64,000 bases of DNA, from the IMG/VR virus record IMGVR_UViG_3300031993_000068, positions 3,568-67,567 of that record, one strand, 5' to 3'. Below the pieces are notes generated by a model. It was not told the origin of the DNA. It did no database searches and saw only the letters and a list, made by a program, of their open reading frames with translations. Positions 1 to 64,000 of the stretch are shown here, piece by piece (positions within the stretch are counted from its first letter, which is position 1; each line of letters starts with the position of its first letter). Origin of the DNA: a virus (Duplodnaviria; Caudoviricetes). The translations under genes and the position numbers were made by a program.

Positions 1-521
1 TCATCGACATGGAGGCGTGGTTCGGGGAGATGTCCGATGCCGTCATACCGTTCATAGAACAGTTCCTCAAGAAGAACAACGTCAACAAAAAGAACTTCAC
101 CTTCGATGCCAACGGACTCGGCGTGTGGCTCTCCACCAACTCCGCGTTCCGTGCGTCAAAGCCGTTCAACAACAAGAGTTCCGCGTCCGACCCGAAACTG
201 TGGAACAACCTCAAGTCCGAATCCGCCGAGAAATGGACACGCGAGGTCAAGCAAGGTATGTGGTCGATAGACTCGCGCATCCTTGACCGCAAGTTCACCG
301 ACCGCAAGGGACACACCTTCACCGTTAGGCAAAGGCTTGACGAGGAAAGGCTTGCCCTCAAGCGCAAGGAGGACACGGGCGCAAGGTTCGAGATAATCGA
401 CAAGCGGCAGATGAAGATAGAGGTGGGACACTCCCCCGACTTCATCGAAGGCTTGATAATGTTCATGCCTCTATACGAGGTTCACCAATCCCCTATCCGA
501 AAAGGTTTCAGTATCTGGTAA
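1..521 (+). CDS. terL: Terminase large subunit, C-terminal nuclease part (5'-truncated by window edge)
   Basis: Frame open from the window edge; FDANGLG and terminal GHSPDFIEGL motifs typical of TerL RNase H-like domains; directly upstream of portal. Confidence 0.75.
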   Translation, partial: IDMEAWFGEMSDAVIPFIEQFLKKNNVNKKNFTFDANGLGVWLSTNSAFRASKPFNNKSSASDPKLWNNLKSESAEKWTREVKQGMWSIDSRILDRKFTDRKGHTFTVRQRLDEERLALKRKEDTGARFEIIDKRQMKIEVGHSPDFIEGLIMFMPLYEVHQSPIRKGFSIW

Positions 522-532
522 TATACATAATT

Positions 533-2023
533 ATGCTCACAATCAATCAAATCCTCACCAAAGAGCCGTTTGTCCGCATGATGCCCTCGGCAACCGACCT
601 GCCCACGGAGAAGGTCAACTATACGAGAGTGTCGCAAGCGGAGTTCATGCGCGAGTACAACCCATCCTCGCACAAGATAAACTCGCTCAAGTATTATCCC
701 AACTTGCTCTTCATCGACCAAAGCAAGTCGAAGAAAGAGGCTAAAATCCGTTCCCGTATCGCCGTGGCGTGGCAGAGGCGCATCCACACCAAGCGCACGG
801 TCGCACTCACGGGATACGACCCCGATGTCACATCGTCCAAGTCCAAGTCCGACGAGAGGTCGCAGCAGAACCTCGCCAACTTCAAGGAAGGATGGTCTAT
901 CAAGGGCATGGACACCGCCGTGCATCTCGCCATCAAGGATGACCTCATGGTCGGCGATGTCGCCATCTGCGGATTCAAGTCGGACGGACGCTTCGGCTAC
1001 CGTATCTTCTCCTACGCCAAGGGGGACACGCTCTATCCGCATTTCGACCCGATGACGGGCGAACTTGACACCTTCGGACGCACCTTCCTGCGTGACATCC
1101 CCGTCCCCGACAGCGAGGGACAGTACGAGACCGTCACCTACCTCGATGTGTGGACGAAGGAATACTATGTGCAGTATCGGAGTGCCGCCCCGTGGGAAAT
1201 CACCGCACTCAATGCCGGTGGGTGGATAGTATCGTCACCGATGCGTCCCCACGCCTTCCCGTTCTGCCCCGTGGCATACCACCGCTACGGTGCGCCTTGT
1301 TGGGACGGAAGCCAGTCGCTCATAGAGGCACACGAACTTGCGATGTCGCAACTCGCCGAGAACAACGCGCAGTACGCCCTGCGTATCCTCTACGCCCTCG
1401 GTGCGGAGTTCGAGATGGAAGGCAGCGTGGACGGAACACCGCGCACCATCAACTCCACCGACCCCAATGCCAAGGTGGGATTCCTGGAGCCAGCCGAGAA
1501 GTCGGGGTCATACGAGCTTCAAATCGGCAAACTCGAAAAAGAAATCATGCGTTGCTCGTTTGCGGTCGAAACCCCTGAACTCAAGAGTGGCGCGGACATA
1601 TCCTCGCTGACCGTCAAGACGCTCCAGCAGGACTCGTACCTCAAGGCCGTGGATGATGCCAAGGAGTACCAGGCGTTCCTTGACACCATCGTCCGCATCT
1701 TCATCGAGGGGTACGGCACGGAGGTCGGGATGATTCCAGAGTTCAAGGCACTCAACATCCGTGTGACGCTTCAGCCGTGGACATTCATGGCCGAAACGGA
1801 AATCGTCAACACCGTGGTACAACTCGTGTCCATCGGCGTACTGTCCAAGCGGTCGGCAACGGAGTATGTGTACGAAACGCTCGGACTCGGTAGCCTTGAC
1901 GAAGCCAAGCGGTTGCTCCAGCAGGAGCATGACGAACTCATGGGCGAGGCGCAGAAGGAAGGCTTGGAGGCGCAGACCAACAACCCCGTCAATAACGCGA
2001 GGAAAGCACAAGCCGCCGTATGA
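533..2023 (+). CDS. Phage portal protein (SPP1-like)
   Basis: 496 aa, between TerL and head morphogenesis gene; PFCPVAY.R, SQSLIEAHELAMSQLA and GADISS patterns of portals. Confidence 0.8.
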   Translation: MLTINQILTKEPFVRMMPSATDLPTEKVNYTRVSQAEFMREYNPSSHKINSLKYYPNLLFIDQSKSKKEAKIRSRIAVAWQRRIHTKRTVALTGYDPDVTSSKSKSDERSQQNLANFKEGWSIKGMDTAVHLAIKDDLMVGDVAICGFKSDGRFGYRIFSYAKGDTLYPHFDPMTGELDTFGRTFLRDIPVPDSEGQYETVTYLDVWTKEYYVQYRSAAPWEITALNAGGWIVSSPMRPHAFPFCPVAYHRYGAPCWDGSQSLIEAHELAMSQLAENNAQYALRILYALGAEFEMEGSVDGTPRTINSTDPNAKVGFLEPAEKSGSYELQIGKLEKEIMRCSFAVETPELKSGADISSLTVKTLQQDSYLKAVDDAKEYQAFLDTIVRIFIEGYGTEVGMIPEFKALNIRVTLQPWTFMAETEIVNTVVQLVSIGVLSKRSATEYVYETLGLGSLDEAKRLLQQEHDELMGEAQKEGLEAQTNNPVNNARKAQAAV

Positions 2024-2796
2024 CAATAGATGAAGTAACAAAGTACCTTGTCGGCATCAAGGGGCGCGTCACGGCTGAAACGCTCGAAACCATAAGGCAG
2101 ATACTCGTCCTCACACGCGAGTATTCGTTCCTCGGTGAGCGTTTCACCTTCGATGCGTCATCGGACTTGTCAGAGCAAGTCAACGCGCTCCTGATACAAC
2201 TCTCGGACGCGATGCTCGACGAGGCCGACAAGCGTACACTCAAGACCATAGAGAATGAAGATGACAACGACACCGTACTTGCCTACATTCACCGTGAGCG
2301 TAACGGAGAAACCGATGTCGAAAGAATGGATCGTCACGCAAGTGCGCTCCGGTTTCTCCTTGAAGGATACCTCGCCGTGTCCTTTGCGAATAAACTTACC
2401 AACGCGGACATCTTAGGCGATGTCTTGCGCTTCTTGAGCAATCCGTGGGGGTGGGAGCCGATGCGCGAGGCGATGAAGAATCCCGAAAGGTGGACTACCG
2501 ATGTCATCCGTGGACTCCACCCTGGGCGCGGAAACGCCACCAACCCCATTGACGCGATGACCAACATGATACAGTACGAGGTGTTGGAGGGGTACAACCG
2601 TGGTCGGCTCCTGGAGTTCGGACGCGACCCCGACATCGTGGGGTATCGTGTGGAGCGCGGAAGCTCGTATGACTGCGAGGTGTGCGACGAAGCCGTGGCG
2701 GGCAGTCCGTACCCGTTGGATGTCCAAATATTACCAAGACATCCCAGATGCTGTTGTATAGCAGTACCCGTTCGGGCATCGGAGTTAGGACTTTGA
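2020..2796 (+). CDS. Head morphogenesis protein (SPP1 gp7 / Mu gpF-like)
   Basis: Overlaps portal stop; C-terminal CEVCD...LPRHPRCCC motif. Confidence 0.8.
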   Translation: MTIDEVTKYLVGIKGRVTAETLETIRQILVLTREYSFLGERFTFDASSDLSEQVNALLIQLSDAMLDEADKRTLKTIENEDDNDTVLAYIHRERNGETDVERMDRHASALRFLLEGYLAVSFANKLTNADILGDVLRFLSNPWGWEPMREAMKNPERWTTDVIRGLHPGRGNATNPIDAMTNMIQYEVLEGYNRGRLLEFGRDPDIVGYRVERGSSYDCEVCDEAVAGSPYPLDVQILPRHPRCCCIAVPVRASELGL

Positions 2797-3531
2797 CCAA
2801 ATGTAGCCACTATGGTAGATAGAGCCTCCTTCCTTGAGTTTAGTAAAGAGAATGTAGTGGGGAACATTCGTTTCTCTTATAGCCTCTCTCGTGGAGGCAT
2901 ATTCTCTCACCAAATTACCAGAAAGGTCATATTGGCGTATAGGCATCTTCTTTCCATAGCGGTAATGATTCTTCGCATTAACCCACTCCACTCGCTCACG
3001 CAAGGACTCAGAAAGGTTTGGATCGTCCGCATAAAGCCAAATGCTACCTTGGTATGTCCTCACCAATCCTTGACAACAACGGATGATGCAGGACGGGTCA
3101 ATGGATTTATCTCTTGCGACAACATTCATCCCTCGCCACTCGGCTATCAGGTTGCCATCGTAGTCATACTGATTGAAGTTCTTTTTAAGTGGCTCTCTAC
3201 CCCTCTCTGCGCCCGTACCATAGTGGACATTGTACCAATGAGTACACCACTCCAAGTTGTCAACACGGTTGTTGGTCTTATCCTCATCCTTGTGGTTTAT
3301 CTCTGGGAGATTGTCGGGATTAGGTATAAAAGCCTCCGCAACAAGGCGATGTATCTTGCAATAATGCCTTTTACCACCGTAGCGGAGGTCAATTTGCAGA
3401 TACCCTTTCCTGCCGACGCTTGGTTTCATAAAACCACCACTACTACCCCTGCGGAAAGTAGTCTTGACTCGTCCGAAGTTGCTAATCTTGTAGATGCCTT
3501 CGGGGTCGATGTTTTTCCAAATTTCTTCCAT
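2785..3531 (-). CDS. NUMOD4-HNH homing endonuclease with C-terminal NUMOD1-like repeats
   Basis: EEIWKNI..YKISNFGRV (NUMOD4), IHRLVAEAFIPNPDNLPEINHKDEDKTNNRVDNLEWC (HNH), two QYD..GNL repeats; likely ATG at 3531. Confidence 0.9.
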   Translation of the reverse strand: MEEIWKNIDPEGIYKISNFGRVKTTFRRGSSGGFMKPSVGRKGYLQIDLRYGGKRHYCKIHRLVAEAFIPNPDNLPEINHKDEDKTNNRVDNLEWCTHWYNVHYGTGAERGREPLKKNFNQYDYDGNLIAEWRGMNVVARDKSIDPSCIIRCCQGLVRTYQGSIWLYADDPNLSESLRERVEWVNAKNHYRYGKKMPIRQYDLSGNLVREYASTREAIRETNVPHYILFTKLKEGGSIYHSGYIWSKS

Positions 3532-3656
3532 TTCTCTTGGCCTAAAAAAAGAAACGGGGCATACTGTCGCGGACTCGGCCAAGAGATGATACTATCACGC
3601 AACAATAGCCCCATTATGGGTCTATCAACTATTCTCTTGGCAAGACCAAGATACAA

Positions 3657-3688
3657 CAAATGTACAACTTTTCCCAATGATTTAGCAA
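3657..3688 (-). promoter_or_regulatory. Bacteroidota sigma-A promoter for the HNH gene
   Basis: Minus strand TTG (3686-3688), 21-nt gap, TACATTTG (3657-3664). Confidence 0.55.
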
Positions 3689-3710
3689 CTTTATTGTAAC
3701 AAAATTGTAT

Positions 3711-3959
3711 ATGGAACAGAAAACATTTATCAAAAGACTTGCGATTTGGACGGCGATAGTCGCCGCAGTCATCATCGCCCTCATCGGACTCGGATGGGGC
3801 AAGGTCATCGAAGGCAACCTCTTCGCGGAAATCGCCAAGTGGATTGTCATGGGAATCGTGGTCATCGGTATCCTTGAGGGATTCATCTTCATGGGTGTCG
3901 GTGGAGTCCTTTATCACCATTGGTATGACAAACGGCCTCCTAGGATTGACCAGAACTGA
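3711..3959 (+). CDS. Small two-TM membrane protein (paralog of 39778-40167)
   Basis: Two hydrophobic helices; 32/44 N-terminal residues identical to the 39778-40167 product. Confidence 0.7.
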   Translation: MEQKTFIKRLAIWTAIVAAVIIALIGLGWGKVIEGNLFAEIAKWIVMGIVVIGILEGFIFMGVGGVLYHHWYDKRPPRIDQN

Positions 3960-4173
3960 CGGACTTCTCCACATCGAGACATCCGCGATTATCTGCACCG
4001 TCCTCACCGCCGTCCTGCCGTGGTGGGGCGCATCCGCTATCACACTCGCCATCGGTGTCGGGAAGGAGTTGTGGGACAAGTACCATGACGGCGCGGCCAC
4101 TTGGCACGACATCATCTGCGATGTCATCGGCATCCTGCTCGGACTCGCCTTGACGCTGATACATATCGTGTAA
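3925..4173 (+). CDS. Small membrane protein (VanZ/YfiM-like)
   Basis: DGLLH...GVGKELWDK...WHDIICD pattern, hydrophobic. Confidence 0.6.
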   Translation: MTNGLLGLTRTDGLLHIETSAIICTVLTAVLPWWGASAITLAIGVGKELWDKYHDGAATWHDIICDVIGILLGLALTLIHIV

Positions 4174-4192
4174 CCGACACGGACTTGACAAC

Positions 4193-4227
4193 GAAAGGGC
4201 GTAACCATCACGGCTGCGCCCTTTCTT
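4193..4227. terminator. Bidirectional intrinsic terminator
   Basis: Stem GAAAGGGCG/CGCCCTTTC between convergent genes. Confidence 0.7.
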
Positions 4228-4271
4228 CACTACATTACATGGCTAAAAAAACACTAAAACGCAAGAAAAGG

Positions 4272-5114
4272 TTATTCCTTGAAATCTAATCCTATCTTAA
4301 AGTAGTCCTCCAAGTATTTCTTCGTGTCAAGTGTCAACTCTGGGAACAACGGAGAATTGACCTCGTTCCGAAACTCCTCAAGGGACTTGCAAAACATCTT
4401 CATATAAAGCGCATCGTACACGGTGGCGAAGTCCTTGCGCGTCTTGGAATCGGGATGCGATAGCCACCACTTGTTGTAGGCACTCGCCCAAGCCTTGAAC
4501 ATCTTGGGGTATTTCACGAAGTCAGCCTTGCCCTTATCGTACTGCAAGGGGCATCCGATACAACCCACGCGCCTTTCAACATGGAAAGTACCATCGGCAT
4601 CGTAGTAGTGAGGGTGGCACTTGATACCCCGTTCGTGGATAAACCTCTCAACATCCTCGTTCGTCCATTCAAGGATGGGAAGGTACACCTTCACTTTCTC
4701 CTTGGCAGAATAGACACGGCAGACCTCCGGCTCCTTGTACCGCTTCGCCCTTGCCGTTGACTCCGACTTGCGGATGCCTTGGACTGCGCGGTCATAGACC
4801 TTGTACTCCTTGAGGGCCTTGCAACAAAAGCGCATCCACCTTGACGGCCATCCCATCTTCTCAATGAGTTGGAGCATCGTCTTGTCGGGATTGACAATCT
4901 CTGCGCCCATCTCCTTGGCGTGGGCGATAGACCCAGGGCGGTCAATGGATGTGTTCTTATACACCGCCACATAGGGTATCTTCGCCATCTTCGCAAGTTC
5001 CAATATCACATCGGAGTCCTTGCCCGTGGAGTACGAAATCTCTATCGGCCCATCCGTTGTCGGGATGGACTGTAAGAGCCGTATCGCAGAGTCTATCTTA
5101 TGCTTGTAGTCCAC
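4272..5114 (-). CDS. PAPS reductase-family (PP-loop) protein 1
   Basis: SYSTGKDS, RFCCKALKE, GIRKSES..R and RVGCIGCP motifs. Confidence 0.85.
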   Translation of the reverse strand: MDYKHKIDSAIRLLQSIPTTDGPIEISYSTGKDSDVILELAKMAKIPYVAVYKNTSIDRPGSIAHAKEMGAEIVNPDKTMLQLIEKMGWPSRWMRFCCKALKEYKVYDRAVQGIRKSESTARAKRYKEPEVCRVYSAKEKVKVYLPILEWTNEDVERFIHERGIKCHPHYYDADGTFHVERRVGCIGCPLQYDKGKADFVKYPKMFKAWASAYNKWWLSHPDSKTRKDFATVYDALYMKMFCKSLEEFRNEVNSPLFPELTLDTKKYLEDYFKIGLDFKE

Positions 5115-5238
5115 TATTCGTCAAAATCGAAGTATATCTCCCATAGAAGCCACGAGAAGCAGAGCGTATGGGTGAAACGCCACCAACTTATCGTGGGAAG
5201 GAACTCAATCAATCCCGTGTGCTTTGTCCCGTGGCAAG

Positions 5239-6403
5239 TCATATCTCATCATCAAATAATGTGGGCATCTCCATTTTGGCTTTGAACACTTCCCAAGAGT
5301 CATGGGTCAGCCACCAATTAAACAATATCTCGGCAGACAAACTCACCCCGGCTTCTCCTTGTCCTCCGCACTTAGGGAGGCTCCTCCGTTGTTTGGCTTC
5401 CTCGTACACTCGCATCTTCGTGTATTGGGTTGCCCTTTCTCGGTACATTCGGAGAGGTTGGTTTGTAGTTGTACTGCCATCTCCTTGAACTTGTCGGGAC
5501 GGAAGGAGTGGTAAGTTGCCCCCCCCCCTGCTCTTGAACACTTCTCCTGTATTCTGGAGTGTACCCCCCCCCTATGAAATATTCAAAGACCTCAAGCCAC
5601 TTCTTCTTGGCATAAGGGTAGAGTTCGATGTCGCGGAGTTTGTTCTTGTAGTTGGACATCGGACAAAGGATGCAACCAATCCTCGTGCGGTTATAGGGAG
5701 GGTCATACAATTCACAATGGGGGACTTCCACAATCTTGTTGAGGAAAGTCCACACATCAGCATCACGCCACTCGATAATCGGATTCACGATGATGGAGTC
5801 CTTGCCGTTGATGCACCGCACCTCTTGTTTTGCGTCACGCGAGAACTCGTCTTGATTGACATTCTTGAGTTTCTTGGCAATCTTCTCCTCGCTCCAATCA
5901 AAGAAGTCCTCAATCGTCCCTGCGAACTTGTGTCCCGACACCTCCACCTCTTTGCGTTGCGCCCTCTTGACGGATTCGGCATGGCGCACACCCGTAAGCG
6001 TGACTTTCCCTGCTCCTGCCGTTTCCTTGAACTTGGCACAACACCAACGCAGTTTCATGGTGGGAACCATCCCCATCTCCTTCGCCACTTGGTACATACT
6101 CTTGTCCACCTTCTCAAACTCCACATCGGGGTAGTTGCGCTTGATGAACTTTATGAGTTGCGGAGGGTCAACCGTTGTGGGCGAGAAATGCGCCCTAAAT
6201 TGAACGCCAGCGAGGACGGCTATATGATATAGCGTCTGACTGTCTTTGCCACCGCTAAACGCAAGGAAATAGCCGTTATCGGGGTCATATCGCTTGGCAA
6301 GCCGTTCGCCTTTCCGTAACAACGCCACAGACTGCTCTATCCGATAGCGCATCTGCGGAGTGGCTTTCGCCAAGGCTTGCTCGTATGTTACGGGAGTGGT
6401 CAT
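5239..6403 (-). CDS. PAPS reductase-family protein 2; as written ends at 5372, with the probable C-terminus (5239-5541) out of frame behind G9/G10 tracts
   Basis: AFSGGKDS, RWCCAKFKE, GVRHAES..R, RIGCILCP; start 6403 overlaps the ThyX-like stop; C10 at 5519-5528 and C9 at 5564-5572 on +. Confidence 0.8.
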
Positions 6404-6936
6404 AAGCCGACAAAGATTAACTCCTCCGCAAGCGGAAGGGTGTGTACCCAAGCGATGAACTCATGCCATTCGGGAAGGCGGTGGTTGGCGCGTTGGCGGC
6501 AGATGTTCCGAAGGCATTGGTACGAGAACATATCTATCTTCGTCAACTCCTTTCCCATCGGGATCTCCGACTTTGCCTTCTGCAACTCCTCGCCCTGGAG
6601 TCCCTTGCAGTCGATGTGCATGGTACTCTCGGAGCAAAGCCGTTCGTGTCCGGCGCGATAACATTCTGCCTCACACCAAAAAAAGACGGGGGCGGTAATC
6701 CTCGCCCAGACCACAACGCCACGCATGACCTTGGCGTGTTCGTCGCCGTTCTTGATGAGTGTCTGCAACAACTCTATGTCCTTGGGATGGGGCGTGACAA
6801 GACCGCCGTAGTTCACGGTCTCGCCCTCCATAAAGAAGTCCGATGCGCCCTTGACCCTCGGTGCTTTCCCAAACGGAAGGCGCAGAGCCAGGAACATCGG
6901 CATAAAGCCACCAACCTCTATCGTCTGTATCGTCAT
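6400..6936 (-). CDS. ThyX-like (flavin-dependent thymidylate synthase-related) phage protein
   Basis: EHAKVMR, SESTMH and RQRANHRLPEW motifs of phage ThyX-like proteins. Confidence 0.65.
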   Translation of the reverse strand: MTIQTIEVGGFMPMFLALRLPFGKAPRVKGASDFFMEGETVNYGGLVTPHPKDIELLQTLIKNGDEHAKVMRGVVVWARITAPVFFWCEAECYRAGHERLCSESTMHIDCKGLQGEELQKAKSEIPMGKELTKIDMFSYQCLRNICRQRANHRLPEWHEFIAWVHTLPLAEELIFVGL

Positions 6937-7055
6937 ATACTCTTTTGTAAAAGGCTTGCGGAATCCGCTTCTTATCGAATTTCAACGCTTTTGGAGCAGC
7001 CAACGGTATTCGCCATATCTGGTATCTTTGGGGTTTCCCCACTCCGCAAAGCCTA

Positions 7056-7232
7056 TTATAACTCTATCTCGCTGACATCAACCCACACATCCTTGGCAAT
7101 CTCCACGCGCATCTCCTTACCTTGCTTGTCGGAACTCACCGTCAAGGCGTTCAGCACTCGCACCCTCTCACCTCGGAAGGTCACAACATCGCCAATCTTC
7201 ACGCGCTTGGAATAGAACTCACTTGCCGTCAT
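7056..7232 (-). CDS. Hypothetical protein (58 aa)
   Basis: Hand-translated MTASEFYSKRVKIGDVVTF...; co-oriented with the operon. Confidence 0.55.
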   Translation of the reverse strand: MTASEFYSKRVKIGDVVTFRGERVRVLNALTVSSDKQGKEMRVEIAKDVWVDVSEIEL

Positions 7233-7385
7233 ATCTGCGGTTTTCCAAAAAATTTAGCATATACCAAATCTGCGTGGGCCGTTATACTTTCGACAACAGC
7301 ATCGGCTATATGCTTTGGCACAACATCTTGTTGCTTACCCTCTGCCGGGACAAAGCACATCGTCCAAGGGTCAAGCCTTGTTATC

Positions 7386-7685
7386 TTACTTGCCCCCTTC
7401 GCTTCCATCGCTCATCGCCTTTGAACCCATCTCAAGGTCGCGGAGAATTTTAGGACTATCAATGTCGCCAACAAGAGGCTTAATCGGGGAATCCATACGC
7501 TTGTACCCAAGCACCAAGTCGCGTACTTGCTTATACAACTTCTCGCGCATCGGGAAAGACACAGTTCCAATGCAAGGTATATCCATTCCACGGTCTATCA
7601 TCGTGGACAACTGCGTCATAAAATGCTCGTACTCCGACAAGGTGGCGCGGAGATTCAGCATCACTTGTAACTCTTCGGGACTCAT
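7386..7685 (-). CDS. Hypothetical protein
   Basis: 99 aa; 4-nt overlap with neighbour. Confidence 0.6.
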   Translation of the reverse strand: MSPEELQVMLNLRATLSEYEHFMTQLSTMIDRGMDIPCIGTVSFPMREKLYKQVRDLVLGYKRMDSPIKPLVGDIDSPKILRDLEMGSKAMSDGSEGGK

Positions 7686-8098
7686 TCCAAGCCCTCCTCC
7701 TTTCGCGCCTCCACCTCGGCCTCGTGCAACTCCATCTCCTCGCGCAGAATCTTCGCATCCTCCTCGGCACTCAAGTCATCCTTCAAGCCGTACAAGTCCT
7801 TGTGGCGATTCAAGCAAGCCGTCACCGCCTTGTGGACATCCGTCATCAACTCGATGTCGGGAACGCAACAAATGAGATTCCACATCGTCGCGGCATAGTT
7901 GCCCAGGAAGTTCTCACCACCATCGTCCATTATCTCCGACATCATAACACCCGCCATAAGCGTATTGCTCACGCGAAGCGACATCAACCCACCGATGTCT
8001 TGCAACTTGTAGTGCGCCTTCTCGCGGTGGTAAACGAAATTGCCGACCCGACGGTCGCCGGTCTCCAACTTGACCTTGCCTTTCTTTGTAACTTTCAT
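7682..8098 (-). CDS. Hypothetical protein
   Basis: 138 aa, operon-packed. Confidence 0.65.
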   Translation of the reverse strand: MKVTKKGKVKLETGDRRVGNFVYHREKAHYKLQDIGGLMSLRVSNTLMAGVMMSEIMDDGGENFLGNYAATMWNLICCVPDIELMTDVHKAVTACLNRHKDLYGLKDDLSAEEDAKILREEMELHEAEVEARKEEGLE

Positions 8099-8101
8099 AT
8101 C

Positions 8102-8494
8102 CTATTCGGTATCTCCAGAGGGCGAGATGTCCTCCGTTTCGATTTTGTCATAGTACAAGTCATAGAACATCGTAGTGATGTAGCCGATGCAGTACGCCCA
8201 TGCCTCCTCGTCCTCGATGCCACGCGGATGCAACACCCGACAAGCGACATGGAATATCTCGTGCGCCACCATCGGAGGGGTCGGCTCGTCCTTGAAGAGC
8301 GTGAGGACATTTATGGGGTCGGGGTTAATCGTCAGCGCACCCGCCATATCCTCGTCCATGTACTTCTTGATACCATCCCGACAAGCATCGGTGGTGGCGC
8401 ACTCTTCGAGGAAGGCATCAATCTCCTTCTTGTTGGTGTCCCATCCGAAAGAGATGCAACACCCGTATATGTCCAAACTGAATCCTTTAATCAT
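8102..8494 (-). CDS. Putative zincin-like metallopeptidase domain protein
   Basis: VAHEIFH (HExxH) followed by EEAWAY. Confidence 0.55.
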   Translation of the reverse strand: MIKGFSLDIYGCCISFGWDTNKKEIDAFLEECATTDACRDGIKKYMDEDMAGALTINPDPINVLTLFKDEPTPPMVAHEIFHVACRVLHPRGIEDEEAWAYCIGYITTMFYDLYYDKIETEDISPSGDTE

Positions 8495-8724
8495 TTCTCC
8501 TTGAACCAAACACTCACACCATCACGACGGTCAAACGAAGAACAAGCCAAGTATTCGGGACAGTTCTTGTTAGCAAAAGCACAACCCATACAAGCCTCAC
8601 GAGGAAATACCACCTCACCACGCAACACAACCTCGTAACGAATACCCGCCAACTCAAAGTAATCACCCACCGCAATCGTCCGTCGCGGCGGGGTCGAACT
8701 CCGTATGCTCTTCGTTCTCGACAT
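8491..8724 (-). CDS. Hypothetical Cys-rich protein
   Basis: CMGCAF...CPEYLACS; ATGA overlap with next gene. Confidence 0.55.
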   Translation of the reverse strand: MSRTKSIRSSTPPRRTIAVGDYFELAGIRYEVVLRGEVVFPREACMGCAFANKNCPEYLACSSFDRRDGVSVWFKEK

Positions 8725-8791
8725 CTTGACGCAAATATAAATCACCAATCACAATAAACCTACAATAAACATTGAAATTGTTGATAACTTA

Positions 8792-8824
8792 TTGCAAAAC
8801 TTTGCTATAACCGCCGTATCTTTG
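8792..8824 (+). promoter_or_regulatory. Promoter for replication initiator gene
   Basis: TTG 8792-8794 and TATCTTTG 8817-8824. Confidence 0.55.
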
Positions 8825-8934
8825 CAACAGTTCTATCGGAATACGGGGATAGGACGGAGTAATTAACCGTCCGACAAGGGTATCACGGGCCTTTCCCCGA
8901 TTCTTTTAACAACCCGTGATAACATACCCGTGAA

Positions 8935-9693
8935 ATGAAGAAGGACATCTACACCTCAAGCCGATTCTCCGGCTCCGTCGGCATCGCAAAGGAAGCCGGA
9001 CTCGCATCAGCAGTAGTACACGAAAAAATACTCTACTACTGCACCGAAAACGATAAGAAGAAAGCACTCAACCAAGTCACGATCTCGGCAGATAAACTCG
9101 CCGACAAACTGCCCATGCTCTCACGAAGGCAGATACTCTACGCCATCGACAAACTCACCGAGAAAGGACTAATCACCACATCCGACTGGAGAGGACATAC
9201 CACGGGATCACAAAAGACATACACCATCCCGGAGGATGTCATCAACACCTACTACCGTGACAAAATTGTAACGGTTGACCGTACCAAAAATGTAACGCCC
9301 GACCGTGACAAAATCGGTACAGACCAAGACAAATTTGGAACGCCACCGTTACAAAATCGGGACGGTTCTAATAATAGCCTTATATATAACATAGACGAAA
9401 GAAATATAAACATTGAAGATAGAGAGCCAACACTCCCTGAAATCTTCAATTATCACAATCCACTATGCTCGATGTGGAAGCAGTACCTCCCGAACTACAT
9501 CACCCAAAATGAATATGATAAAATTCGTGAGATGGTAACTGATTTCGGCTTTGATAAGACGCAAGAGTATATGCAGGATGCACACAAAACATGGGGAGAT
9601 TGTGGATATAACAACCGTCAACTTCTTGATAAGGCTGAAACCATGCTCATACTCTGGCGCAACGAAGAAAGACGGAAATATAGAGGATTCTAA
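8935..9693 (+). CDS. Replication initiator-like protein (N-terminal winged helix, lambda O-like layout)
   Basis: wHTH-like ISADKLADKLPMLSRRQILYAIDKLTEKGLI; internal iterons; DnaD-like C-terminus. Confidence 0.7.
   Translation: MKKDIYTSSRFSGSVGIAKEAGLASAVVHEKILYYCTENDKKKALNQVTISADKLADKLPMLSRRQILYAIDKLTEKGLITTSDWRGHTTGSQKTYTIPEDVINTYYRDKIVTVDRTKNVTPDRDKIGTDQDKFGTPPLQNRDGSNNSLIYNIDERNINIEDREPTLPEIFNYHNPLCSMWKQYLPNYITQNEYDKIREMVTDFGFDKTQEYMQDAHKTWGDCGYNNRQLLDKAETMLILWRNEERRKYRGF
9256..9364. repeat. Five 18-bp pseudo-palindromic iterons (putative origin)
   Basis: CGTGACAAAATTGTAACG 9256, CGTACCAAAAATGTAACG 9280, CGTGACAAAATCGGTACA 9304, CAAGACAAATTTGGAACG 9325, CGTTACAAAATCGGGACG 9347; AT-rich stretch follows. 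Confidence 0.75.
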
Positions 9694-10407
9694 TTTGGAA
9701 TTTCTCAAAACTACAAAACCCTTTACTTTAGACTGATTCCAAATTACGCATCACCCCAACTCCGGGACGATGCTCCACCCTTGGCATCCCACCTACCCCA
9801 AAGGGGTAGCACAAAAAATAAAAATAAAAAAAATTAAAAAGTACAAACTAAAAAAATTTCAAAAATCAAACTACGAAAGCACCGCCGGTCGTTCGTGGTC
9901 AAAGGTGGGGCTACTCCCCACGTTCCAGGCTGAAAAATGCCGTTTTTGTGCCGTTCTAAATGCCTAAAACTCAATGATTTGGCTATATTATTGTTATAAT
10001 GTGGCCTATTTCGTTCCTCTCTGGAGAGAGCCTAAAAGCATCCTCTTTTACTGGCTTTTGTCAAGCTCTGAAAGAGGCGTTAACATCTAAATAAACGCTC
10101 TTTCTATCTTCCTGGAGGCTTCGAAGATGCTTCCTTTATTCCGTTCCTTTCTGTCTTGATCCTTGACTCTCTTTTGTCGCATACATACGCACGCGCACGC
10201 GCGTATAGATACGCACGCACGCCAGCACGCGAATAGAGGCTATTTCTAAGCCCGTAGGCGCGTTTATATATGTGGAGTAATATAATTTATCGTCTACCGG
10301 CTTTTATTGCGCTCTGGAGGCGTGCGAATTGTGTGCATCTTTCAGCCCGTCAGGATACGAAAAAAGCACGCTCTTTTGAAGCGTGCTTCCTGTCGTTCCT
10401 GGAGTTG

Positions 10408-11286
10408 TCAAGCCTCCGCGAAGATGGTTTTTCCATACTTGAGAAGATAAGACTTCTTAAATGTGTGACAGCCAATTTCGATTACATCTTTCTTTTGTCC
10501 TCTGACAGTATAATATAACACACTGTCGCCGATCTTGATTTCTCCGGCTTTCAGAGCCTGATAAAAACGCTTGCCAATTTCAAACGGGATTTGCACGGCT
10601 TTCGAAGTCTCAAAACGGTTTGACTTCGCGTTATATCTTACTGTCTGGTATTCGCTGGAATAGGAAGATATTTCGAAGTTGTTAAACTTGACTTCTTTCT
10701 CTCTCTCTTTCTTTGCGGCCTCCCGTGCAGCTCTGGCGGCTTGCTTCCTGGCGTATTCCTTTACGGCTTCGGCGTTGTCGGCTGATGCGAAATTGATAAA
10801 CGCTTTCGGGAGTTTGCAGCCGCAAGCCTCCGCGAAGTCACGCGCCAGCCCGCAAATATGGGCTATTTGCGCCAGGTATTTCTCCGGCTTCCTGGCTTTC
10901 TGGAGGAGGCGGGAGGCGGCTTCTATTTCGCCGATCCATGCGTTAAAATTGGCTTCCTGAAATTCCCGGCTATCAATATCAAACACATGGGAATAACCAG
11001 AGTAATAGCCGCCTCTTGCACCCTGGAGAGCGCACGCAATTTTCCTATATTGAGAGGAGGCGCGAAGCATATAGTTCTGATGTTTTGACGTGCTATTGGA
11101 ATAAGTTTCGAGAGTATAAAACACTATCCCATTAACTAGGCGGCCCATGCAAAAATGCGTGCCGTAACTGTAAATGCGGCCGGAGTTGTCATAGAAGATA
11201 TTGTTATTAGGATAACTCCGATAATAGGAACGGACTTCGACGTTATTAGCCCAACGGTGACAGACTTCGTAATTAGTGTAGCTCAT
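10408..11286 (-). CDS. Hypothetical early protein
   Basis: 292 aa from ATG 11286; AT-rich leader; IYSYGTHF motif. Confidence 0.75.
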   Translation of the reverse strand: MSYTNYEVCHRWANNVEVRSYYRSYPNNNIFYDNSGRIYSYGTHFCMGRLVNGIVFYTLETYSNSTSKHQNYMLRASSQYRKIACALQGARGGYYSGYSHVFDIDSREFQEANFNAWIGEIEAASRLLQKARKPEKYLAQIAHICGLARDFAEACGCKLPKAFINFASADNAEAVKEYARKQAARAAREAAKKEREKEVKFNNFEISSYSSEYQTVRYNAKSNRFETSKAVQIPFEIGKRFYQALKAGEIKIGDSVLYYTVRGQKKDVIEIGCHTFKKSYLLKYGKTIFAEA

Positions 11287-11331
11287 GGTTTTATAGATTT
11301 GATTGTTAAACATTCGGGATACTGGAGGCGG

Positions 11332-11565
11332 CTAATACAAAATGTGTTTGCGTGCCGTCTGTCTCTTTTGCGTGCCGTCTCTCATTGTCACATCAAAAGT
11401 AATCACATCATAATAGACAGCATCTATACGGCTGATTTCTCCGAACATTCCGGAATGGATCATATTTTCACGCCACATTTTCATGTAATCCAGAGCTTTC
11501 TCCCTGGAGTCGTAGGCGCGGAGAAAAACGCCGTTACTGTTAGTAATTATCCAAACTTCTTTCAT
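11332..11565 (-). CDS. Hypothetical early protein
   Basis: 77 aa, first gene after leftward promoter. Confidence 0.65.
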   Translation of the reverse strand: MKEVWIITNSNGVFLRAYDSREKALDYMKMWRENMIHSGMFGEISRIDAVYYDVITFDVTMRDGTQKRQTARKHILY

Positions 11566-11607
11566 GGTGATTTATGTTAGTTGTTTTACCTTTCTTTTAC
11601 CTTTCTG

Positions 11608-11642
11608 GATGCAAAATTAGGGATAATATTTTATATATGCAA
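11608..11642 (-). promoter_or_regulatory. Leftward early promoter
   Basis: Minus strand TTG-N20-TAATTTTG; 30/35 identical to the 12063-12097 promoter. Confidence 0.75.
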
Positions 11643-11905
11643 GCATTTTAAAGCCGGTGACGTTAATTTTTTTCAACTTTTTTTCAAAAACGCCAATACA
11701 GACGCATAGAAAGCCGTTTTTTGCCTCAATTTTTTTTATTCGCTCTCTGACAGTCCGGCGAAATGTGTGCAGCATCTTTCCAGAGCTTTCTCCGGCTTGA
11801 TCCGGCTTTCTCCAGGGATGCAAGAAAGAGCCTCCGCCGGTTTTATATAGGAACACACATACGCACGCACCACAGGCGCGTAACGCGCACGCATACGCAT
11901 ATATG

Positions 11906-12026
11906 GAACGAACGAATTGAACGAACGGACGAAGCGAATGAACGAGGCGAACGAACGACGAACGAACCAGTTTGAACGAATGGTTCTGAATGGTTGAATG
12001 GTTGAACGAACGGACGAATTTGAACG
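11906..12026 (+). repeat. GAACG-rich short repeat cluster
   Basis: 12 GAACG copies counted in ~120 bp, all on +. Confidence 0.9.
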
Positions 12027-12061
12027 GTTGGAAAATTTTTTCAACTTTTTTCGTCAAAATG

Positions 12062-12097
12062 TTTGCATATATAAAATCTTATCTATATCTTTGCATC
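12062..12097 (+). promoter_or_regulatory. Rightward early promoter
   Basis: TTTG 12062-12065, N20, TATCTTTG 12086-12093; exact Bacteroidota consensus. Confidence 0.8.
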
Positions 12098-12155
12098 GAG
12101 GTTAGTCCAGAAGGACAGCCAAACATGAATGTTTAACGCTTGAATTTTTGAGTTT

Positions 12156-12335
12156 ATGAATGTTATTGCACAGTCCGGCAATTATCGCGTTGTAGATGAT
12201 TTGCCAATGTGGGGAGGTTATTACTCCATCGAGGAAAGAAAGATGTACGGCGACTGCGAAGTCTGGAGCAAAGTCTATGGATGCACGCGCAGCCTGGAGG
12301 ATGTGAAAGCGGAGTTTTCCCGTCTCACGAAGTAA
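12156..12335 (+). CDS. Hypothetical early protein (59 aa)
   Basis: Hand-translated MNVIAQSGNYRVVDD...; first ORF after promoter. Confidence 0.6.
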   Translation: MNVIAQSGNYRVVDDLPMWGGYYSIEERKMYGDCEVWSKVYGCTRSLEDVKAEFSRLTK

Positions 12336-12388
12336 GCCGAACGAGCTGAAAGAACGAATAAGTTGAACGACTAAATATTTTCCATGCT

Positions 12389-12637
12389 ATGTTAACCGTT
12401 GTTATTGTCCGCAACTGCGAAGTTGTTTATAGATTCCATTCCGAGGACAAGAAAGAAGTCATCAAGGAGTACAGAAGGATTCGTAAAAACGTCTGGAGGC
12501 GTAAGAGCGCATTTAACCAGGTGGAGTTTCCCCTGAAATTTTACATGAGTTGGTATGAGCTTCCGAAGCGCGGCGACTGGATTCCTCGCTCTGGTTTGTA
12601 TAGGTTCTATGTAGAGATCACCGATAGAGTTATTTGA
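12389..12637 (+). CDS. Hypothetical early protein
   Basis: 82 aa with AT-rich leader. Confidence 0.6.
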   Translation: MLTVVIVRNCEVVYRFHSEDKKEVIKEYRRIRKNVWRRKSAFNQVEFPLKFYMSWYELPKRGDWIPRSGLYRFYVEITDRVI

Positions 12638-12640
12638 GTT

Positions 12641-12766
12641 ATGCAAGTATTTGGATGGTTATTTATCCTCTCCTGGATTGTCGCACCTCTCTTCCTGGAT
12701 TGGATTGACCGAATGAACGAGGGTGACGGTGCGAACGAGGATGACCGGACGAGGCAGGGGGAATGA
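12641..12766 (+). CDS. Small single-TM peptide (41 aa)
   Basis: MQVFGWLFILSWIVAPLFLDW then acidic tail. Confidence 0.45.
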   Translation: MQVFGWLFILSWIVAPLFLDWIDRMNEGDGANEDDRTRQGE

Positions 12767-12884
12767 CCGAGGCAGGGGGAGAGTCCGAACGAACGAGGGA
12801 GGGGGAGGCTACCCGAACGATAGCGGCAAGGCCGGTGCGAGTCCGGCCACGGGTACAGAGTTTAACTATTAAATTTTTCCGATT

Positions 12885-13469
12885 ATGAAAACTGTTACCA
12901 CGAATGTTTATGACTTCTGCGAGTTGAGCAGGAAGGCGAAGGACAATGCAATCAGGATGTACGGAAGCTCCGTCGCCGAGGATAGGATTGAGATGGACGG
13001 CTATGAGTACAGAGATACCCTGGCAAGCATCGAGGAGACTTTTGGAATCAGCGTGATCCGCGAAGGCTTTTGGCTCTGGAACGAGTCCCGCTGGAGCGAT
13101 GTGGACGAGGAGGCCGGTGGCCGGATGCTCCTCCGTTACCTGAACGAGATTGACGGGAGGATCGACCGAGCCAGGGAGTATTGGAAGAACGGAAAGAAAC
13201 GGCTTTCCCGCATCATCAAAGTCGCATACGACTGGAGCGTATATAACGGACAATGGACTGGCGAGGCCGTTGACGAAGCGATGATGAACGGCTACGATGA
13301 TGTTCGCCAGGGTCGCACCATCAGGGAGTTTGTTAACAATATGCTCCGTTCCTTCTATTCCAGATGGGAGGAGGACAACGCGCACGCCTACGATGAAGAA
13401 AACATCGAGGAAGGGCTGGAGATGCAGGACTGGGGCTACATGGAGGACGGCAGGAGATTCCTCAACTAA
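12885..13469 (+). CDS. Hypothetical early protein
   Basis: 194 aa; TNVYDFCELS.KAK start, acidic/Trp-rich. Confidence 0.75.
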   Translation: MKTVTTNVYDFCELSRKAKDNAIRMYGSSVAEDRIEMDGYEYRDTLASIEETFGISVIREGFWLWNESRWSDVDEEAGGRMLLRYLNEIDGRIDRAREYWKNGKKRLSRIIKVAYDWSVYNGQWTGEAVDEAMMNGYDDVRQGRTIREFVNNMLRSFYSRWEEDNAHAYDEENIEEGLEMQDWGYMEDGRRFLN

Positions 13470-13557
13470 GCCCGTTTTTAAGCCCGTGAAGAGGCGCGAA
13501 GCCGGTTGACCGAATCAACCCACGGGAACGAATGTTTAACGACTAAATAAGAGCATT

Positions 13558-13764
13558 ATGGTATCTTTAATCAACAACGCGACTGTCCGCAACGGTAATG
13601 CGGACTATTGGGCCAGACTTGGCGCGATCCTCAAGGAGAATCGGGAGATTGGAGCCGACAACTCTATCTATGCGGACTTGGCTCTCCCAGTGAACAATGG
13701 AGCTTTCTTCCGGCAAATGATTGAGCCGAAGAGGCGCTATTTCAACCTTACCAAGAACGACTAA
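13558..13764 (+). CDS. Hypothetical early protein
   Basis: 68 aa after GAATGTTTAAC leader. Confidence 0.55.
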   Translation: MVSLINNATVRNGNADYWARLGAILKENREIGADNSIYADLALPVNNGAFFRQMIEPKRRYFNLTKND

Positions 13765-13775
13765 CACGAACGACC

Positions 13776-14060
13776 ATGTACCGAATCATTGACACACACA
13801 CGAATTTATCCGTTGGTAGTTTTGACATCCTCCAGGGCGAGGACGGCCAGGTGCTTATCGGTGTTTGCATTGACCACGATTTCGACATTATGCCGGACGA
13901 TATGAAGGGCACACGGGCTTTTCTTTGCACCGCCGATTGCCTTGCCTACATTTTTGGGAACATCCAAACGGATGACCGCGATGGATGGATGATTTTCAAG
14001 ACATGGGAGACCCACGAGGATTATTACAAGTGGTTGAATCGTAACACGCTGACAGACTAA
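13776..14060 (+). CDS. Hypothetical early protein
   Basis: 94 aa, operon-packed. Confidence 0.6.
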   Translation: MYRIIDTHTNLSVGSFDILQGEDGQVLIGVCIDHDFDIMPDDMKGTRAFLCTADCLAYIFGNIQTDDRDGWMIFKTWETHEDYYKWLNRNTLTD

Positions 14061-14071
14061 ATCGAACGAAT

Positions 14072-14251
14072 ATGGATGCACGTTTACTGAAGGATTTGAA
14101 GGCGGGAATCCCCCTTCTGCCGAGTTGCTACGACTACGCCGTCCTGCTCAGATATTCCCGTACCATGACGGGAAAGAGCATGGACGAACTGAGGGACAAG
14201 ATGGGGCTTGCCACTTATGCGGAGTGGGCCAAATTCCTAAATATCGCATAA
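14072..14251 (+). CDS. Hypothetical early protein (59 aa)
   Basis: Hand-translated MDARLLKDLKAGIPLL...; fills the gap before the recombinase. Confidence 0.55.
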   Translation: MDARLLKDLKAGIPLLPSCYDYAVLLRYSRTMTGKSMDELRDKMGLATYAEWAKFLNIA

Positions 14252-14255
14252 CGCC

Positions 14256-15080
14256 ATGAACGCACTTTTTGAGGCCGTACAGACGCATGGAGGGGCGCAA
14301 GCGGCCACCATATCCAAGCACCTCCACAACGCCAAAATACGGGACTTCTGCGACCTTACACGGGCGGGAGTTATGAACCTCCGCGACGAGCTGCGGAAGT
14401 CCCTGGCTCCGTCCTCGGCAAAGACTGTCGCCGCCTCCCTGGTGGCACTCCTTCGCCGGTACGAGGACGAGGGACTAATCCCCTGCAAGGACTACGCGAC
14501 CATCCTCCGGCTCAAAGGGGAAGCACCCGTGAAAACCTACCTGAACGAATCGGAACTCGAACGACTTGAACGGGTGGCTACCCGAACGATTACCGAACGG
14601 ATCGTGCTGAACGAGTTTCTTGTCGGAACGAAAACGGGCGCACGATTGAGCGACATCCGCGAACTGACCGAGGAGAACGTGGACGGAACGACCTTGACCT
14701 ACACCTCGAAGAAAACGGGCATAACGGCGAGTATCCCTTGCTCGGACAGGACGGTGGCCCGTCTGCGTTGGCTTCGCTCGAACGGCAGGGAGGTGGACAC
14801 GGCGACCTTCAACAAGACGATTCGCCGACTGTGCAAGCGGGCGGGCATCGACGAGCAAGTGAAGGTGCATAAGGGTGGCAAGGACGAGGTAGGCCCGAAG
14901 TGGAAATTCATCTCCTCGCACTCCGCACGAATCAGCGTGGCGACCAACTTGAGCGCGAACGGCACTCCCCTGACGGACATACGAGATATTCTCGGTCACA
15001 CGGGAACGGCTATGACTTCGAGGTATGTTTGCCGCCGTGAGGTCAAATTGAACGAAAAATCGCTGGCACTTTTCAGATAA
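14256..15080 (+). CDS. Tyrosine recombinase, short form (no arm-binding domain)
   Basis: 274 aa; GARLSD, KKTG, HSAR, LGH and MTSRY give the full R-K-H-R-H-Y set. Confidence 0.9.
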   Translation: MNALFEAVQTHGGAQAATISKHLHNAKIRDFCDLTRAGVMNLRDELRKSLAPSSAKTVAASLVALLRRYEDEGLIPCKDYATILRLKGEAPVKTYLNESELERLERVATRTITERIVLNEFLVGTKTGARLSDIRELTEENVDGTTLTYTSKKTGITASIPCSDRTVARLRWLRSNGREVDTATFNKTIRRLCKRAGIDEQVKVHKGGKDEVGPKWKFISSHSARISVATNLSANGTPLTDIRDILGHTGTAMTSRYVCRREVKLNEKSLALFR

Positions 15081-15090
15081 ATCCATAACT

Positions 15091-15339
15091 TTGACAACCA
15101 TGACAAGACAAGAGAGATTGAACACGCCCGTCTCCGAGATGGGGAGGGTTGACATCAGGGGCTACATCGCCCGCAGACTGAAAGAGGAAGGTATCAGCCA
15201 GTACCGAATGGCCCAGATACTCGGAGTGACGCAACCGAACTTCAACGCCGCGCTCCGTGGTGCTATCCCTATGCCACTTGAACGGATTGAAACGCTCCTC
15301 TGGCTCCTGGACGGCGAATCGTCGCCACTGCACGGTTGA
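15091..15339 (+). CDS. XRE-family HTH protein
   Basis: LKEEGISQYRMAQILGVTQPNFNAALRG. Confidence 0.75.
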   Translation: MTTMTRQERLNTPVSEMGRVDIRGYIARRLKEEGISQYRMAQILGVTQPNFNAALRGAIPMPLERIETLLWLLDGESSPLHG

Positions 15340-15340
15340 A

Positions 15341-15400
15341 CGAACGAGGCAGGGGGTGTCCGAACGGGCAAGGGGGTGTCCGAACGAGCAAAGGGGAGGG
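15341..15400 (+). repeat. Three 20-bp tandem G-rich repeats
   Basis: CGAACGAGGCAGGGGGTGTC / CGAACGGGCAAGGGGGTGTC / CGAACGAGCAAAGGGGAGGG. Confidence 0.85.
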
Positions 15401-15937
15401 TCACTTGACCTTCTCCTTTTCTCGCTTGTATAGGACGCACTCCAAGCAACGGAGGGGCATATACACTCGCATAATGTCCTGGTCGGTCTGGCTTCCCTCC
15501 TTGAACCGAAGCAAGTCCGAGAGCATCTTCAGATACTCCCTCTTGTCCTTCTCATCCGTGATGGTGTTCGCTTGCTCGTTCAGGAACGCGATGAACTGGT
15601 TGACATCGGTGAAGTCGCGGATGCCCTCCAGTAATGCGGATGCCGTGGGTTTCTCCTCGGATGTGCCGAGTTTCGCCATCTCGCTCCGCACACGGCTCTC
15701 CACGCGGTTGTCCTCGGCGGCTTGCAGTCCCTCCCAGAAGGACACCACCGCAGGGGAATTGCGCCACTCGGATATGGAGTTTCGCTTGGACACGGGTGTC
15801 GAGTATTCCTTCCCAGGGTGGCAGATGTCGAACATCCGTTCCCACTTGCTGCCGTCCTTCCTGCTTACCACGGTGTAGAATCCCCAGAGGAGGGCGGCTT
15901 CCTCCGAGTCCGATAACTTATGAATCTTCCTTGCCAT
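15401..15937 (-). CDS. Hypothetical protein with C-terminal CxxC (small terminase candidate, weak)
   Basis: Helical protein ending RVYMPLRCLECVLY; the function is a guess. Confidence 0.6.
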   Translation of the reverse strand: MARKIHKLSDSEEAALLWGFYTVVSRKDGSKWERMFDICHPGKEYSTPVSKRNSISEWRNSPAVVSFWEGLQAAEDNRVESRVRSEMAKLGTSEEKPTASALLEGIRDFTDVNQFIAFLNEQANTITDEKDKREYLKMLSDLLRFKEGSQTDQDIMRVYMPLRCLECVLYKREKEKVK

Positions 15938-15943
15938 ATACCA

Positions 15944-15981
15944 CAAAGATACAACTTTATTGCAAATTTATTGTAACTTTG
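15944..15981. promoter_or_regulatory. Back-to-back -7 promoter boxes
   Basis: TATCTTTG on minus (15944-15951) and TAACTTTG on plus (15974-15981), each 6-7 nt from an ATG. Confidence 0.6.
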
Positions 15982-15986
15982 TTGAC

Positions 15987-16502
15987 ATGACGGCGATAGA
16001 ACTTATCAACATACTCTCGGCTTGCTATCCCACGGAGAACGTCACCGTGCAGAGCGAGGCGGGGCGCAATATGCAAGTGTTGGGCATCGACTCCGACGCA
16101 TCGAGGGATGCAGGGTGCATCGTCCTCAAGACCGCCTGGTCTTACATGGACAAGCCGGTGGAGTCCGAGGAGGACAAACTGAAACGGCAACGGGAGGACA
16201 TCACCAAGCAACTGGCACGGATGAAAGCCGAGGAGCGCAAGGTCAAGGAGAAAGCCGAGAAGGAAGCGGTCAAGAAGAAAGCCACTCGGAAGAAGAAGTC
16301 CACCAAGAAGAAGAAAGTCACGGGCGCGACCAAGATGGTAGCCGAGGGGAAAGTCCCCACGGGCAGACCTGGCAGACCACGCAAGATGGTAGCCGACACG
16401 GAGTTCCTGCAAGACCTCGCCACGGTACACGATCTGGATACTCTCAGCAAGGAATTACACAAGCGAAAGTCCTTGCCTGATTCCTTGCCCACCGAGCAAT
16501 AA
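15987..16502 (+). CDS. Lys-rich histone-like protein with AT-hook
   Basis: KKKATRKKKSTKKKK tract and TGRPGRPRK motif. Confidence 0.65.
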   Translation: MTAIELINILSACYPTENVTVQSEAGRNMQVLGIDSDASRDAGCIVLKTAWSYMDKPVESEEDKLKRQREDITKQLARMKAEERKVKEKAEKEAVKKKATRKKKSTKKKKVTGATKMVAEGKVPTGRPGRPRKMVADTEFLQDLATVHDLDTLSKELHKRKSLPDSLPTEQ

Positions 16503-16558
16503 AACGCTTACCGACCCACGCAGAAAGGACTCGATGCGTGACCTGGGAGGAGTCACGA

Positions 16559-16583
16559 AGGAGGCAGAAATGCCTCCTTTTTT
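16559..16583 (+). terminator. Intrinsic terminator
   Basis: AGGAGGCA-GAAA-TGCCTCCT plus T-run. Confidence 0.8.
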
Positions 16584-16702
16584 CGTCCCCGACCCCCAAT
16601 AGAACGCACTCCAAGGCACATTCACCCGTTTTGCCCACTTGCACATTTTTCTACAATCTTGCCTAACTTTTTGCCTTATTTGTCGAAATTTGTGCTATAT
16701 TC

Positions 16703-17887
16703 GTGGCAGAATTGCTTGCTACCATGAACATCTACTACAACCTTACCTACCCGTCGCGGGAAATCTCCCCCATCCGGGTAATCATCACGCACCGAGGAAA
16801 GGTGTACCGAAAAGCCGTGGGACTGTCCGTCAAGAGCAAGAACTGGACGGGCAAGCGGAGCGGAAATGTCAAGATAGACTCCGCGCTCCGCGTCATCCTC
16901 GTGGGTCTGCAATCCACCCTTGACGAGTGGTCTGACGAGCAAGCCATTTTAAGGGCGTTAGAGCGCGTTCAAGACGGTGGTTGGATAGATGATACCACTA
17001 AAGTGGTAAACACGCGAAATACGCCCTCTTTTTGGTCTTATTGGGCATCCTGGGCAGAGAAGTCCAACCCTGCCAAACGCCAACGCAAAAATTCGATGGT
17101 CTTAATCCAACGGCTGATGGGAACGCAGCACAACTGGGATGACATTGATTCTGCCTTCTGCTTCAAGTTGCTTGAGAAGATGAATGACGAAGGATATTCC
17201 AAGAACTACCAAGGGAGCGTCATCGCCAAGATAAAGACCGTGATGAGCGAGGGGCAGAAACTCAAGTACCACAACAACTCCGAATACCGAGAGTTCAAGA
17301 AGCCGTCCAACGAAGCTGATACGGCATACCTCACACGCAAGGAACTGGACAAGCTCTGGAATCTCGAACTCACCTCCACCACGGAGAAGAACGCCCGTGA
17401 TCTACTCATCATCGGTTGCTATACGGGTGCGCGATGGGAGGACTTCTCCAAGTTCAGCCGTGACAATATCGTTGACGGCAAGTTCCGCTACATCCAGAGA
17501 AAGACTGGCGAAAGGGTTGTGCTGCCGTTATCCCCACGGCTCAAGGAAGCACTCAAACGCAACGGATGGGTAGCACCGAAGATGAATGACGTGGTGTTCA
17601 ATCGTGTTGTCAAGACCGTGTGCATGAAAGCCGGAATCAACGATATGGTGGAAGTCCGCAGAAGCAAGGGCAACCAGTTCGAGCATACACGGGAGCCGAA
17701 GTACAAGATGATTTCATCGCACACTTGCCGCAGGACTCTATGCACCCTACTCGACCAGGAGGGAGTGCCGATGCGCGAGATTATGACGGTATCGGGACAC
17801 AAGAACCTGGCATCGCTACTGAAGTATCTGCGGAAAAGTGAACGGGACACCGAGGAAATTTTTGGCAGGGTCAAATTTTTCAAATAA
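16703..17887 (+). CDS. int: Full-length tyrosine integrase (arm-binding + SAM-like + catalytic)
   Basis: N-terminal VYRKAVGLSV..KNW arm domain; GARWED, QRKT, HTCR, SGH, LLKY; probable ATG 16724. Confidence 0.9.
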   Translation: MAELLATMNIYYNLTYPSREISPIRVIITHRGKVYRKAVGLSVKSKNWTGKRSGNVKIDSALRVILVGLQSTLDEWSDEQAILRALERVQDGGWIDDTTKVVNTRNTPSFWSYWASWAEKSNPAKRQRKNSMVLIQRLMGTQHNWDDIDSAFCFKLLEKMNDEGYSKNYQGSVIAKIKTVMSEGQKLKYHNNSEYREFKKPSNEADTAYLTRKELDKLWNLELTSTTEKNARDLLIIGCYTGARWEDFSKFSRDNIVDGKFRYIQRKTGERVVLPLSPRLKEALKRNGWVAPKMNDVVFNRVVKTVCMKAGINDMVEVRRSKGNQFEHTREPKYKMISSHTCRRTLCTLLDQEGVPMREIMTVSGHKNLASLLKYLRKSERDTEEIFGRVKFFK

Positions 17888-17892
17888 CTTTG
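17861..17892 (+). promoter_or_regulatory. Consensus promoter in the integrase 3' end
   Basis: TTTG 17861-17864, N20, TAACTTTG 17885-17892. Confidence 0.7.
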
Positions 17893-17954
17893 CCGTGTCT
17901 TGCCCCGTTCTTGGGGCGAGTCATAACTCAAATTTAGTTTGTATAAACATTCGG

Positions 17955-17985
17955 CCTCCTCGCAGTGATGTGCGGAGGTTTTTTT
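17955..17985 (+). terminator. Intrinsic terminator
   Basis: CCTC..CGCA/TGCG.GAGG hairpin plus T7. Confidence 0.7.
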
Positions 17986-19024
17986 ATTTGACAAAAATAT
18001 CATCCGGCAAATCTTCCCACTCTATCTCTCTTATGAGTTTTTCCACTTGCACCCTTTGCTCCCAAGTCCCGTTGCCATCCTCTAACCATTTCCTCGCATC
18101 CACAATCCCATCGTGCGTCCAGACTTTAGTCCCCAAATTATCGACCTCCTTAGTTGGGGACTTCTCCTTTGGCTTTTTCGTTTCCGTGGGGGACTTCTTT
18201 GCGTAATTCTGCACACGCGAGGTTTCTAACATCTCTATGCTTACCTTAACCTTTAGGGGTGAGTCCTTGGAATCGAAACCTTCAAAGTAATACCGTGGCA
18301 ACTGAAGCCCCCAATGATAAAAATATGCCCCCTTCCCGATGCACCACAAACCACGATCTCCGTCGAAGTTAAATTCCTTGGGGTCGAAATCACGAAGGAA
18401 CAACTGTCTTGTCCCCTTGGGTGTAATTAAGACTATCCCTTCGTGAACCTCGGTTAATTTCTCCGTCGCCTTCCTCTGCTTCTTGTTGTAGGACTTGACA
18501 ATGGACTTTCTTTTTTGTGGATTCCGCAGTTTTGGGGCTTCCAATTTTGCCTTCCCATATTTCCTCACAAACAACAAGTGAAAGTCCTTCCGCATTAAAT
18601 CCTCCCTCTTGAATCGGATTGTCTTGATGCCGATAAACGCAAAGACCTTATCTCGGTTGATGTCCCAGGACTGCGCCTTTGGATCGTGGTGCTGTATGCC
18701 ATCTATCTCCACGGCGACATTATCCTCCTCGCAGAAAAAATCTAAGTAGTAACTGACATTCTCAATATTGAAATAGACCTCCCTCTTGAATGGTATCCCC
18801 AAGTCCTTGGTCTTTTCGATGAACATATTTTCAAGATAGGAGTCGAACGCAAGATGTTTCTTCCGATTCGCCTCCGCAGTAGCAAGCAAATGTGGAGATA
18901 CATCTGCCTTGTCAATCCTCTTGACTCTAACAAGTGTGCAACTTGATTCAGTATAGACGCTCAATGATTTCGTAGTGTTCGTGAGCCTTGCCCCCGAACT
19001 CGTCTGCAAATTTGAATTTTTCAA
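17984..19024 (-). CDS. DUF559/Vsr-like endonuclease domain protein with C-terminal extension
   Basis: FKRE...YYLDFFC...VAVEIDGIQH...RDK.F...GIKTIRF. Confidence 0.8.
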   Translation of the reverse strand: MKNSNLQTSSGARLTNTTKSLSVYTESSCTLVRVKRIDKADVSPHLLATAEANRKKHLAFDSYLENMFIEKTKDLGIPFKREVYFNIENVSYYLDFFCEEDNVAVEIDGIQHHDPKAQSWDINRDKVFAFIGIKTIRFKREDLMRKDFHLLFVRKYGKAKLEAPKLRNPQKRKSIVKSYNKKQRKATEKLTEVHEGIVLITPKGTRQLFLRDFDPKEFNFDGDRGLWCIGKGAYFYHWGLQLPRYYFEGFDSKDSPLKVKVSIEMLETSRVQNYAKKSPTETKKPKEKSPTKEVDNLGTKVWTHDGIVDARKWLEDGNGTWEQRVQVEKLIREIEWEDLPDDIFVK

Positions 19025-19053
19025 AATAGTGTCCTTAATGGGTTAGCACGGGA

Positions 19054-19833
19054 CTATCCCAAGGCATACCGTGTCGCGCCGTCCATAATAGCGACATAGG
19101 AATGGGTATGGAATGTGTACTCACCATCGGTATAGTCAAAGGCTTCCTGACCGCATCCTCTTCCCACGGGGACATACTCGACAGTAGGGAGTATGCGCGT
19201 GAAGAGTCCGACAGTTTCGCCAAGGGCTATGACATTCTGGAGTGTAGCCGTCCCGCAGTGTAATTTTTTCCGTAGGTATTTGTTGGACATCCCTCTATCC
19301 ACGAAGTTCTCGATGCCATAACGACGGAGTTGTTTTTTGGCGCGGTTGATGACCCGTGCCGGAGTTCCCATTTCTGGTTCCCGTGCTAATTTTGTCGTTT
19401 GCGTCAAGTAGTCCCGTTTCCGTTGGGTATCCACTATGATATTCGCTCTAAGTGCAAGTTCGATGTCCTTGTAGTTGCCAAGGAGAACCACGGAAGGGTT
19501 GAGTTTGATGTCCCGATCCCGTGGTGTCCACCATATCAGCCTTGACTTGTCCTGCACCTTCCTCGCACGGATTCGCTTGAAGCTCGCATAGACGAATCCC
19601 TTTCGCTTGGTGATGGTGGCTGCGCCGAGGCTGACAAGTGTGGTGAGGTATCTCCGTGCCGTAGCGGAGGAGCATCCGGCAATCTCGCCCAGGGCGATGT
19701 GGATGCGTGAGAGGTTCTTTCCTTTGACGATGGAAGTGCGCCTCTTGACGGCAACGAGAAACGCAAGTTCCCGGACGATGTTGTTCTTCACCGCCGACCT
19801 AAGTAGGACTGTTGCGACTCTCGTCTGGTACAT
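19054..19833 (-). CDS. Basic DNA-binding protein with two wHTH-like segments
   Basis: LGEIAGCSSATARRYL and MSNKYLRKKLHCGTATLQNVI; Arg/Lys-rich. Confidence 0.65.
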   Translation of the reverse strand: MYQTRVATVLLRSAVKNNIVRELAFLVAVKRRTSIVKGKNLSRIHIALGEIAGCSSATARRYLTTLVSLGAATITKRKGFVYASFKRIRARKVQDKSRLIWWTPRDRDIKLNPSVVLLGNYKDIELALRANIIVDTQRKRDYLTQTTKLAREPEMGTPARVINRAKKQLRRYGIENFVDRGMSNKYLRKKLHCGTATLQNVIALGETVGLFTRILPTVEYVPVGRGCGQEAFDYTDGEYTFHTHSYVAIMDGATRYALG

Positions 19834-20091
19834 AAAACGGGCGTAGCGACAGGATTTCTGCCGCTACGCTTCGTAGAGTGTTTGAGTCTTGACCCTTCTA
19901 CTTTCGTAGTACGCCACCGGGCTTTCGACTCGGATGTTGCTCGTTTCGTGTTGTATAGTTGTCGCTCTCGCGGTAACTTCTATGTCTTAGTCGCAGTATG
20001 CCGGTGGCGTTTGGCAGTCTGCCGTACTGCCACAAAAGTACAACGCCCACACAACTTTTCCTACGATTGTTAATATCGTTGTGGATAACTT

Positions 20092-20424
20092 TCACAATTT
20101 CCCCTCAAGGCTCTGCCTCATCACGGTCTCAATCATCCACCGCAACACCCGATTCTCCCTCTTGAGCCGTTCAATCTCCGTTTCGTTGTTCCGCAGTTCC
20201 CCAGGGTAGTCGCTCTTCCCGAACAAGAAGTCCTCGTTCACCATCGGGAAAGCCTTTCGTATCTTCCCCGCGTAGTAAAGGCTCATCGGGTACTTGCCCT
20301 TCATCAGCCGTGAGAGCGAAGCCGGTTGCAGGTCGCACCTCCGTGCGAACTCTGCCTGGTTCCCTCGCGCAAGCGCGTCCACGAGCGTCCGTAGCCTCTC
20401 GCCTATGTCATTAACCGTTTCCAT
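20092..20424 (-). CDS. XRE HTH regulator
   Basis: NQAEFARRCDLQPASLSRL; AFP.VN.DFLFG. Confidence 0.85.
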   Translation of the reverse strand: METVNDIGERLRTLVDALARGNQAEFARRCDLQPASLSRLMKGKYPMSLYYAGKIRKAFPMVNEDFLFGKSDYPGELRNNETEIERLKRENRVLRWMIETVMRQSLEGKL

Positions 20425-20458
20425 CGTATAAGTGTCTTAAATCGCCTAAAAACCGCCT

Positions 20459-21085
20459 TTAATCGTGTCCTATGTGTCCGACCACGAGTCCCACCCCGTA
20501 GATGGAGTTCTTCCGCACCGTGTAGTCGGGATAACTCGCGGTGTTGTCGGAGTGGCACACCACGGAATTGTCATCGTCTCGGTCTGGGTACAACCGCTTG
20601 ACAACGCATCCCTGCGAGGTGGCGAGGACATATATCTTGCCCCACTGGAAGAAGGATGGATCGTCCACCTTCTTCACGAGGAGCAGTTCGCCACTCTGGA
20701 ATCTCGGTGTCATACTATCCCCATCCACACGAATCACGAAGTCCGCGCCACGGGTGACGGCTTTCGGGACTGCGATGGTTTCGGGATAGGAGTCCTCGAA
20801 GGTTTCCTTGAGATGTCCTGCCACGGCATCGAAGGGTACGAGTGGCAGGTCAATGGTGGTGTTCTCAAATTTCGGTTTAGCACCGAGCAGGAGTTCGTAG
20901 GCATCCAGGTCGGGGCAAGCCTTGAGGATGCTGACAAGACTTGTGATGCGGAGTTCCTGCCCTTCGCGGTAGAAGGTAGTGCCGTCGATGCCACAATGTT
21001 TCGCAAAATCGCCCGCACTCATGCCTCTCGCCTTGTAGTAGTCCATGATTCTCCGTTTCACCACGGGTTGTTCTTTTTCGGCCAT
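20459..21085 (-). CDS. cI: CI-like repressor with S24 autopeptidase domain
   Basis: N-terminal HTH; FVIRVDGDSMTPRF and CVVKRL S24 motifs; ATG 21085. Confidence 0.9.
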   Translation of the reverse strand: MAEKEQPVVKRRIMDYYKARGMSAGDFAKHCGIDGTTFYREGQELRITSLVSILKACPDLDAYELLLGAKPKFENTTIDLPLVPFDAVAGHLKETFEDSYPETIAVPKAVTRGADFVIRVDGDSMTPRFQSGELLLVKKVDDPSFFQWGKIYVLATSQGCVVKRLYPDRDDDNSVVCHSDNTASYPDYTVRKNSIYGVGLVVGHIGHD

Positions 21086-21173
21086 AGTGTTGTGTTTTAG
21101 TTGTTTGCAATAACCGTTGGTGGTGGCGTTTCTGCTCAAGCGAAAAATTTTTCAAAAATTTATGAATAAATCC

Positions 21174-21204
21174 TTGCTAAAACGAAAATTAGTCCCTATA
21201 TTTG
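21174..21204 (+). promoter_or_regulatory. Rightward lytic promoter (PR-like)
   Basis: TTG 21174-21176, N20, TATATTTG 21197-21204. Confidence 0.7.
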
Positions 21205-21286
21205 CTCTCGGTTTCTAAATGAACGGACTGCTCAAGAGAAACCCCCGACCCCCAAACGAGCCTCATACAATGTTGTTTTCCAAAGG

Positions 21287-21317
21287 CAAAGTTAGGGAAA
21301 TGGATTCACAAAAGCAA
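21287..21317 (-). promoter_or_regulatory. Leftward repressor promoter
   Basis: Minus strand TTG (21315-21317), N20, TAACTTTG (21287-21294). Confidence 0.65.
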
Positions 21318-21761
21318 GTCCGTCTATGAATAAACCGAAACAAAGTTTTTCGCAAGAGAAACAAGGGATAGGCCCCTATAAGTTCCCGACTCGGTGGGTT
21401 CGAGTATCCAAAATGGTGTCGGTCGAAAGACGCGCTCCACCAAGACCCGATGGCAGACCAGACTGCTTCCAAGATGAGCATACCTCCGACGGGGTACAAG
21501 GTTGGCGCAAGGCGCACAACAGACCACACGGAACTGGCATAGCAACAGCCGAGAGGCATTGTCTATACCTCGTGCTTGGAAAGACAAAAAAAGGCGTTTT
21601 AACTCCACCATGAGGCATAATCCCATAATCATATAAGTTCTTTGAAGTCCTCATGCGGTGTCCCAAGTGCCGAACAGAAGCGAGGAGGGGAACGTTTTTT
21701 CATACATACTTTTTCAAACTAAGCAAGCGATTTGGAAGTCCAGCCGTGAGGTTCGGCGCAA

Positions 21762-21907
21762 GCTGCGGTGGTGTAATTGGTAGCAACAACGGGCGACGCA
21801 ACGGAGAGTTAATTGCAAGCAATTCGTATTTCTTCACGGTTCAGATAAGTGGTCAGCAATTTATCTTGTCGCGCTGATGGTGGTGGGTTCGACTCCCCCT
21901 CGTGGCT
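21762..21907 (+). ncRNA. tRNA-like RNA 1 with enlarged anticodon arm
   Basis: Acceptor GCTGCGG/TCGTGGC; D-like GTGTAATTGGTAGCAAC; stem GCGAC/GTCGC; T-arm GTGGG-TTCGACT-CCCCC. Confidence 0.6.
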
Positions 21908-22005
21908 CTGACCCTCTTGGGTACTAATACTCATCTTTGTTTGTTTCCTTGTGGCACTCTGCCACATCTGGCGTTCTGCCGAATGTTTGCATTATGATTT
22001 CAATC

Positions 22006-22038
22006 ACCTCTTCGCCGTGATGGTGCGGAGGTTTCTTT
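22006..22038 (+). terminator. Terminator ahead of the first middle gene
   Basis: ACCTC..CGC/GCG.GAGGT hairpin plus TTTCTTT. Confidence 0.6.
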
Positions 22039-22060
22039 GACAACCAATGATACATTATAT

Positions 22061-22312
22061 ATGATTAGACTCGATTTAATTTCCGGCGAGAGCCGCAAGT
22101 GGCGGGAGTTCTTCTCCGCTATCGAATCCGGCGACAAATGCACCTTCCCCGTCGAAGATTTCAAGACGGTCGAAACCATCCGTGCCGCCGCCTACCAGTT
22201 CAACCTACGGGAGCAGAGGGAATATAGGCTCACGGTTTCAGCGAAGCCGTCCGAAACGCCCATCCTCGTGACCATCGCAACCGAGATGAGAGATGGACTT
22301 CGTGAAGGATGA
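22061..22312 (+). CDS. Hypothetical protein
   Basis: 83 aa from ATG 22061. Confidence 0.6.
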   Translation: MIRLDLISGESRKWREFFSAIESGDKCTFPVEDFKTVETIRAAAYQFNLREQREYRLTVSAKPSETPILVTIATEMRDGLREG

Positions 22313-22997
22313 TTGGGATGTCCGAGGCATACCGACAAGTGAGGCTAAAGAATGGGTGCTATACAAGCATTACGCACATCGCCTTCCTTGCATCGTGTAC
22401 TCCTTCGGTCTCTACCTGATAGGGGGGGGGCAGACAAGTCCTTTATTATCAGGCGTTTGCACCTTCGGCATCCCGGCATCCAACGACCTTATTCTCGGTT
22501 CTATGGGCGAGGAATACAAGGGTATGTTCCTTGAGTTGAACCGTCTGGTAGTCAATGACGGTCTGCCACGGAACGCACTATCGTTCTTCGTCTCCAGATG
22601 CCTCCAGATGCTACCCCGTCCGTTGGTAGTTGTCTCCTACGCAGACAGTAGTATGGGACACCACGGCTACATCTATCAGGCGACCAACTGGATATATACC
22701 GGCTTGTCAACGCCTCACACCGACTACAAGATAAAGGGACAAGAGGACAAGCACAACCGGCATCTGGGAGGTGACACATTCTCGCTCAAGGCACTTCAAG
22801 ACAAGTTCGGTGCAGAGAATGTCTATGCCGTGGAAAGACCTCGGAAATATCGGTACTTCCAGTTCCTTGGTGACAAACGGCAACGGCGCAAGATGCAGGG
22901 CGATCTAAAATACCCTATCGTATCGGAATATCCCAAAGGTGACAACATCCGCTACGATGCTTCTTATGAAACAACACCGAATCTAACATTGTTCTAA
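22293..22997 (+). CDS. Mom-like (GNAT-fold) DNA modification protein
   Basis: HYAH..P, GVCTFG.PAS, LELNRL, VVSYAD..MGH.GYIYQATNWIYTG; in-frame G9 at 22422-22430. Confidence 0.75.
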   Translation: MDFVKDDWDVRGIPTSEAKEWVLYKHYAHRLPCIVYSFGLYLIGGGQTSPLLSGVCTFGIPASNDLILGSMGEEYKGMFLELNRLVVNDGLPRNALSFFVSRCLQMLPRPLVVVSYADSSMGHHGYIYQATNWIYTGLSTPHTDYKIKGQEDKHNRHLGGDTFSLKALQDKFGAENVYAVERPRKYRYFQFLGDKRQRRKMQGDLKYPIVSEYPKGDNIRYDASYETTPNLTLF

Positions 22998-23221
22998 TGG
23001 AATTAGATGACCTCATCACCATCGGGCAGACCATCACCGAGGTCATAACCGATATGAAAATCCGTGACGAGATACCGATGACCCGTCACCAGGCGGCTAT
23101 CTACCTCGGTGTCTCCGAATCTACAATCAACAACTATGTCAAGAGTGGCAAGCTGACGAAGAAAACCAAGCACGGCATCGTCGGCTATCTCCCCTCCGAC
23201 CTAAGAAACCTACGCAAATGA
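22997..23221 (+). CDS. Excisionase-like HTH protein
   Basis: MTRHQAAIYLGVSESTINNYVKSG. Confidence 0.75.
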   Translation: MELDDLITIGQTITEVITDMKIRDEIPMTRHQAAIYLGVSESTINNYVKSGKLTKKTKHGIVGYLPSDLRNLRK

Positions 23222-23382
23222 AAGCACTCGGATACACATTCGCAATACTCGGCACTATTGCCTTTATCTCACTCTTCTTCGGTTACACGCACCAGATTCT
23301 CATGGTGGCCGTCTGCGGCCTTATGGCCCACGCGCTCCTCACGGAAAGCAAGACCGAAGAGAAAGGTAAAGGCGGGTTCTAA
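23218..23382 (+). CDS. Small two-TM membrane protein (54 aa)
   Basis: Hand-translated MKALGYTFAILGTIAFISLFFG... Confidence 0.5.
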   Translation: MKALGYTFAILGTIAFISLFFGYTHQILMVAVCGLMAHALLTESKTEEKGKGGF

Positions 23383-23547
23383 GAAAGGCAGGACTTGTCG
23401 GGTCTCGCATAGGCCGTAATCCATTACCGCCACGGGTGCCAGAGTCTTTTTTAGCGTGGCGCGTTGGCAAACCCTGGAACCCTCAATGTCCATAGCAGGG
23501 AAATTTCGGCACGGCTGACTCTCGCCCTCTCAAAGCAGAGGGTTTCC

Positions 23548-23651
23548 GTCACGGCGGTGTGATGGTCACAACGTCCGGCAACCTCTCTCAGTGAATGTAG
23601 TTAGAATACAAGTTGCGCGTGAAGATGGGAGTCCGACTCTCCCCCGTGGCA
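23548..23651 (+). ncRNA. tRNA-like RNA 2 (same family as 21762-21907)
   Basis: Acceptor GTCACGG/CCGTGGC; D-like GTGTGATGGTCACAAC; stem GCAAC/GTTGC; T-arm GGGAG-TCCGACT-CTCCC. Confidence 0.6.
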
Positions 23652-23675
23652 CGAATACTCAAATCCATTTTTACT

Positions 23676-24776
23676 ATGCAGTTCACAACCAACATCAAGG
23701 ACTTCGTGAAAGTCCTGTCAACGGCTATCAAGGCCGTCCCCGCGAAAGCCGCGTTCCCGATGATGGAGAACTTCCTCATCACCGTGGACGATGGCGTTCA
23801 CATCAAGGCAACCGATGGAAGCATCACCATCGAGTCACACACCGACGCGCAAGGACAAGGCGAGGCGTGTATCAACGCCAAACTCTTGCTCGATGCCGTG
23901 TCGCTCCTCCCTGACGGCGATCTCACCCTCGCCACCGATGACAACACTTGCACCATCAAGTACAACAAGGGACAGTTCACCCTTCCGTGTTTCCCCACCG
24001 AGGACTTCCCCAACACGCCCTATCCGTTAGCGGAGGATATGACGGTCATCCCTTGTGGCGAACTCAAGTCCGCGCTCAAGTATGTCCTTCCGTCCGTCGC
24101 CACCGACCAACTCCGACCCGCTATGTGTGGCGTGTTCTTTAACCCCACCGACACGGGACTCGACCTCGTGGCAAGCGACAGTCATTCTTTGTCGCTCCAG
24201 AAGGTCGGATGCTTCGTCAAGACCAAGGCGTTCATCCTTCCATCCTCGGCGGCAAAGTTCCTCGTCGGCCAACTCCCCGACACCGATGATGATGTGACCA
24301 TCGCCACGAATGACAGTGCCGCGTCCTTCACCTTCGGTAACACGCAGATGGATGTGGTGACAATCGTGGGGAAGTTCCCCAACTACAACCAAGTCATCCC
24401 GACCAACAACGGCAACACATTGACCGCGAAGGTAGCGGACTTGCTTGCGACCGTCAAGCGCGTTGCGACTTGCGCTAACAAGGCAAGCCAAGTTATCAAG
24501 GTGACGCTCTCGACCCTCGGCGGTGCGACCATTGAGGCGCAGGATGTCGGCTTCGGATGTTCTGCCAAGGAGGACATGGACTGCGTACAGTACAACGGTA
24601 CGGACATGACCATCGGCTTCAAACACGAATTGCTCTCCAACTTGCTCGGTGCATTGGGCGAGGAGGATGTCAAGATAGACATGGATTCTCCGCGAAAGGC
24701 GGTGCTTATCAGTACGGATGACGAGAGCCGCAAGGCTATCCTCATGCCCGTAGCGGTAACGGAAAACACTAAGTAA
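23676..24776 (+). CDS. dnaN: DNA polymerase III beta sliding clamp
   Basis: 366 aa; ATD..LRPAMCGVF, LVASDSHSL, GKFPNY..VIP, IGF...LL and ILMPV. Confidence 0.95.
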   Translation: MQFTTNIKDFVKVLSTAIKAVPAKAAFPMMENFLITVDDGVHIKATDGSITIESHTDAQGQGEACINAKLLLDAVSLLPDGDLTLATDDNTCTIKYNKGQFTLPCFPTEDFPNTPYPLAEDMTVIPCGELKSALKYVLPSVATDQLRPAMCGVFFNPTDTGLDLVASDSHSLSLQKVGCFVKTKAFILPSSAAKFLVGQLPDTDDDVTIATNDSAASFTFGNTQMDVVTIVGKFPNYNQVIPTNNGNTLTAKVADLLATVKRVATCANKASQVIKVTLSTLGGATIEAQDVGFGCSAKEDMDCVQYNGTDMTIGFKHELLSNLLGALGEEDVKIDMDSPRKAVLISTDDESRKAILMPVAVTENTK

Positions 24777-24782
24777 CGCACC

Positions 24783-25376
24783 ATGAAAGAATTACTCACG
24801 ATTCAGCAGAAACTCAACGCGCCGAAGAATCAGTACAACTCCTTCGGCAAGTATGCGTACCGTTCGTGCGAGGACATCCTGATGGCGGTCAAGCCACTCC
24901 TCGCGGAAACGGAATGTACCCTCACTTGTCAAGATGACATCGCCCTGGTCGGCGACCGCTTCTATGTCAAGGCTACCTACACGCTCACCAACAAGGACGG
25001 CAAGACCGTTTCGGCTACGGGTTACGCAAGAGAGCAGGAGAAGGTCACGGGGCAGATAGAGGCGCAGATTACGGGGGCGGCTTCGTCCTACGCAAGAAAG
25101 TACGCGCTCAACGCCCTCTTCTGCATCGACGATAACAAAGACCCCGATGCAACGAACACACACGGCAAGGATGCCCCGAAAACGCCCAAAACAAAGCCTA
25201 CAACGGACGCAAACGTAAAAGACGATACCGATTACTTAGGCGAGGCTTTACGAGCCGTAGAGGGCGCGAAATCGAAGGCAGAACTTGATGTTCTCTACAA
25301 CACCTACGGCGTGAAGGTCGGATACAACAAAGCCTTCCTCGATGCCCTCAACTCCAAGAACAAGACATTCAAGTAG
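24783..25376 (+). CDS. erf: ERF-family single-strand annealing protein
   Basis: LNAPKNQYNSFGKYAYRSCEDIL..VKP and QITGAASSYARKYAL..LF.IDD. Confidence 0.9.
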   Translation: MKELLTIQQKLNAPKNQYNSFGKYAYRSCEDILMAVKPLLAETECTLTCQDDIALVGDRFYVKATYTLTNKDGKTVSATGYAREQEKVTGQIEAQITGAASSYARKYALNALFCIDDNKDPDATNTHGKDAPKTPKTKPTTDANVKDDTDYLGEALRAVEGAKSKAELDVLYNTYGVKVGYNKAFLDALNSKNKTFK

Positions 25377-25377
25377 C

Positions 25378-25683
25378 ATGATAGATGACAAGAGCATCAA
25401 GGGCATGACCCCAACGCGCTTCATCACGAACTTACACGATTGCGCCAAGTGGTTGGAGATATTCAACGCGGCGGGAAAGGATGTGTTCGGTGATGACTAC
25501 GATATGGCCGCTATCCTCGTTGGTGTGGCCGTAGCCGCCTTCGGCATCCCCGCAAATGAGTTCATGGACAAGATTGAGGAGATAGCCGCAGAGCATAACA
25601 AGGAAAGACACGAAACCACCGATGAACTGATAAAGAAATTCGGTATCAAACTCGAAGGGAAAGATGACACTCCAGCAAGTTAG
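25378..25683 (+). CDS. Hypothetical protein
   Basis: 101 aa from ATG 25378. Confidence 0.6.
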   Translation: MIDDKSIKGMTPTRFITNLHDCAKWLEIFNAAGKDVFGDDYDMAAILVGVAVAAFGIPANEFMDKIEEIAAEHNKERHETTDELIKKFGIKLEGKDDTPAS

Positions 25684-26587
25684 CCGTGTGGTTTTCTATG
25701 AAGAACCGCACCGATACATACTCGACAAGACCAAGGAACTGCAAGGGATAACCGCGATTTTGAAGAAGCACGGACTTTCCGCAGACTATTCGGGCATTGA
25801 CGAGGTAACTCTCAAACACGCCGCCGACCTCGGAACACAGGCACACAAGGCTATCGAAGCCTACTGCGATGGTCTGCCCGTTGCCGATACGCCACTTTTA
25901 AAGTCCTTTCGCAAACTCGGCTTGAACATCATCGCCACGGAGTACATGGTGACGGATTTCGAGACCGTTGCATCGCAGATTGACTTGGTGGCGCAAGTGG
26001 ATGACAACACCGTGGACTTGATTGACATGAAGCGCACATCCTCGGTACACAAGGAGGCTTTGGCGTGGCAGTTAGGATGCTACAAGTACCTTTTCGGCTT
26101 GCTCAATCCGAAGGTCAAGGTACGCAACTGTTACTGCCTCCCCATCAAGAAGGGCAACACCGATGACATCGCCAAAGACAAGTGTGGCGTGTTGGTCGAG
26201 ATTGACCCCGTATCCGAGTGGGATGTCCGTGCGCTGATTGACTGCGAAAGGCTCGGTGTCAAGTTCGAGAAGAAAACCGAGGACGATCCAACCACCGCAC
26301 TCGCCGAAACCTTCGTGGCAGGACACTACCCCGCCCTTATCTCCTCCCTCCGCAAGATGAAGGAACTTGAAAGGGCGATAGACGAGGCCAAGGCGGGACT
26401 CATGGACTTTATGACGGAACACAACATCGAAAAACTTGACCTCGAAGATGTCACCGTCACGGTCAAGAAACCTTATTTCAGTTCGCGTTTCGACACAAAG
26501 GCGTTCCGAAAGGACTACCCAGAGTTGGGCGAGAAATACACGCAACAGACCGAAGTTGCAGGAAGTATCACAATCAAACTCAAATAG
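25664..26587 (+). CDS. PD-(D/E)XK exonuclease-like protein
   Basis: AADLGTQAH..IE, ASQIDL, LIDMKRT, WQLGCY; next to ERF. Confidence 0.8.
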   Translation: MTLQQVSRVVFYEEPHRYILDKTKELQGITAILKKHGLSADYSGIDEVTLKHAADLGTQAHKAIEAYCDGLPVADTPLLKSFRKLGLNIIATEYMVTDFETVASQIDLVAQVDDNTVDLIDMKRTSSVHKEALAWQLGCYKYLFGLLNPKVKVRNCYCLPIKKGNTDDIAKDKCGVLVEIDPVSEWDVRALIDCERLGVKFEKKTEDDPTTALAETFVAGHYPALISSLRKMKELERAIDEAKAGLMDFMTEHNIEKLDLEDVTVTVKKPYFSSRFDTKAFRKDYPELGEKYTQQTEVAGSITIKLK

Positions 26588-26591
26588 CATT

Positions 26592-26912
26592 ATGGCTTAC
26601 GAACAAAACCCTAATTCCGGCTCTCTCTTCCGCAACGAGAAGAAGAACGCACCCAATCAGCCCGACTACGAGGGCAACGCACTCATCGGTGGCAAGACCT
26701 ACCGCATCGCCGCTTGGATAAAGGATGCCAAGAGTGGACGCAAGTATCTTAGCCTCGCCTTCAACGAGCCTCTGCCTCCGCAGGGTGGTGGCTACGCGCC
26801 CCAGGGCGGTTACGCGCCCCAACCGCAGTACAATCCCCGTGGGATGCAGCAGACGGGAGTGATGCCCGCCGCGCCCGTCGGAGGTGATATGCCCGACGAT
26901 CTCGGATTCTGA
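26592..26912 (+). CDS. Phage ssDNA-binding protein-like
   Basis: GSLFRN.KK..NQPDYEG, IAAW.K, G/P/Q-rich linker, acidic DMPDDLGF tail. Confidence 0.7.
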   Translation: MAYEQNPNSGSLFRNEKKNAPNQPDYEGNALIGGKTYRIAAWIKDAKSGRKYLSLAFNEPLPPQGGGYAPQGGYAPQPQYNPRGMQQTGVMPAAPVGGDMPDDLGF

Positions 26913-26916
26913 TGTC

Positions 26917-27315
26917 ATGGACTTCCACCTAAGTAACACTACCGAAAGGGAGGTATTCTGCGAGTATCTGCGATGCCTCCCCGAAGGTAAGTCCTACGAT
27001 GTAAGCATACGGCTACACCGTGCAAAGCGAAGCAACGATGCCAATGCGTTGTACTGGAAATGGATAGGCATCATAGCCTCCGAAACGGGAAATGACCGCG
27101 AGGTCTGCCACAAGTTCTTCGCCAAGAAGTTCCTCGGCTATGATGTCCGCGAGTTCGGTAGCGAAAAGATTGCCGTGGTGAAATCCACCGCCAACTTGGA
27201 TACCGCACAGTTCTCGGACTACATGAACCAAGTGTCAGCCTTCGCATCGCAGGAACTCGGCATCGTGCTTCCGTCCCCCGATGACCAACTTTATTCAATG
27301 ATGAACCATGAATGA
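26917..27315 (+). CDS. ninB: NinB/Orf-like recombination protein
   Basis: KRSNDANALYWKW..IIA, KSTANL.TAQFSDYM.QV..FA..ELGI.LP.P. Confidence 0.75.
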   Translation: MDFHLSNTTEREVFCEYLRCLPEGKSYDVSIRLHRAKRSNDANALYWKWIGIIASETGNDREVCHKFFAKKFLGYDVREFGSEKIAVVKSTANLDTAQFSDYMNQVSAFASQELGIVLPSPDDQLYSMMNHE

Positions 27316-27655
27316 AACCGACATCATCCTCGCCCTGGAGTCAAGATGGGTGAGCCGCGAAGAACTCTGCACCATGCTCGGTACGAATGACCGCGCAGTC
27401 CGCGCCTTCATAGAGGACTTGAACATACGGCTCAAATCCCACGGCAAATGCGTACTCTCCACATCAAGCAAAAAGGGCTACCATGTAGGCAACCCTTGTT
27501 CGGACGAAGATGTGGCACTCGCCAATGCTATCCTTGAAGAACTCAAGAGCAAGGCAATCAGCATCTTCGAGCGCAGACAGTCGATTGAGAACTTCATCAA
27601 GTTCTCGGAGTCCGCGAAAGCCTCGGAAAGCGACATCCAACTGTCGCTCTTCTAA
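27308..27655 (+). CDS. wHTH-like hypothetical protein
   Basis: VSREELCTMLGTNDRAVRAFIE; ends QLSLF (clamp-binding-like). Confidence 0.6.
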   Translation: MNETDIILALESRWVSREELCTMLGTNDRAVRAFIEDLNIRLKSHGKCVLSTSSKKGYHVGNPCSDEDVALANAILEELKSKAISIFERRQSIENFIKFSESAKASESDIQLSLF

Positions 27656-27729
27656 GCCGCGATTAAGCCTTTTCTCATAGCGTTTTAGCATCACTAAGTT
27701 ACAAATTTTCACACTAAAATCAAAAGGTT

Positions 27730-28485
27730 ATGAGAAAAATCTTTACCGCGATTTTCGCACTCCTCGCACTTTGCTCGTGCAACAATGACAACCCCGACCT
27801 CGACATTCCCACGAAGTACCAAAGGGTGACAATCAACATCAACGGCACACGAAGCGGTGCTATCACCAAAGCCACCGATGCCGAGGTGCAGACGGCACTC
27901 GCACAAGTGACGCTCACGCAACCGATGTCCCTTCGATTGACCTCCAAGAAAACGGGGACGGCCTATGCGGTCACGGTCGGCGAGGCGGTTGACCTTCCCG
28001 TTGGCGAGTATTCCGTGTTCGGCGAGTATGCGCCACCGCTTATCAAGGAAGCCTATGCCGCGTTCCTGTTCTCCGAGCCGTGCTTCTATGTCGAGCAGGA
28101 CTTGACCATCACCGAGGACGCTTCGCAATACACCGTGGATGCGATTTACTTGTGCATCGCCGTGGCGTTCGACATGACCGTCACAAGCAAGGTCGAGCAT
28201 CGCACCGACACGAGGGTATATGAGGAGTTGGAATTGGAGGGTGACTTGCCTATCGTGTTTGCCCGTTGCACGATGTTCAACGCAAGTAACACCTATCATG
28301 TCAAGACCTACTCCACGAATCCGTTGTTCACCGAGCCTACGGATTATGAGTTGAATTGGATGGACAGCGGGACGGGCCTCCATGTGCAGGACGGCTATTG
28401 GTACTTGCTGACACCCGACATTCCGACCACCACCTCCGGCACACTGTCGGTCAACTTGACCGCGTGGGGCAAGGGGGAAAGGTAG
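27730..28485 (+). CDS. Lipoprotein (fimbrillin-like)
   Basis: Signal peptide with LALCSC lipobox; ITKATD, beta-rich. Confidence 0.75.
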   Translation: MRKIFTAIFALLALCSCNNDNPDLDIPTKYQRVTININGTRSGAITKATDAEVQTALAQVTLTQPMSLRLTSKKTGTAYAVTVGEAVDLPVGEYSVFGEYAPPLIKEAYAAFLFSEPCFYVEQDLTITEDASQYTVDAIYLCIAVAFDMTVTSKVEHRTDTRVYEELELEGDLPIVFARCTMFNASNTYHVKTYSTNPLFTEPTDYELNWMDSGTGLHVQDGYWYLLTPDIPTTTSGTLSVNLTAWGKGER

Positions 28486-28493
28486 AAATCACC

Positions 28494-28539
28494 GAGGGGC
28501 GAAAGACGGCAACGGCAGTTCGACTCTGCCCGCCCCTCC
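28494..28539 (+). ncRNA. Minimal tRNA-like element (acceptor stem + T-arm only)
   Basis: GAGGGGCG/CGCCCCTC 8-bp stem; GGCAG-TTCGACT-CTGCC; 12-nt linker. Confidence 0.55.
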
Positions 28540-28564
28540 GACTTACTTTTAACACTATTCAATT

Positions 28565-29263
28565 ATGGCAAGAACAACGACTCCATTACAGGACGAGATA
28601 GCGCAGTTCCTTTCGGAGCATCCGCTATCGTCTGCCAAAGATGTCTGCGAGGGCATCGGCACTTACCCAGGCAGAGGGAAATCAACCATCAGCGTGGCCC
28701 TTCTCAAGATGTATCAAAATAGGAGGGCAACAAGAGAGCAAGATGAGGAAGGCGTTTATCGTTATGTCCTCAAGGCATCCCATCCACAAAACGAACTGAT
28801 TGACGCAGAGAAAGACCTTGGCATTGAGCATCAGATAGAGAATGATTCTCGGAATCGCGCAATAGAGGTCGCAAACGGATTCTTTCGCCTTCGGCACTTA
28901 ATGGATGGGATTCTTAGTTATATCGCGTCACATCCCAATAGTTCAGCAGAGGAAATTGCCAAGGCCCTCAATTTCGACTATTACGATGTAGGTGGGGCTT
29001 TGATTTATGCGTGGTCTCCAGACAAAATAGTCGGATTGGATCGCGCCGTTGACGAAGAAGGCGTACTGCGATACACATATACTCCTTGCGCCCCCACCAC
29101 GGAGGAAACAAGAAAATTGGTCAAGGTCAAGACCCTTGATGACTTTACTCCGCGAGAGATGTTCGCACATCTCAAAAATCTTGGATACAAGTGGAGCGCA
29201 AAGGCTCTCTACCATGAGAAAGTAACCGTTGAGCGCAACTTCGTTGACTTTGATAAGATATGA
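28565..29263 (+). CDS. Protein with two repeated wHTH domains
   Basis: Internal repeat REQDEEGVYRY / RAVDEEGVLRY. Confidence 0.65.
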   Translation: MARTTTPLQDEIAQFLSEHPLSSAKDVCEGIGTYPGRGKSTISVALLKMYQNRRATREQDEEGVYRYVLKASHPQNELIDAEKDLGIEHQIENDSRNRAIEVANGFFRLRHLMDGILSYIASHPNSSAEEIAKALNFDYYDVGGALIYAWSPDKIVGLDRAVDEEGVLRYTYTPCAPTTEETRKLVKVKTLDDFTPREMFAHLKNLGYKWSAKALYHEKVTVERNFVDFDKI

Positions 29264-29616
29264 GTAAGACCTTAGCCAATGCAACCATAGAGGAACTTGC
29301 CAAGGAACTTCTTGCCAAAGTCAAAAGCGAAATTATCTCCGAACTTCATCATGAGATAGAGGAGGAGTTTAGGCGACAGTTTGACTCGCACGATGTGCCT
29401 GACAAGTTTCTTACGCGACAGGAGGTCGCGGACGCTTTGGGTGTTAGTCTGCCAACCGTACATTCAATGATGAATAAGGGTAAGATTCCCTTCGTCAAGA
29501 TAGGCGCATCTACGCGAATACCCAAAAGTCAGTTTGACGAAGCTCTAAAAAAAGGACTTCGGAGATACCAACACAAACATAGACCGAGAAGAACTGATAA
29601 CATCAATAACATTTAA
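29260..29616 (+). CDS. Excisionase-like HTH_17 protein
   Basis: FLTRQEVADALGVSLPTVHSMMNKGKIP.VKIG.STRI. Confidence 0.85.
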   Translation: MSKTLANATIEELAKELLAKVKSEIISELHHEIEEEFRRQFDSHDVPDKFLTRQEVADALGVSLPTVHSMMNKGKIPFVKIGASTRIPKSQFDEALKKGLRRYQHKHRPRRTDNINNI

Positions 29617-29620
29617 GACA

Positions 29621-29788
29621 ATGGCAACCAAGAAACAACCCACAATTTTCCTCGCAAAGTTCAACCGTAGAAACGGCACGAGCATCGAAGAGGTCACGGT
29701 CAAGTGCAAGAAGGTCGGCGGCAAGTATGTCGCACTTGACGGAAACACATTCATCCCCGAATGGGCGAAGATAACACTCCCGTCATAA
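29621..29788 (+). CDS. Hypothetical protein (55 aa)
   Basis: Hand-translated MATKKQPTIFLAKF...; TAATG coupling to next ORF. Confidence 0.55.
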   Translation: MATKKQPTIFLAKFNRRNGTSIEEVTVKCKKVGGKYVALDGNTFIPEWAKITLPS

Positions 29789-30057
29789 TGGCCGAGTTCA
29801 TCATCATACAGTATTTCGTCACCGCGCTCGGCATCACATCGGCGCAGAAAGAGTACGCGATAGTCACCGCCAAGACCCTTCCCAACGGTGGGGTCAAGGC
29901 GGTTGTCAAGAACATCCCAAGAGAGGATGCGCTTGAGTACATCGAGGAAAAGAAACTCGTCCTTGCGATGGGGAGCAAGCACGGAAGGGTGTACGATACC
30001 CAAGACAAGAAGTTCCTCGCAAAGTACGGTGGGCGAATAGAGATACCAAGGATTTAA
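29788..30057 (+). CDS. Hypothetical protein
   Basis: 89 aa from the coupled ATG at 29788. Confidence 0.6.
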   Translation: MAEFIIIQYFVTALGITSAQKEYAIVTAKTLPNGGVKAVVKNIPREDALEYIEEKKLVLAMGSKHGRVYDTQDKKFLAKYGGRIEIPRI

Positions 30058-30100
30058 TCATTCACTTTTTAATATCAACTTTTCAAAAACACTAATTATC

Positions 30101-30721
30101 ATGGCAGCAAAGAAGAAGGCAGAGGAGGCCAATCTCCTCACCCAGATGGAAATTCGTACCATCACTTTCCGTATTGAGGGCGTTGCACCTCTTATCGTCA
30201 ACTGTTTCGGCCACGGTGTCGAAGTCCTGGAGGAAGTCACCGATGCAAAGGAAAAGGGACTCAAGAAGGCAGGAAAGGTGAAGCTGACTCCCGAAGAGGA
30301 GTACGCCAAGACCCTCTACTACCTTTCCGATGGTGTCCGCACCGGCTTCCCCGCAGTTGGATTCAAGTCCGCTATGGTTCGCGCAGGAAAGACTTGTGGC
30401 GAAGTCATGGTTGACCTCCGCACCAAGTTCCACGTTATCGCTGACGATCTCGACACGGGACTCATCGAAATCCACGGAGAGCCGAGGATGCGTTGCGATG
30501 TGGTGAAGGTCGGTGGCATCAGCAAGACCTCTTCCCCTCGTTATCGTGCCGAGTATCCTACTTGGTGGGCGAACATCACCATCCACTACCTTGAGGGCAT
30601 CATCACTCCCGAAAAGTTGCTCATGCTCCTCAATACCGCAGGGTTCACTTGTGGCGTTGGCGAGTGGAGGCCGGAGAAGTGCAACAGTGGCTCGTTCGGA
30701 CTCTTCCGCGTGGTCGGTTAG
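30101..30721 (+). CDS. Stand-alone RAMP/Cas7-like RNA-binding protein (Vipr-like candidate)
   Basis: 206 aa; beta1-like ITFRIEGVAPLIV; FPAVGFKSAM; terminal Gly-rich loop GFTCGVGEWRPEKCNSGSFGLFRV; abuts the pentamer array. Confidence 0.75.
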   Translation: MAAKKKAEEANLLTQMEIRTITFRIEGVAPLIVNCFGHGVEVLEEVTDAKEKGLKKAGKVKLTPEEEYAKTLYYLSDGVRTGFPAVGFKSAMVRAGKTCGEVMVDLRTKFHVIADDLDTGLIEIHGEPRMRCDVVKVGGISKTSSPRYRAEYPTWWANITIHYLEGIITPEKLLMLLNTAGFTCGVGEWRPEKCNSGSFGLFRVVG

Positions 30722-30725
30722 TCAC

Positions 30726-31263
30726 GGCAGGAGGGGTTAGGCGCGTCGAGTTTAGGTATTGCTCGGCTCGTCACGCCTCGGTGCGGTTGGGGTCAGTTTA
30801 GTTTAGGTTAGGCTCGTCACGGTGCGTTCCGGCGGAGTCCGGCTTGGCAGGATTGGTAGGGTCTGGTGGGGCAAGGTATGGCTCGGTCAGTTAGGCTTCG
30901 GCTCGGTTAGGCGCGGCAGGAGAGGTAAGGCCCGTTACGGAGGGGTTTGGTCAGTTTCGTCCCGGCAAGGTGAGGTAGGGTTAGGCAGGACAGGCGAGGT
31001 ATGGTATGCTTAGGCTTGGCTTGTTGTGGTGTGGCGAGGTGGGGCAGGATTGGCACGGATAGGCTCGGTCAGTTCGGGTGAGTTTTGGCGTGATGCGTTG
31101 TGGCACGGCAAGGTGCGGTAAACTTCGGCAGGATCGGCATGGTTCGCTTCGTTTGGCTTCGATAGGGTTACGCACGGCGTGGTACGGCGAGGCTCGGCAT
31201 GGCAGGAATGGCTTGGTCTGTCCCGGAGAGGCACGGTTAGGTATCGCTTGTCAGGGCATGGCA
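30726..31263 (+). repeat. GGY-NN pentamer array, 7 units delimited by GGCA|GGA (putative guide-RNA array)
   Basis: GGCAGGA at 30726, 30846, 30915, 30984, 31043, 31127, 31201 and terminal GGCA at 31260; 101 pentamers (61 GGY, 18 GTY, 10 GGA, 12 other). Confidence 0.95.
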
Positions 31264-31287
31264 CGTTTTATTTAATCTTCAATCAAT

Positions 31288-31758
31288 ATGTATAAGTACG
31301 CAGTAGATAGACTTTACAAAGTCCCCGCAGAAGCGGCGGGAAAGGAACTTGAGAGAATACGAATCAAGTACGGCACTCTCAAGCCGAAAAACGTGGTAGA
31401 GGAATCCAAAGACGAATCCTCGGTGCTTCATTCCATCTTCCAATGGGATAACGAAAAGGCCGCAGATGCTTGGCGCATAAGGCAAGCACAAGACCTTATC
31501 CGAAATGTTATCGTCACCGTCAACAAACAAGAGGTCAAGTGTAATGTCCGCGCCTATGTCAATGTCGCAGACAGTCCGTTCAACCTCGCATCATACGTCC
31601 CCATAGACGAAGCACTCCGAAACGAGTACACGCGCAAGCAACTCCTTGACGATGCCAAGCACGATATGGAGAGCTTCGTTGCCAAGTATCGGACTCTTGA
31701 CGAACTCGGAGGCATTGTCAGTCAAATGGAACTGTTCTTAGGCGATGACAAACTTTGA
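31288..31758 (+). CDS. Putative accessory protein downstream of the array
   Basis: 156 aa; LHSIFQWDNEKAADAWRIRQAQDLIR motif; 24 nt after the array. Confidence 0.7.
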   Translation: MYKYAVDRLYKVPAEAAGKELERIRIKYGTLKPKNVVEESKDESSVLHSIFQWDNEKAADAWRIRQAQDLIRNVIVTVNKQEVKCNVRAYVNVADSPFNLASYVPIDEALRNEYTRKQLLDDAKHDMESFVAKYRTLDELGGIVSQMELFLGDDKL

Positions 31759-32149
31759 GAAATTCATCATGTACGGTCTCGCGGCTATCAATGCCGAGCA
31801 GAACGGACTTGCAGTTGGCGAGGTCTTGTCGAAGTGGTTGGAGGGTATGGAGACAATCTGGCCCTCCACCGCCAAGACAAAGAAAGGCGAGGATGCGGAT
31901 GTTCTTGAGATATACGATGAATATCCGTCACGCGACCCCAACAACGGCAATCGTCCCACCGGCAAGGGACAACGCGACAAGTCCACCATCAAGCGACTCC
32001 TTGACGATGGCAAGTACACAAAGGACGAACTGTTGCAGATAATACGGCAGGAAGTCAAGACAAGAACCGAAACGGGAGCGTTCCTAAGAAACTTCTCAAC
32101 GCTCCTGAATAACCTCCCCGACATCGAGGACGAAGACCTCTTTGAATAA
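31745..32149 (+). CDS. Replication-associated protein (initiator C-terminal-like / loader candidate)
   Basis: EIYDEYPSRD and FLRNFSTLLNNLPD; coupled to the primase-helicase. Confidence 0.6.
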   Translation: MTNFEKFIMYGLAAINAEQNGLAVGEVLSKWLEGMETIWPSTAKTKKGEDADVLEIYDEYPSRDPNNGNRPTGKGQRDKSTIKRLLDDGKYTKDELLQIIRQEVKTRTETGAFLRNFSTLLNNLPDIEDEDLFE

Positions 32150-34242
32150 TGACTGACGAGCAAATCAGACAAGTTTACGCATGGTGGCAGACCTTTCAAA
32201 AGGGTAGGCTCACGGAGATACGCATACTCGGCAAGTACACCCAAAGCGGATACTACAAGAATGTAGAGAACATCATCCGCGACCTGGGCCAGTGCGAACA
32301 CCAAGGAGGAGCCGTGTACTTCGTGTTCAACACCCCCAAGGATGCGGTCTATGGACGAAAGCAGTCCGAGAAGATGTCATCCGAGAACAAGATGGCCACC
32401 ACGCAGGACGGAGACATAGCCAAGCGCAACTTCGTACTCGTGGATCTTGACTGCGTAACCGGCGTGTCTGATGTCAACTCCACCGAAGAGGAAAAAGCCT
32501 TCGCCCTCGCCAAGTGCCGCGAGGTGTTCCGATACCTCCGCAAAGAGGGATTCAATGACGGCATAGTCGATGACTCTGCCAACGGCTACCACATCTTCAT
32601 ACCGTGCGACCTTGACAACACGGACGAGAACACGGAACTCGTCAAGCGGTTCTTGTACGCGCTTTCGATGATGTTCTCCGATGAACACGTCAAGGTGGAC
32701 ACATCGGTCTATAACGCATCGCGCATCGCCAAACTCCCTGGGACATTCTCGGCGAAGGGTAGCGAGTACAGTGCGGAGCGACCGCGAAGGATGTGCAGGG
32801 TCTTGTCCGTGCCGCCGGAGATAATACCCACGCACCGTTCATACTTTGAGCGCATCGCGGCGTTGTACCCCGAAGAGCAAGCACCATCGCGGTTCAACAA
32901 CTTCTCCACGCAACGCTTCGACCTTGACGATTTCATCCAACGCCACGGCATACAAGTTACGCGCAAGTTGGAGGTAGCGGACGGTACGCGGTACATCCTC
33001 GACCACTGCCTTTTCAATCCCAACCACAAGGGAAAGGATGCGGTCTTGTTCCAACACAAAAGTGGTGCGGTGGCGTACTTCTGCTACCACGCATCCTGCC
33101 AAGGGAATGATTGGCGCAAACTCCGCGAGACCCTTGAACCTGGGTGCTACGATAGGCGGTACGGCGCACAACCACAACTGCAACGCACTTGGAAACGCAA
33201 CGAGGTCAATCCCCAACCACCGCAACCAGAAACGCCCGACAAGGGGAAGAAATGGAAGCGGATGAGTGAAATCCCCAAGCCGGAGTTCGACCCATCGCAG
33301 TACATCCCCACGGGCATACCGCAGTTCGATGACCTCTTGATAGGATTCAAGCGCAAGCAAGTGTCCCTATGGTCGGGATACCGTGGTAGCGCAAAGTCCA
33401 CGATGATAAGCCAACTTATCCTCAACGGGGCGCAACTCGGCTACAAGTCTGCGGTCTGGACGGGGGAACTTTCCGATGGCGAGTTCAAGACATGGCTCTA
33501 CCTCCAAGCGGCGGGCAAGAACCACAACCGCAAGTCACAGTTCAATATGTTCTACTACACGCCGCAGGATGTGGCGAAGAGGATTGACCCGTGGCTTGAC
33601 CAATATGTCCTCCTATACAACAACGAGTATTCCGACCAATACGGACAACTCGAAGCTGACATCCGCGAGGTGGTGCGGACGGAACACATAGACCAGGTGT
33701 TCCTCGACAACCTCACCATCTTGGACATAGATGACTTGGACACGGACTTGTGGAAGGCGCAGAAAGCCTTTATGAAGCGCGTACATGACCTTGCGATAGA
33801 GCTGAACATCCACATCCATTGTATCGCGCATCCCAACAAGACGGGCGGTTTCCTGCGTATGAACTCCATATCGGGAAGCGGTCACTTGCCGGACATCGCG
33901 CAGAACGTGTTTATCATCCACCGCATCAACCAGGACTTCGACAAATTGAGCGCGGAGTTCCTTGGTAAGAACACCCGTCAAGAGATACTTGATTCCGCGT
34001 GTTCCAATGCCGTGGAGATATGCAAGTGCCGCGACAAGGGTGCTGCCACCGACCACTTCATAAAGTTGTACTTCGAGTTGGAAAGCAACCGCTTGAAGAA
34101 TGACATATCGGAGCAAGTGCATTACAACTGGCAAGACCCCGCCGACATCCCCCCCTGCGCCCGATCCCGAAACGGGAGGTTGGAACAGTGCCGAGGAGAT
34201 GCGGAAGTGGGCGGCACAAAACGAGGAGGATATGCCCGATGA
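32149..34242 (+). CDS. Fused primase (AEP-like) - SF4/DnaB-like helicase
   Basis: VLVDLD, DSANGYH, C-x-F-x3-H...CYHASC Zn motif; Walker A SGYRGSAKST; FLDNL; IHCIAHPNK. Confidence 0.85.
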   Translation: MTDEQIRQVYAWWQTFQKGRLTEIRILGKYTQSGYYKNVENIIRDLGQCEHQGGAVYFVFNTPKDAVYGRKQSEKMSSENKMATTQDGDIAKRNFVLVDLDCVTGVSDVNSTEEEKAFALAKCREVFRYLRKEGFNDGIVDDSANGYHIFIPCDLDNTDENTELVKRFLYALSMMFSDEHVKVDTSVYNASRIAKLPGTFSAKGSEYSAERPRRMCRVLSVPPEIIPTHRSYFERIAALYPEEQAPSRFNNFSTQRFDLDDFIQRHGIQVTRKLEVADGTRYILDHCLFNPNHKGKDAVLFQHKSGAVAYFCYHASCQGNDWRKLRETLEPGCYDRRYGAQPQLQRTWKRNEVNPQPPQPETPDKGKKWKRMSEIPKPEFDPSQYIPTGIPQFDDLLIGFKRKQVSLWSGYRGSAKSTMISQLILNGAQLGYKSAVWTGELSDGEFKTWLYLQAAGKNHNRKSQFNMFYYTPQDVAKRIDPWLDQYVLLYNNEYSDQYGQLEADIREVVRTEHIDQVFLDNLTILDIDDLDTDLWKAQKAFMKRVHDLAIELNIHIHCIAHPNKTGGFLRMNSISGSGHLPDIAQNVFIIHRINQDFDKLSAEFLGKNTRQEILDSACSNAVEICKCRDKGAATDHFIKLYFELESNRLKNDISEQVHYNWQDPADIPPCARSRNGRLEQCRGDAEVGGTKRGGYAR

Positions 34243-34685
34243 CATCTTCTGACTTTGCACGGCTGATGGAGCAAGTACGCGCCCTCACGCCACAAGAGAA
34301 GGTCGCGTTGTGCGATGCCCTCGGAACGCCCGTCACGCAACTCATGGCCGAGAAGAAACGCGAACACGCCGAGGAGTACATCGGCAAGATGAACGCGATT
34401 GTCGGCGAGGATGTGCGGTCGCACGGTCGGAAATCGGCATTGGTCAATGCGAGGGCGATACTCGCGTATACGCTCCGAAAGGAGGGGTACACCTACCAAG
34501 ACATCGGTGGGTATCTCGGAGGGCGCAACCACGCCACCGTTATCAACATCTGCGGTCTTATGCAAGACGCGCTGACACTTCCACGGCAATATGCCGACAT
34601 CATGCACCTTTATAACAAGTTCAATCAGGCAATCAATGACGGACAAGGACATGGCCCTAATCAAGAGGGCGAGGCGGGAACTTAA
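34239..34685 (+). CDS. DnaA C-terminal-like HTH protein
   Basis: LVNARAILAY..R..GYTYQDIGGYLGGRNHATVI. Confidence 0.75.
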   Translation: MTSSDFARLMEQVRALTPQEKVALCDALGTPVTQLMAEKKREHAEEYIGKMNAIVGEDVRSHGRKSALVNARAILAYTLRKEGYTYQDIGGYLGGRNHATVINICGLMQDALTLPRQYADIMHLYNKFNQAINDGQGHGPNQEGEAGT

Positions 34686-34812
34686 CACCGCTAACTATTG
34701 GGACGGGGATGCGCTGAAGGCCCAATGCGACAGCGATGAGGCGAGAGGGATTATTGACGGAATAATGAGGCGGCTCTACCATCTGGAGGAGGCGCAAAAC
34801 GGAATGGAATAG
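34636..34812 (+). CDS. Hypothetical protein
   Basis: 58 aa; ends 1 nt before the RuvC-like gene. Confidence 0.45.
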   Translation: MTDKDMALIKRARRELNTANYWDGDALKAQCDSDEARGIIDGIMRRLYHLEEAQNGME

Positions 34813-34813
34813 T

Positions 34814-35293
34814 ATGGAGAAAGAACTTACAACTGTAATCGCGGGCATCGACCCTGGGGCGGCAGGAGGAATCGCGGTAATCCGCAACGGAAGGCTCACC
34901 ACTTACAAGATGCCGTCCACATATCCCGACATATACGCCACACTACGGAGCATCAACGAGGCCAACTCGCCGTGCCGTTTGGTGGCGGTAGTAGAGCGCG
35001 TGGGACAAGGACTTCCGGGGCAGTCAAGCAAGGCCACGGCGACATTCGCACGGCACTGCGGACACCTTGAGATGGCTCTATACGCGCTCGGCATACAAAC
35101 CGAGGAGGTGACACCGCAGAAATGGCAGAAGGCGTACTCCAACCAAGTCGGCAAGTCCACGGGACTGACAAAGACCGAGTGGAAGAATCGGCTCAAGGGA
35201 CTCGCGCAGAGGCTCTATCCAAGCGAGAAAGTGACATTGAACACCTCAGATGCGATACTACTCGCGCACTACGGGAAAAGCATTGGGTTATGA
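34814..35293 (+). CDS. RuvC-like Holliday junction resolvase
   Basis: IAGIDPGAAGGIA, VAVVERV, VTPQKWQK, DAILLAHY. Confidence 0.85.
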   Translation: MEKELTTVIAGIDPGAAGGIAVIRNGRLTTYKMPSTYPDIYATLRSINEANSPCRLVAVVERVGQGLPGQSSKATATFARHCGHLEMALYALGIQTEEVTPQKWQKAYSNQVGKSTGLTKTEWKNRLKGLAQRLYPSEKVTLNTSDAILLAHYGKSIGL

Positions 35294-35520
35294 AAACACT
35301 TGGGATAATCGTACTTGTGGCAATCGCCTTTGCGGTAATGGTGGTTGGTGCGTTGCTTGGCGTACTCGGATATATCAACGAGGAGCGCAAGAACACTTGC
35401 GGGAAATGCGACTTCTGCGACCACGATCTCGACCATTGTTGGATGCGAGGAATCACCGTGGGACGGGAAGATAAGGCTTGTGTAACTTTTAGGAAGAGGG
35501 AATATGAAACGGAGAAATAG
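35290..35520 (+). CDS. Membrane-anchored Zn-finger protein
   Basis: N-terminal TM; CGKCDFC...HC...C. Confidence 0.55.
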   Translation: MKTLGIIVLVAIAFAVMVVGALLGVLGYINEERKNTCGKCDFCDHDLDHCWMRGITVGREDKACVTFRKREYETEK

Positions 35521-35632
35521 TTACTACTTGTTTTTGGAGACAGTACGCACGATAGTGTGCGTTGTCCTCGCCGCCTTCTTGATTTGGTGGTTGTACCAGC
35601 TGTTGCCGATGCTTATAACCTTTGATTAACCT

Positions 35633-36022
35633 ATGACACGCGCAGAAGAATTGGCGAAAGAGTTATTCCCCGACCCAAAGTTGGAGGATTACGATGATAT
35701 ACTTGTTTATCGTGCCGATAGGGATAGCGCAAGTATGGGAAGAATAAAAGGTATCCGCATATACGAGCAAGCCGAGAAGGACTTGGGTTGGCATCCAGCC
35801 TCCGAGCATCCTCCCGTGGATGAGGAGGTGATTGTGCTGACCGAGGTTATCTATGATGGACAGAAGGTAGGGGCAAATTGGATTAGTTTCGGACATATAG
35901 TCAACACGGATACAACGGTGGAAATCCAAGGGAAACCATATAAAGTTGAATCATACAACGGCTGGAACATCCCCGGAGTTTGTTGGTGGATGCCTATGCC
36001 AAAAATACCGAATGAGAAGTGA
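35633..36022 (+). CDS. Hypothetical protein (DUF551-like C-terminus)
   Basis: WHPASEHPP.DEEV.VL ... WWMPMP. Confidence 0.6.
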   Translation: MTRAEELAKELFPDPKLEDYDDILVYRADRDSASMGRIKGIRIYEQAEKDLGWHPASEHPPVDEEVIVLTEVIYDGQKVGANWISFGHIVNTDTTVEIQGKPYKVESYNGWNIPGVCWWMPMPKIPNEK

Positions 36023-36240
36023 AAAAGAAGTACTACCTACACATATCGTATCAAGGCCAACAAGAAGATGGGAATATCGCACTTGGTGATGGATTGTATA
36101 CAATCTTCGATGGCTCTGGAGACCTGTACAGTATGCGTAAGGCTATGAAAGAGCAACTTAAATGTAAGAGCCTTCCACACATCACAAGTATTACTGTACT
36201 ACCTAAAAAGGTGTTCAAAATATTAGGAGGACAGATATGA
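36019..36240 (+). CDS. Hypothetical protein
   Basis: 73 aa, operon-packed. Confidence 0.5.
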   Translation: MKKKYYLHISYQGQQEDGNIALGDGLYTIFDGSGDLYSMRKAMKEQLKCKSLPHITSITVLPKKVFKILGGQI

Positions 36241-36360
36241 GTAAGGACTACCGATGCAAGGACTGCCAATGGTGGAAGGAGTACGGGATGTGGTGTACCT
36301 ACACCTATAAGCACGCAGGAGACCTTGCCAAGAAATGCAAACACTTTAAGTTGAAGAAAG

Positions 36361-36702
36361 ATGACACACGAAGAATGGTTAGCCTTTGAGCAGACCTTGC
36401 TTGACCGAGGATATAAGAAATGGACTCGCGCCAAATACGGTGAGGAGGACTTTGATATATCCCGTATGGTAAGGAATGGTGATGAAGATATGTACCAACT
36501 TATCTTCCGATTCTGGGACTTTGAACAGTTCAAGGAAGGAGCAGGATACTCCGTGGATTTCGTTGTTATGCCTTGCATAGACGGAAGGATGGATGCTATA
36601 TGCTCAAGTATGGGTAACGGCCTATCCAAGAACATCGAGTTTGCGGAGAAGTTCGCAAGGAGCTATTATTGGTTTGTTCAAGATGAATTAAAGTTTAAGT
36701 AA
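36361..36702 (+). CDS. Hypothetical protein
   Basis: 113 aa. Confidence 0.6.
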   Translation: MTHEEWLAFEQTLLDRGYKKWTRAKYGEEDFDISRMVRNGDEDMYQLIFRFWDFEQFKEGAGYSVDFVVMPCIDGRMDAICSSMGNGLSKNIEFAEKFARSYYWFVQDELKFK

Positions 36703-36703
36703 T

Positions 36704-37027
36704 ATGGACTACGAGAAGATATATCATCTGTGCTTTAAGGAGAGCTTAGTTCCCGGTTCATATCAGACGCATAACCAGACGTTTCAGAAGGTTGGCGCGA
36801 ATGTCTCGTTAGAATGGAGACGAGGCCCAATCTTCAAGGAGGATGCTTACTTGGTGTTCTGGTGGGAAGATGGAAAGACTTACTTCTCCCGTATCAACCC
36901 TATCAGGCATGGACTTGATTGGCAGTTCTTCAAGGACGGGCATGAGATGGTGGAGTGTAGGGATTGGGAAGAACTGACCGAGAAGCTAAAAATGTTTAAC
37001 GAAAAAGGATATTGTTATTATGATTGA
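36704..37027 (+). CDS. Hypothetical protein
   Basis: 107 aa. Confidence 0.6.
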   Translation: MDYEKIYHLCFKESLVPGSYQTHNQTFQKVGANVSLEWRRGPIFKEDAYLVFWWEDGKTYFSRINPIRHGLDWQFFKDGHEMVECRDWEELTEKLKMFNEKGYCYYD

Positions 37028-37400
37028 GAAAAACACACTAATGCTTAATGACATCGTTTGTGATGGTGATGGGCACACGGGTAGAATCATAGCACTCTCC
37101 GAGGATGAGTTTCTTGTACGCGCTGATGGTGACGAGTGGAACGGGGATGGTACAAGACCTATGCTTCTTACTAATGAATGGATTGTGAACAGTAAGGTTC
37201 ACGATATATGCTACAAGCGCAATATCGTTATTGATTTCTCACGGAAGCGCAAACTCAAGATTTCGATAATGATAGACAAGCCTAACCTAACTGGAGAAAA
37301 GTCTGTGCTTATCTCATACTTTTACCCTATGCCCCAATATGTCCACGAACTTCAGCACGCACTGAAACTCTGTGGAATTAACCTTGAAATCAAATTGTAG
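37020..37400 (+). CDS. Hypothetical phage protein
   Basis: C-terminal YVHELQHALKLCGI motif. Confidence 0.65.
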   Translation: MIEKNTLMLNDIVCDGDGHTGRIIALSEDEFLVRADGDEWNGDGTRPMLLTNEWIVNSKVHDICYKRNIVIDFSRKRKLKISIMIDKPNLTGEKSVLISYFYPMPQYVHELQHALKLCGINLEIKL

Positions 37401-37401
37401 T

Positions 37402-37623
37402 ATGACAAAAGAAGACTATATGAAACTCCCGAAGGAGAGACTTGCTGAAGAATTAGCAAGAAGAGATTTAATATCATCTCCATTGTCTTTTGTCCCTCTT
37501 ACACTGAATCAACTCAGCTGTTTTGAAGACTTTAGTAAGTGTACTAATCCCCATCACGATTGTATTAACTGTCCTCACAGATATAGTACAGGAGGAACAA
37601 GAACAACACCTAATTCAATGTAA
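37402..37623 (+). CDS. Hypothetical Cys-containing protein
   Basis: CTNPHHDCINCP. Confidence 0.55.
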   Translation: MTKEDYMKLPKERLAEELARRDLISSPLSFVPLTLNQLSCFEDFSKCTNPHHDCINCPHRYSTGGTRTTPNSM

Positions 37624-37761
37624 ATATGAGCAAGAGAGCAGAACAGAGAGCATTGGAAGCATATCCACAATCAATAGATTACTATCCCAAAATTCCATTA
37701 TCAACTGTTCCAGCGATGAGATTTGGAAGTGAACCATTATGCACCGTAAAAGTTGTTGAAG

Positions 37762-38199
37762 ATGGAAAAGACTGATTGCTACTACTACAATAACCTCACG
37801 GGGTGTTGCAAGAAAGGGCTCCCCGAAACGCGATGCGAGATTGAAGGGTGCGTATGTTATACCAAGACCAATCCACTATATCAGCAGTGCCTCTCCGAAG
37901 TTGACCCCGAAGTGAGGGCAGAGGTAAGAGCAATAATGGAAAAAGTAAACCCTCAAATACCACTTACTGTTCTCAAATGCGCCAATTGCGGAAAGTTTAT
38001 ATCTACCGAAGAAATGCTAACATGGTGTTCGTCTTGCGGTTCACACAAGTTTCTGGAGATACACCCACGGAGTATAGTACAAGACTTTTTTCAATCCGCC
38101 CAGCACCTCGCCGAGCGCGTTGACCAGTACCTCGTCCAGGGGTGCAAGAGATCCGAACTCAAGGCCGCGAACGACGCATTAAAGAAACTACTGAAATGA
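37762..38199 (+). CDS. Zn-ribbon hypothetical protein
   Basis: CANCG...CSSCG. Confidence 0.55.
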   Translation: MEKTDCYYYNNLTGCCKKGLPETRCEIEGCVCYTKTNPLYQQCLSEVDPEVRAEVRAIMEKVNPQIPLTVLKCANCGKFISTEEMLTWCSSCGSHKFLEIHPRSIVQDFFQSAQHLAERVDQYLVQGCKRSELKAANDALKKLLK

Positions 38200-38399
38200 A
38201 AAAGTACGCATTGATTTTTAAGTGTCCGACATGTGGGAAGGTCGTGCAAGCAATCGCCTTCAACAAGATGGCAGAGTCGGACTTCGCTTCCGAGGTGTCC
38301 AGCGACATAGCGGATTGTCTGGAACATCGGCTCATTCCCGAAATCATCCCCAACCCCGAAAGGAACTTCGAGTGGTGCGACTGTCAACCAAGCCTATGA
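38196..38399 (+). CDS. Zn-ribbon hypothetical protein
   Basis: CPTCGK; ATGA coupling. Confidence 0.5.
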   Translation: MKKYALIFKCPTCGKVVQAIAFNKMAESDFASEVSSDIADCLEHRLIPEIIPNPERNFEWCDCQPSL

Positions 38400-38779
38400 A
38401 CGCGATCCTTATCCACCCCGACTATTGGCGCAACTCCCAACTCTCTCTCGCACGATACTACGGAATGATTCGCATTGATGGCAAGGTGTACTTCCACGAC
38501 AAACGCTCCGATTATCTCGTCCGCGATGACTTTACCAAGTATATCTCCGACATCGGTATGCCAACTGTCATAAAGGCCGTCAAACGCTACGCAGACGAAC
38601 GCAAAGCAAAGAAGATACTCAACCGCTTGGCTCGTATCATTAAGGCCCGTAGAAAGGTAGAAAAACGGCAAATACAAGCGGAAGCAGAAACCCTTTTTGC
38701 TCAAGTGGAAGAATATGCTTCAAAAGCATCCGACACGGTACAGAGATTCGTTGATTCAGGATATACTACTACAAGATAA
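38396..38779 (+). CDS. Hypothetical protein
   Basis: 127 aa from ATG 38396. Confidence 0.6.
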   Translation: MNAILIHPDYWRNSQLSLARYYGMIRIDGKVYFHDKRSDYLVRDDFTKYISDIGMPTVIKAVKRYADERKAKKILNRLARIIKARRKVEKRQIQAEAETLFAQVEEYASKASDTVQRFVDSGYTTTR

Positions 38780-38796
38780 CCAAACATTGTTTTGAT

Positions 38797-39294
38797 ATGA
38801 AAAAGTACATCATCATCGCGCTTCTCGCCCTTGCAATCGGGGCAGTTTTCTTTGCGTATCACAAAGGGCGCGTAAAAGGGCGTAGCGAGGCCGTAGAGAC
38901 GATTATAACGCAGATTGATACATTGACCCTTACGGACACTATAAAGGTCGTAGAGCCGAAGTATATATCCGTCAGGACGGTGGACACGATAAGAGTCCCC
39001 GTGGCAGTCCCAGGCAAGACCGACACGCTATGGGCAGAGTTGCCACGAGAGCAGAAGGTGTACCAAGATTCAACCTATCGCGCCGTCATTTCGGGAGTGA
39101 TGCCGAGCCTTGACACGATGGATGTGTACCGCAAGACAACCACCATCACCGTGAATAACATCGTCAGGGAATACACCAATCCAAGATGGTCGGTGGGAAT
39201 CCAGGCGGGGTATGGAGTATCGAAAGCAGGGTTGTCGCCCTATGTGGGAGTGGGTGTTCAGTATAACTTGATAAACATTAAAGGGAGGCCTTAA
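38797..39294 (+). CDS. Membrane-anchored protein, spanin-like candidate
   Basis: N-terminal TM, Thr/Val-rich DT repeats, C-terminal WSVGIQAGYG..PYVGVGVQYNL. Confidence 0.6.
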   Translation: MKKYIIIALLALAIGAVFFAYHKGRVKGRSEAVETIITQIDTLTLTDTIKVVEPKYISVRTVDTIRVPVAVPGKTDTLWAELPREQKVYQDSTYRAVISGVMPSLDTMDVYRKTTTITVNNIVREYTNPRWSVGIQAGYGVSKAGLSPYVGVGVQYNLINIKGRP

Positions 39295-39310
39295 CGGTCT
39301 CCCTTTTTTT
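39280..39310. terminator. Bidirectional terminator between middle and late units
   Basis: AAAGGGAGGCC/GGTCTCCCTTT plus T-run. Confidence 0.75.
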
Positions 39311-39670
39311 ATGCCGCGCCATTGAGGTATCCCCAGATTTTCGCGTCACCATACGGGTTGTCGGGGTCGTCAAGCCAATTAACGGCCATATCCGTGACCT
39401 TCGACGCGAACTCGGCATCGTCCATATCGGGAAACCAATCGTGAAGCAAGCACCAATTATCCGACGCAATCATATTCATCGTGACATAGAAGTCCCACTC
39501 GTTGTACGGATGAATCCTATTACGCACGGAGTCGTAAATCTCGTGGACTGCCGTTTCCGTCCAATAAGGCGCGCGATGCTCCTCCGCCCCCATTTCCAGT
39601 TGACGATCCATCCGAGGCCTCCGCCTCCGAGTGCGGATACAATGTATCCGATGATTCCTTCCAGTACCAT
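39309..39670 (-). pseudogene. Out-of-frame chimera: holin-like 5' fragment + 3' part of a conserved phage gene
   Basis: MVLEGIIGYIVSALGGGGLGWIVNWKW in one frame; EEHRAPYWT...YNEWDFYVTMNMIASDN in another; junction ~39585-39600. Confidence 0.45.
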
Positions 39671-39777
39671 GTCTTGTCTCTTTTTTAATGGGCCCCGGTA
39701 TGGCTCCGAGGCCCGGGTGAAAAAACACTAAAACTATTCGTCATGAAATCGCGCCTCACGGCGGTAGCGTCAGTGCA

Positions 39778-40167
39778 TTATGTTTTCTTGCGGATATACA
39801 TCGGGCAGTATTCTCCGCTCCTTATGGTGCAGATATTCTGGCCGCGATAGGCGCACGTCTCAGAGGCACAGCTATCTTCCAGGAGCCCTTCGTTTTCGCG
39901 GAACTCGCGCCTCATCTTCTCTACTGGCGTCTCCACTTTCTTCCTGCTCGGGTCAACCTTGAAATGCCAGTAGAGCGGCGCGAGGAAGTACGCGAAGCCC
40001 TCGAGGATGACCGTGACAATCAGCCACATGAAGACCCACTTGGCGACCTCGGCGAAAAGGTTTCCTTCGATGACCTTGCCACAACAGAGGCCGATGATGA
40101 GCATGATGACGGCTGCGATGATTGCCGTCCAAAGCGCGACACGCTTGCAAAATGTTTTCTTGTCCAT
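39778..40167 (-). CDS. Two-TM membrane protein (paralog of 3711-3959)
   Basis: MDKKTFCKRVALWTAIIAAV...GKVIEGNLFAEVAKW. Confidence 0.7.
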   Translation of the reverse strand: MDKKTFCKRVALWTAIIAAVIMLIIGLCCGKVIEGNLFAEVAKWVFMWLIVTVILEGFAYFLAPLYWHFKVDPSRKKVETPVEKMRREFRENEGLLEDSCASETCAYRGQNICTIRSGEYCPMYIRKKT

Positions 40168-40228
40168 GATATTGTGTGTTTTTTGAATGGAGGGCAAGTA
40201 TGGTTCTTGCGAGGCCCCTGCCCTCCGG

Positions 40229-40681
40229 TCATTCCCACGGCTTAATTCCGACATTTATCGTAATCCACCGCCCTTCTATCTGCTCGGTGTACGGCCCCCA
40301 ATAGGTGTAGGTGTCGTTGTTGATCCGAAGCGTGAAATTGTCCCCGGCCTGCACGATGAAAGCGGATTCGGTCAGTTCCTCCTGCCCCCACAAGGGATAG
40401 GAGATAGCCGTTTCAAGCACCCCATCCTTGTAGGCGTAGGGTGCGGAATAGAACTCGCTCCAGCGTTGCAACTCCCCGTCGTATGTGCCATAGAAAAGGC
40501 TTGCTACGCCATCCTTGAAGGAGATGTATCGGTTGTACTCGTCTTGGGTTTGATGCTCCCAGATGGTGCTTTCCAGCGGCTCTGCTGACCTTGTGGAAAG
40601 GAACTCCGAAAGGCTCTTGTCAATCGGATTGGACTGCTGGCAAGCGGCCAGCAAAAGGAGAAGGGGTAAGAGGCGTTTCAT
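40229..40681 (-). CDS. Lipoprotein
   Basis: MKRLLPLLLLLAAC lipobox. Confidence 0.75.
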   Translation of the reverse strand: MKRLLPLLLLLAACQQSNPIDKSLSEFLSTRSAEPLESTIWEHQTQDEYNRYISFKDGVASLFYGTYDGELQRWSEFYSAPYAYKDGVLETAISYPLWGQEELTESAFIVQAGDNFTLRINNDTYTYWGPYTEQIEGRWITINVGIKPWE

Positions 40682-40695
40682 AATGCTATGCAATT

Positions 40696-41328
40696 TTAAA
40701 TGTCGTTTCCAGGGGTTAAATTTGCATTCGCACCAGGAAGGAGTTGTCGGCTCTTTCGGTCGTACAGGTAGCCGATTTGCCCGACCCTGGCGGAAACCGC
40801 GTCGAACACTTCGGTTCCGGTAACATTGTTGATGATCTTGAAAGAACGGCACCTCACACCGGCGGGACAAGTTCCCAACTGGGGCGCGTAACGAGCGAAA
40901 AGGTAGCAGGGGACGTTCAAAAACACGGCGTCTTGTACATCGTTGTACAGGACATCGTTATCGACCTTGAACAAACCCCTTGCAGAGATTTCGTATGTAT
41001 GCCAATTCGTATCAAACGGCTGGGCCGGGGCAACATTCTTTTCCGCGCTCGTAGTACCGAAGTAATACCTGTTGCTGTACAACGCAACCATCAACGCCTT
41101 GTTCAGCACATTATATGGCCATGCACCGAACAGACAGATATTGTTCACATAACCGGCCGATAACTGGATTTCGGCGATAATTGTATGGTCTCCGAGGTTT
41201 ATCCCGGTATCAACATACGTCCCCGCGCAATCAACATAATCCACCAGCGCGTCATAGGGCGCAGGAGGGACGAATGGCTCTCCGCAGGATAAGGCCATCA
41301 GCCTTCTTCGTATTTCAACTGCTCCCAT
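40696..41328 (-). CDS. Lectin/ConA-like tail-associated protein
   Basis: VDYV....TYVDTG, WHTYEI, ARVGQIGYLYD. Confidence 0.6.
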   Translation of the reverse strand: MGAVEIRRRLMALSCGEPFVPPAPYDALVDYVDCAGTYVDTGINLGDHTIIAEIQLSAGYVNNICLFGAWPYNVLNKALMVALYSNRYYFGTTSAEKNVAPAQPFDTNWHTYEISARGLFKVDNDVLYNDVQDAVFLNVPCYLFARYAPQLGTCPAGVRCRSFKIINNVTGTEVFDAVSARVGQIGYLYDRKSRQLLPGANANLTPGNDI

Positions 41329-41329
41329 G

Positions 41330-41704
41330 CTACCACTCGAAGATAAGTCCATGACCGTCCTTGACGGAAACTTCGTAGGTCCTGTTCGCAGACAGTTCTG
41401 GCGAACCTTGCTGGTCAATGCAGTTTCCGGCCCACATGGTAACACCTACTGGCCATGTGGGGATAGGAGGGGTTGCGCCGGTCGAGAAAGACCAAGTGTA
41501 ATAGTTCGTCTTGCCAGAGACCGCCGCAGCGAGGGTGAACGAGATACTCCCGGTCAACTCTCCGAGGTCGTACACCTCATCGGGGAGCATCCCCCCGCTG
41601 GGGAGGGATGAACCCGAAGAGTTGAGCCCCATGACAAGGGATTTGTCCGTAATTGGGTAGAGGGCGTTACTCTCTTCGTCGCGTATTTGAATCGTATTAG
41701 GCAT
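41330..41704 (-). CDS. Tail fibre adaptor/assembly-like protein
   Basis: IQIRDEESNALYPIT, WPVGVTMW, NRTYEVSV. Confidence 0.55.
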   Translation of the reverse strand: MPNTIQIRDEESNALYPITDKSLVMGLNSSGSSLPSGGMLPDEVYDLGELTGSISFTLAAAVSGKTNYYTWSFSTGATPPIPTWPVGVTMWAGNCIDQQGSPELSANRTYEVSVKDGHGLIFEW

Positions 41705-41715
41705 AGTTTCTTGTT

Positions 41716-44700
41716 TTATTCGGTGTAACCATACTTGTTGTCAAGATAAGTGATTCGCCCGGCGAGCCAGAGGCTGACACGCTCGACGGAATCATACATT
41801 CCCTGCGCCGTGCCCGTGCCATCTTGATAAGCAGATTCGCCGGTCGGACGATATGACGGAAGTGTGGGCCACTTGTCGATGTTCCGCTTCAGCGCCGCAC
41901 GCCCGATTCTCTCCAGCCAGTCGCGGAGGTAGCCCACGATGTTCTCCACGGTGAACACCTTCGCCTCGCGGAGTTCGCCGTAAAGCGCCGCGATCTCGTC
42001 CGCGTAGAGGGAAACGAACAGATGGGAAATGGAATTGGAATCGCTGTAATTCTGGACATCGCCCCAGTTCGGATTGTGGAAGACATGCGTCCCGTTCCAG
42101 TAACGCCCGAAAAGGGAATCCATGTCGTAGAAGTTCGGCGCGGCCTTCCCGCTGTACATCGTCCAAATCCAGTTCTTGTAGAACCCGTCGTAGTTGTCGA
42201 TGACCTGCGACACTACATAATAGACGAGGAACATCGGGACGTCGAAAGTCTCGGCGAAGGCGGTCTTTTGCGCTTCCGTCGTCGCCAGCGCCAGGATGCT
42301 GTCCCGTGCTCCGGCGAGCGTGAGGATGCTGGCCTTCACGGCGGCGCTCCTCACATGGTTCGCATTGGACGGATCATAATACGACGAAGTGGCATCGATC
42401 AGTTCCAGGGGGTTCTCTCCGTCGTAGTCGTTCCCGTTCATCGTGACAAGCCCCTTCGGGTTGCGGATTTCAAACTTCGTCCAGTTGACGGAGCCGTCCC
42501 AGAACTCATTGTGCCCCATTTCGCCATCCATGAGGATATGGGCCGCGTTGTTCTTGTTCATCGAATAGTTGTCGCGGTTCTTCTTCAGGTTCCACGCATA
42601 AAGCCCGTAATACTCACCGTTCAGGTACACCTCGACGGGGAAACCGTCCGGATGGCAAAGCGCATCCGTCCCGAAGTCCGTGAAGAAGTTCCCGGCCCCG
42701 GTATGGTCGGTCGTCGAGCCGGAACGGAGAACGCGATTAGAACGACAGCCCTGGAGTTTGATAACGCTCTCGGCGAAGTTATACATCGCATTGTTGATGC
42801 CCCGGAAAACATCAATATAGTACGCCTTCAAATGGAACGAATCCTGGGACACCCAGTCCCCGAACTTGATCTCGCAGTCGGCGAAATCCAGCGTCTGGTT
42901 CTTCTCGATGTAGCTCATCGAGCTCTGCCCCTGGGCCGTGAGTGATACGCGCCGCTTGAAATATACGTTATGTTCGACATCCGTGTATTCGATGGTCGCA
43001 TCGACGGGGGCCTGCTTGCTCTCGGAAAAGCCGTCTGAGATGACGTTGAGTTTTGCCATCTTGGGAATCGGAATCTCGAAGTAATCCAGCCCCTCATAAG
43101 CATCCTTCGTCACGCTCGCCATCTCGTCGAGGATGTCCGTAAGGGGGACGATTATCCTTTTGCCCTGGGCGTTGGTAACCATCACGGACACCACGGAAGT
43201 GCCGCACATGGCCACCCAGCAATCAGTCTCCGCCGTGTAGCTTACATGGGTGAGCGAACCCACATTGGCATTATCGACCCGGATGGCTTGATAACGGCTA
43301 TCCTCGACAAGGACCTTCGCCAGGGTGGCAACCCCCTGACCGCCGGTAAAGTCAAATTCCAGCGTATCGCCGGCTTTGAGGAATACCGGACTTGTGTACA
43401 GGAAGGATACACTGGTGCCCACGTCTCCATCCGCACGGAGGATTTTACCCTCGACCAGAGTGACTGAAGGGAAAGAGACCTCCTCTTCCGCTTCAACACC
43501 AACGTCGTCCGGGTCAATATAGCTGCTTCTGTCCGAAGACACCAGGTCCGCCGCCAATGACGCAGTAGGGCCGGATATTGCCACATAGCAGTCTTGCACC
43601 GCCGTATATGAGACGACACGGTCGCCTCCTTCGGACGAGCCGTCAACCCATAAGTATTCTGTGCCGGCGGCATCGGTGAGTGAAATGCCCGCTACACCCA
43701 AACCATTCGTCCGCACGTTGATGGTCTTCCCGCGCTTCAGGTGAATCGGGGCCGAATAAGAGTAATTGCTGGTCGTCTCGAATTCCCCTTGCTGGTTGAT
43801 GAATTTGCCATTCACGAGCGTTGGAGTTATCGCGCCCCTCGACGGGGTTTCCATCACAAGGTCTTTCGTCACATTCTCAGCCGGGTCAACATTCGGAGAC
43901 AAATCGCCAACCGGGGTGTATGTCATCTGCGGAGACGGGATTCCGATGTTCGTTCTCGCTTGTGCTTTTTGTTCGCTTGTGAGGCTCTGCTGGGTGTAGA
44001 GAACCGCATTTGCAGAACCACCACCTCCAGTCTGCGGAACCCAACCAAGTGTTCCCTGCGGATCGGTAACACCCAATACCTTGTTCTCGTCAGCAGAGGT
44101 GGGCGTAGGCACGGAAGGCGGAGTGTTACTAACAAGCGAATAATCCAACTTGTGATTGTTGTCAATCGTCGGCTGCTTGCCCGCAAGCAAATTCGTCAGT
44201 TCGGAGTTAGTCGGAAGGTCGCTCAACTTGCTCACCAATCCAGAAGTGATGCCCGAATTGAGAGCCGCCCATTGGGAAGCCGTAAAGCCGGAGTTGTTCA
44301 GCGCGTACTCAAACGCCCACGCGCTCCCGTTGTACTTGTACCGCTCGACCCGTGCGATTTCCGTGGGCGTCGCGTCGGCGGTCGGTATCTGCACGAAGGC
44401 ATAGTCGTTGTTGTCTGCCGTGGAGATGGCCGTGCCGAGGGCCGTCGCTATCTGCGACTGCGTTGCGGAAACGGTCAGCAAGAGGTCGGAGACGAGGTTA
44501 AACGACCCCTTGAAGGTTGCCGTTGCCGTGCTGATGCTCGAATTGACAAACGCCTTGTCCGCGAGTTGGTTGGATGCGGATGCCGCAGAAGGGACTACGG
44601 CCTGGCTTGCCGCTTCGATATTGTCACGCGCTTGTTCCTTTTGAGCATCAGTGAGGCTCTGCGATTCGTTGAAATGTACGGCATTGGGGTCAGTAGTAGA

Positions 44701-44772
44701 GCCACCACCACCGCCACCGCCGACATCGCGGAACGAGGTGTGATACACACCGTTGATTAGAGTTGTTGCCAT
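41716..44772 (-). CDS. Tail fibre-like protein with C-terminal CotH-kinase-like domain
   Basis: Two QSLT..QK.QAR.NI motifs; DGFPVEVYLNGEYYGLY, NYDGFYKNW, YDMDSLFG. Confidence 0.75.
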   Translation of the reverse strand: MATTLINGVYHTSFRDVGGGGGGGSTTDPNAVHFNESQSLTDAQKEQARDNIEAASQAVVPSAASASNQLADKAFVNSSISTATATFKGSFNLVSDLLLTVSATQSQIATALGTAISTADNNDYAFVQIPTADATPTEIARVERYKYNGSAWAFEYALNNSGFTASQWAALNSGITSGLVSKLSDLPTNSELTNLLAGKQPTIDNNHKLDYSLVSNTPPSVPTPTSADENKVLGVTDPQGTLGWVPQTGGGGSANAVLYTQQSLTSEQKAQARTNIGIPSPQMTYTPVGDLSPNVDPAENVTKDLVMETPSRGAITPTLVNGKFINQQGEFETTSNYSYSAPIHLKRGKTINVRTNGLGVAGISLTDAAGTEYLWVDGSSEGGDRVVSYTAVQDCYVAISGPTASLAADLVSSDRSSYIDPDDVGVEAEEEVSFPSVTLVEGKILRADGDVGTSVSFLYTSPVFLKAGDTLEFDFTGGQGVATLAKVLVEDSRYQAIRVDNANVGSLTHVSYTAETDCWVAMCGTSVVSVMVTNAQGKRIIVPLTDILDEMASVTKDAYEGLDYFEIPIPKMAKLNVISDGFSESKQAPVDATIEYTDVEHNVYFKRRVSLTAQGQSSMSYIEKNQTLDFADCEIKFGDWVSQDSFHLKAYYIDVFRGINNAMYNFAESVIKLQGCRSNRVLRSGSTTDHTGAGNFFTDFGTDALCHPDGFPVEVYLNGEYYGLYAWNLKKNRDNYSMNKNNAAHILMDGEMGHNEFWDGSVNWTKFEIRNPKGLVTMNGNDYDGENPLELIDATSSYYDPSNANHVRSAAVKASILTLAGARDSILALATTEAQKTAFAETFDVPMFLVYYVVSQVIDNYDGFYKNWIWTMYSGKAAPNFYDMDSLFGRYWNGTHVFHNPNWGDVQNYSDSNSISHLFVSLYADEIAALYGELREAKVFTVENIVGYLRDWLERIGRAALKRNIDKWPTLPSYRPTGESAYQDGTGTAQGMYDSVERVSLWLAGRITYLDNKYGYTE

Positions 44773-44787
44773 AGTGCCACCTCCTTG

Positions 44788-45036
44788 CTAAAAGACACAC
44801 GCAACCTCGCCGACGTTGCCGTCAAGCATCCACCACACGCCACTCGCACACTCGACGGTGCAAGGGTAGCCTGCCGCGATAGCGTCGGAGTACGCGCTCC
44901 AATCGGCATCCACGATGGGTTCGCCCGGCTTGTAATCGGGGTTGCACTTGAGGGTGTAGCCACTTGTGGACTTACCCAACATAAAGGCCCTCTTGTTCAC
45001 TATGAACGGGGTCTCATCTTTGATAATCATCTGCAT
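44788..45036 (-). CDS. Hypothetical protein
   Basis: 82 aa in the late operon. Confidence 0.55.
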   Translation of the reverse strand: MQMIIKDETPFIVNKRAFMLGKSTSGYTLKCNPDYKPGEPIVDADWSAYSDAIAAGYPCTVECASGVWWMLDGNVGEVACVF

Positions 45037-45064
45037 ACTTAAAAACTTTATAGGTTATGAAAAG

Positions 45065-45229
45065 TTATGTCAAACTCTTTAGGTATATCTTTATCTGCTC
45101 AAGACAGTACTCATCCACGATCTTCCCCTCACCAACGAAGTCGTCTATTGTCTTGCGGAAGAAAGCCTCGAATTTCCGTCCCTGCGGATACTCGTCCAGC
45201 AATATCTTCAATGCGGTCTCCTTCGTCAT
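45065..45229 (-). CDS. Hypothetical protein (54 aa)
   Basis: Hand-translated MTKETALKILLDEYP...; overlaps endolysin stop. Confidence 0.5.
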   Translation of the reverse strand: MTKETALKILLDEYPQGRKFEAFFRKTIDDFVGEGKIVDEYCLEQIKIYLKSLT

Positions 45230-45690
45230 ACGATGTCGATTGTTATGGTCTCTCCCCTATCAACCGCCTCTTTCATCTTCTTATACAAAGCCTTGAAGGT
45301 GTCCTTGGATGATGTGAGCCTGCCCACTTGCGTGTTCTTCCCCACAAGGACACAGCCCAACGTGTCAAGCGCGGTGTTCCCAGGGTGGATGAGAATCCCG
45401 TCGAAGCCAGGGACATTGACGAGTCTCGGCATCCGTCCACCGCACAAGTCCTTGTACCATTTCACGGCGGCATATTTCGGAGACACGACATTCATAGCCA
45501 CGGCATAAGTCCCCGTAGGTATGGCGGTCTCACCATAGACCTTCTCGGAGTATATCGTGGACAAGGAGTCATACCTCGTAAGTCCACGGTCTTTGTCCTC
45601 AAGAGTGTTGCAGAACAAAACACCGTCAACATACAGGCGGCCTATCGTATAGGTCTCCTTCTTCCACCGTCTGTCAATCTTTAGCCTCAT
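45226..45690 (-). CDS. Putative endolysin (DUF5675-like)
   Basis: YTIGRLYVDG..FCNTLED, TAIP.GTY, GILIHPGNT..DT.GC.LVG. Confidence 0.8.
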   Translation of the reverse strand: MRLKIDRRWKKETYTIGRLYVDGVLFCNTLEDKDRGLTRYDSLSTIYSEKVYGETAIPTGTYAVAMNVVSPKYAAVKWYKDLCGGRMPRLVNVPGFDGILIHPGNTALDTLGCVLVGKNTQVGRLTSSKDTFKALYKKMKEAVDRGETITIDIV

Positions 45691-46150
45691 CGCTCTGTTC
45701 TTTCTTTCGTTTCGCGCCAAGGTTCTTCATCAGCACATTCACCGATGTATAGTCAACGCCAAGACTCAAGTTGTCCTTGTGCGCCTCGTACCAATCAGCA
45801 CCCTGCCCAAGCATAGGGTCTCTGAGTGAACAACCGAGGTGTACGCACATCATATTCTTCGCCGTGGCGCACTCCTCGCACTTGTCCTCATACTTCTTCG
45901 TGGTGTCGGCCTGCTTCGTCTCCATCCTCGCCACCATAGCCTCATATTTCTCCTCAAGAGAGGTATATCGGGCTTCCATCCGCTGAATCTCGCCACGCAA
46001 CTGCTCGTTGGTCTCTCTCAACGGCTTGATGGCCAGTGATTCGTTCTTGATGCTCTCTCGGTTGCGTATCTGCCGCAACGTTACGATGGTTACGAGTCCA
46101 CCTCCGAATAGGAAGGCGAGGAACTCAATTATCAAACTTGTCCAGTCCAT
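45674..46150 (-). CDS. Holin-like protein (TM + coiled coil)
   Basis: FLAFLFGGGLVTIV then coiled coil; upstream of lysin. Confidence 0.65.
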   Translation of the reverse strand: MDWTSLIIEFLAFLFGGGLVTIVTLRQIRNRESIKNESLAIKPLRETNEQLRGEIQRMEARYTSLEEKYEAMVARMETKQADTTKKYEDKCEECATAKNMMCVHLGCSLRDPMLGQGADWYEAHKDNLSLGVDYTSVNVLMKNLGAKRKKEQSDEAKD

Positions 46151-46241
46151 TTTGGCGTACTTTATCGGTTACAACCAAAGATAGCCAACGAAATTGTCAT
46201 TTCGTTGACTACCGTTGTACTTTATTGTAGATTTATTGTGC

Positions 46242-46430
46242 TTACTTGAGATTTTTCATCTCGTCGAAGCACTTCTGGACGGTAGGGAAAGCCATCCCGC
46301 CGAGTACAAGTACGGCTATGGCCACCACCACTTCCTTGATGGAAAGGCAGTAACCGAAGCCACCGATGAAGCCGATTGCCCAGAGGCAAATCAGCAGGAG
46401 GTTGAAGAAGTTCTTGATTTTGTAGTTCAT
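46242..46430 (-). CDS. Small two-TM protein
   Basis: 62 aa, hydrophobic. Confidence 0.55.
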   Translation of the reverse strand: MNYKIKNFFNLLLICLWAIGFIGGFGYCLSIKEVVVAIAVLVLGGMAFPTVQKCFDEMKNLK

Positions 46431-46434
46431 AATA

Positions 46435-48039
46435 CTATTGGATTTGTGTAGTTGTATGTGCGTAACTGATTGTATCGAAACCGCCTATGCCAGATGCCGA
46501 GAGCCAAGTTTCAACGCTCTGCCCAGACGAGAACACGGGGACTGTGCCTTGCGTGGATACAAGTTCTTCCAACTCATTCGTACCCATAGCGTACACGGTC
46601 ATATCACCGATATACACCGTAGTCTCGCTACCGTTGCCCACCTTGTAATGCAGGACTACGTCCGTCAAGGTATCGCTCGAAAGAGAACCTGACGAAACTT
46701 CAAAGTTGTAGTAAACGTGTCCCTTGGTATAGTCGCTTGAAGTCTGCGGATATGCGATGGCGGTGAAGGCCGCGACCCTCTGGGTGTACGCATCCTGCTG
46801 CTTGCTGATGGATACATATTCCTGCGATGTAGGCTCGGTGATCCTACAAAATACCCACCTGCGCGAAGAACCAGCCCTTGCAATCGTCACGGAGAAAGCA
46901 CCATAGCCGGACACCGTGTTCACGCTCGGAGTACAGTTCGTACTCGTTACATTGGAGGTAATTGGATCACTGCTTTCCGTACTCTCACGACTTGTATAGG
47001 TGTATGTGGTCTTTGCCTCCGACCTATATGTAACGCCAAAGACACCACCGTCGCCGGGAAATGTACTCCCGGAGTAATCCCACGCGAGTTCGAGGTGAGG
47101 TTCGACAACAGTAGATATAATCGCGTTCGCCTCTTGGTAGATGGTGACAGTTGCTGGAGTCGCGTTGCCGTTGGATGCGGTATAGGTGACGGAACGCGCC
47201 TGCTCCGTTGTCGTTCCACGATTGGCGATGGTAACGGTGTTCCCACTTCTTGTGAATCCCGTCGCGCTTCCCGATATGGTAGGCGTGTCCTCAACTCCGC
47301 GAGGCGTTCCATAGGTGGTAGTAGAGCCGGAGTCGGAGATATAAGGAGAGCCGTCGCGTGTCGCCCCGGAGGTGTAGTTGTAGTGGGGCGTTGTGACATC
47401 CGTCCAAGGAGTGACGGTAATGCTCCTCTCCGTATGGCTTGCACCGTATGTAAGGGTGGTAGTTCCACCGCTTGCAGGGGCAGGATTCGATGAAGAAGCG
47501 TATGATGTCGCACTAATGTAAACATTGTAGTCGTAAGCCTCGGTAGTGACCGTGGGCGTTCCGTTCACCCTCTCCGTGGTAGGCGTTCCCTCCGTCTCTA
47601 TGTTTCTCTCCTGTACGAATGACTGAGGGATGGTATAAGACGCACTCGTGGCGAATGTCACCGATACGGTGGTAGTCTTGGAACTCGATGTGGGTATCGT
47701 TCCGAGGTTGTTCCCACGCACAACATAGTATCCGAGTGATGACTCGTAGATGACATTGAAGTCGGAGGTGTTCGACACCGTGGGGACGAGGTACTCCGTT
47801 GTCTCGGATATGACCGTCTGTCCTCGTTGGAGGCGCACCGTACCCGTGAAATAGAGGTAGTTCCCGGAGTATTGGCTTCCCACCACTCCAGCGTCTATGA
47901 ATGAGCCGGACGAGAAATGTGCGGTTGCATTGACGATGTTATATGTGTAGTTGGAGGGCCACACAAGATCGCTCCCCAAGTAGAGGCGCGAGACTTGCGT
48001 AGTGCCAACGTATGCCGATAGTATGTCTTCCGTTGTCAT
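46435..48039 (-). CDS. Tail protein with Ig/BACON-like domains
   Basis: N-terminal YVGTTQVSRLYLGSDLVWP; Thr/Ser-rich beta modules ending V..Q. Confidence 0.65.
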   Translation of the reverse strand: MTTEDILSAYVGTTQVSRLYLGSDLVWPSNYTYNIVNATAHFSSGSFIDAGVVGSQYSGNYLYFTGTVRLQRGQTVISETTEYLVPTVSNTSDFNVIYESSLGYYVVRGNNLGTIPTSSSKTTTVSVTFATSASYTIPQSFVQERNIETEGTPTTERVNGTPTVTTEAYDYNVYISATSYASSSNPAPASGGTTTLTYGASHTERSITVTPWTDVTTPHYNYTSGATRDGSPYISDSGSTTTYGTPRGVEDTPTISGSATGFTRSGNTVTIANRGTTTEQARSVTYTASNGNATPATVTIYQEANAIISTVVEPHLELAWDYSGSTFPGDGGVFGVTYRSEAKTTYTYTSRESTESSDPITSNVTSTNCTPSVNTVSGYGAFSVTIARAGSSRRWVFCRITEPTSQEYVSISKQQDAYTQRVAAFTAIAYPQTSSDYTKGHVYYNFEVSSGSLSSDTLTDVVLHYKVGNGSETTVYIGDMTVYAMGTNELEELVSTQGTVPVFSSGQSVETWLSASGIGGFDTISYAHTTTQIQ

Positions 48040-48042
48040 ATC

Positions 48043-51000
48043 CTAACTGCTCACTATCACATACAATGTCTTGCTATCCTTCGTGGATAGGTTGTTGTAA
48101 TCACTTTGCGTAATCTTGCGAATCTTCAAAACATTCCCGTCGTAAGAGGTGATTACTGACTCGCCATTACGCATAATATCACCCGTAGTGGTTATGGCAG
48201 GGAACAATGAATAGTTGCTATACACGTCGAGTATTCCTACTCCCGTGGACGGAGATGTGTCACCGTGGATATAGTAGTGCCTCTGTCCAGATGTCAGTTC
48301 GATATTGAACTCTCCCAAGGAGTATTGGCACTCCCTATTCGTATATGTTCCAGCGGTTTTAACAAGACCGTCAGAGTTTATGGTGTAAGGCCCTATGAAA
48401 CCTTGGGAGGCATAGATATTGCCCTCATAATCCACGCGGAAGGGCGCGTTTTGGATGTCGGCAGTCGTAGGCGATGCCATATTCGTCCCCGCGAAGAAAT
48501 TGACTTGGTTGACAAGAGAGCCGTTGTACGACACCTTCGTGCCTCCCTGCACTCCTGCGACTATATTGCCGTCGGACGCGCCGTTGTCACCGTACATATA
48601 GACACCGTTGCCACTCATCACATCTATAAAGGCGTTCTCTGCCAACAAGACGCGCGTAGCGATGAAGTCATAATTCACGGCCCTTACCCAATTATCTCCA
48701 TCTATCTTATTGGTGGGGTCATTGGTGACAACGTCCGTGATGGGATTGACACTTGTTGCGCCTACACCGTCCTTGCAGTAGAAGTACCACAACTTCTCCG
48801 TGTCTTGGCTCAACTGCCCGTTGGTGTCAACAACGCAAACCACATCATAGTAGATGAATCCCGACACAACCTCGTCAAGTCCCTGGTATCCATTGGAGGA
48901 TATGCGACCATTGGGAAGCCCGCTTGAACTCCACACATTCACACCGCGCATCACCTTTCCCATCGGGCCTTGGACACCATCGTCGCCCGTCCAACGGACT
49001 GGTTCGCTCCAATCACCGAGGCCCGTGTTCCAACCACCCAAAACCGTTACGGTGGCATCACGCGAAGAAACATTCGCCATCGTGACGTATATCGGCCCGC
49101 TGTTGGAGGTATCGGCAGGGTCGCGTACCCATCCGTTCAAGGTCTGCCCACTGTTCGCAGTAAGTGTATCATTCTCAAAGTCATAGGTTGCGTTGCCTAT
49201 CGTGTAACTCGTAGGTAAACCCGAATCAATTCTTCGGTACATATAGATTGTCGCGTGAGATTCACCATCACGCCCATCATTACCATCCTCCGGGGTGATT
49301 TTCACAGGGTCGCTCCAATTACCGTCCGATACTCCGTTCGTCACCAAAGAACTCGACATCCATATAGGGATAAACGGCACAATTTTCACCGAGTCGATGT
49401 ATATTGTATCGCTACCAGAAGTGTTAGTGCCGTCCTTGTGGTAGCCCACGCAGAAGAAATGCGTACCCGTGGAAGGGATCTCAAACGTGACCGTTTTTTT
49501 CGCATCCGTGGGGTAAGACGCGAACGTACCCGACACTTTTGCAGTGTACTTGTTGGATGCAGGAGTGGCCACATTCCCCTCAAGGAGGGAATCATCGTCA
49601 AGCAAGGAGAGGTATCCAAAATCGTAGTTATGCTCACTTGAGGATTCAATCTCCACTTTCACCTTATCTCCCTTGTTGGCGGCGAATGTCACCTTGCCCC
49701 ATTTCGTACCGTTGTTAGCAACAGAGGCGATGTGTGGCGTGGAAGATGTATTGAAATTGGAATCATAGGTCACGGATAATGTGGACTCCGATGCTTCAGG
49801 AGGGGAATCATACCAACCTTGCGATGACACGTCGGGATTCGTCCCCGTAGGTTTGTTCGGCTTGGTAGAGGATGCCTTGAAAACGAAGGCCCTATAAATG
49901 GTGTCTCCATCATCACCGTCATCACCATCTTCTCCATCAGTACCATCTATGAGCATAGGGATGGTCTCCTTGTCAACCAACACCGAACCGATATAGAAGA
50001 AGAATGTAAGCGTACTCGTGAAGTCAGCGGTTGATATAGCGGAACTGTAATTAGTCTCCGAACCACCGTCAATCGAATACTTCAACGTGCCGTCCGTGGT
50101 AGTGCTTCCGCTACCACTGCCCGTTCTTTTCATCTTCGCACAAGTGACGGACTGAACGCTATATGCCCCGTTTTTGTTCTTCTTCACAGACGAAACGGAT
50201 GGGAGAAGATAGTACACCACGCCATCCTCACCATTCGCGCCTGCCTTCACACCGACAATCGTGAACTTCAAATACCTCGTATATGATACGCTATTGTAAC
50301 TTCCGACCACGGTCAACGTAATGTCGTGATTTGAAAGTGCGGTATTGTTTGCGATGGTGAAAGTCACAACGCCCGTGGACAAATTGCGGCTTGTCGTTAC
50401 GCCAGAAGGTGCGCCTCCGAATGTGATGTTGGTCAATGTCATCGCATTTGTCCCGTACCACATAGACACCGTGGCGGTCAAGGACACTTGCGCTGTCGTC
50501 CGTCCTTCGGAACTCACCACGACACCATCCATCTCGTTGTCGATGTCGGCTGTCACCGCACTGTCGCCGGGGTCGCCCTTTTCGCCCTTTATCTTGCTGA
50601 TTTCCCAAGTTCCCCATACACCGTTACTGCACTTGCGAATCGCCATCCATATATCGTCCGACGTGGCAGTATTGTGCCAATTAGATGGATTACTCGTAGG
50701 ATTGCCCGGATTGGTCGCCACGGCAGAGAACTCAAAATCTATGTCGGCAGTGTCCGTCACCGGCTGCGGAGTTGTCCAAGCACTCTGTTGTGGCGACTGC
50801 CCGTCACTCGTGAAAATGCGCGTGGTCATCCATAGACGCGCATCTCCGCTTGGAACACCATCCGACCAATCGTTGAGAGGGTTGGGTAAGGGCGAGGCAT
50901 AAGACCCACCACTCGGTGCGCTTAACGTACTGTTACTCCTCTTGAACACTGTGGACTTATAGGATGACTGACCGTTAGAACCACGCTCACCCTTTATCTT

Positions 51001-54000
51001 TGTAACTTCCCAATTACCCCACACACCATTCTCCGCTTTACGCACAGCCATCCAAATGTCAGCCGATGTGGCGGTGTTATGCCAGTTGTTAGGGTTGCTC
51101 GTTGGATTTCCGGGGTTCGTCTCTACCGCAGAAAACTCGAAGTCGATGTCCGAGGTGTCCGTGACGGGCTGAGGCGTAGTCCACGATGGCTGCTGCGGCG
51201 ACTGTGCATCGCTCGTAAAAATGCGTGTTGACATCCACAGTTGCGCGTCTCCACTCGGAACCCCGTCGCTCCAATCGTCCAACGGATTCGGCAACGGCGA
51301 TAAGTATGAGCCGCCACTCGGCGCGGTCACTGTGCTGTTGCTTCTCTTGAAGATGATGGACTTGAATGATGACTGCCCAGGATTGCCGGGGCTTCCATCT
51401 TCGCCATTTTCGACCAACTTAGTAACACCAGACCACTCTCCCGATTCAATAACATCTGTTTCTCCCGTCGATATAGCGGTGGCTTGTATAACCCAGCAGG
51501 GGTCAGTACCAGAAGGAATACTCTGCGACCAATCCCCAAGGTAGTACCCACTCAACACGCCCGTAGCGAAGGTGTAGGTGAGATTCCCGTTCGGCTTGTT
51601 CGGCGCTGATGCCGCCCTCTGGTAGAGGAACACCGTTGCGGAGTTCAGTCCGTCTTGCCCATCTGCGCCGTCTTGACCGTCTGCGCCGGGGCTTCCGTCT
51701 TGCCCGTCTTGCCCATCAGCACCGTCCTCAACAAGCATCACGGGCGATGCCCACTCGTTGTATCCTATGTCATCGGTATCAGCACGGCTTGATGCCGTGG
51801 CCGCAGTCACATACAACGGGTTGGAGTTGTGGGCAGGGATAGTGGGAGACCAACCATAATTATTCACGAAATTCGCGGGCAAAATCAACGCATTGTTGAC
51901 AAAGGAGTATGTCAAGGTATCCGTGAAGTTGATAGTAGGCGCAGTCGCAGACCTCTTGTAGAGATACACAATGGCATTGGAGAGGCCGGCAGAGCCACCC
52001 CCCTCGCCCTTGAAGGCGATAGCCCAAGAGTAAGTCAAGTTCCGCGTCACGCCCCCTGCGGTGACATTGATAATCAATGCCCCGCTCGGCTCGACAAGCG
52101 AGTCCGTAACGGAGATGTCAATGATGGGTGCAGTAGTGCCGTTCGTGCCACTCCGCACCAATGCGGTCATACCCGTCACCGCACCACTTATGGAGTTCAC
52201 GGTAGCCGCCACAAGCGTGTCACCAGCGTATGCCACAATCGTCGTGGAGTCGCTCTGGGCATCAACTGCCGACGACACCTCGCCAGCGAAAAGATGCACG
52301 GGGTTGCTCAATGCGATGGTAGTACTGCCCGTCAACTTCGTTATCTGCATCCTGTCCTCCCACGATGACGATCCGTCCGTCACCACCACGCGGAAATCCT
52401 CCACGACCTCACCGCCTTGGTAGTATATCTGGCTATTGCTCTGCACCGAGTAAGCCTGCGCCGTAGCACCACTTATCGCCATCCATCCACTTTGTCCGAG
52501 GTAATACCACTGATAGGTGGGGTTGTTGATGCCTTGCGTCACCGCAGTCAGCACGATGGTCTGCGGCGTACTGTCGCCCGTGTAGGGGAAGAAACTCTTT
52601 TCCGCTTGTATCTGCACACCCACAACCGTAGGGATAAGCACGGGAGATTCATCGGATGGGGCGGGCCTGCGCTTCTCGTCCACATCCCAATCGCGCAGAC
52701 GCTTCTTCGCATCGGCCAACTCACCCGTGAGCGCGACCATCATACTCTCCGCTTTCTCATCCCTCAAGGTGACGCTCCAAATCGGTATCGCATCCTCGTT
52801 CTCCGCTATCGTAACGGAGTCGATAAGCACCCATTCGGTGTTACCCGTGGCCGAAATCAAGTCCGTGTCGTAGACGGGCATATAAAGGCCCTCAATGAGC
52901 GAAATTTCGGACATCAACACCTCCTTGGAGTCAACCTCCGGGGTATAGACCATACGGGGCTTACAGAGCCTCGAAAGGGAATCGGACGCGGCATTGTGCA
53001 GTCTCGTCATAGCCGCCGTGACATATTTGTCGGGCAGTTGGATGTCAAGCAACACATATCTGTCCCCACTCGCTATCTCATACACATTGTTGGGGAAGTA
53101 GAGCATCAGCGAGGTGTCGTCCTGCCGTTGGCACGTCAAGTCCCATGTATGCGTGGTGGTGTTGTACTCGGCTTTCTTGACCACGAAATCGCGCCCTGCA
53201 CACATACCCGTTTTCATACTCAAGGTTGCGAGTCCGTCCGTGGACGTACCCACCGTATTGAGGTCGAAGCCCAACTGAGGGACTTTCAAGGTGAAGGTCG
53301 AAGGTATCGAATACTCCACGTTGATGGTCGCGGTGGTCGGTGTGAGGTGATATGCCAAGGACATATTCGGTGCGCTCTTAGGTATCTTCGCCTCAAAACG
53401 GATGTACGCCTTTACTACACCGCTATGCTCGGTGGTGAAGGACACGTTGGGGACGGAGAAAATATATTCGTTCTCCATCCGCGTGAAACCAAACCTCACA
53501 TCCAGTTCCTTCGATGTCTCAAGGTATGAGCCGACATATACCTCAAGAAAGCCCTTCGGGACTTCCGTGAAATCACCGTTCGTGGCCACGATGGAACCAC
53601 CAAGTTCACCCATATTGATGGTGTACTTGCCACTCTGCATCGACGTAGCCCCCGTGGTAAAGAGTTCGGCATCGTTGCCAACCGTGAGAGCCTCCTGCCC
53701 CGATACAGTAGTGTATGTCTTGTTGGGGTCGGTGATGCTCTTCGTCACCGTCTGCTTGAGTTTCTCGCTACGCTCCGTGTACTGCCCGTCATCGCCCGGA
53801 TTCACCGCGCTATACACTTCGTCAATCCTATCCGACGAACTCCATCCCGTAGAGGGAAAACTCGCATCAGCGACATCGCCTACCGTCATACCCTCAATGG
53901 AGGGGTAGATGTCCTCAAGACCGTTGCCACCGTCGAAACGCAAGACCTTCGGGATAAGGCCGTACTTGGAAATCGCGGTCGCATCCTCAAGGTACGCAAG

Positions 54001-54870
54001 ACGCGCATCCTTCAAGCCGCCCGTAGAACCCCAATCGGTGAGGGGAAGCATCAGGTGCGGGATATAGACGCTCTCGTGGTCTTTGATGGCGGGCGTGTAG
54101 TTGTTGTAGTAGCGCGTGGGCATATTGCGGTCGCTACCGTATGCGTAGATGCGCGTGGCCATATCGGACTTGCTCGAAAGGTTGCGCGTCAGCACCTTCA
54201 AGCCGTTGCCGTGACCGTAGGAGAACTCCGAGGTGGTGTTCCCCGAATCCTGGATGTTCGGCCTACCGATGGTGATGGTGTTCACGCCACTCACAACGGA
54301 GTAAACCCAACCGATGCCCGACCAAGTGTTGTATATCGCGTTGAGCGCGTCAAGGCAAGTGCCGTCGCTCACGGAGAACTGTTTGACCTCACTCAAGACC
54401 GCAAGCAAGTCCGCGTCCGTGGTGGTGACAACTTGGATGTTCCATGCGTTCGGGGCGAAGGCATCCATGTTCGCTTGGATGCGCCTCGCTATGCCGTACA
54501 CATCCTCGTAGGTGTCAACCGCCGCAAGCGAGGAGAAATGCACGGAGTTGTCATAGAGTACCACATCGCGGAAGAGCGCGATTTCAAGGTCTTTCGTCCG
54601 TGCGAAGAACTGCACGTTCTTATACACGAAGGCATCGCCCGCTTTCGTGGATGTCGCGCTCTTGACCACTTGAGGCTCGAAATAGAGGCGGTAACGGAAG
54701 CCGGTGCGCGTGTAGTCCACATAGTCGCCGACACTCCAAGCGATAGGCGTGGGCGAGGCGATTTCCGCGAACTCGATGTAGGAGGGTTTGCCGAAGATGC
54801 CGTTGTACTTCGGTGCGCCCTTGTAACGGACGGTCTGCCCGTCGGAGGAGTATATGTTGAATCGTGCCAT
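48043..54870 (-). CDS. Large tail-tip / host-specificity protein (Tal-like N-terminus, collagen linkers, repeated modules)
   Basis: ~2275 aa from ATG 54870; TRIYAYGS..NMP; GXY repeats; C-terminal ITQSDYNNL..KD.KTLY. Confidence 0.8.
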   Translation of the reverse strand: MARFNIYSSDGQTVRYKGAPKYNGIFGKPSYIEFAEIASPTPIAWSVGDYVDYTRTGFRYRLYFEPQVVKSATSTKAGDAFVYKNVQFFARTKDLEIALFRDVVLYDNSVHFSSLAAVDTYEDVYGIARRIQANMDAFAPNAWNIQVVTTTDADLLAVLSEVKQFSVSDGTCLDALNAIYNTWSGIGWVYSVVSGVNTITIGRPNIQDSGNTTSEFSYGHGNGLKVLTRNLSSKSDMATRIYAYGSDRNMPTRYYNNYTPAIKDHESVYIPHLMLPLTDWGSTGGLKDARLAYLEDATAISKYGLIPKVLRFDGGNGLEDIYPSIEGMTVGDVADASFPSTGWSSSDRIDEVYSAVNPGDDGQYTERSEKLKQTVTKSITDPNKTYTTVSGQEALTVGNDAELFTTGATSMQSGKYTINMGELGGSIVATNGDFTEVPKGFLEVYVGSYLETSKELDVRFGFTRMENEYIFSVPNVSFTTEHSGVVKAYIRFEAKIPKSAPNMSLAYHLTPTTATINVEYSIPSTFTLKVPQLGFDLNTVGTSTDGLATLSMKTGMCAGRDFVVKKAEYNTTTHTWDLTCQRQDDTSLMLYFPNNVYEIASGDRYVLLDIQLPDKYVTAAMTRLHNAASDSLSRLCKPRMVYTPEVDSKEVLMSEISLIEGLYMPVYDTDLISATGNTEWVLIDSVTIAENEDAIPIWSVTLRDEKAESMMVALTGELADAKKRLRDWDVDEKRRPAPSDESPVLIPTVVGVQIQAEKSFFPYTGDSTPQTIVLTAVTQGINNPTYQWYYLGQSGWMAISGATAQAYSVQSNSQIYYQGGEVVEDFRVVVTDGSSSWEDRMQITKLTGSTTIALSNPVHLFAGEVSSAVDAQSDSTTIVAYAGDTLVAATVNSISGAVTGMTALVRSGTNGTTAPIIDISVTDSLVEPSGALIINVTAGGVTRNLTYSWAIAFKGEGGGSAGLSNAIVYLYKRSATAPTINFTDTLTYSFVNNALILPANFVNNYGWSPTIPAHNSNPLYVTAATASSRADTDDIGYNEWASPVMLVEDGADGQDGQDGSPGADGQDGADGQDGLNSATVFLYQRAASAPNKPNGNLTYTFATGVLSGYYLGDWSQSIPSGTDPCWVIQATAISTGETDVIESGEWSGVTKLVENGEDGSPGNPGQSSFKSIIFKRSNSTVTAPSGGSYLSPLPNPLDDWSDGVPSGDAQLWMSTRIFTSDAQSPQQPSWTTPQPVTDTSDIDFEFSAVETNPGNPTSNPNNWHNTATSADIWMAVRKAENGVWGNWEVTKIKGERGSNGQSSYKSTVFKRSNSTLSAPSGGSYASPLPNPLNDWSDGVPSGDARLWMTTRIFTSDGQSPQQSAWTTPQPVTDTADIDFEFSAVATNPGNPTSNPSNWHNTATSDDIWMAIRKCSNGVWGTWEISKIKGEKGDPGDSAVTADIDNEMDGVVVSSEGRTTAQVSLTATVSMWYGTNAMTLTNITFGGAPSGVTTSRNLSTGVVTFTIANNTALSNHDITLTVVGSYNSVSYTRYLKFTIVGVKAGANGEDGVVYYLLPSVSSVKKNKNGAYSVQSVTCAKMKRTGSGSGSTTTDGTLKYSIDGGSETNYSSAISTADFTSTLTFFFYIGSVLVDKETIPMLIDGTDGEDGDDGDDGDTIYRAFVFKASSTKPNKPTGTNPDVSSQGWYDSPPEASESTLSVTYDSNFNTSSTPHIASVANNGTKWGKVTFAANKGDKVKVEIESSSEHNYDFGYLSLLDDDSLLEGNVATPASNKYTAKVSGTFASYPTDAKKTVTFEIPSTGTHFFCVGYHKDGTNTSGSDTIYIDSVKIVPFIPIWMSSSLVTNGVSDGNWSDPVKITPEDGNDGRDGESHATIYMYRRIDSGLPTSYTIGNATYDFENDTLTANSGQTLNGWVRDPADTSNSGPIYVTMANVSSRDATVTVLGGWNTGLGDWSEPVRWTGDDGVQGPMGKVMRGVNVWSSSGLPNGRISSNGYQGLDEVVSGFIYYDVVCVVDTNGQLSQDTEKLWYFYCKDGVGATSVNPITDVVTNDPTNKIDGDNWVRAVNYDFIATRVLLAENAFIDVMSGNGVYMYGDNGASDGNIVAGVQGGTKVSYNGSLVNQVNFFAGTNMASPTTADIQNAPFRVDYEGNIYASQGFIGPYTINSDGLVKTAGTYTNRECQYSLGEFNIELTSGQRHYYIHGDTSPSTGVGILDVYSNYSLFPAITTTGDIMRNGESVITSYDGNVLKIRKITQSDYNNLSTKDSKTLYVIVSS
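50570..51380 (-). repeat. Tandem 405-bp (135-aa) duplication within the tail-tip gene
   Basis: Two copies of QSS.KS..FKRSNS...WE..KIKGE.G offset by 405 bp; boundaries approximate. Confidence 0.85.
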
Positions 54871-54871
54871 A

Positions 54872-55405
54872 CTACGAAGTTGATGGTTCGACAATCGCGC
54901 CGTTGCTCATGGTCATCACGGTGACGGGATCGTTGACCTTGAACTTCACCTTGAAGGTGGCGCGTACCCAGTTGCTACGGGCCTTGTAGCCGTCCTCGTC
55001 CATCTCGAATCCCGCATAGCGCACCTTCTGGAATCCCTGCTGCGTGTACTCCATGAAGATTTTGAACTCGCCCGATTTCACGGCATCGAAGAAGGAGCGC
55101 ATATTCGTGTAGAACTGCGAGGCGGCGGTGGTGGCCGTCACGCCGTTACCCGTTGCCTCGACCTTGACATAGAACTCCACCTCAATCTCGAAAGCCTTGT
55201 ACTGCATCACGGCGGTGTACTCGTCATCGCCGTTCTCGTCCTTCCAATCGTTCGAGTACGGGTCTTTCGGGTCGGGGAGGAAAGTGTACGGATGAACCTT
55301 CGCCACCATACCCCATTGTGCCTTGGTGTCGGTGGCGGTGGAGTTCGAGCCGTACTGGATGTAGAATTTCTTGTATCCCGGTATCGGTATGTTAACTACT
55401 GACAT
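54872..55405 (-). CDS. Distal tail (Dit-like) protein
   Basis: Between TMP and tail tip; PKDPYSNDW.DE.GDDEY. Confidence 0.7.
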   Translation of the reverse strand: MSVVNIPIPGYKKFYIQYGSNSTATDTKAQWGMVAKVHPYTFLPDPKDPYSNDWKDENGDDEYTAVMQYKAFEIEVEFYVKVEATGNGVTATTAASQFYTNMRSFFDAVKSGEFKIFMEYTQQGFQKVRYAGFEMDEDGYKARSNWVRATFKVKFKVNDPVTVMTMSNGAIVEPSTS

Positions 55406-55417
55406 ATCTCGTTGTTG

Positions 55418-58400
55418 TTACATGAAAACTCGGAAAGCGGGGCCGTCGGTCACGGTGAGGACACTCCTTAACTCGGCAAGGATGTCAGCCGTGTTCTGGG
55501 CCGTGTTGTAGGTGTTCGCTTGGATTTGGGTAAGGTACTCCGCGAGGGTCGGGGCAGGGACATTCGTTGCGCTCTGCTCGGCCATCATTTGACGGATGTA
55601 CGCGACATCGGCGCGGATGCCGTTGACATACGAGGCAAGGAGTCCTGCGGTCTCCTCGGTGATGCCCTTGACACCGCCCGAAAGAGTGTTGCTCGTTTCC
55701 TCGTCCGTGACGAAATACTGACTAAGGCCGGACAGAATCTCGTTGATGGTCGGGAACAACTCTTGCAGTTGCATAGCCTTCTTCTCGAACTCGGCAAGCA
55801 CCTCTGCCGCCTTGCCACTCTTGGTAAGGTTCGTGATTTGCTTCTGGAAGTCCTCGTCAAAGAGGGAGTCCATTATCGCGTTGCGGACGAACATCTTGGC
55901 GTAGGTGTTCGCAAGGTCATCAAGGATGTCGGCATAGTCGATAGCCGCGTTCCCTGCCGCCTTCCATTGTTCGATGATGGCATCCGCGAAGTCATCAGCG
56001 ACACTACCCACAAGTTCGGACATCACCTTGTCAATCTGGTCGAGGGCATCGTTGTACGCCTTGGCTTGCTCTATTGCCTCGTTGAAAGCGCGGAGATTTT
56101 CGGCAGACCAGTTGTTCGTGCTGTCGCGCAACTTCTCCAAAGCCTCCACATTCACGCGCCCCGTTTCGGTCATCAAGTCCGCGCCCGCTTGCTCAAGCAT
56201 ATCAAGGACGGACACATTCTTGTTGGAAAGGAGTTTCGCCCAGGCCGCAGGAGCAGTCGGGGCAAGCAGGAACTCCCACCACTTCGCGTTCTCCGTGGAT
56301 ACGGTGATACCGTCAAGGGTGGAGCGGAGATTACGGATGCTACCCTCAAGTTGCTTCGCCATCTCGTTCGCGTTCTTGAGAGCCTTGTAGGAATCCGTGC
56401 CGAAGATGGACTCAACGCCGGACTGCAACTGCGCGGCATACTGCAAGGACATCATCTCGACCTGGAGGTCTTGGATGGATTTCTTGAACTCGATGGATGC
56501 CGCCACCGCGTCAGTCCACACATCCACGATGTAGGTTACTGCCGCCATGACCGCACCGAAGGTATCACCGCTTGCAAGAGCCTCGACCATCTTCATCGTG
56601 GCATCGGCGGCTTTATCAAGGTCATCGGCCATACCCGCAAGCGCGGGGTCGCGCAAGGCTTCGGCAAGACGATTGAGTGAGCCGATGGAAACATCCAAGG
56701 CTTGCTTGTACCGTCTCACTTGCTTCACGATCTCCTTCCACCTCTGCTCCTCGGCCTTCCCGTTGATTTCGTCAATGGCCTTGATAACCGCATCCTTGAA
56801 CACCTCAATGCCTCCCTCTACCTTCTGCAACTCTTCGGGCAACTCGCCAAAGTAGTTCTCTGGATTCTTTGCGAGTTCGGCAAGTTTGTCTTGGAGTTTG
56901 GTCAGTTCACGGGCAGTAAGGTCGGCCATATGCGAGAGGTCGATTTCTCCCAAACCTTCCCAGTTTTTGACCCACTTCTCTGCCTCCTTGCGTATGGACT
57001 CATTGGCCTCCTTGAGAGCATTTGCCTTCTCCGTGATGGTCTTATCAGTAATCTCGTCAAGCGCGGTATCAAAGTCGAAGCCTGGATTAAGCGATGCGTT
57101 TGCAGATGCTCGTTTCAACGCATCCTCTCGCTTGTTGTCAATTTTCGCCAACTCTTTGCCGTAGCGGTCTATAATCTTGGAGATGTTGAACTCCGAGCCT
57201 TCGCCAAAGAGTTCGGATGATTCAAGCCAATCCTTCATAAACTCCTCGTAATCCTCTGCCGCCTTCTTTGCCCTCTTCCACTTGTCAAACTGAGCGTCAA
57301 TGGCATTGAGTCCCATATCATCACGGAGAGCCTGTGCAGCCTTCTTGTCATACACCTCAAGGGCATTGGCAATCTCTATGAGGACTTCCTTGTATTTCTC
57401 ACCGTTGATGATTTCGCTTTGGTCGGGGAAATAGGCTACGAGCATATTGCGGATGCTCTGGCTATCCATACCCGCATCCTTGAGTTTATCGTACCACTTG
57501 AGAAGGTCTTTGAGGGTATCGCGGCGCATCTCAAGTTCGACTTGCTCCGCAGACTTGCCGGAGGAGCCACTACCAGATGCTTTCTTGACCTTATCGTTTA
57601 CGGAGATGTGCAGGGCCTTGCCGATGTCCTCAATGGTCTCCTTGCGATGCTCAAGGAGTTCGTACTGCTCCTTGGCCTTGTCGAAAACCTTATCGTCAAC
57701 GGCGAGTCCACGCTTCTTGTCCTCCACCAAGCCGTTGTAGGTCTTTTGTGCATCGGCAAAGGTCTCGGTGACATCCTTGTACTCCTTGCGAATCTTGTCC
57801 ACATACTCGTCATAGCCGTCCTCAAGTTGCGCCAAGAGGTCGCGGACACCGTTGCCCTTGATGACGGGGTTGACAATCTTCATTATCCAAGAGTCCTCGC
57901 CCGGCTCAAGGTCGGCAAGTTGTTGCTTGATGTCGCGGATTTGGTTGTCCCACGCGCCCTCCTTACCAAGTTGCGCGGCCTCCTCGTTCAATTTCTCGTA
58001 GGTCACAAGCATCGCATTGAGCTTCGCCTTCTTGTTGTCAAGGAGTGCTTGCTCGGCTTCCTCCTTGGACATAGTCGAGTCACGGATCGCGGCCTCTTTC
58101 TGCGCGAACTCCGCTTCAACCTTCTGGATATGTTCCCTTTCCTCTACGCTTGAATAACCCTTCGCACCAAAGCGGAGGTCAAGGGTGTGATTGAAGTCAT
58201 CCTCTGCCTTGGCAACAGCGCGTACCGCAAGGCCATAGGATTGCACCGCCGCACGGGTATTGTCAATCGCAACAAAGGCGTTGCGCCACTTGTCCGCAAG
58301 AGTCTTACCAAGGTAGTTGTCAAGGGTGGTATTGAATACACTTTCGATTGAGCTGGAATCGGCCTTGAGAGCATCACGGAATCCCTTTACGAAATCATCC

Positions 58401-60175
58401 ACCACATCCTCTGCCATGCCCCTACCACGGAGAGCCTTGACAAGACTGTTCGCGGCCTCGGACATCTTCTTGCCCTCCTTGTCCTCAATCTTCTGCAATC
58501 CCTCTGCCTCGGCATACGCACGGGCGCGGGCATATATCGCGTTGGTGACTTCGTTCTCCGCTTTCGCTATCTCCTCAAGAGCGTTCTTCTCGTTCAAGAG
58601 GTTGGGAAGGTACTCACCATACTGATTGTTCAATTTTGAAATAGCCTCGCGGTAATCCTCGCTTCCCTTGGTCGCGCTACGCAACCTTTCCACGAGTTCC
58701 TTGAAACCCTTGACGGCCTTGTCTGCCGTCCTATACTGCGTATCCGCGATGCCTTGCAATTCCTTCTTAAATCGGTTGGCTTGCACGGATGCGGAAATGA
58801 GATATGCAGATACGGCCATAACTGCCGCCCCGATAGCCGCCCAGGGATTGATACTCGCTATCAGTTTCTGCACTACGGCATACAGTTTCGTCTGCTCAAT
58901 GAGAATCTTGATAGCCTTCCCCATCTGGGTTATCACTCTCGTTCGGTTGATACCGGCGAGTAAGGTGGCCTCCTCAATGACCTTTACCGCCACCATAATG
59001 GCACGATAAGAGCCGTAAGCCGCGACAAGCGCGACTAATGCCCTTCCTACCTTCTGGTAGTTGTCGGCAAGACTACGCGCCAAGTCGACCGCACCCTTCA
59101 GCAATCCACTCTTCTTGTCTCCAATCTCGGAGAACATAATCTGATAGGCATCGGTCAAGTTGCTTATCTTTCCCTTCAAGGTTTCGGCTTGCACTTCCTG
59201 CATCTCGAAGAACTTGCCACCTTCCTCGGTCATGTTCTTAAAGACCTTCTCCACCATCTCGAAGGGAACCAGGCGCTTCGAGATTTTGTCAAAGACATCG
59301 CCCACGGTGATGCCTTCCTCGCCAAGTTCCACAAACTGCTTCCGTAACTCCACGAGAATCGGTATTCCTGCCTCCGTGAGCTGTCTGACCTCCTGGCCAC
59401 GAAGGAAAGATGCGCTTCGTATCTGGCCATACGCCAACACCAAACGATCCATTCCGACACCAAGACCGGCACTCACATCGGCAAGCATCTTCGTGGTCTC
59501 GTACAACTCGTTCACGGGAATGGAGTATGCGGACAACTGCTTGGCATAGGTGGCCAAGTCCTTGAACTGGAAGGGCGACCGCACCGCCAACTCCTTCAAC
59601 TGTCCAAAGAGTTTCCCTGCGGCTTGCGTATCGTTCAAGATAGCACCCAGGGTAACTCTCTGCATCTCGAACTCCGCAGACACGCGGGTAAGAGTGCGTA
59701 TAAGGGTGGTAGCACCTCGGATGGAGAAATATGCCGCCGCCATAGACCCGACCTCGCGCCAGAGCCTACTGCTCTTGCCAAGGATGGAGTTATTCTCTTT
59801 CTGTAACCTATTAAGCCGTTCCTGCGCGGTCAAGGTCTTGATGACCTCGCGTTGCTCCTGCTCCCTCTGCTTCGTCACCTCCTTACGGGCGGTGGCCTCC
59901 GCAGCCGCATCGTCCACGGATGTCTGCCTTCGCGTCTTGGATCGCATCCGTTCCATCTGTTGCTCAAGCCGGAAGTTGTCTTGAAGAATCTTGTTCATCT
60001 TCTTGGCACTCTCGACATCCGCATCGGTAACGGGCGCAATACCACCCCTAATGCTGAGAAGGTTCGATAGGGTTGTGTTCAGGTCTTGCGCCTGTTGCTT
60101 CATCTGCCCTATCTTGTTGTTGAACTCAACATCATTAAGGATGACCTCAAAGTTCAGTTGCTCTAAGTTCGCCAT
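55418..60175 (-). CDS. Tape measure protein
   Basis: 1585 aa, helical; LKELAVRSPFQFKDL..YAKQL, LVLAYGQI, RQLTEAGIP. Confidence 0.92.
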   Translation of the reverse strand: MANLEQLNFEVILNDVEFNNKIGQMKQQAQDLNTTLSNLLSIRGGIAPVTDADVESAKKMNKILQDNFRLEQQMERMRSKTRRQTSVDDAAAEATARKEVTKQREQEQREVIKTLTAQERLNRLQKENNSILGKSSRLWREVGSMAAAYFSIRGATTLIRTLTRVSAEFEMQRVTLGAILNDTQAAGKLFGQLKELAVRSPFQFKDLATYAKQLSAYSIPVNELYETTKMLADVSAGLGVGMDRLVLAYGQIRSASFLRGQEVRQLTEAGIPILVELRKQFVELGEEGITVGDVFDKISKRLVPFEMVEKVFKNMTEEGGKFFEMQEVQAETLKGKISNLTDAYQIMFSEIGDKKSGLLKGAVDLARSLADNYQKVGRALVALVAAYGSYRAIMVAVKVIEEATLLAGINRTRVITQMGKAIKILIEQTKLYAVVQKLIASINPWAAIGAAVMAVSAYLISASVQANRFKKELQGIADTQYRTADKAVKGFKELVERLRSATKGSEDYREAISKLNNQYGEYLPNLLNEKNALEEIAKAENEVTNAIYARARAYAEAEGLQKIEDKEGKKMSEAANSLVKALRGRGMAEDVVDDFVKGFRDALKADSSSIESVFNTTLDNYLGKTLADKWRNAFVAIDNTRAAVQSYGLAVRAVAKAEDDFNHTLDLRFGAKGYSSVEEREHIQKVEAEFAQKEAAIRDSTMSKEEAEQALLDNKKAKLNAMLVTYEKLNEEAAQLGKEGAWDNQIRDIKQQLADLEPGEDSWIMKIVNPVIKGNGVRDLLAQLEDGYDEYVDKIRKEYKDVTETFADAQKTYNGLVEDKKRGLAVDDKVFDKAKEQYELLEHRKETIEDIGKALHISVNDKVKKASGSGSSGKSAEQVELEMRRDTLKDLLKWYDKLKDAGMDSQSIRNMLVAYFPDQSEIINGEKYKEVLIEIANALEVYDKKAAQALRDDMGLNAIDAQFDKWKRAKKAAEDYEEFMKDWLESSELFGEGSEFNISKIIDRYGKELAKIDNKREDALKRASANASLNPGFDFDTALDEITDKTITEKANALKEANESIRKEAEKWVKNWEGLGEIDLSHMADLTARELTKLQDKLAELAKNPENYFGELPEELQKVEGGIEVFKDAVIKAIDEINGKAEEQRWKEIVKQVRRYKQALDVSIGSLNRLAEALRDPALAGMADDLDKAADATMKMVEALASGDTFGAVMAAVTYIVDVWTDAVAASIEFKKSIQDLQVEMMSLQYAAQLQSGVESIFGTDSYKALKNANEMAKQLEGSIRNLRSTLDGITVSTENAKWWEFLLAPTAPAAWAKLLSNKNVSVLDMLEQAGADLMTETGRVNVEALEKLRDSTNNWSAENLRAFNEAIEQAKAYNDALDQIDKVMSELVGSVADDFADAIIEQWKAAGNAAIDYADILDDLANTYAKMFVRNAIMDSLFDEDFQKQITNLTKSGKAAEVLAEFEKKAMQLQELFPTINEILSGLSQYFVTDEETSNTLSGGVKGITEETAGLLASYVNGIRADVAYIRQMMAEQSATNVPAPTLAEYLTQIQANTYNTAQNTADILAELRSVLTVTDGPAFRVFM

Positions 60176-60190
60176 ATATCGTTTTCAATT

Positions 60191-60585
60191 TTAATCAGCC
60201 AAACCGTCAAAGACATCCTCGACGGTATATCCCCCGGATTCCCTCGCCTTACGCTTGCGCTCCGCTATCTCGCGGTTCTTGCGCTCGACCTCTGCCATCT
60301 CGTCGGCCTCGGCTTTCTTCTTGTTACGATAGAGCGTGTGAGGCAAGTCCGCACTCATCAACTCTATCTGCGGGAGTGTCAAGAAACACCGATAACCCCA
60401 ATGCCTGACTCCCCACCTTGTCCGTCCGTATTCGGGGAACTTTTCAACGAAGGCTGACTCGACCCCAAGATAAGTTCGGCTCGGTATTGCTCGGCTTCCA
60501 CCTTCGTCATCCTCATCCAATCCGTCCTCATATCCGAGGAGTACACCATATTCGTCCAATGCGCGGTAAGCGGAAGTTTTTTTTT
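60191..60585 (-). CDS. Tail assembly chaperone GT extension (reached by -1 frameshift)
   Basis: -1 frame opens right after a TAA at the A9 run (T9 at 60577-60585 on +); LTLPQIELMSADLP. Confidence 0.7.
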
Positions 60586-60939
60586 ACCCTCCATGATTAT
60601 CGGCATCATCTGGCCCTCGGTATAACCCCTCAAAAACGCCCATATTCGCCACTTAAACGGATAGATAAGGTGTAACCCCAAAAAACCGTTCAAGGACAAA
60701 ATAACCGCCTCTTTGACGGCAAAATAAGGCTCCCTGCACATGGACTTGAGCGTGGATGCGGCATCGTCCGGGATTGACTCCACATCACGCTCTATCCATA
60801 GCCTCGTCAAACGCTCAAGGGTGTAAGGCTTGATGCCCGTGAGCGTGACATATCTCTTCGTTCCTGGTATATGCACTCGCGTGGGTCTATCGTTGATAAT
60901 CTCGTCTAACCCTATTCGTGCTTGCTTTGAAACTTGCTC
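60379..60939 (-). CDS. Tail assembly chaperone (gpG-like)
   Basis: Between MTP and TMP; EGKKKL over the slippery site; probable start MEQVSKQ. Confidence 0.75.
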   Translation of the reverse strand, partial: EQVSKQARIGLDEIINDRPTRVHIPGTKRYVTLTGIKPYTLERLTRLWIERDVESIPDDAASTLKSMCREPYFAVKEAVILSLNGFLGLHLIYPFKWRIWAFLRGYTEGQMMPIIMEGKKKLPLTAHWTNMVYSSDMRTDWMRMTKVEAEQYRAELILGSSQPSLKSSPNTDGQGGESGIGVIGVS

Positions 60940-61011
60940 CATATTGTCAATGAAAAAAGGGACGGGCGACACTCACATCTCCCGCCCCTCGCGTTATCGT
61001 CCAAGCGCGGA

Positions 61012-61632
61012 TTACGCGCCGTACTTCGAGCAGATTGCCCAGTCACCCTGGAGGCCAGTGGACTCGGTGTTGTTGAGGATAGTACCATTGATTTTGAGGT
61101 ACGCAGGGTTGGTGGAGTCATCGTTGGACACGCCAACGGTAATCTTCACGCGGGCGAAGGCGATGCCCTCGTTCTTGGCCTGGTTCTCAATCATCATGGT
61201 AGCATAGACCTCCTTCGGGGTGGCGAAGTAAGCCTGTGCGGTGTAGGTCGTGCCGTCCTGACCGAGAATGACACCACTGGAGGTCACGGTTGCTCCCTTG
61301 TCAAAGAAGATGTCGCAGTAAGCGGCGGCGATGACGGGGATGTTGCCCGTGAAAGTCCACTCACCGTCCTCGGTAGAGGTGTCGATGGTGGCATCCATCT
61401 GGTCAATCTTGATTTCGGTGACGGTCGGGTCAGCCTTCGAGAGCTGGAAGGAGTCCTTCAAGGTGAAGAACTCGTCCGCGCCACTGAAGGAGAGGTTTTC
61501 CCAAGCCACACCGTTGGTGGAGTCGTAGGGCATCAGAGACCAATGGCTCTGGCCCTTGAACAGAGTTGCAAGGAGGGTTTTCGCCCAAGTCTTGCTCGTT
61601 CCGGTGAAAAATCTTACAGACTGTGCTGCCAT
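61012..61632 (-). CDS. Major tail protein
   Basis: 206 aa; position and beta-rich tube-protein pattern. Confidence 0.75.
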   Translation of the reverse strand: MAAQSVRFFTGTSKTWAKTLLATLFKGQSHWSLMPYDSTNGVAWENLSFSGADEFFTLKDSFQLSKADPTVTEIKIDQMDATIDTSTEDGEWTFTGNIPVIAAAYCDIFFDKGATVTSSGVILGQDGTTYTAQAYFATPKEVYATMMIENQAKNEGIAFARVKITVGVSNDDSTNPAYLKINGTILNNTESTGLQGDWAICSKYGA

Positions 61633-61634
61633 TG

Positions 61635-62021
61635 TTATTTCATTTTAACGGTTACACTGAAAGTTATGATTCGTGCGTGGAAGCCGTAGTCGTCTGCCAC
61701 GTCGGGGAGTATGAAAGGGTGTATGTCGATATACAAGTCATCGGTTTCGGCGGGAACTGCGGCCATCAACTTCGACTGCATGAGTTGGAGTTTCTTGCCG
61801 TTCTTCCTCGTTTGGATGTCGCGGGCGAAGAGATGCACACCAACCTCGGTTTCGCCGTAGGTGGCCAAGTCCTCAAGTTTGCCCGTCATACGGACAACCG
61901 CGAAGTCTTGGACACTCACGGTAGCCTTCGGACGCGCATCGTACACGATTTCGGTCACACCGCCCGTAGTCACGAAGCCTTCAAAGGCTTGCTCAAGTTT
62001 GGTTACATCGTAGTTCGTCAT
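61635..62021 (-). CDS. Tail terminator-like protein
   Basis: 128 aa immediately upstream of MTP. Confidence 0.6.
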   Translation of the reverse strand: MTNYDVTKLEQAFEGFVTTGGVTEIVYDARPKATVSVQDFAVVRMTGKLEDLATYGETEVGVHLFARDIQTRKNGKKLQLMQSKLMAAVPAETDDLYIDIHPFILPDVADDYGFHARIITFSVTVKMK

Positions 62022-62455
62022 ACCGCAAACTTCTTGAAATATCTACTGAAATCGTCCGACTTGAGGTCGCGGATACCGGCTCTCATCGGGATAAACTCGT
62101 AAAGGGCGTTGAAGTATGTGACGGGTTTCACGGTGGCGAGGACAACTCCCACATAACCCGTGGGCGAAACCTTGCTCTTGACATAGGTCAAGGCATCGTC
62201 CGCGTTACCTCGCAAATCGTTGTCCGTTCCCCATAACTTGCGCTCCAACTCGTTCCCGTTGTGGAGAAGAATCCAACCGTATCCATCCCCTTGGTCTGCG
62301 TGACGGCGGTGGATGTTATCGTGTTCCTGGAGGCAGTATTCAACGCCCGCATCCAAAACGGCCTCAAGACCGCTTCGGAAAGATGCTTCTGCGTTCGCTT
62401 GGAACTTGGCGAAAGCCTCGTCAATTATCCTCGCATTGTCCTCCTTGTAACCCAT
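62018..62455 (-). CDS. Tail completion (HK97 gp10-like) protein
   Basis: Position in the neck cluster. Confidence 0.55.
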   Translation of the reverse strand: MGYKEDNARIIDEAFAKFQANAEASFRSGLEAVLDAGVEYCLQEHDNIHRRHADQGDGYGWILLHNGNELERKLWGTDNDLRGNADDALTYVKSKVSPTGYVGVVLATVKPVTYFNALYEFIPMRAGIRDLKSDDFSRYFKKFAV

Positions 62456-62459
62456 ACGG

Positions 62460-63005
62460 TTAGTTCTTTATCTCGTCAAACCAAATGTCGCTACCCCAGT
62501 TGAATGTAGCCTTCTTGACCATCTTGGCGCGGAATGTCCTGTCATAGTCCGTTATCTCAAGGATGTCATCGAAGTACAACGGCGTGAGGAAAGGCGGCGT
62601 GTGCAAAGTGACGTTGTAAACTACCACATCGCCGTACTCTGCCGTGTTCCTCGTGTTCGTGCGATAACCACACTCTATCTCCTCGACATAGGAATCCACA
62701 ACGGGCTTCCCGTCACCGTCACGCACCATCCATCCGTCTGCCATCGCCACCTTCGCCAACTTCACCACCGTATAAACAGGGTCGCCGTTCGCATCAAGGA
62801 CATACTCGCCCGTGGTGTCGTAGGTAGGCTCGGTAGATGCCGTTTCCGTAGTGGTGGTAGGCTCTTCCGTGGTATCATCGGAAGAAGTCTCGTCCACTAC
62901 GGTCACATCGTCATCGTCCGACGGCAAAGGCCAATCGGAGGACTTGACGGGCCGATACACCTTCAAGGTGAATGGGAATCTCGGATTGTGCGGACTGTCT
63001 GCCAT
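62460..63005 (-). CDS. Head closure-like protein with acidic/Thr-rich insertion
   Basis: NPRFPFTLKVYR ... CGYRTNT; position in the neck cluster. Confidence 0.55.
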   Translation of the reverse strand: MADSPHNPRFPFTLKVYRPVKSSDWPLPSDDDDVTVVDETSSDDTTEEPTTTTETASTEPTYDTTGEYVLDANGDPVYTVVKLAKVAMADGWMVRDGDGKPVVDSYVEEIECGYRTNTRNTAEYGDVVVYNVTLHTPPFLTPLYFDDILEITDYDRTFRAKMVKKATFNWGSDIWFDEIKN

Positions 63006-63012
63006 TCGCTTG

Positions 63013-63357
63013 TCAATAAAGGTCTCTCATTCGGATAACCCCGGACGGGTCAGGCACGTCAACGCCCCACTTCGCGTATAACATCTTCGCAAGGGCTCTC
63101 AACCCACTGCGGTCATATACGTTCTTGCTTGAGCGTTGACGCTGCCAACCACCGTCCGATTCATAATCGCCCGACGCGGAAGTCGAGGACTGCGCCAAGA
63201 ACATATACAAGTCTGCCGTAGCCAAGTCACGCTGACGCTCCGTCAAGTCGGTCACATCCGACCCAGGGGTGATGCCACGATCTACGAGTATCGCCTGTAC
63301 CGTCGCTTCCTGCAAGTTGAAATCGGCCTTGCCAACCAAGTATTGCTCTATGGTCAT
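63013..63357 (-). CDS. Head-tail connector (adaptor)
   Basis: RDLATADLYMFLA..S; directly downstream of MCP. Confidence 0.6.
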   Translation of the reverse strand: MTIEQYLVGKADFNLQEATVQAILVDRGITPGSDVTDLTERQRDLATADLYMFLAQSSTSASGDYESDGGWQRQRSSKNVYDRSGLRALAKMLYAKWGVDVPDPSGVIRMRDLY

Positions 63358-63392
63358 ATCCTCATTTCGCTATCGGTTTCACGCACTCCTCA

Positions 63393-64000
63393 CTAAGCGG
63401 CGTTGATGCCGGTGAGATAGAACATCAGCCTCGGCTTGTCGGGAGCGACCACGGAGGTCATCTCACCGCCATAACTCTGGCACTTCTTCACATAGTCGGT
63501 GCCGATGGTGAACGCGGCCTTGCGACCGAAGGCGTAGGCATACCTACCACCCTCGAAGAGCAGAGGCTCAACGGTCAGAATCTCACCGATGTTGCCATCG
63601 GGGACAAGTGCCACGTTCGCGTCGGAGAAGGATGCGAAGGTGCGCTCCTTGAGGAGACCGCCCTCGGAATACTCGACTGCGGAGATGTGGTCTTTCTCGA
63701 TGATGGGCTTGCCGACAAGCGACTCAAGCGCGGCAATCTGCTCGGCGCGAGTGAAAGGCTTGAGGGAACTCACGGTGTAGGTGGCGTTCAGCGAGAAACG
63801 CTCCTTGAGGTCGGCGATGACCTGGGTGTGGGCGAGAAGCCTGTCGATGGTGAGATTGTTCATCTCGAAGTGACAAGCGGAAAGGCCCTTCTTGCGGGCA
63901 ACCTCCACGAGATTCTTCATGTCCTGCACGGGGTCGGAACTTGCGACGGCGGCATAGGTGGTGGCGGCGAACCAGCCGTTACCACTGTTGACCGCGTACT
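63393..64000 (-). CDS. Major capsid protein, C-terminal part (5'-truncated by window edge)
   Basis: Frame open to the edge; DPVQD, V.LVPDG.IG, EMTSVVAPDKP.LMFYL. Confidence 0.75.
   Translation of the reverse strand, partial: YAVNSGNGWFAATTYAAVASSDPVQDMKNLVEVARKKGLSACHFEMNNLTIDRLLAHTQVIADLKERFSLNATYTVSSLKPFTRAEQIAALESLVGKPIIEKDHISAVEYSEGGLLKERTFASFSDANVALVPDGNIGEILTVEPLLFEGGRYAYAFGRKAAFTIGTDYVKKCQSYGGEMTSVVAPDKPRLMFYLTGINAA

What the first reader, a model, noticed from the sequence alone, without database searches (positions are those of the whole stretch)
30726..31263. Non-coding GGY-NN pentamer array: a programmable guide cassette that is not CRISPR
Seen: 538 bp of 5-nt periodicity starts immediately after the stop of a RAMP-like gene. 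Each pentamer is a conserved triplet plus a free dinucleotide. Of 101 pentamers, 61 are GGY, 18 GTY and 10 GGA, and 91 have a pyrimidine at triplet position 3. A 4-nt GGCA phase shift followed by GGA splits it into 7 units of 120, 69, 69, 59, 84, 74 and 59 nt (4+5n; unit 1 has one extra G near 30790). A terminal GGCA at 31260 closes it. NN strings differ between units: U2 TT AG CT GG AA AT TC CA AG TC TC TA GC; U3 GA AA CC AC GG TT CA TC CC AA GA AG TA; U4 CA GA AT AT TA TT TT GT GT GA GG; U5 TT AC TA TC CA CG GA TT GT GC GT AC AA GC AA TC; U6 TC AT TC TC TG TC AG TA AC GT AC GA TC AT; U7 AT TT CT CC GA AC TA AT TT AG AT. Inference: the scaffold is interleaved with the information, so each unit could be a processed guide with one RAMP subunit per pentamer. 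From memory this matches the recently reported VIPR (Vipr + GGY/NN RNA) systems; I cannot check that reference here.
Basis: partly seen in the sequence, partly recalled or inferred. Interest (0 to 1): 0.97.

Follow-up and report, generated by a model that had tools for sequence, protein, structure and literature searches.

The report
Phage VIPR guide-RNA array, staggered type
This 538-base five-letter rhythm is the guide-RNA array of a VIPR system, a CRISPR-related RNA-guided DNA silencer first described in 2026 preprints, carried by a complete temperate phage; it is a well-supported new example of a published kind, and one guide appears aimed at a gene of sibling phages that lack the system.

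Summary
Window 30726-31263 holds 101 pentamers (61 GGY, 18 GTY, 10 GGA, 91 with a pyrimidine at position 3). GGCA|GGA junctions cut it into units of 120, 69, 69, 59, 84, 74 and 59 nt.

The reading is right. The 206-aa gene ending 4 nt upstream has a Cas7/Csm3-like predicted fold. It matches the solved SUSP1 Vipr protein and keeps its GGY-contact residues.

About 73 of 80 viral loci with a homolog carry a period-5 G array beside it on the same strand. The 4-nt GGC-N junction recurs in relatives down to about 30% identity. This is the 'staggered vrRNA array' of the VIPR preprint.

A 156-aa gene (31288-31758) is a conserved third part, present in 90 of about 106 loci. It is not SUSP1 vap1.

Arrays of 77-92% relatives share scaffold and leader but almost no units. 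Across 366 guides from this family, only the published 1-nt-skip rule gives excess near-perfect matches (16 against about 4).

Window guide U1a matches 20-21 of 24 positions, in frame with the skip at wobble, in a gene of sibling phages lacking the cassette. Its own allele scores 18. The other guides have no convincing target.

Transcription and cutting were not testable. The scan has noted VIPR 71 times before on other DNA.

The parts
30101..30721 (+). vipr gene: 206-aa lone RAMP (Cas7-like) protein
   Evidence: The PDB sequence search hits 36pp_D 'SUSP1 Vipr protein' at E 8.5e-6, or 8.3e-10 with profile A1. hhalign gives 97.6% probability. The AF2 model has pLDDT 81.5, and its top Foldseek PDB hits are Csm3/Cas7 of type III, type VII Cas7 and Cas7-11. 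R149, C184, E188, W189 and R190 align with SUSP1 R138, C173, D177, W178 and R179, the GGY contacts. There is no Pfam, NCBIfam or PADLOC match; phrog_4652 matches.
30716..30729 (+). leader: two pseudo-repeats overlapping the vipr stop codon, then the first GGCA
   Evidence: Read directly. The same TCA[CA]-GGCA leader follows the stop codon in L001, L126, L127 and L128. No room is left for a separate promoter.
30730..30849 (+). unit 1: 12 repeats (U1a, 30730-30789), one extra G (30790), 11 repeats (U1b, 30791-30845), then GGCA
   Evidence: Read antisense, U1a matches 20-21 of 24 NN positions in a gene of sibling phages.
30850..30918 (+). unit 2: 13 repeats plus GGCA
30919..30987 (+). unit 3: 13 repeats plus GGCA
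30988..31046 (+). unit 4: 11 repeats plus GGCA
31047..31130 (+). unit 5: 16 repeats plus GGCA
31131..31204 (+). unit 6: 14 repeats plus GGCA
31205..31263 (+). unit 7: 11 repeats plus the closing GGCA
31288..31758 (+). conserved 156-aa accessory gene (vap-like), starting 24 nt after the array
   Evidence: tblastn finds a homolog on the same strand next to vipr or the array in 90 of about 106 Vipr loci, in three gene orders. The AF2 model has pLDDT 95, with no solved fold above a helical-hairpin match. phrog_15946 matches; Pfam, NCBIfam and PADLOC do not. It is not homologous to SUSP1 vap1 (hhalign probability 0.25%).
31892..31927 (+). own allele of the site that guide U1a is predicted to hit in sibling phages (inside ORF 31745-32149); not part of the system
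   Evidence: 18 of 24 NN positions match, antisense, in frame with the skip at the wobble position. Sibling alleles score 20-21 of 24.

Best explanation
Window 30101-31758 is a three-part VIPR cassette (vipr, a tail-less 'staggered' vrRNA array, a conserved accessory gene). It sits in the replication module of a complete 67.6-kb temperate phage whose host is probably in Bacteroidota.

Inferred from the layout: one transcript runs from a promoter upstream of vipr through the array into the accessory gene.

By analogy with the SUSP1 structures: one Vipr protomer binds each pentamer, locks the GGY triplet and exposes the NN pair. The 4-nt GGC-A junction breaks the register, so each unit of 11-16 repeats carries its own filament.

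Each filament reads double-stranded DNA by the published 1-nt-skip rule (target xNN repeated) and blocks transcription there.

The targets are rival phages. In this clade they are sibling phages that share the replication module but lack the cassette, so the cassette works as a programmable weapon between phages. New specificities arise by gain, loss and duplication of whole units.
For: - **Protein.** It matches solved SUSP1 Vipr by sequence, and four of the five aligned GGY-contact residues are identical while the fifth is a D-to-E change. Its predicted fold is Cas7/Csm3-like. The family holds 2715 clusters at 50% identity.
- **Array.** Counts and periodicity are confirmed. About 73 of 80 viral loci with a homolog have a period-5 G array beside vipr on the vipr strand, and almost none on the other strand. 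The GGC-A-GGN junction recurs in 12 loci parsed, down to about 30% identity. The array RNA folds no better than shuffles (z +0.56), it has no Rfam match in this stretch down to E = 1, and the whole window has no match at gathering score. That fits a protein-coated strand.
- **Turnover.** The window, L001 (92% identical Vipr) and L126 (90%) share leader and scaffold but no unit. L127 and L128 share two units with different neighbours.
- **Code.** 366 unique guides were scanned against 818 kb of Vipr loci. Hits with at most 2 mismatches number 16 under skip 1, against 1-6 with shuffled guides. Skip 0 gives 5 against about 4, and skip 2 gives 2 against about 5.
- **Cross-targeting in relatives.** A whole 9-repeat unit of L126, bounded by two junctions, matches L127:1895-1921 at 18 of 18, in frame. 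Unit 1 of L001 matches 30 of 34 in a 115-aa gene of sibling phages. A second L126 unit matches 20 of 22 in the same gene, both with the skip at wobble.
- **Window guide.** U1a matches 21 of 24 on L279 and 20 of 24 on L280, L284, L285, L286 and L288. Its own allele scores 18, and shuffled guides never exceed 18. Those siblings carry other genes where the cassette sits here.
- **No self-target.** No guide reaches 80% on the phage's own genome.
- **Phage context.** Portal, tape measure and two tyrosine integrases are present, and the record has direct terminal repeats and is rated complete.
Against: - Nothing here shows that the array is transcribed, cut or bound.
- Seven of the eight guide segments (U1b and U2-U7) have no target above chance in IMG/VR seed scans, one metagenome scan, 401 genomes drawn from the order of a Bacteroidales MAG, or 174 kb of sibling phages.
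- The U1a target was found by following an 18-of-24 lead into homologs, so its significance is not independent. It is 83-88% matched, not perfect.
- About 40% of triplets are not GGY. The validated SUSP1 vrRNAs also carry TGT, AGT and GTT triplets.
- Unit 1 is irregular.
- E188 stands where SUSP1 has D177.
- The repression mechanism is carried over from a type II system with a different vrRNA layout and a different accessory protein.
Confidence: 0.9

Rival explanations
1. It is the same VIPR system, but the units are never cut apart. The array stays one long RNA, possibly still joined to the vipr and accessory messages. Separate Vipr filaments assemble on it, set apart only by the register break at each 4-nt junction.
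For: No ribozyme, hairpin or tail lies between units: no Rfam match in this stretch down to E = 1 or in the window at gathering score, and the fold is no better than shuffles. No nuclease domain is seen in Vipr or in the accessory protein. By its own wording, the preprint confirmed ribozyme arrays and single-guide loci by small-RNA sequencing, but not staggered arrays.
Against: The fig. S18 legend speaks of 'individual processed vrRNAs'. A perfect full-length match of a single junction-bounded unit (L126 to L127) shows that units act as separate specificities, but it does not tell cut from uncut.
Confidence: 0.2
2. It is a decaying or inactive array. The scaffold is eroding and the guides no longer work.
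For: About 40% of triplets are not GGY. Unit 1 has a +1 slip that may be a damaged junction. Seven of eight guide segments have no detectable target.
Against: vipr and the accessory gene are intact, with invariant contact residues. All seven junctions are perfect. The validated SUSP1 guides show the same degeneracy. Relatives at 77-92% identity keep the same grammar with different content, which implies ongoing selection. U1a has a plausible live target.
Confidence: 0.05
3. The stretch codes for a glycine-rich peptide, or it is a DNA-level element such as a G-quadruplex tract, an origin or a packaging signal, and not an RNA guide.
For: Open frames of 63-65 codons exist on the plus strand. GG every 5 nt could form two-tier quadruplexes.
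Against: A 5-nt period with -1 shifts cannot keep a reading frame. Unit number and length differ between 90%-identical relatives. The feature is tied to a Vipr gene and its strand in about 100 loci from many phyla. NN strings decode to targets under the published rule.
Confidence: 0.01

Closest known systems
VIPR systems with 'staggered' vrRNA arrays (bioRxiv 10.64898/2026.04.26.720920, fig. S18 legend; type number not readable here)
   Same: A lone Vipr RAMP gene and GGY/NN pentamers, with units abutting so that the end of one guide marks the start of the next with a 1-nt offset. The context is viral and an accessory gene is adjacent.
   Different: No feature tested here differs. This locus adds a specific junction (GGC-A-GGA), an array that starts 4 nt after the vipr stop and ends 24 nt before the accessory gene, and candidate targets in sibling phages. 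The preprint did not confirm this architecture by small-RNA sequencing.
Type II VIPR of Escherichia phage SUSP1 (NC_028808.2: Vipr agp039, vap1 agp038; PDB 36pp)
   Same: The Vipr protein is homologous (hhalign 97.6%) with matching G-loop and thumb contacts. Repeats are GGY/NN, with 9-16 per guide. The 1-nt-skip rule holds in this family too. The role is conflict between phages.
   Different: Each SUSP1 guide is a separate unit with a 5' handle and a 3' tail of about 40 nt with a pseudoknot. Here there is no tail, only 4 nt between units. The accessory protein is unrelated to vap1. Vipr identity is detectable only in the C-terminal third.
Class 1 CRISPR backbone subunits (Cas7/Csm3/Cmr4, type VII Cas7, Cas7-11)
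   Same: The predicted fold is shared (Foldseek probability 1.0, E 6e-5 to 1e-3, TM about 0.5). One subunit binds per short RNA period, with a thumb that flips bases.
   Different: There is no CRISPR repeat-spacer array, no other cas gene and no Rfam CRISPR repeat in the window. The period is 5 nt, not 6. The guide information is interleaved with the scaffold.

Membership tests
VIPR system | Vipr protein: minimal RAMP with RRM core, glycine-rich loop and thumb, related to described Vipr proteins | tested here: met
   PDB hit to SUSP1 Vipr. Cas7/Csm3-like model. The G-loop motif CGVGEWRP is invariant in 30 homologs.
VIPR system | Residues that lock the GGY triplet (SUSP1 R138, C173, D177, W178, R179) | tested here: met
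   R149, C184, E188, W189 and R190 align with them. One is a conservative D-to-E change, and all are invariant in alignment A1. The equivalents of H17 and K33 could not be aligned.
VIPR system | Adjacent co-oriented non-coding array of GGY/NN pentamers, triplet conserved and NN hypervariable | tested here: met
   (window). (homologous loci).
VIPR system | Guides of about 9-16 repeats | tested here: met
   Units have 13, 13, 11, 16, 14 and 11 repeats. Unit 1 has 12 + 11 around a slip. The 437 guides parsed from the family peak at 9-12 repeats.
VIPR system | Accessory (vap) gene next to vipr | tested here: met
   The 156-aa gene is conserved in 90 of about 106 loci. Which of vap1-6 it is cannot be read from the text held. 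It is not vap1.
VIPR system | Targets follow the 1-nt-skip rule, with skip bases at codon wobble positions and no self-targeting | tested here: met
   Family-wide excess under skip 1 only. In-frame hits for L126, L001 and window U1a. No self hit at 80% or more. For the window itself only one of eight guide segments has a candidate.
VIPR system | vrRNAs are expressed and co-purify with Vipr; binding represses transcription | not testable with these tools
VIPR system | Not part of a CRISPR-Cas locus; mostly viral or proviral | tested here: met
   The record is a complete phage with terminal repeats. The window has no CRISPR-like repeats and no Rfam hit. Neighbours are replication and regulator genes.
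VIPR type II (SUSP1-like) | Each vrRNA capped by a conserved 3' tail of about 40 nt with a pseudoknot; vap1 accessory | tested here: not met
   Units are separated by 4 nt only. SUSP1 tails are shown for contrast. The accessory is unrelated to vap1.
VIPR staggered-array architecture | Successive guides abut with a 1-nt offset, the end of one marking the start of the next | tested here: met
   Seven -1 phase shifts at GGC-A-GGA. The same holds in relatives with GGC-A-GGC, -GGT and -GTC.
VIPR ribozyme-interspersed arrays | Hammerhead ribozymes between guides | tested here: not met
   No Rfam match in 29000-33000 down to E = 1, nor at gathering score in the whole window.

The most novel reading that the evidence does not exclude
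Tail-less staggered arrays need no dedicated processing signal or nuclease. The 4-nt GGC-N junction alone sets guide boundaries by breaking the register of the Vipr filament. The guides are carved, or merely partitioned, out of the middle of an mRNA that also carries vipr and the accessory gene. The widespread 156-aa accessory protein of unknown fold is the factor that matures or loads them, or that acts on the bound target. New guides arise by duplication and drift of whole units aimed at alleles of the phage's own replication genes in sibling phages.
Probability: 0.25. Interest if true: 0.6.

Novelty: new member of a known kind. Interest (0 to 1): 0.35.

Why it matters
VIPR is a months-old discovery whose tested examples are type II systems with tailed guides. 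This locus is a clean, complete-genome example of the untested 'staggered' layout in a probable Bacteroidota phage.

The comparison made here gives three usable results.
- The 1-nt-skip code also holds in this branch of the family.
- Junction-bounded units behave as whole guides.
- In this clade the guides are aimed at replication-module genes of sibling phages that lack the cassette, with the carrier's own allele escaping by a few changes.

That makes self versus non-self discrimination between near-identical phages directly testable. It also points to cultured relatives (Gordonia and Mycobacterium phages) in which the same vipr and accessory pair could be studied.

Tried and rejected
**Target hunts for the window's guides**
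- IMG/VR exact seed scans: U2 with 18 bases gave 0 hits. U5, U6, U3, U4 and U7 with 16 bases gave 5, 13, 16, 99 and 22 hits. U1b gave 0.
- Extensions beyond the seeds were at chance level.
- The best U5 hit was L108/L109 at 26 of 32, in an intergenic region of a 31%-GC RP13-like phage. It was judged unconvincing.
- The U6 hit L115/L116 (24 of 28) lies in a 64%-GC phage, with the skip base at codon position 1.
- The U7 hit L273 (20 of 22) is within chance for a collection that size.
- One metagenome scan for U2 gave 9 seed hits, all with chance-level extensions.
- U3 at full length with up to 3 mismatches found nothing in 401 genomes drawn from the order of the Bacteroidales MAG behind L082, in three Bacteroidota MAGs, or in L001's record for U2.
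- None of this shows that targets are absent.

**Accessory protein**
- No fold match for the whole protein in Foldseek PDB. The VIA-align wide search gave at best Z 5.1 over a 45-residue helical hairpin, and residues 1-101 were barely tested.
- BFVD gave only uncharacterised viral proteins, and the protein atlas only unnamed viral clusters.

**Other**
- The sigma-70 promoter and terminator scan was no better than shuffles, and it does not cover Bacteroidota promoters.
- The VIPR type number could not be assigned, because the preprint's figures and supplementary tables are not held.
Only the replication-module hit of U1a stood.

Full report
**1.

Window 30726-31263 has a lag-5 base identity of 0.49, against 0.29 in shuffles (z = 10.8). 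It also has the strongest period-5 G signal in the 64-kb window.

The motif GGCAGGA stands at 30726, 30846, 30915, 30984, 31043, 31127 and 31201, and a last GGCA stands at 31260. Read in phase, there are 101 pentamers: 61 GGY, 18 GTY, 10 GGA, and 91 with a pyrimidine at position 3. Positions 1-3 carry 1.64, 0.88 and 0.65 bits. Positions 4-5 carry 0.09 and 0.08 bits, and all 16 dinucleotides occur there.

A phase-tracking parse shows that each junction is a -1 shift, that is, a 4-nt 'GGC-A' in place of a pentamer. The one exception is inside unit 1, where an extra G at 30790 gives a +1 shift after 12 repeats. The array begins 4 nt after the stop codon of the upstream gene (30719-30721), whose last codons already run in phase.

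**2. The upstream gene is a Vipr**

The 206-aa product of 30101-30721 has no Pfam, NCBIfam or PADLOC match. It does hit the solved 'SUSP1 Vipr protein' (PDB 36pp) at E 8.5e-6, at 8.3e-10 with a 30-sequence profile, and at hhalign probability 97.6%.

The aligned stretch holds the residues that the cryo-EM preprint names as GGY contacts. SUSP1 R138, C173, D177, W178 and R179 correspond to R149, C184, E188, W189 and R190 here, all invariant among homologs.

An AlphaFold model (pLDDT 81.5) finds Csm3/Cas7 of type III, type VII Cas7 and Cas7-11 as its best solved matches. The family is large, with 2715 clusters at 50% identity.

**3. Comparative evidence ties array, gene and strand together**

Of 80 IMG/VR loci with a homolog, about 73 have a period-5 G tract next to the gene on the gene's strand. 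Almost none have one on the other strand.

The 'GGC-A-GGN' junction recurs in the close clade as GGCAGGA (L001, L003-5, L020). In relatives at 30-40% identity it appears as GGCAGGC, GGCAGGT or GGCAGTC.

[quoted passage not shown] By its own wording, that preprint confirmed the ribozyme and single-guide layouts by small-RNA sequencing, but not this one.

The array RNA is no more structured than shuffles (z +0.56). There is no Rfam match in this stretch down to E = 1, nor in the whole window at gathering score, so no hammerheads. SUSP1's guides each carry a 5' handle and a tail of about 40 nt. The locus is therefore not type II.

**4. A third conserved part**

The 156-aa gene at 31288-31758 starts 24 nt after the closing GGCA. 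Homologs lie on the same strand beside vipr or the array in 90 of about 106 loci from many phyla.

Three gene orders occur: vipr-array-gene, array-vipr-gene and gene-array-vipr. The pair also occurs in cultured Gordonia and Mycobacterium phages.

Its model is confident (pLDDT 95), but it matches no solved fold beyond a helical hairpin. It is unrelated to SUSP1 vap1. I treat it as a vap of unassigned number. Its role is unknown.

**5. Arrays turn over unit by unit**

Relatives with 77-92% identical Vipr (L001, L126, L127, L128) keep the same leader, the same first triplet GGA and the same junction. The window, L001 and L126 share no unit.

L127 and L128 share two units, with a further unit ahead of them in L128. 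L126 shows junction variants GGCT|GGA and GGCC|GGA. L005 has two adjacent, nearly identical units, which suggests that guides are born by duplication.

**6. The code was tested here**

I parsed 437 guides (366 unique) from 101 loci. I scanned them against 818 kb of Vipr-bearing phage DNA under skip rules 0, 1 and 2, with order-shuffled guides as controls.

| Skip rule | Real guides, hits with at most 2 mismatches | Shuffled guides |
|---|---|---|
| 0 | 5 | about 4 |
| 1 | 16 (one perfect, one with a single mismatch) | 1-6 per run |
| 2 | 2 | about 5 |

The perfect hit is a whole 9-repeat unit of L126, bounded by two junctions. It matches L127:1895-1921 inside a 216-aa gene, at the peptide KMAETDAIS, with every skip base at the wobble position. 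That gene matches phrog_7838, annotated 'exonuclease', and to my eye looks like a Rad52-type annealing protein. L126 itself carries an ERF-type gene instead.

Other hits lie in vipr genes of other loci (L022, L075, L007). The preprint reported the same.

**7. What the window's own guides aim at**

No guide matches its own genome at 80% or better, and the best self scores equal those of shuffled guides.

The best self score was U1a at 18 of 24. It lay antisense and in frame on the 134-aa gene just downstream (31892-31927, peptide DADVLEIYDEYP).

Homologs of that gene occur in sibling phages. These share the same sliding clamp, ERF, 115-aa and 133-aa genes and DnaB-like helicase. The two whose flanks were fetched also share the S24 repressor and both integrases. 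All carry other genes where the VIPR cassette sits here.

On their allele (DADVEEIYQAYP and variants) U1a scores 21 of 24 (L279) and 20 of 24 (L280, L284, L285, L286, L288). Shuffled guides never exceed 18.

In the same siblings, unit 1 of L001 scores 29-30 of 34 on the 115-aa gene, and 27 of 34 on the window's own copy at 27437-27487. A second L126 unit scores 20 of 22 on that gene, again with the skip at wobble.

The picture is consistent: phages of this clade aim guides at replication-module genes of siblings. Because I reached the U1a target by following a lead, I rate it as plausible, not proven.

U1b and U2-U7 gave nothing above chance. This covers eight IMG/VR scans, one metagenome scan, 401 genomes from the order of a Bacteroidales MAG, and 174 kb of sibling DNA.

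**8. Context**

The record is a complete 67,567-bp phage with direct terminal repeats. It has a portal, a tape measure, two tyrosine integrases, a sliding clamp, an exonuclease and a RuvC-like resolvase.

A Bacteroidota host is inferred from two results. The nearest cultured relative of the helicase is a Bacteroides phage at 37% identity. The three closest genomic Vipr homologs are all in Bacteroidales or Bacteroidetes MAGs.

**9. What is shown and what is inferred**

- Shown here: the sequence grammar, the protein's family, the conserved trio of parts, unit turnover, the skip-1 signal in the family, and the candidate sibling target.
- Taken from the preprints for SUSP1: one protomer per repeat, triplex-type DNA binding, and transcriptional silencing.
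- Inferred and untested: co-transcription with vipr, cutting or partitioning at the junction, and any role for the accessory protein.

**10. Verdict**

This is a real feature, correctly read by the first stage. It is a new member of a published kind (VIPR, staggered array). The scan has noted VIPR 71 times in at least 52 other genomes. Interest is moderate. It rests on the untested maturation of tail-less arrays and on the sibling-phage targeting.

Noticed in passing
L280:8284-10402, L281:7596-9742, L284:9191-10402 (sibling phages): Close relatives of this phage keep the same replication module. Between the 115-aa and 133-aa genes they carry other genes (246-269 aa, or 86 + 59 aa) in place of vipr, array and accessory. 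That spot is therefore a variable cassette site.
   Followed up: partly
L126:5313-5357 and L127:1895-1921: A whole 9-repeat guide of one relative matches a 216-aa gene of another relative at 18 of 18, in frame. The gene matches phrog_7838 ('exonuclease') and looks like a Rad52-type annealing protein. The guide's own phage uses an ERF-type gene instead.
   Followed up: yes
window 27437-27487 (115-aa gene 27308-27655): Unit 1 of the 92%-related phage L001 matches this site of the window's phage at 27 of 34, and sibling phages at 29-30 of 34. VIPR-bearing relatives may also aim at each other.
   Followed up: partly
L022:4670-4734, L075:4793-4842, L007:3838-3882: Guides of other Vipr loci match inside the vipr genes of further loci. 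L022 scores 24 of 26 on L047 and L050. L075 scores 19 of 20 on L040. L007 scores 16 of 18 on L006 and L066.
   Followed up: partly
L005:4730-4850: Two adjacent units are nearly identical, differing at a few NN positions. This looks like a guide duplication in progress.
   Followed up: no
window 30791-30798, 30885-30892, 30949-30956, 31067-31074: The octamer GGTCAGTT recurs in four units (U1b, U2, U3, U5) at different repeat positions. It is unexplained.
   Followed up: no
window 30775-30793: A weak terminator-like hairpin followed by a T-rich run sits exactly at the +1 slip inside unit 1. The slip could also be a junction that lost three bases.
   Followed up: no
window 14256-15080 and 16703-17887: There are two tyrosine integrase genes. 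The siblings also have two, plus an S24 repressor-type gene. The phage group is therefore temperate.
   Followed up: partly
window 11906-11967: A tandem run of GAAC(G) units, about 15 copies, lies in an intergenic stretch. An earlier first-reader note on this genome also flags it.
   Followed up: no
phage records NC_031249.1:32744-34108 (Gordonia phage UmaThurman) and NC_028751.1:37713-38719 (Mycobacterium phage Quico): Cultured actinophages carry both a Vipr homolog (32-33% identity) and the 156-aa accessory homolog, both annotated as hypothetical. They are ready laboratory models for this vipr and accessory pairing.
   Followed up: no
L282:16657-17811: One sibling phage carries an IS605 OrfB/TnpB-type gene (Pfam Cas12f1-like_TNB).
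   Followed up: no

Follow-up and report, generated by a model that had tools for sequence, protein, structure and literature searches.

The array of G-rich pentamers displayed above and the two genes flanking it very probably constitute a VIPR cassette, that is, a vipr gene, a staggered array of vrRNA guides and a vap-like accessory gene, in a phage whose host probably belongs to the Bacteroidota. This assignment is based on the RAMP fold predicted for the 206-aa protein encoded upstream of the array, its homology to the Vipr protein of phage SUSP1, the pentamer grammar of the array, the linkage between protein and array across loci, and the family of target sites found for one of the guides, guide 1a (Table 1).

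VIPR (Viral Interference Programmable Repeat) was described in two preprints from 2026 (bioRxiv 10.64898/2026.04.26.720920; bioRxiv 10.64898/2026.04.26.720927). The system consists of Vipr, a phage-borne minimal RAMP protein with an RRM core, a G-loop and a thumb, and of vrRNAs composed of 9–16 GGY/NN pentamers. The target is double-stranded DNA, with which the NN dinucleotides pair while one base is skipped; no PAM is involved, and the skipped base is overwhelmingly the codon wobble position (10.64898/2026.04.26.720920). One Vipr protomer binds each pentamer, the GGY bases being held by the G-loop residues D177-W178-R179 and by the thumb residue R138, and the hybrid between the NN dinucleotides and the target is an R-loop triplex (10.64898/2026.04.26.720927). 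The characterized systems are the type II VIPRs of Escherichia phage SUSP1 and of a Pseudomonas fulva prophage. Natural targets comprise satellites, prophages and other VIPR loci, all treated as foreign, and no self-targets with an NN match of at least 80% were reported. Seven VIPR types are distinguished, which include "staggered arrays" with a 1 nt overlap of the guides (fig. S18); experimental confirmation is listed for the ribozyme and the single-guide architectures only (10.64898/2026.04.26.720920).

Table 1. Features of the putative VIPR cassette and match scores of guide target sites (NN bases matched/NN bases compared). Positions refer to the window.
Feature	Position	Strand	Description
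Putative vipr gene	30101–30721	+	206 aa, stand-alone protein with predicted RAMP/Cas7 fold, phrog_4652
Putative vrRNA array	30726–31263	+	Seven GGCAGGA-delimited units of G-G-Y-N-N pentamers, non-coding
Array unit starts	30726, 30846, 30915, 30984, 31043, 31127, 31201	+	Units split at GGCAGGA
Guide 1a	30730–30794	+	13 pentamers; sole guide for which a target family was identified
Candidate vap (VIPR accessory) gene	31288–31758	+	156 aa, phrog_15946; conserved beside vipr
Own-genome near-match of guide 1a	31889–31926	-	Inside the 134-aa ORF 31745–32149, motif EDADVLEIYDEYP; carrier's own copy, 20/26
Guide 1a site, L160 (VIPR-less sibling)			22/26 (85%)
Guide 1a site, L154–L159 and L161 (VIPR-less siblings)			21/26 (81%)
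Guide 1a site, L166 (further metagenome family member)			21/26
Guide 1a site, G001 (sibling VIPR phage)			20/26
Guide 1a site, L169 (more distant VIPR carrier)			17/26
Site for G001 guide 1 in the carrier phage	27436–27486	-	Inside the carrier's 115-aa ORF 27308–27655; 27/34 (79%)
G001 guide 1 site, L154 (VIPR-less sibling)			30/34 (88%)
G001 guide 1 site, L155–L157 (VIPR-less siblings)			29/34 (85%)
G001 guide 1 site, L158 and L159 (VIPR-less siblings)			25/34 (74%)
G001 guide 1 site, G001's own copy			24/34 (71%)

The locus and its two flanking proteins

The virus record IMGVR_UViG_3300031993_000068 is a complete 67.6-kb genome with direct terminal repeats, and the window, i.e., the whole stretch of DNA analyzed here, covers 64 kb of it. 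The locus is located in the early/replication module of the carrier phage. HTH regulators are encoded upstream of the 206-aa ORF; the array starts 5 nt past the stop codon of this ORF and ends 24 nt short of the 156-aa ORF, which is followed by the 134-aa ORF, the gene for a primase-helicase (32149–34242), and the gene for a RuvC-like resolvase. A scan of the neighboring ORFs revealed the regulators, the primase-helicase and RuvC, but no further cas genes. Rfam reported no CRISPR direct repeat (CRISPR-DR) in the window, and a repeat-spacer array was not detected. Comparison of the locus with cultured phages by blastn gave no match. In the window, ARAGORN found neither tRNAs nor tmRNAs and no Rfam family reached its gathering score; for the array region, Rfam yielded nothing relevant even at a permissive E-value. 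The tRNA-mimic elements proposed in the preliminary description (21762–23651 and 28494–28539) are backed by neither ARAGORN nor Rfam.

The AF2 model of the 206-aa protein, for which 43 homologues were available, has a pLDDT of 83. The top Foldseek matches of the model are type VII Cas7, Csm3, Cmr4/6 and gRAMP (probability 1.0, E-values down to 4e-5), so that the modeled structure is that of a minimal RAMP fold of the Cas7/Csm3 type. The top structural matches are thus backbone proteins of class 1 CRISPR systems (Cas7, Csm3, Cmr4), with which VIPR shares this fold, the use of one protomer per RNA segment and a thumb that periodically breaks the guide-target duplex. However, the period is 5 nt in VIPR, with three bases held by the protein and two pairing, versus 6 nt in class 1 CRISPR, with five pairing.

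A tblastn search with the 206-aa protein retrieved 143 records of cultured phages, phiSUSP1 among them. In the pairwise comparison with the phiSUSP1 Vipr, the identity is 40% over the C-terminal 70 aa (E-value 3e-11), which include the G-loop and the thumb region. The G-loop CGVGEWRP aligns with CGVGDWRP of SUSP1, the thumb residues Y148-R149 align with Y137-R138, and E188, W189, R190 and R149 are invariant across the 43 homologues. Judged by sequence, the 206-aa protein is therefore a homologue of the SUSP1 Vipr that has kept the GGY-binding residues. The carrier protein resembles its counterparts in SUSP1 and P. fulva in being a small stand-alone RAMP protein with a (D/E)-W-R G-loop and a thumb arginine for GGY, but the alignment with the SUSP1 Vipr is confined to the C-terminal third.

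Like the SUSP1 and P. fulva loci, the carrier locus has a small gene, here a candidate accessory gene, beside vipr. In 25 of 33 related loci, a homologue of the 156-aa protein is encoded next to vipr and the array; it is absent from those sibling phages that have the replication module in common with the carrier but have neither vipr nor the array nor the 156-aa gene (in the following, VIPR-less siblings). The AF2 model of the 156-aa protein (pLDDT 87) gave no clear fold match with Foldseek or VIA-align, the top Z-score being 4.8, on a helical hairpin; structure comparison revealed no recognizable DNA-binding fold. Unlike the layout at SUSP1, where the accessory gene is vap1, the neighboring protein here has no sequence similarity to the vap1 product. 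The 156-aa protein may have a role in VIPR.

Grammar of the pentamer array

The plus strand of the array contains 41% G, with G autocorrelations of 0.54, 0.49 and 0.42 at lags of 5, 10 and 15 nt, respectively, and it is the sole region of the 64-kb window with such a 5-nt periodicity. The seven units have lengths of 120, 69, 69, 59, 84, 74 and about 63 nt. Each is made up of the 4-mer GGCA, a GGA-NN pentamer and 10–15 GGY-NN pentamers; in the pentamer columns, G is found in 87% of the cases at the first and 77% at the second position and a pyrimidine in 83% at the third, while the last two positions are free. A length of 5k-1 nt is found in six of the seven units, the exception being the first unit (120 nt), which carries an internal +1 shift. 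This shift separates two guides, 1a and 1b (30796–30845). When guide 1b was examined as an extension of the target match of guide 1a, it reached at most 9/20 on the continued site, and 1a and 1b are thus separate guides. Altogether, the seven units contain eight guides, each with 10–16 pentamers, a size in line with the guides of 9–16 GGY/NN pentamers in SUSP1 and P. fulva.

The unit lengths of 5k-1 nt fit a staggered architecture with guides overlapping by 1 nt. The boundary sequence GGCA[G]GANN can indeed be read as two pentamers with one shared G, and 51 of the 69 GGCAGGA-delimited units across related loci have a length of 4 modulo 5. With the published staggered arrays (fig. S18), the carrier array has in common the back-to-back guides, the shift of the pentamer frame by -1 at each boundary and the 5k-1 lengths. 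By contrast, the SUSP1 locus, in the layout published for it, has guides that are each equipped with a promoter-like leader and a structured 3' tail or pseudoknot, and the carrier array is devoid of both. Its units abut with only the GGCA 4-mer between them, and no conserved tail-like segment is present. A conserved structured 3' tail on each vrRNA is a feature of type II, the SUSP1 clade, and the carrier array does not have it. The probable host from the Bacteroidota is a further difference from SUSP1 and P. fulva.

The NN strings and the hand-decoded antisense peptides given in the preliminary description for units 1a, 2, 6 and 7 were reproduced. A recount also confirmed TC as the most frequent NN dinucleotide (16–17 of about 101). 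The NN dinucleotides of the array fit best to antisense codon positions 1 and 2 (log-likelihood ratio +9.4 relative to the genomic dinucleotides), whereas the NN composition in the array of G001 (IMGVR_UViG_3300031994_000095), the closest sampled relative, tends to sense positions 1 and 2. Decoding with a skipped wobble base, and the argument that synonymous mutation offers no escape from such guides, are right; both had already been stated in the VIPR preprints, the Discussion of one of which notes that wobble skipping would thwart escape via synonymous codons (10.64898/2026.04.26.720920).

If the locus works like its counterparts in SUSP1 and P. fulva, a transcript covering vipr and the array would be cut between GGCA and GGA, which would release eight guides of about 50–85 nt. 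Each pentamer would then be bound by one Vipr protomer that holds the GGY bases, resulting in a filament. Pairing to double-stranded DNA would be left to the NN dinucleotides, which remain exposed, every third target base being skipped; this pairing would block transcription of the target and thereby silence it.

Target sites in sibling phages

After masking of the array, both strands of the window were searched with each guide at skip lengths of 0–3, and the scores were compared with those of shuffled NN orders; the preprint threshold of an 80% NN match for targets was used for comparison. For guide 1a, a match of 18/24 to the carrier's own 134-aa gene (31892–31927) had been proposed previously. 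This score was reproduced, and inclusion of the 13th pentamer extends it to 20/26 (77%). Only 4 of 1,000 shuffles reached this value (P = 0.004), and the match is thus more than a chance similarity. It is also the best own-genome match and stays below the 80% limit for self-targets. The 134-aa ORF lies directly upstream of the primase-helicase gene, a position that suggests that it is a replication gene. Twelve database homologues of the 134-aa protein mostly have the motif DADVEE(I/V)Y.AYP, and the carrier phage and its closest relatives have DADVLE in place of DADVEE; the family consensus DADVEE.Y.AYP fits guide 1a better than the carrier's own copy does.

The VIPR-less siblings have better matches to guide 1a than the carrier itself (Table 1). 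The sibling matches were obtained exclusively at skip 1, the top score among 30 shuffles being 19. Each site of guide 1a has its skipped bases at third positions of codons, and translation in this register yields the conserved motif. Hence, on the basis of these sequence matches, the target family of guide 1a is the conserved motif of a 133/134-aa gene in the VIPR-less siblings. At skip 1, a target with an NN match of at least 80% was found for one of the eight guides, namely 1a. The proposal that the guides are directed at related phages in codon register is therefore borne out for guide 1a, with 81–85% in the siblings versus 77% in the carrier, but for the other guides no target was found in the sequences searched. 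These scores do not establish that the carrier's own copies are too diverged to be hit, as the 20/26 of the carrier is 1–2 bases below the 21–22/26 of the siblings.

When IMG/VR was searched for relatives of the 134-aa protein, G001 alone was found, and the phage family is rare there; in 401 sampled Bacteroidales genomes, neither the 134-aa family nor the phage family as a prophage was found. A scan for guide 1a with the fourth NN left free, in which the pattern pre-fixes 20 of the 26 bases, retrieved one true family member with 21/26 and two copies of a site in an unrelated bacterial acetyltransferase with 22/26. These two copies (L165:1152–1183 and L167:1537–1568) carry the GNAT-type acetyltransferase sequence GDAEVDDMYLAYP and match in codon register, and their score arises purely from the pre-selected pattern. 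Acidic motifs yield false 80% matches in very large databases, so that such scores can be due to chance.

A reciprocal case is provided by G001, the Vipr of which is 92% identical to that of the carrier over the segment sampled. Guide 1 of G001 has 17 pentamers, and its sites are located in homologues of the carrier's 115-aa ORF. The matches were found at skip 1 only, with the skipped base on the wobble position and the translation in register. Among the sites scored, G001's own copy is the lowest match, and it differs from the target in the VIPR-less sibling L154 mainly by K to R changes. The carrier phage is itself a near-target of this guide, slightly below the published threshold of 80%. 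When windows of 10 pentamers from four arrays were slid over ten target sequences, series of consecutive windows with at least 17/20 on a single site were nearly confined to skip 1.

The carrier's own site for guide 1a also allows for a different function of the array, namely that guide 1a mainly tunes the carrier's own 134-aa gene and the primase-helicase operon rather than excluding siblings. The own-genome match is significant, its site belongs to the operon of the array, some 630 nt farther downstream, and it falls 1–2 bases short of the best sibling match. We nevertheless consider this unlikely, because the natural targets in the preprint are foreign and include no self-match of at least 80%, a feature that the carrier array has in common with the SUSP1 and P. 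fulva systems, because the family consensus is closer to guide 1a than the own copy, and because guide 1 of G001 shows the parallel pattern, with its own copy at the bottom. Targets in competing phages, a 1-nt skip rule and a skipped wobble base are likewise common to these systems and the carrier.

The strand of the sites bears on another question, i.e., whether the guides act on mRNA instead of DNA. Guide 1a and guide 1 of G001, the two guides with identified sites, are both complementary to the sense strand and would bind the transcript, the NN composition of the carrier array favors antisense codon positions, and Vipr-vrRNA does pair with single-stranded RNA in vitro. However, most filaments stall on RNA targets, the stabilizing triplex requires DNA (10.64898/2026.04.26.720927), and the published silencing is effective on either DNA strand (10.64898/2026.04.26.720920). 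In addition, two guides do not suffice to establish a strand rule, and the G001 array has an NN composition that points towards sense. An action on mRNA thus appears decidedly improbable, and double-stranded DNA is retained as the presumable target.

The preliminary description had gone further and had assigned unit 6 to the phage integrase, unit 2 to an HTH repressor via an FP-x-LN motif and unit 7 to a further phage motif, MLKIYVSG, all as targets in competing phages. The decodings are arithmetically correct, and P. fulva guides are often aimed at regulators of the lysis-lysogeny decision (10.64898/2026.04.26.720920). The score of 19/28 for unit 6 at the integrase site (17309–17349) was also reproduced, but about 53% of the shuffled guides equal it (P about 0.5), and the match is therefore attributable to chance. 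The readings of units 2 and 7 comprise few residues, lack statistical support, and produced nothing above shuffles in the carrier, in G001 or in the VIPR-less siblings. Thus, of the four correspondences claimed, only that of unit 1a is above chance level, and it is very unlikely that units 6, 2 and 7 target the genes proposed for them.

More generally, units 1b, 2, 3, 4, 5 and 7 had no match in the carrier genome above shuffles at skips of 0–3, and no candidate target turned up for guides 1b and 2–7 when the carrier, G001 and some 170 kb of sequence from VIPR-less siblings, including the regions of the S24 repressor and the integrase, were searched. Additional sequence from VIPR-less siblings, covering tail, integrase and repressor regions, revealed no new targets. 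Exact scans of IMG/VR with a 1-nt skip gave 0 matches for unit 1a (12 NN), unit 2 (inner 11 NN), unit 3 (inner 11 NN) and unit 4 (all 11 NN), and an exact scan of JGI metagenomes with the first 11 NN of unit 1a gave 0 matches as well. A perfect target was found for none of the guides in the sequences scanned.

Distribution of the cassette among relatives

A scan for three spaced GGCAGGA motifs combined with 5-nt periodicity uncovered arrays of the same design in the viral contigs L001, L025, L026, L051, L091 and L119, where they are accompanied by homologues of both flanking proteins. Relatives of the 206-aa protein are encoded at 26 loci of prokaryotic genomes, and 24 of these loci have a 5-nt G-periodic array, almost always directly downstream. 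The organisms are as different as Bacteroidales, Oscillospiraceae, Xanthobacteraceae and actinomycetes, and the Vipr protein and the array are thus linked across phyla. In the VIPR-less siblings L154 (9555–9999), L158, L159 and L160, which were compared with 29761–31758 of the window, the cassette is absent, and an 86-aa ORF and a 58/59-aa ORF are present in its place; in the more distant carrier L169 (6490–7944), the cassette directly follows the 115-aa gene.

This linkage makes it hardly credible that the array is a replication origin, a field of iterons or a sponge for proteins or RNA beside the primase-helicase instead of a set of guides: its position in the replication module, strong strand asymmetry and short repeats would suit such an element, but it is linked to the Vipr homologue rather than to helicases, siblings with the same replication genes do without it, and its target matches follow the guide code, almost only at skip 1. 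A TRAP-like or CsrA-like sponge, a G-quadruplex array, a Rho-related element and an iteron origin were dropped as candidates, because a Vipr homologue accompanies the array and because the NN strings of the array match sibling genes under the published code only.

With the locus taken as a VIPR cassette, one guide of the carrier and one of its closest sampled relative can each be assigned to a particular conserved gene in sibling phages, and for both guides the carriers' own copies are poorer matches than the best siblings, the copy in L169 being lower still for guide 1a. As a tentative reading, which we think possible although we would not favor it in its entirety, a mobile VIPR cassette may mark an arms race among siblings in one uncultured phage family that probably infects Bacteroidota. 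In that case, the guides would be aimed at small genes of the early/replication module in VIPR-less siblings and in other carriers. The carriers' own copies would escape through mostly conservative amino-acid changes precisely at the matched sites, E to L in DADVEE and K to R in KSHGKC...SRKGYH, that keep the match below about 80%, and the tail-less, GGCA-punctuated array might imply a guide biogenesis unlike that of the SUSP1 type. If all of this is true, the copies escape by non-synonymous change, the only route that the wobble-skipping code leaves.

VIPR is so far known mainly from elements of E. coli and Pseudomonas, and the locus adds an uncultured phage family; the published picture of the system is unchanged by it. 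The pairs of sites with 77% versus 85% and 71% versus 88% can be used to gauge the tolerance of VIPR towards NN mismatches, and the compact array without tails is a case in which to ask how staggered guides are cut.

Some further variation was observed in the clade. Two gene orders occur: in the window and in L001, L123, L128 and L132, the array lies between vipr and the accessory gene, whereas in L125, L127, L131 and L134 the accessory gene directly follows vipr and is itself followed by the array. The VIPR-less sibling contig L156 carries, near the contig end (16657–17811), a gene for an IS605 OrfB/TnpB protein (Cas12f-like). In L026 (1706–2875), about 20 GGCAGGA-punctuated units have a scaffold that is mostly G-C-A-N-N, not G-G-Y-N-N, and this array adjoins genes for a Vipr homologue (36% identity) and for a homologue of the 156-aa protein.
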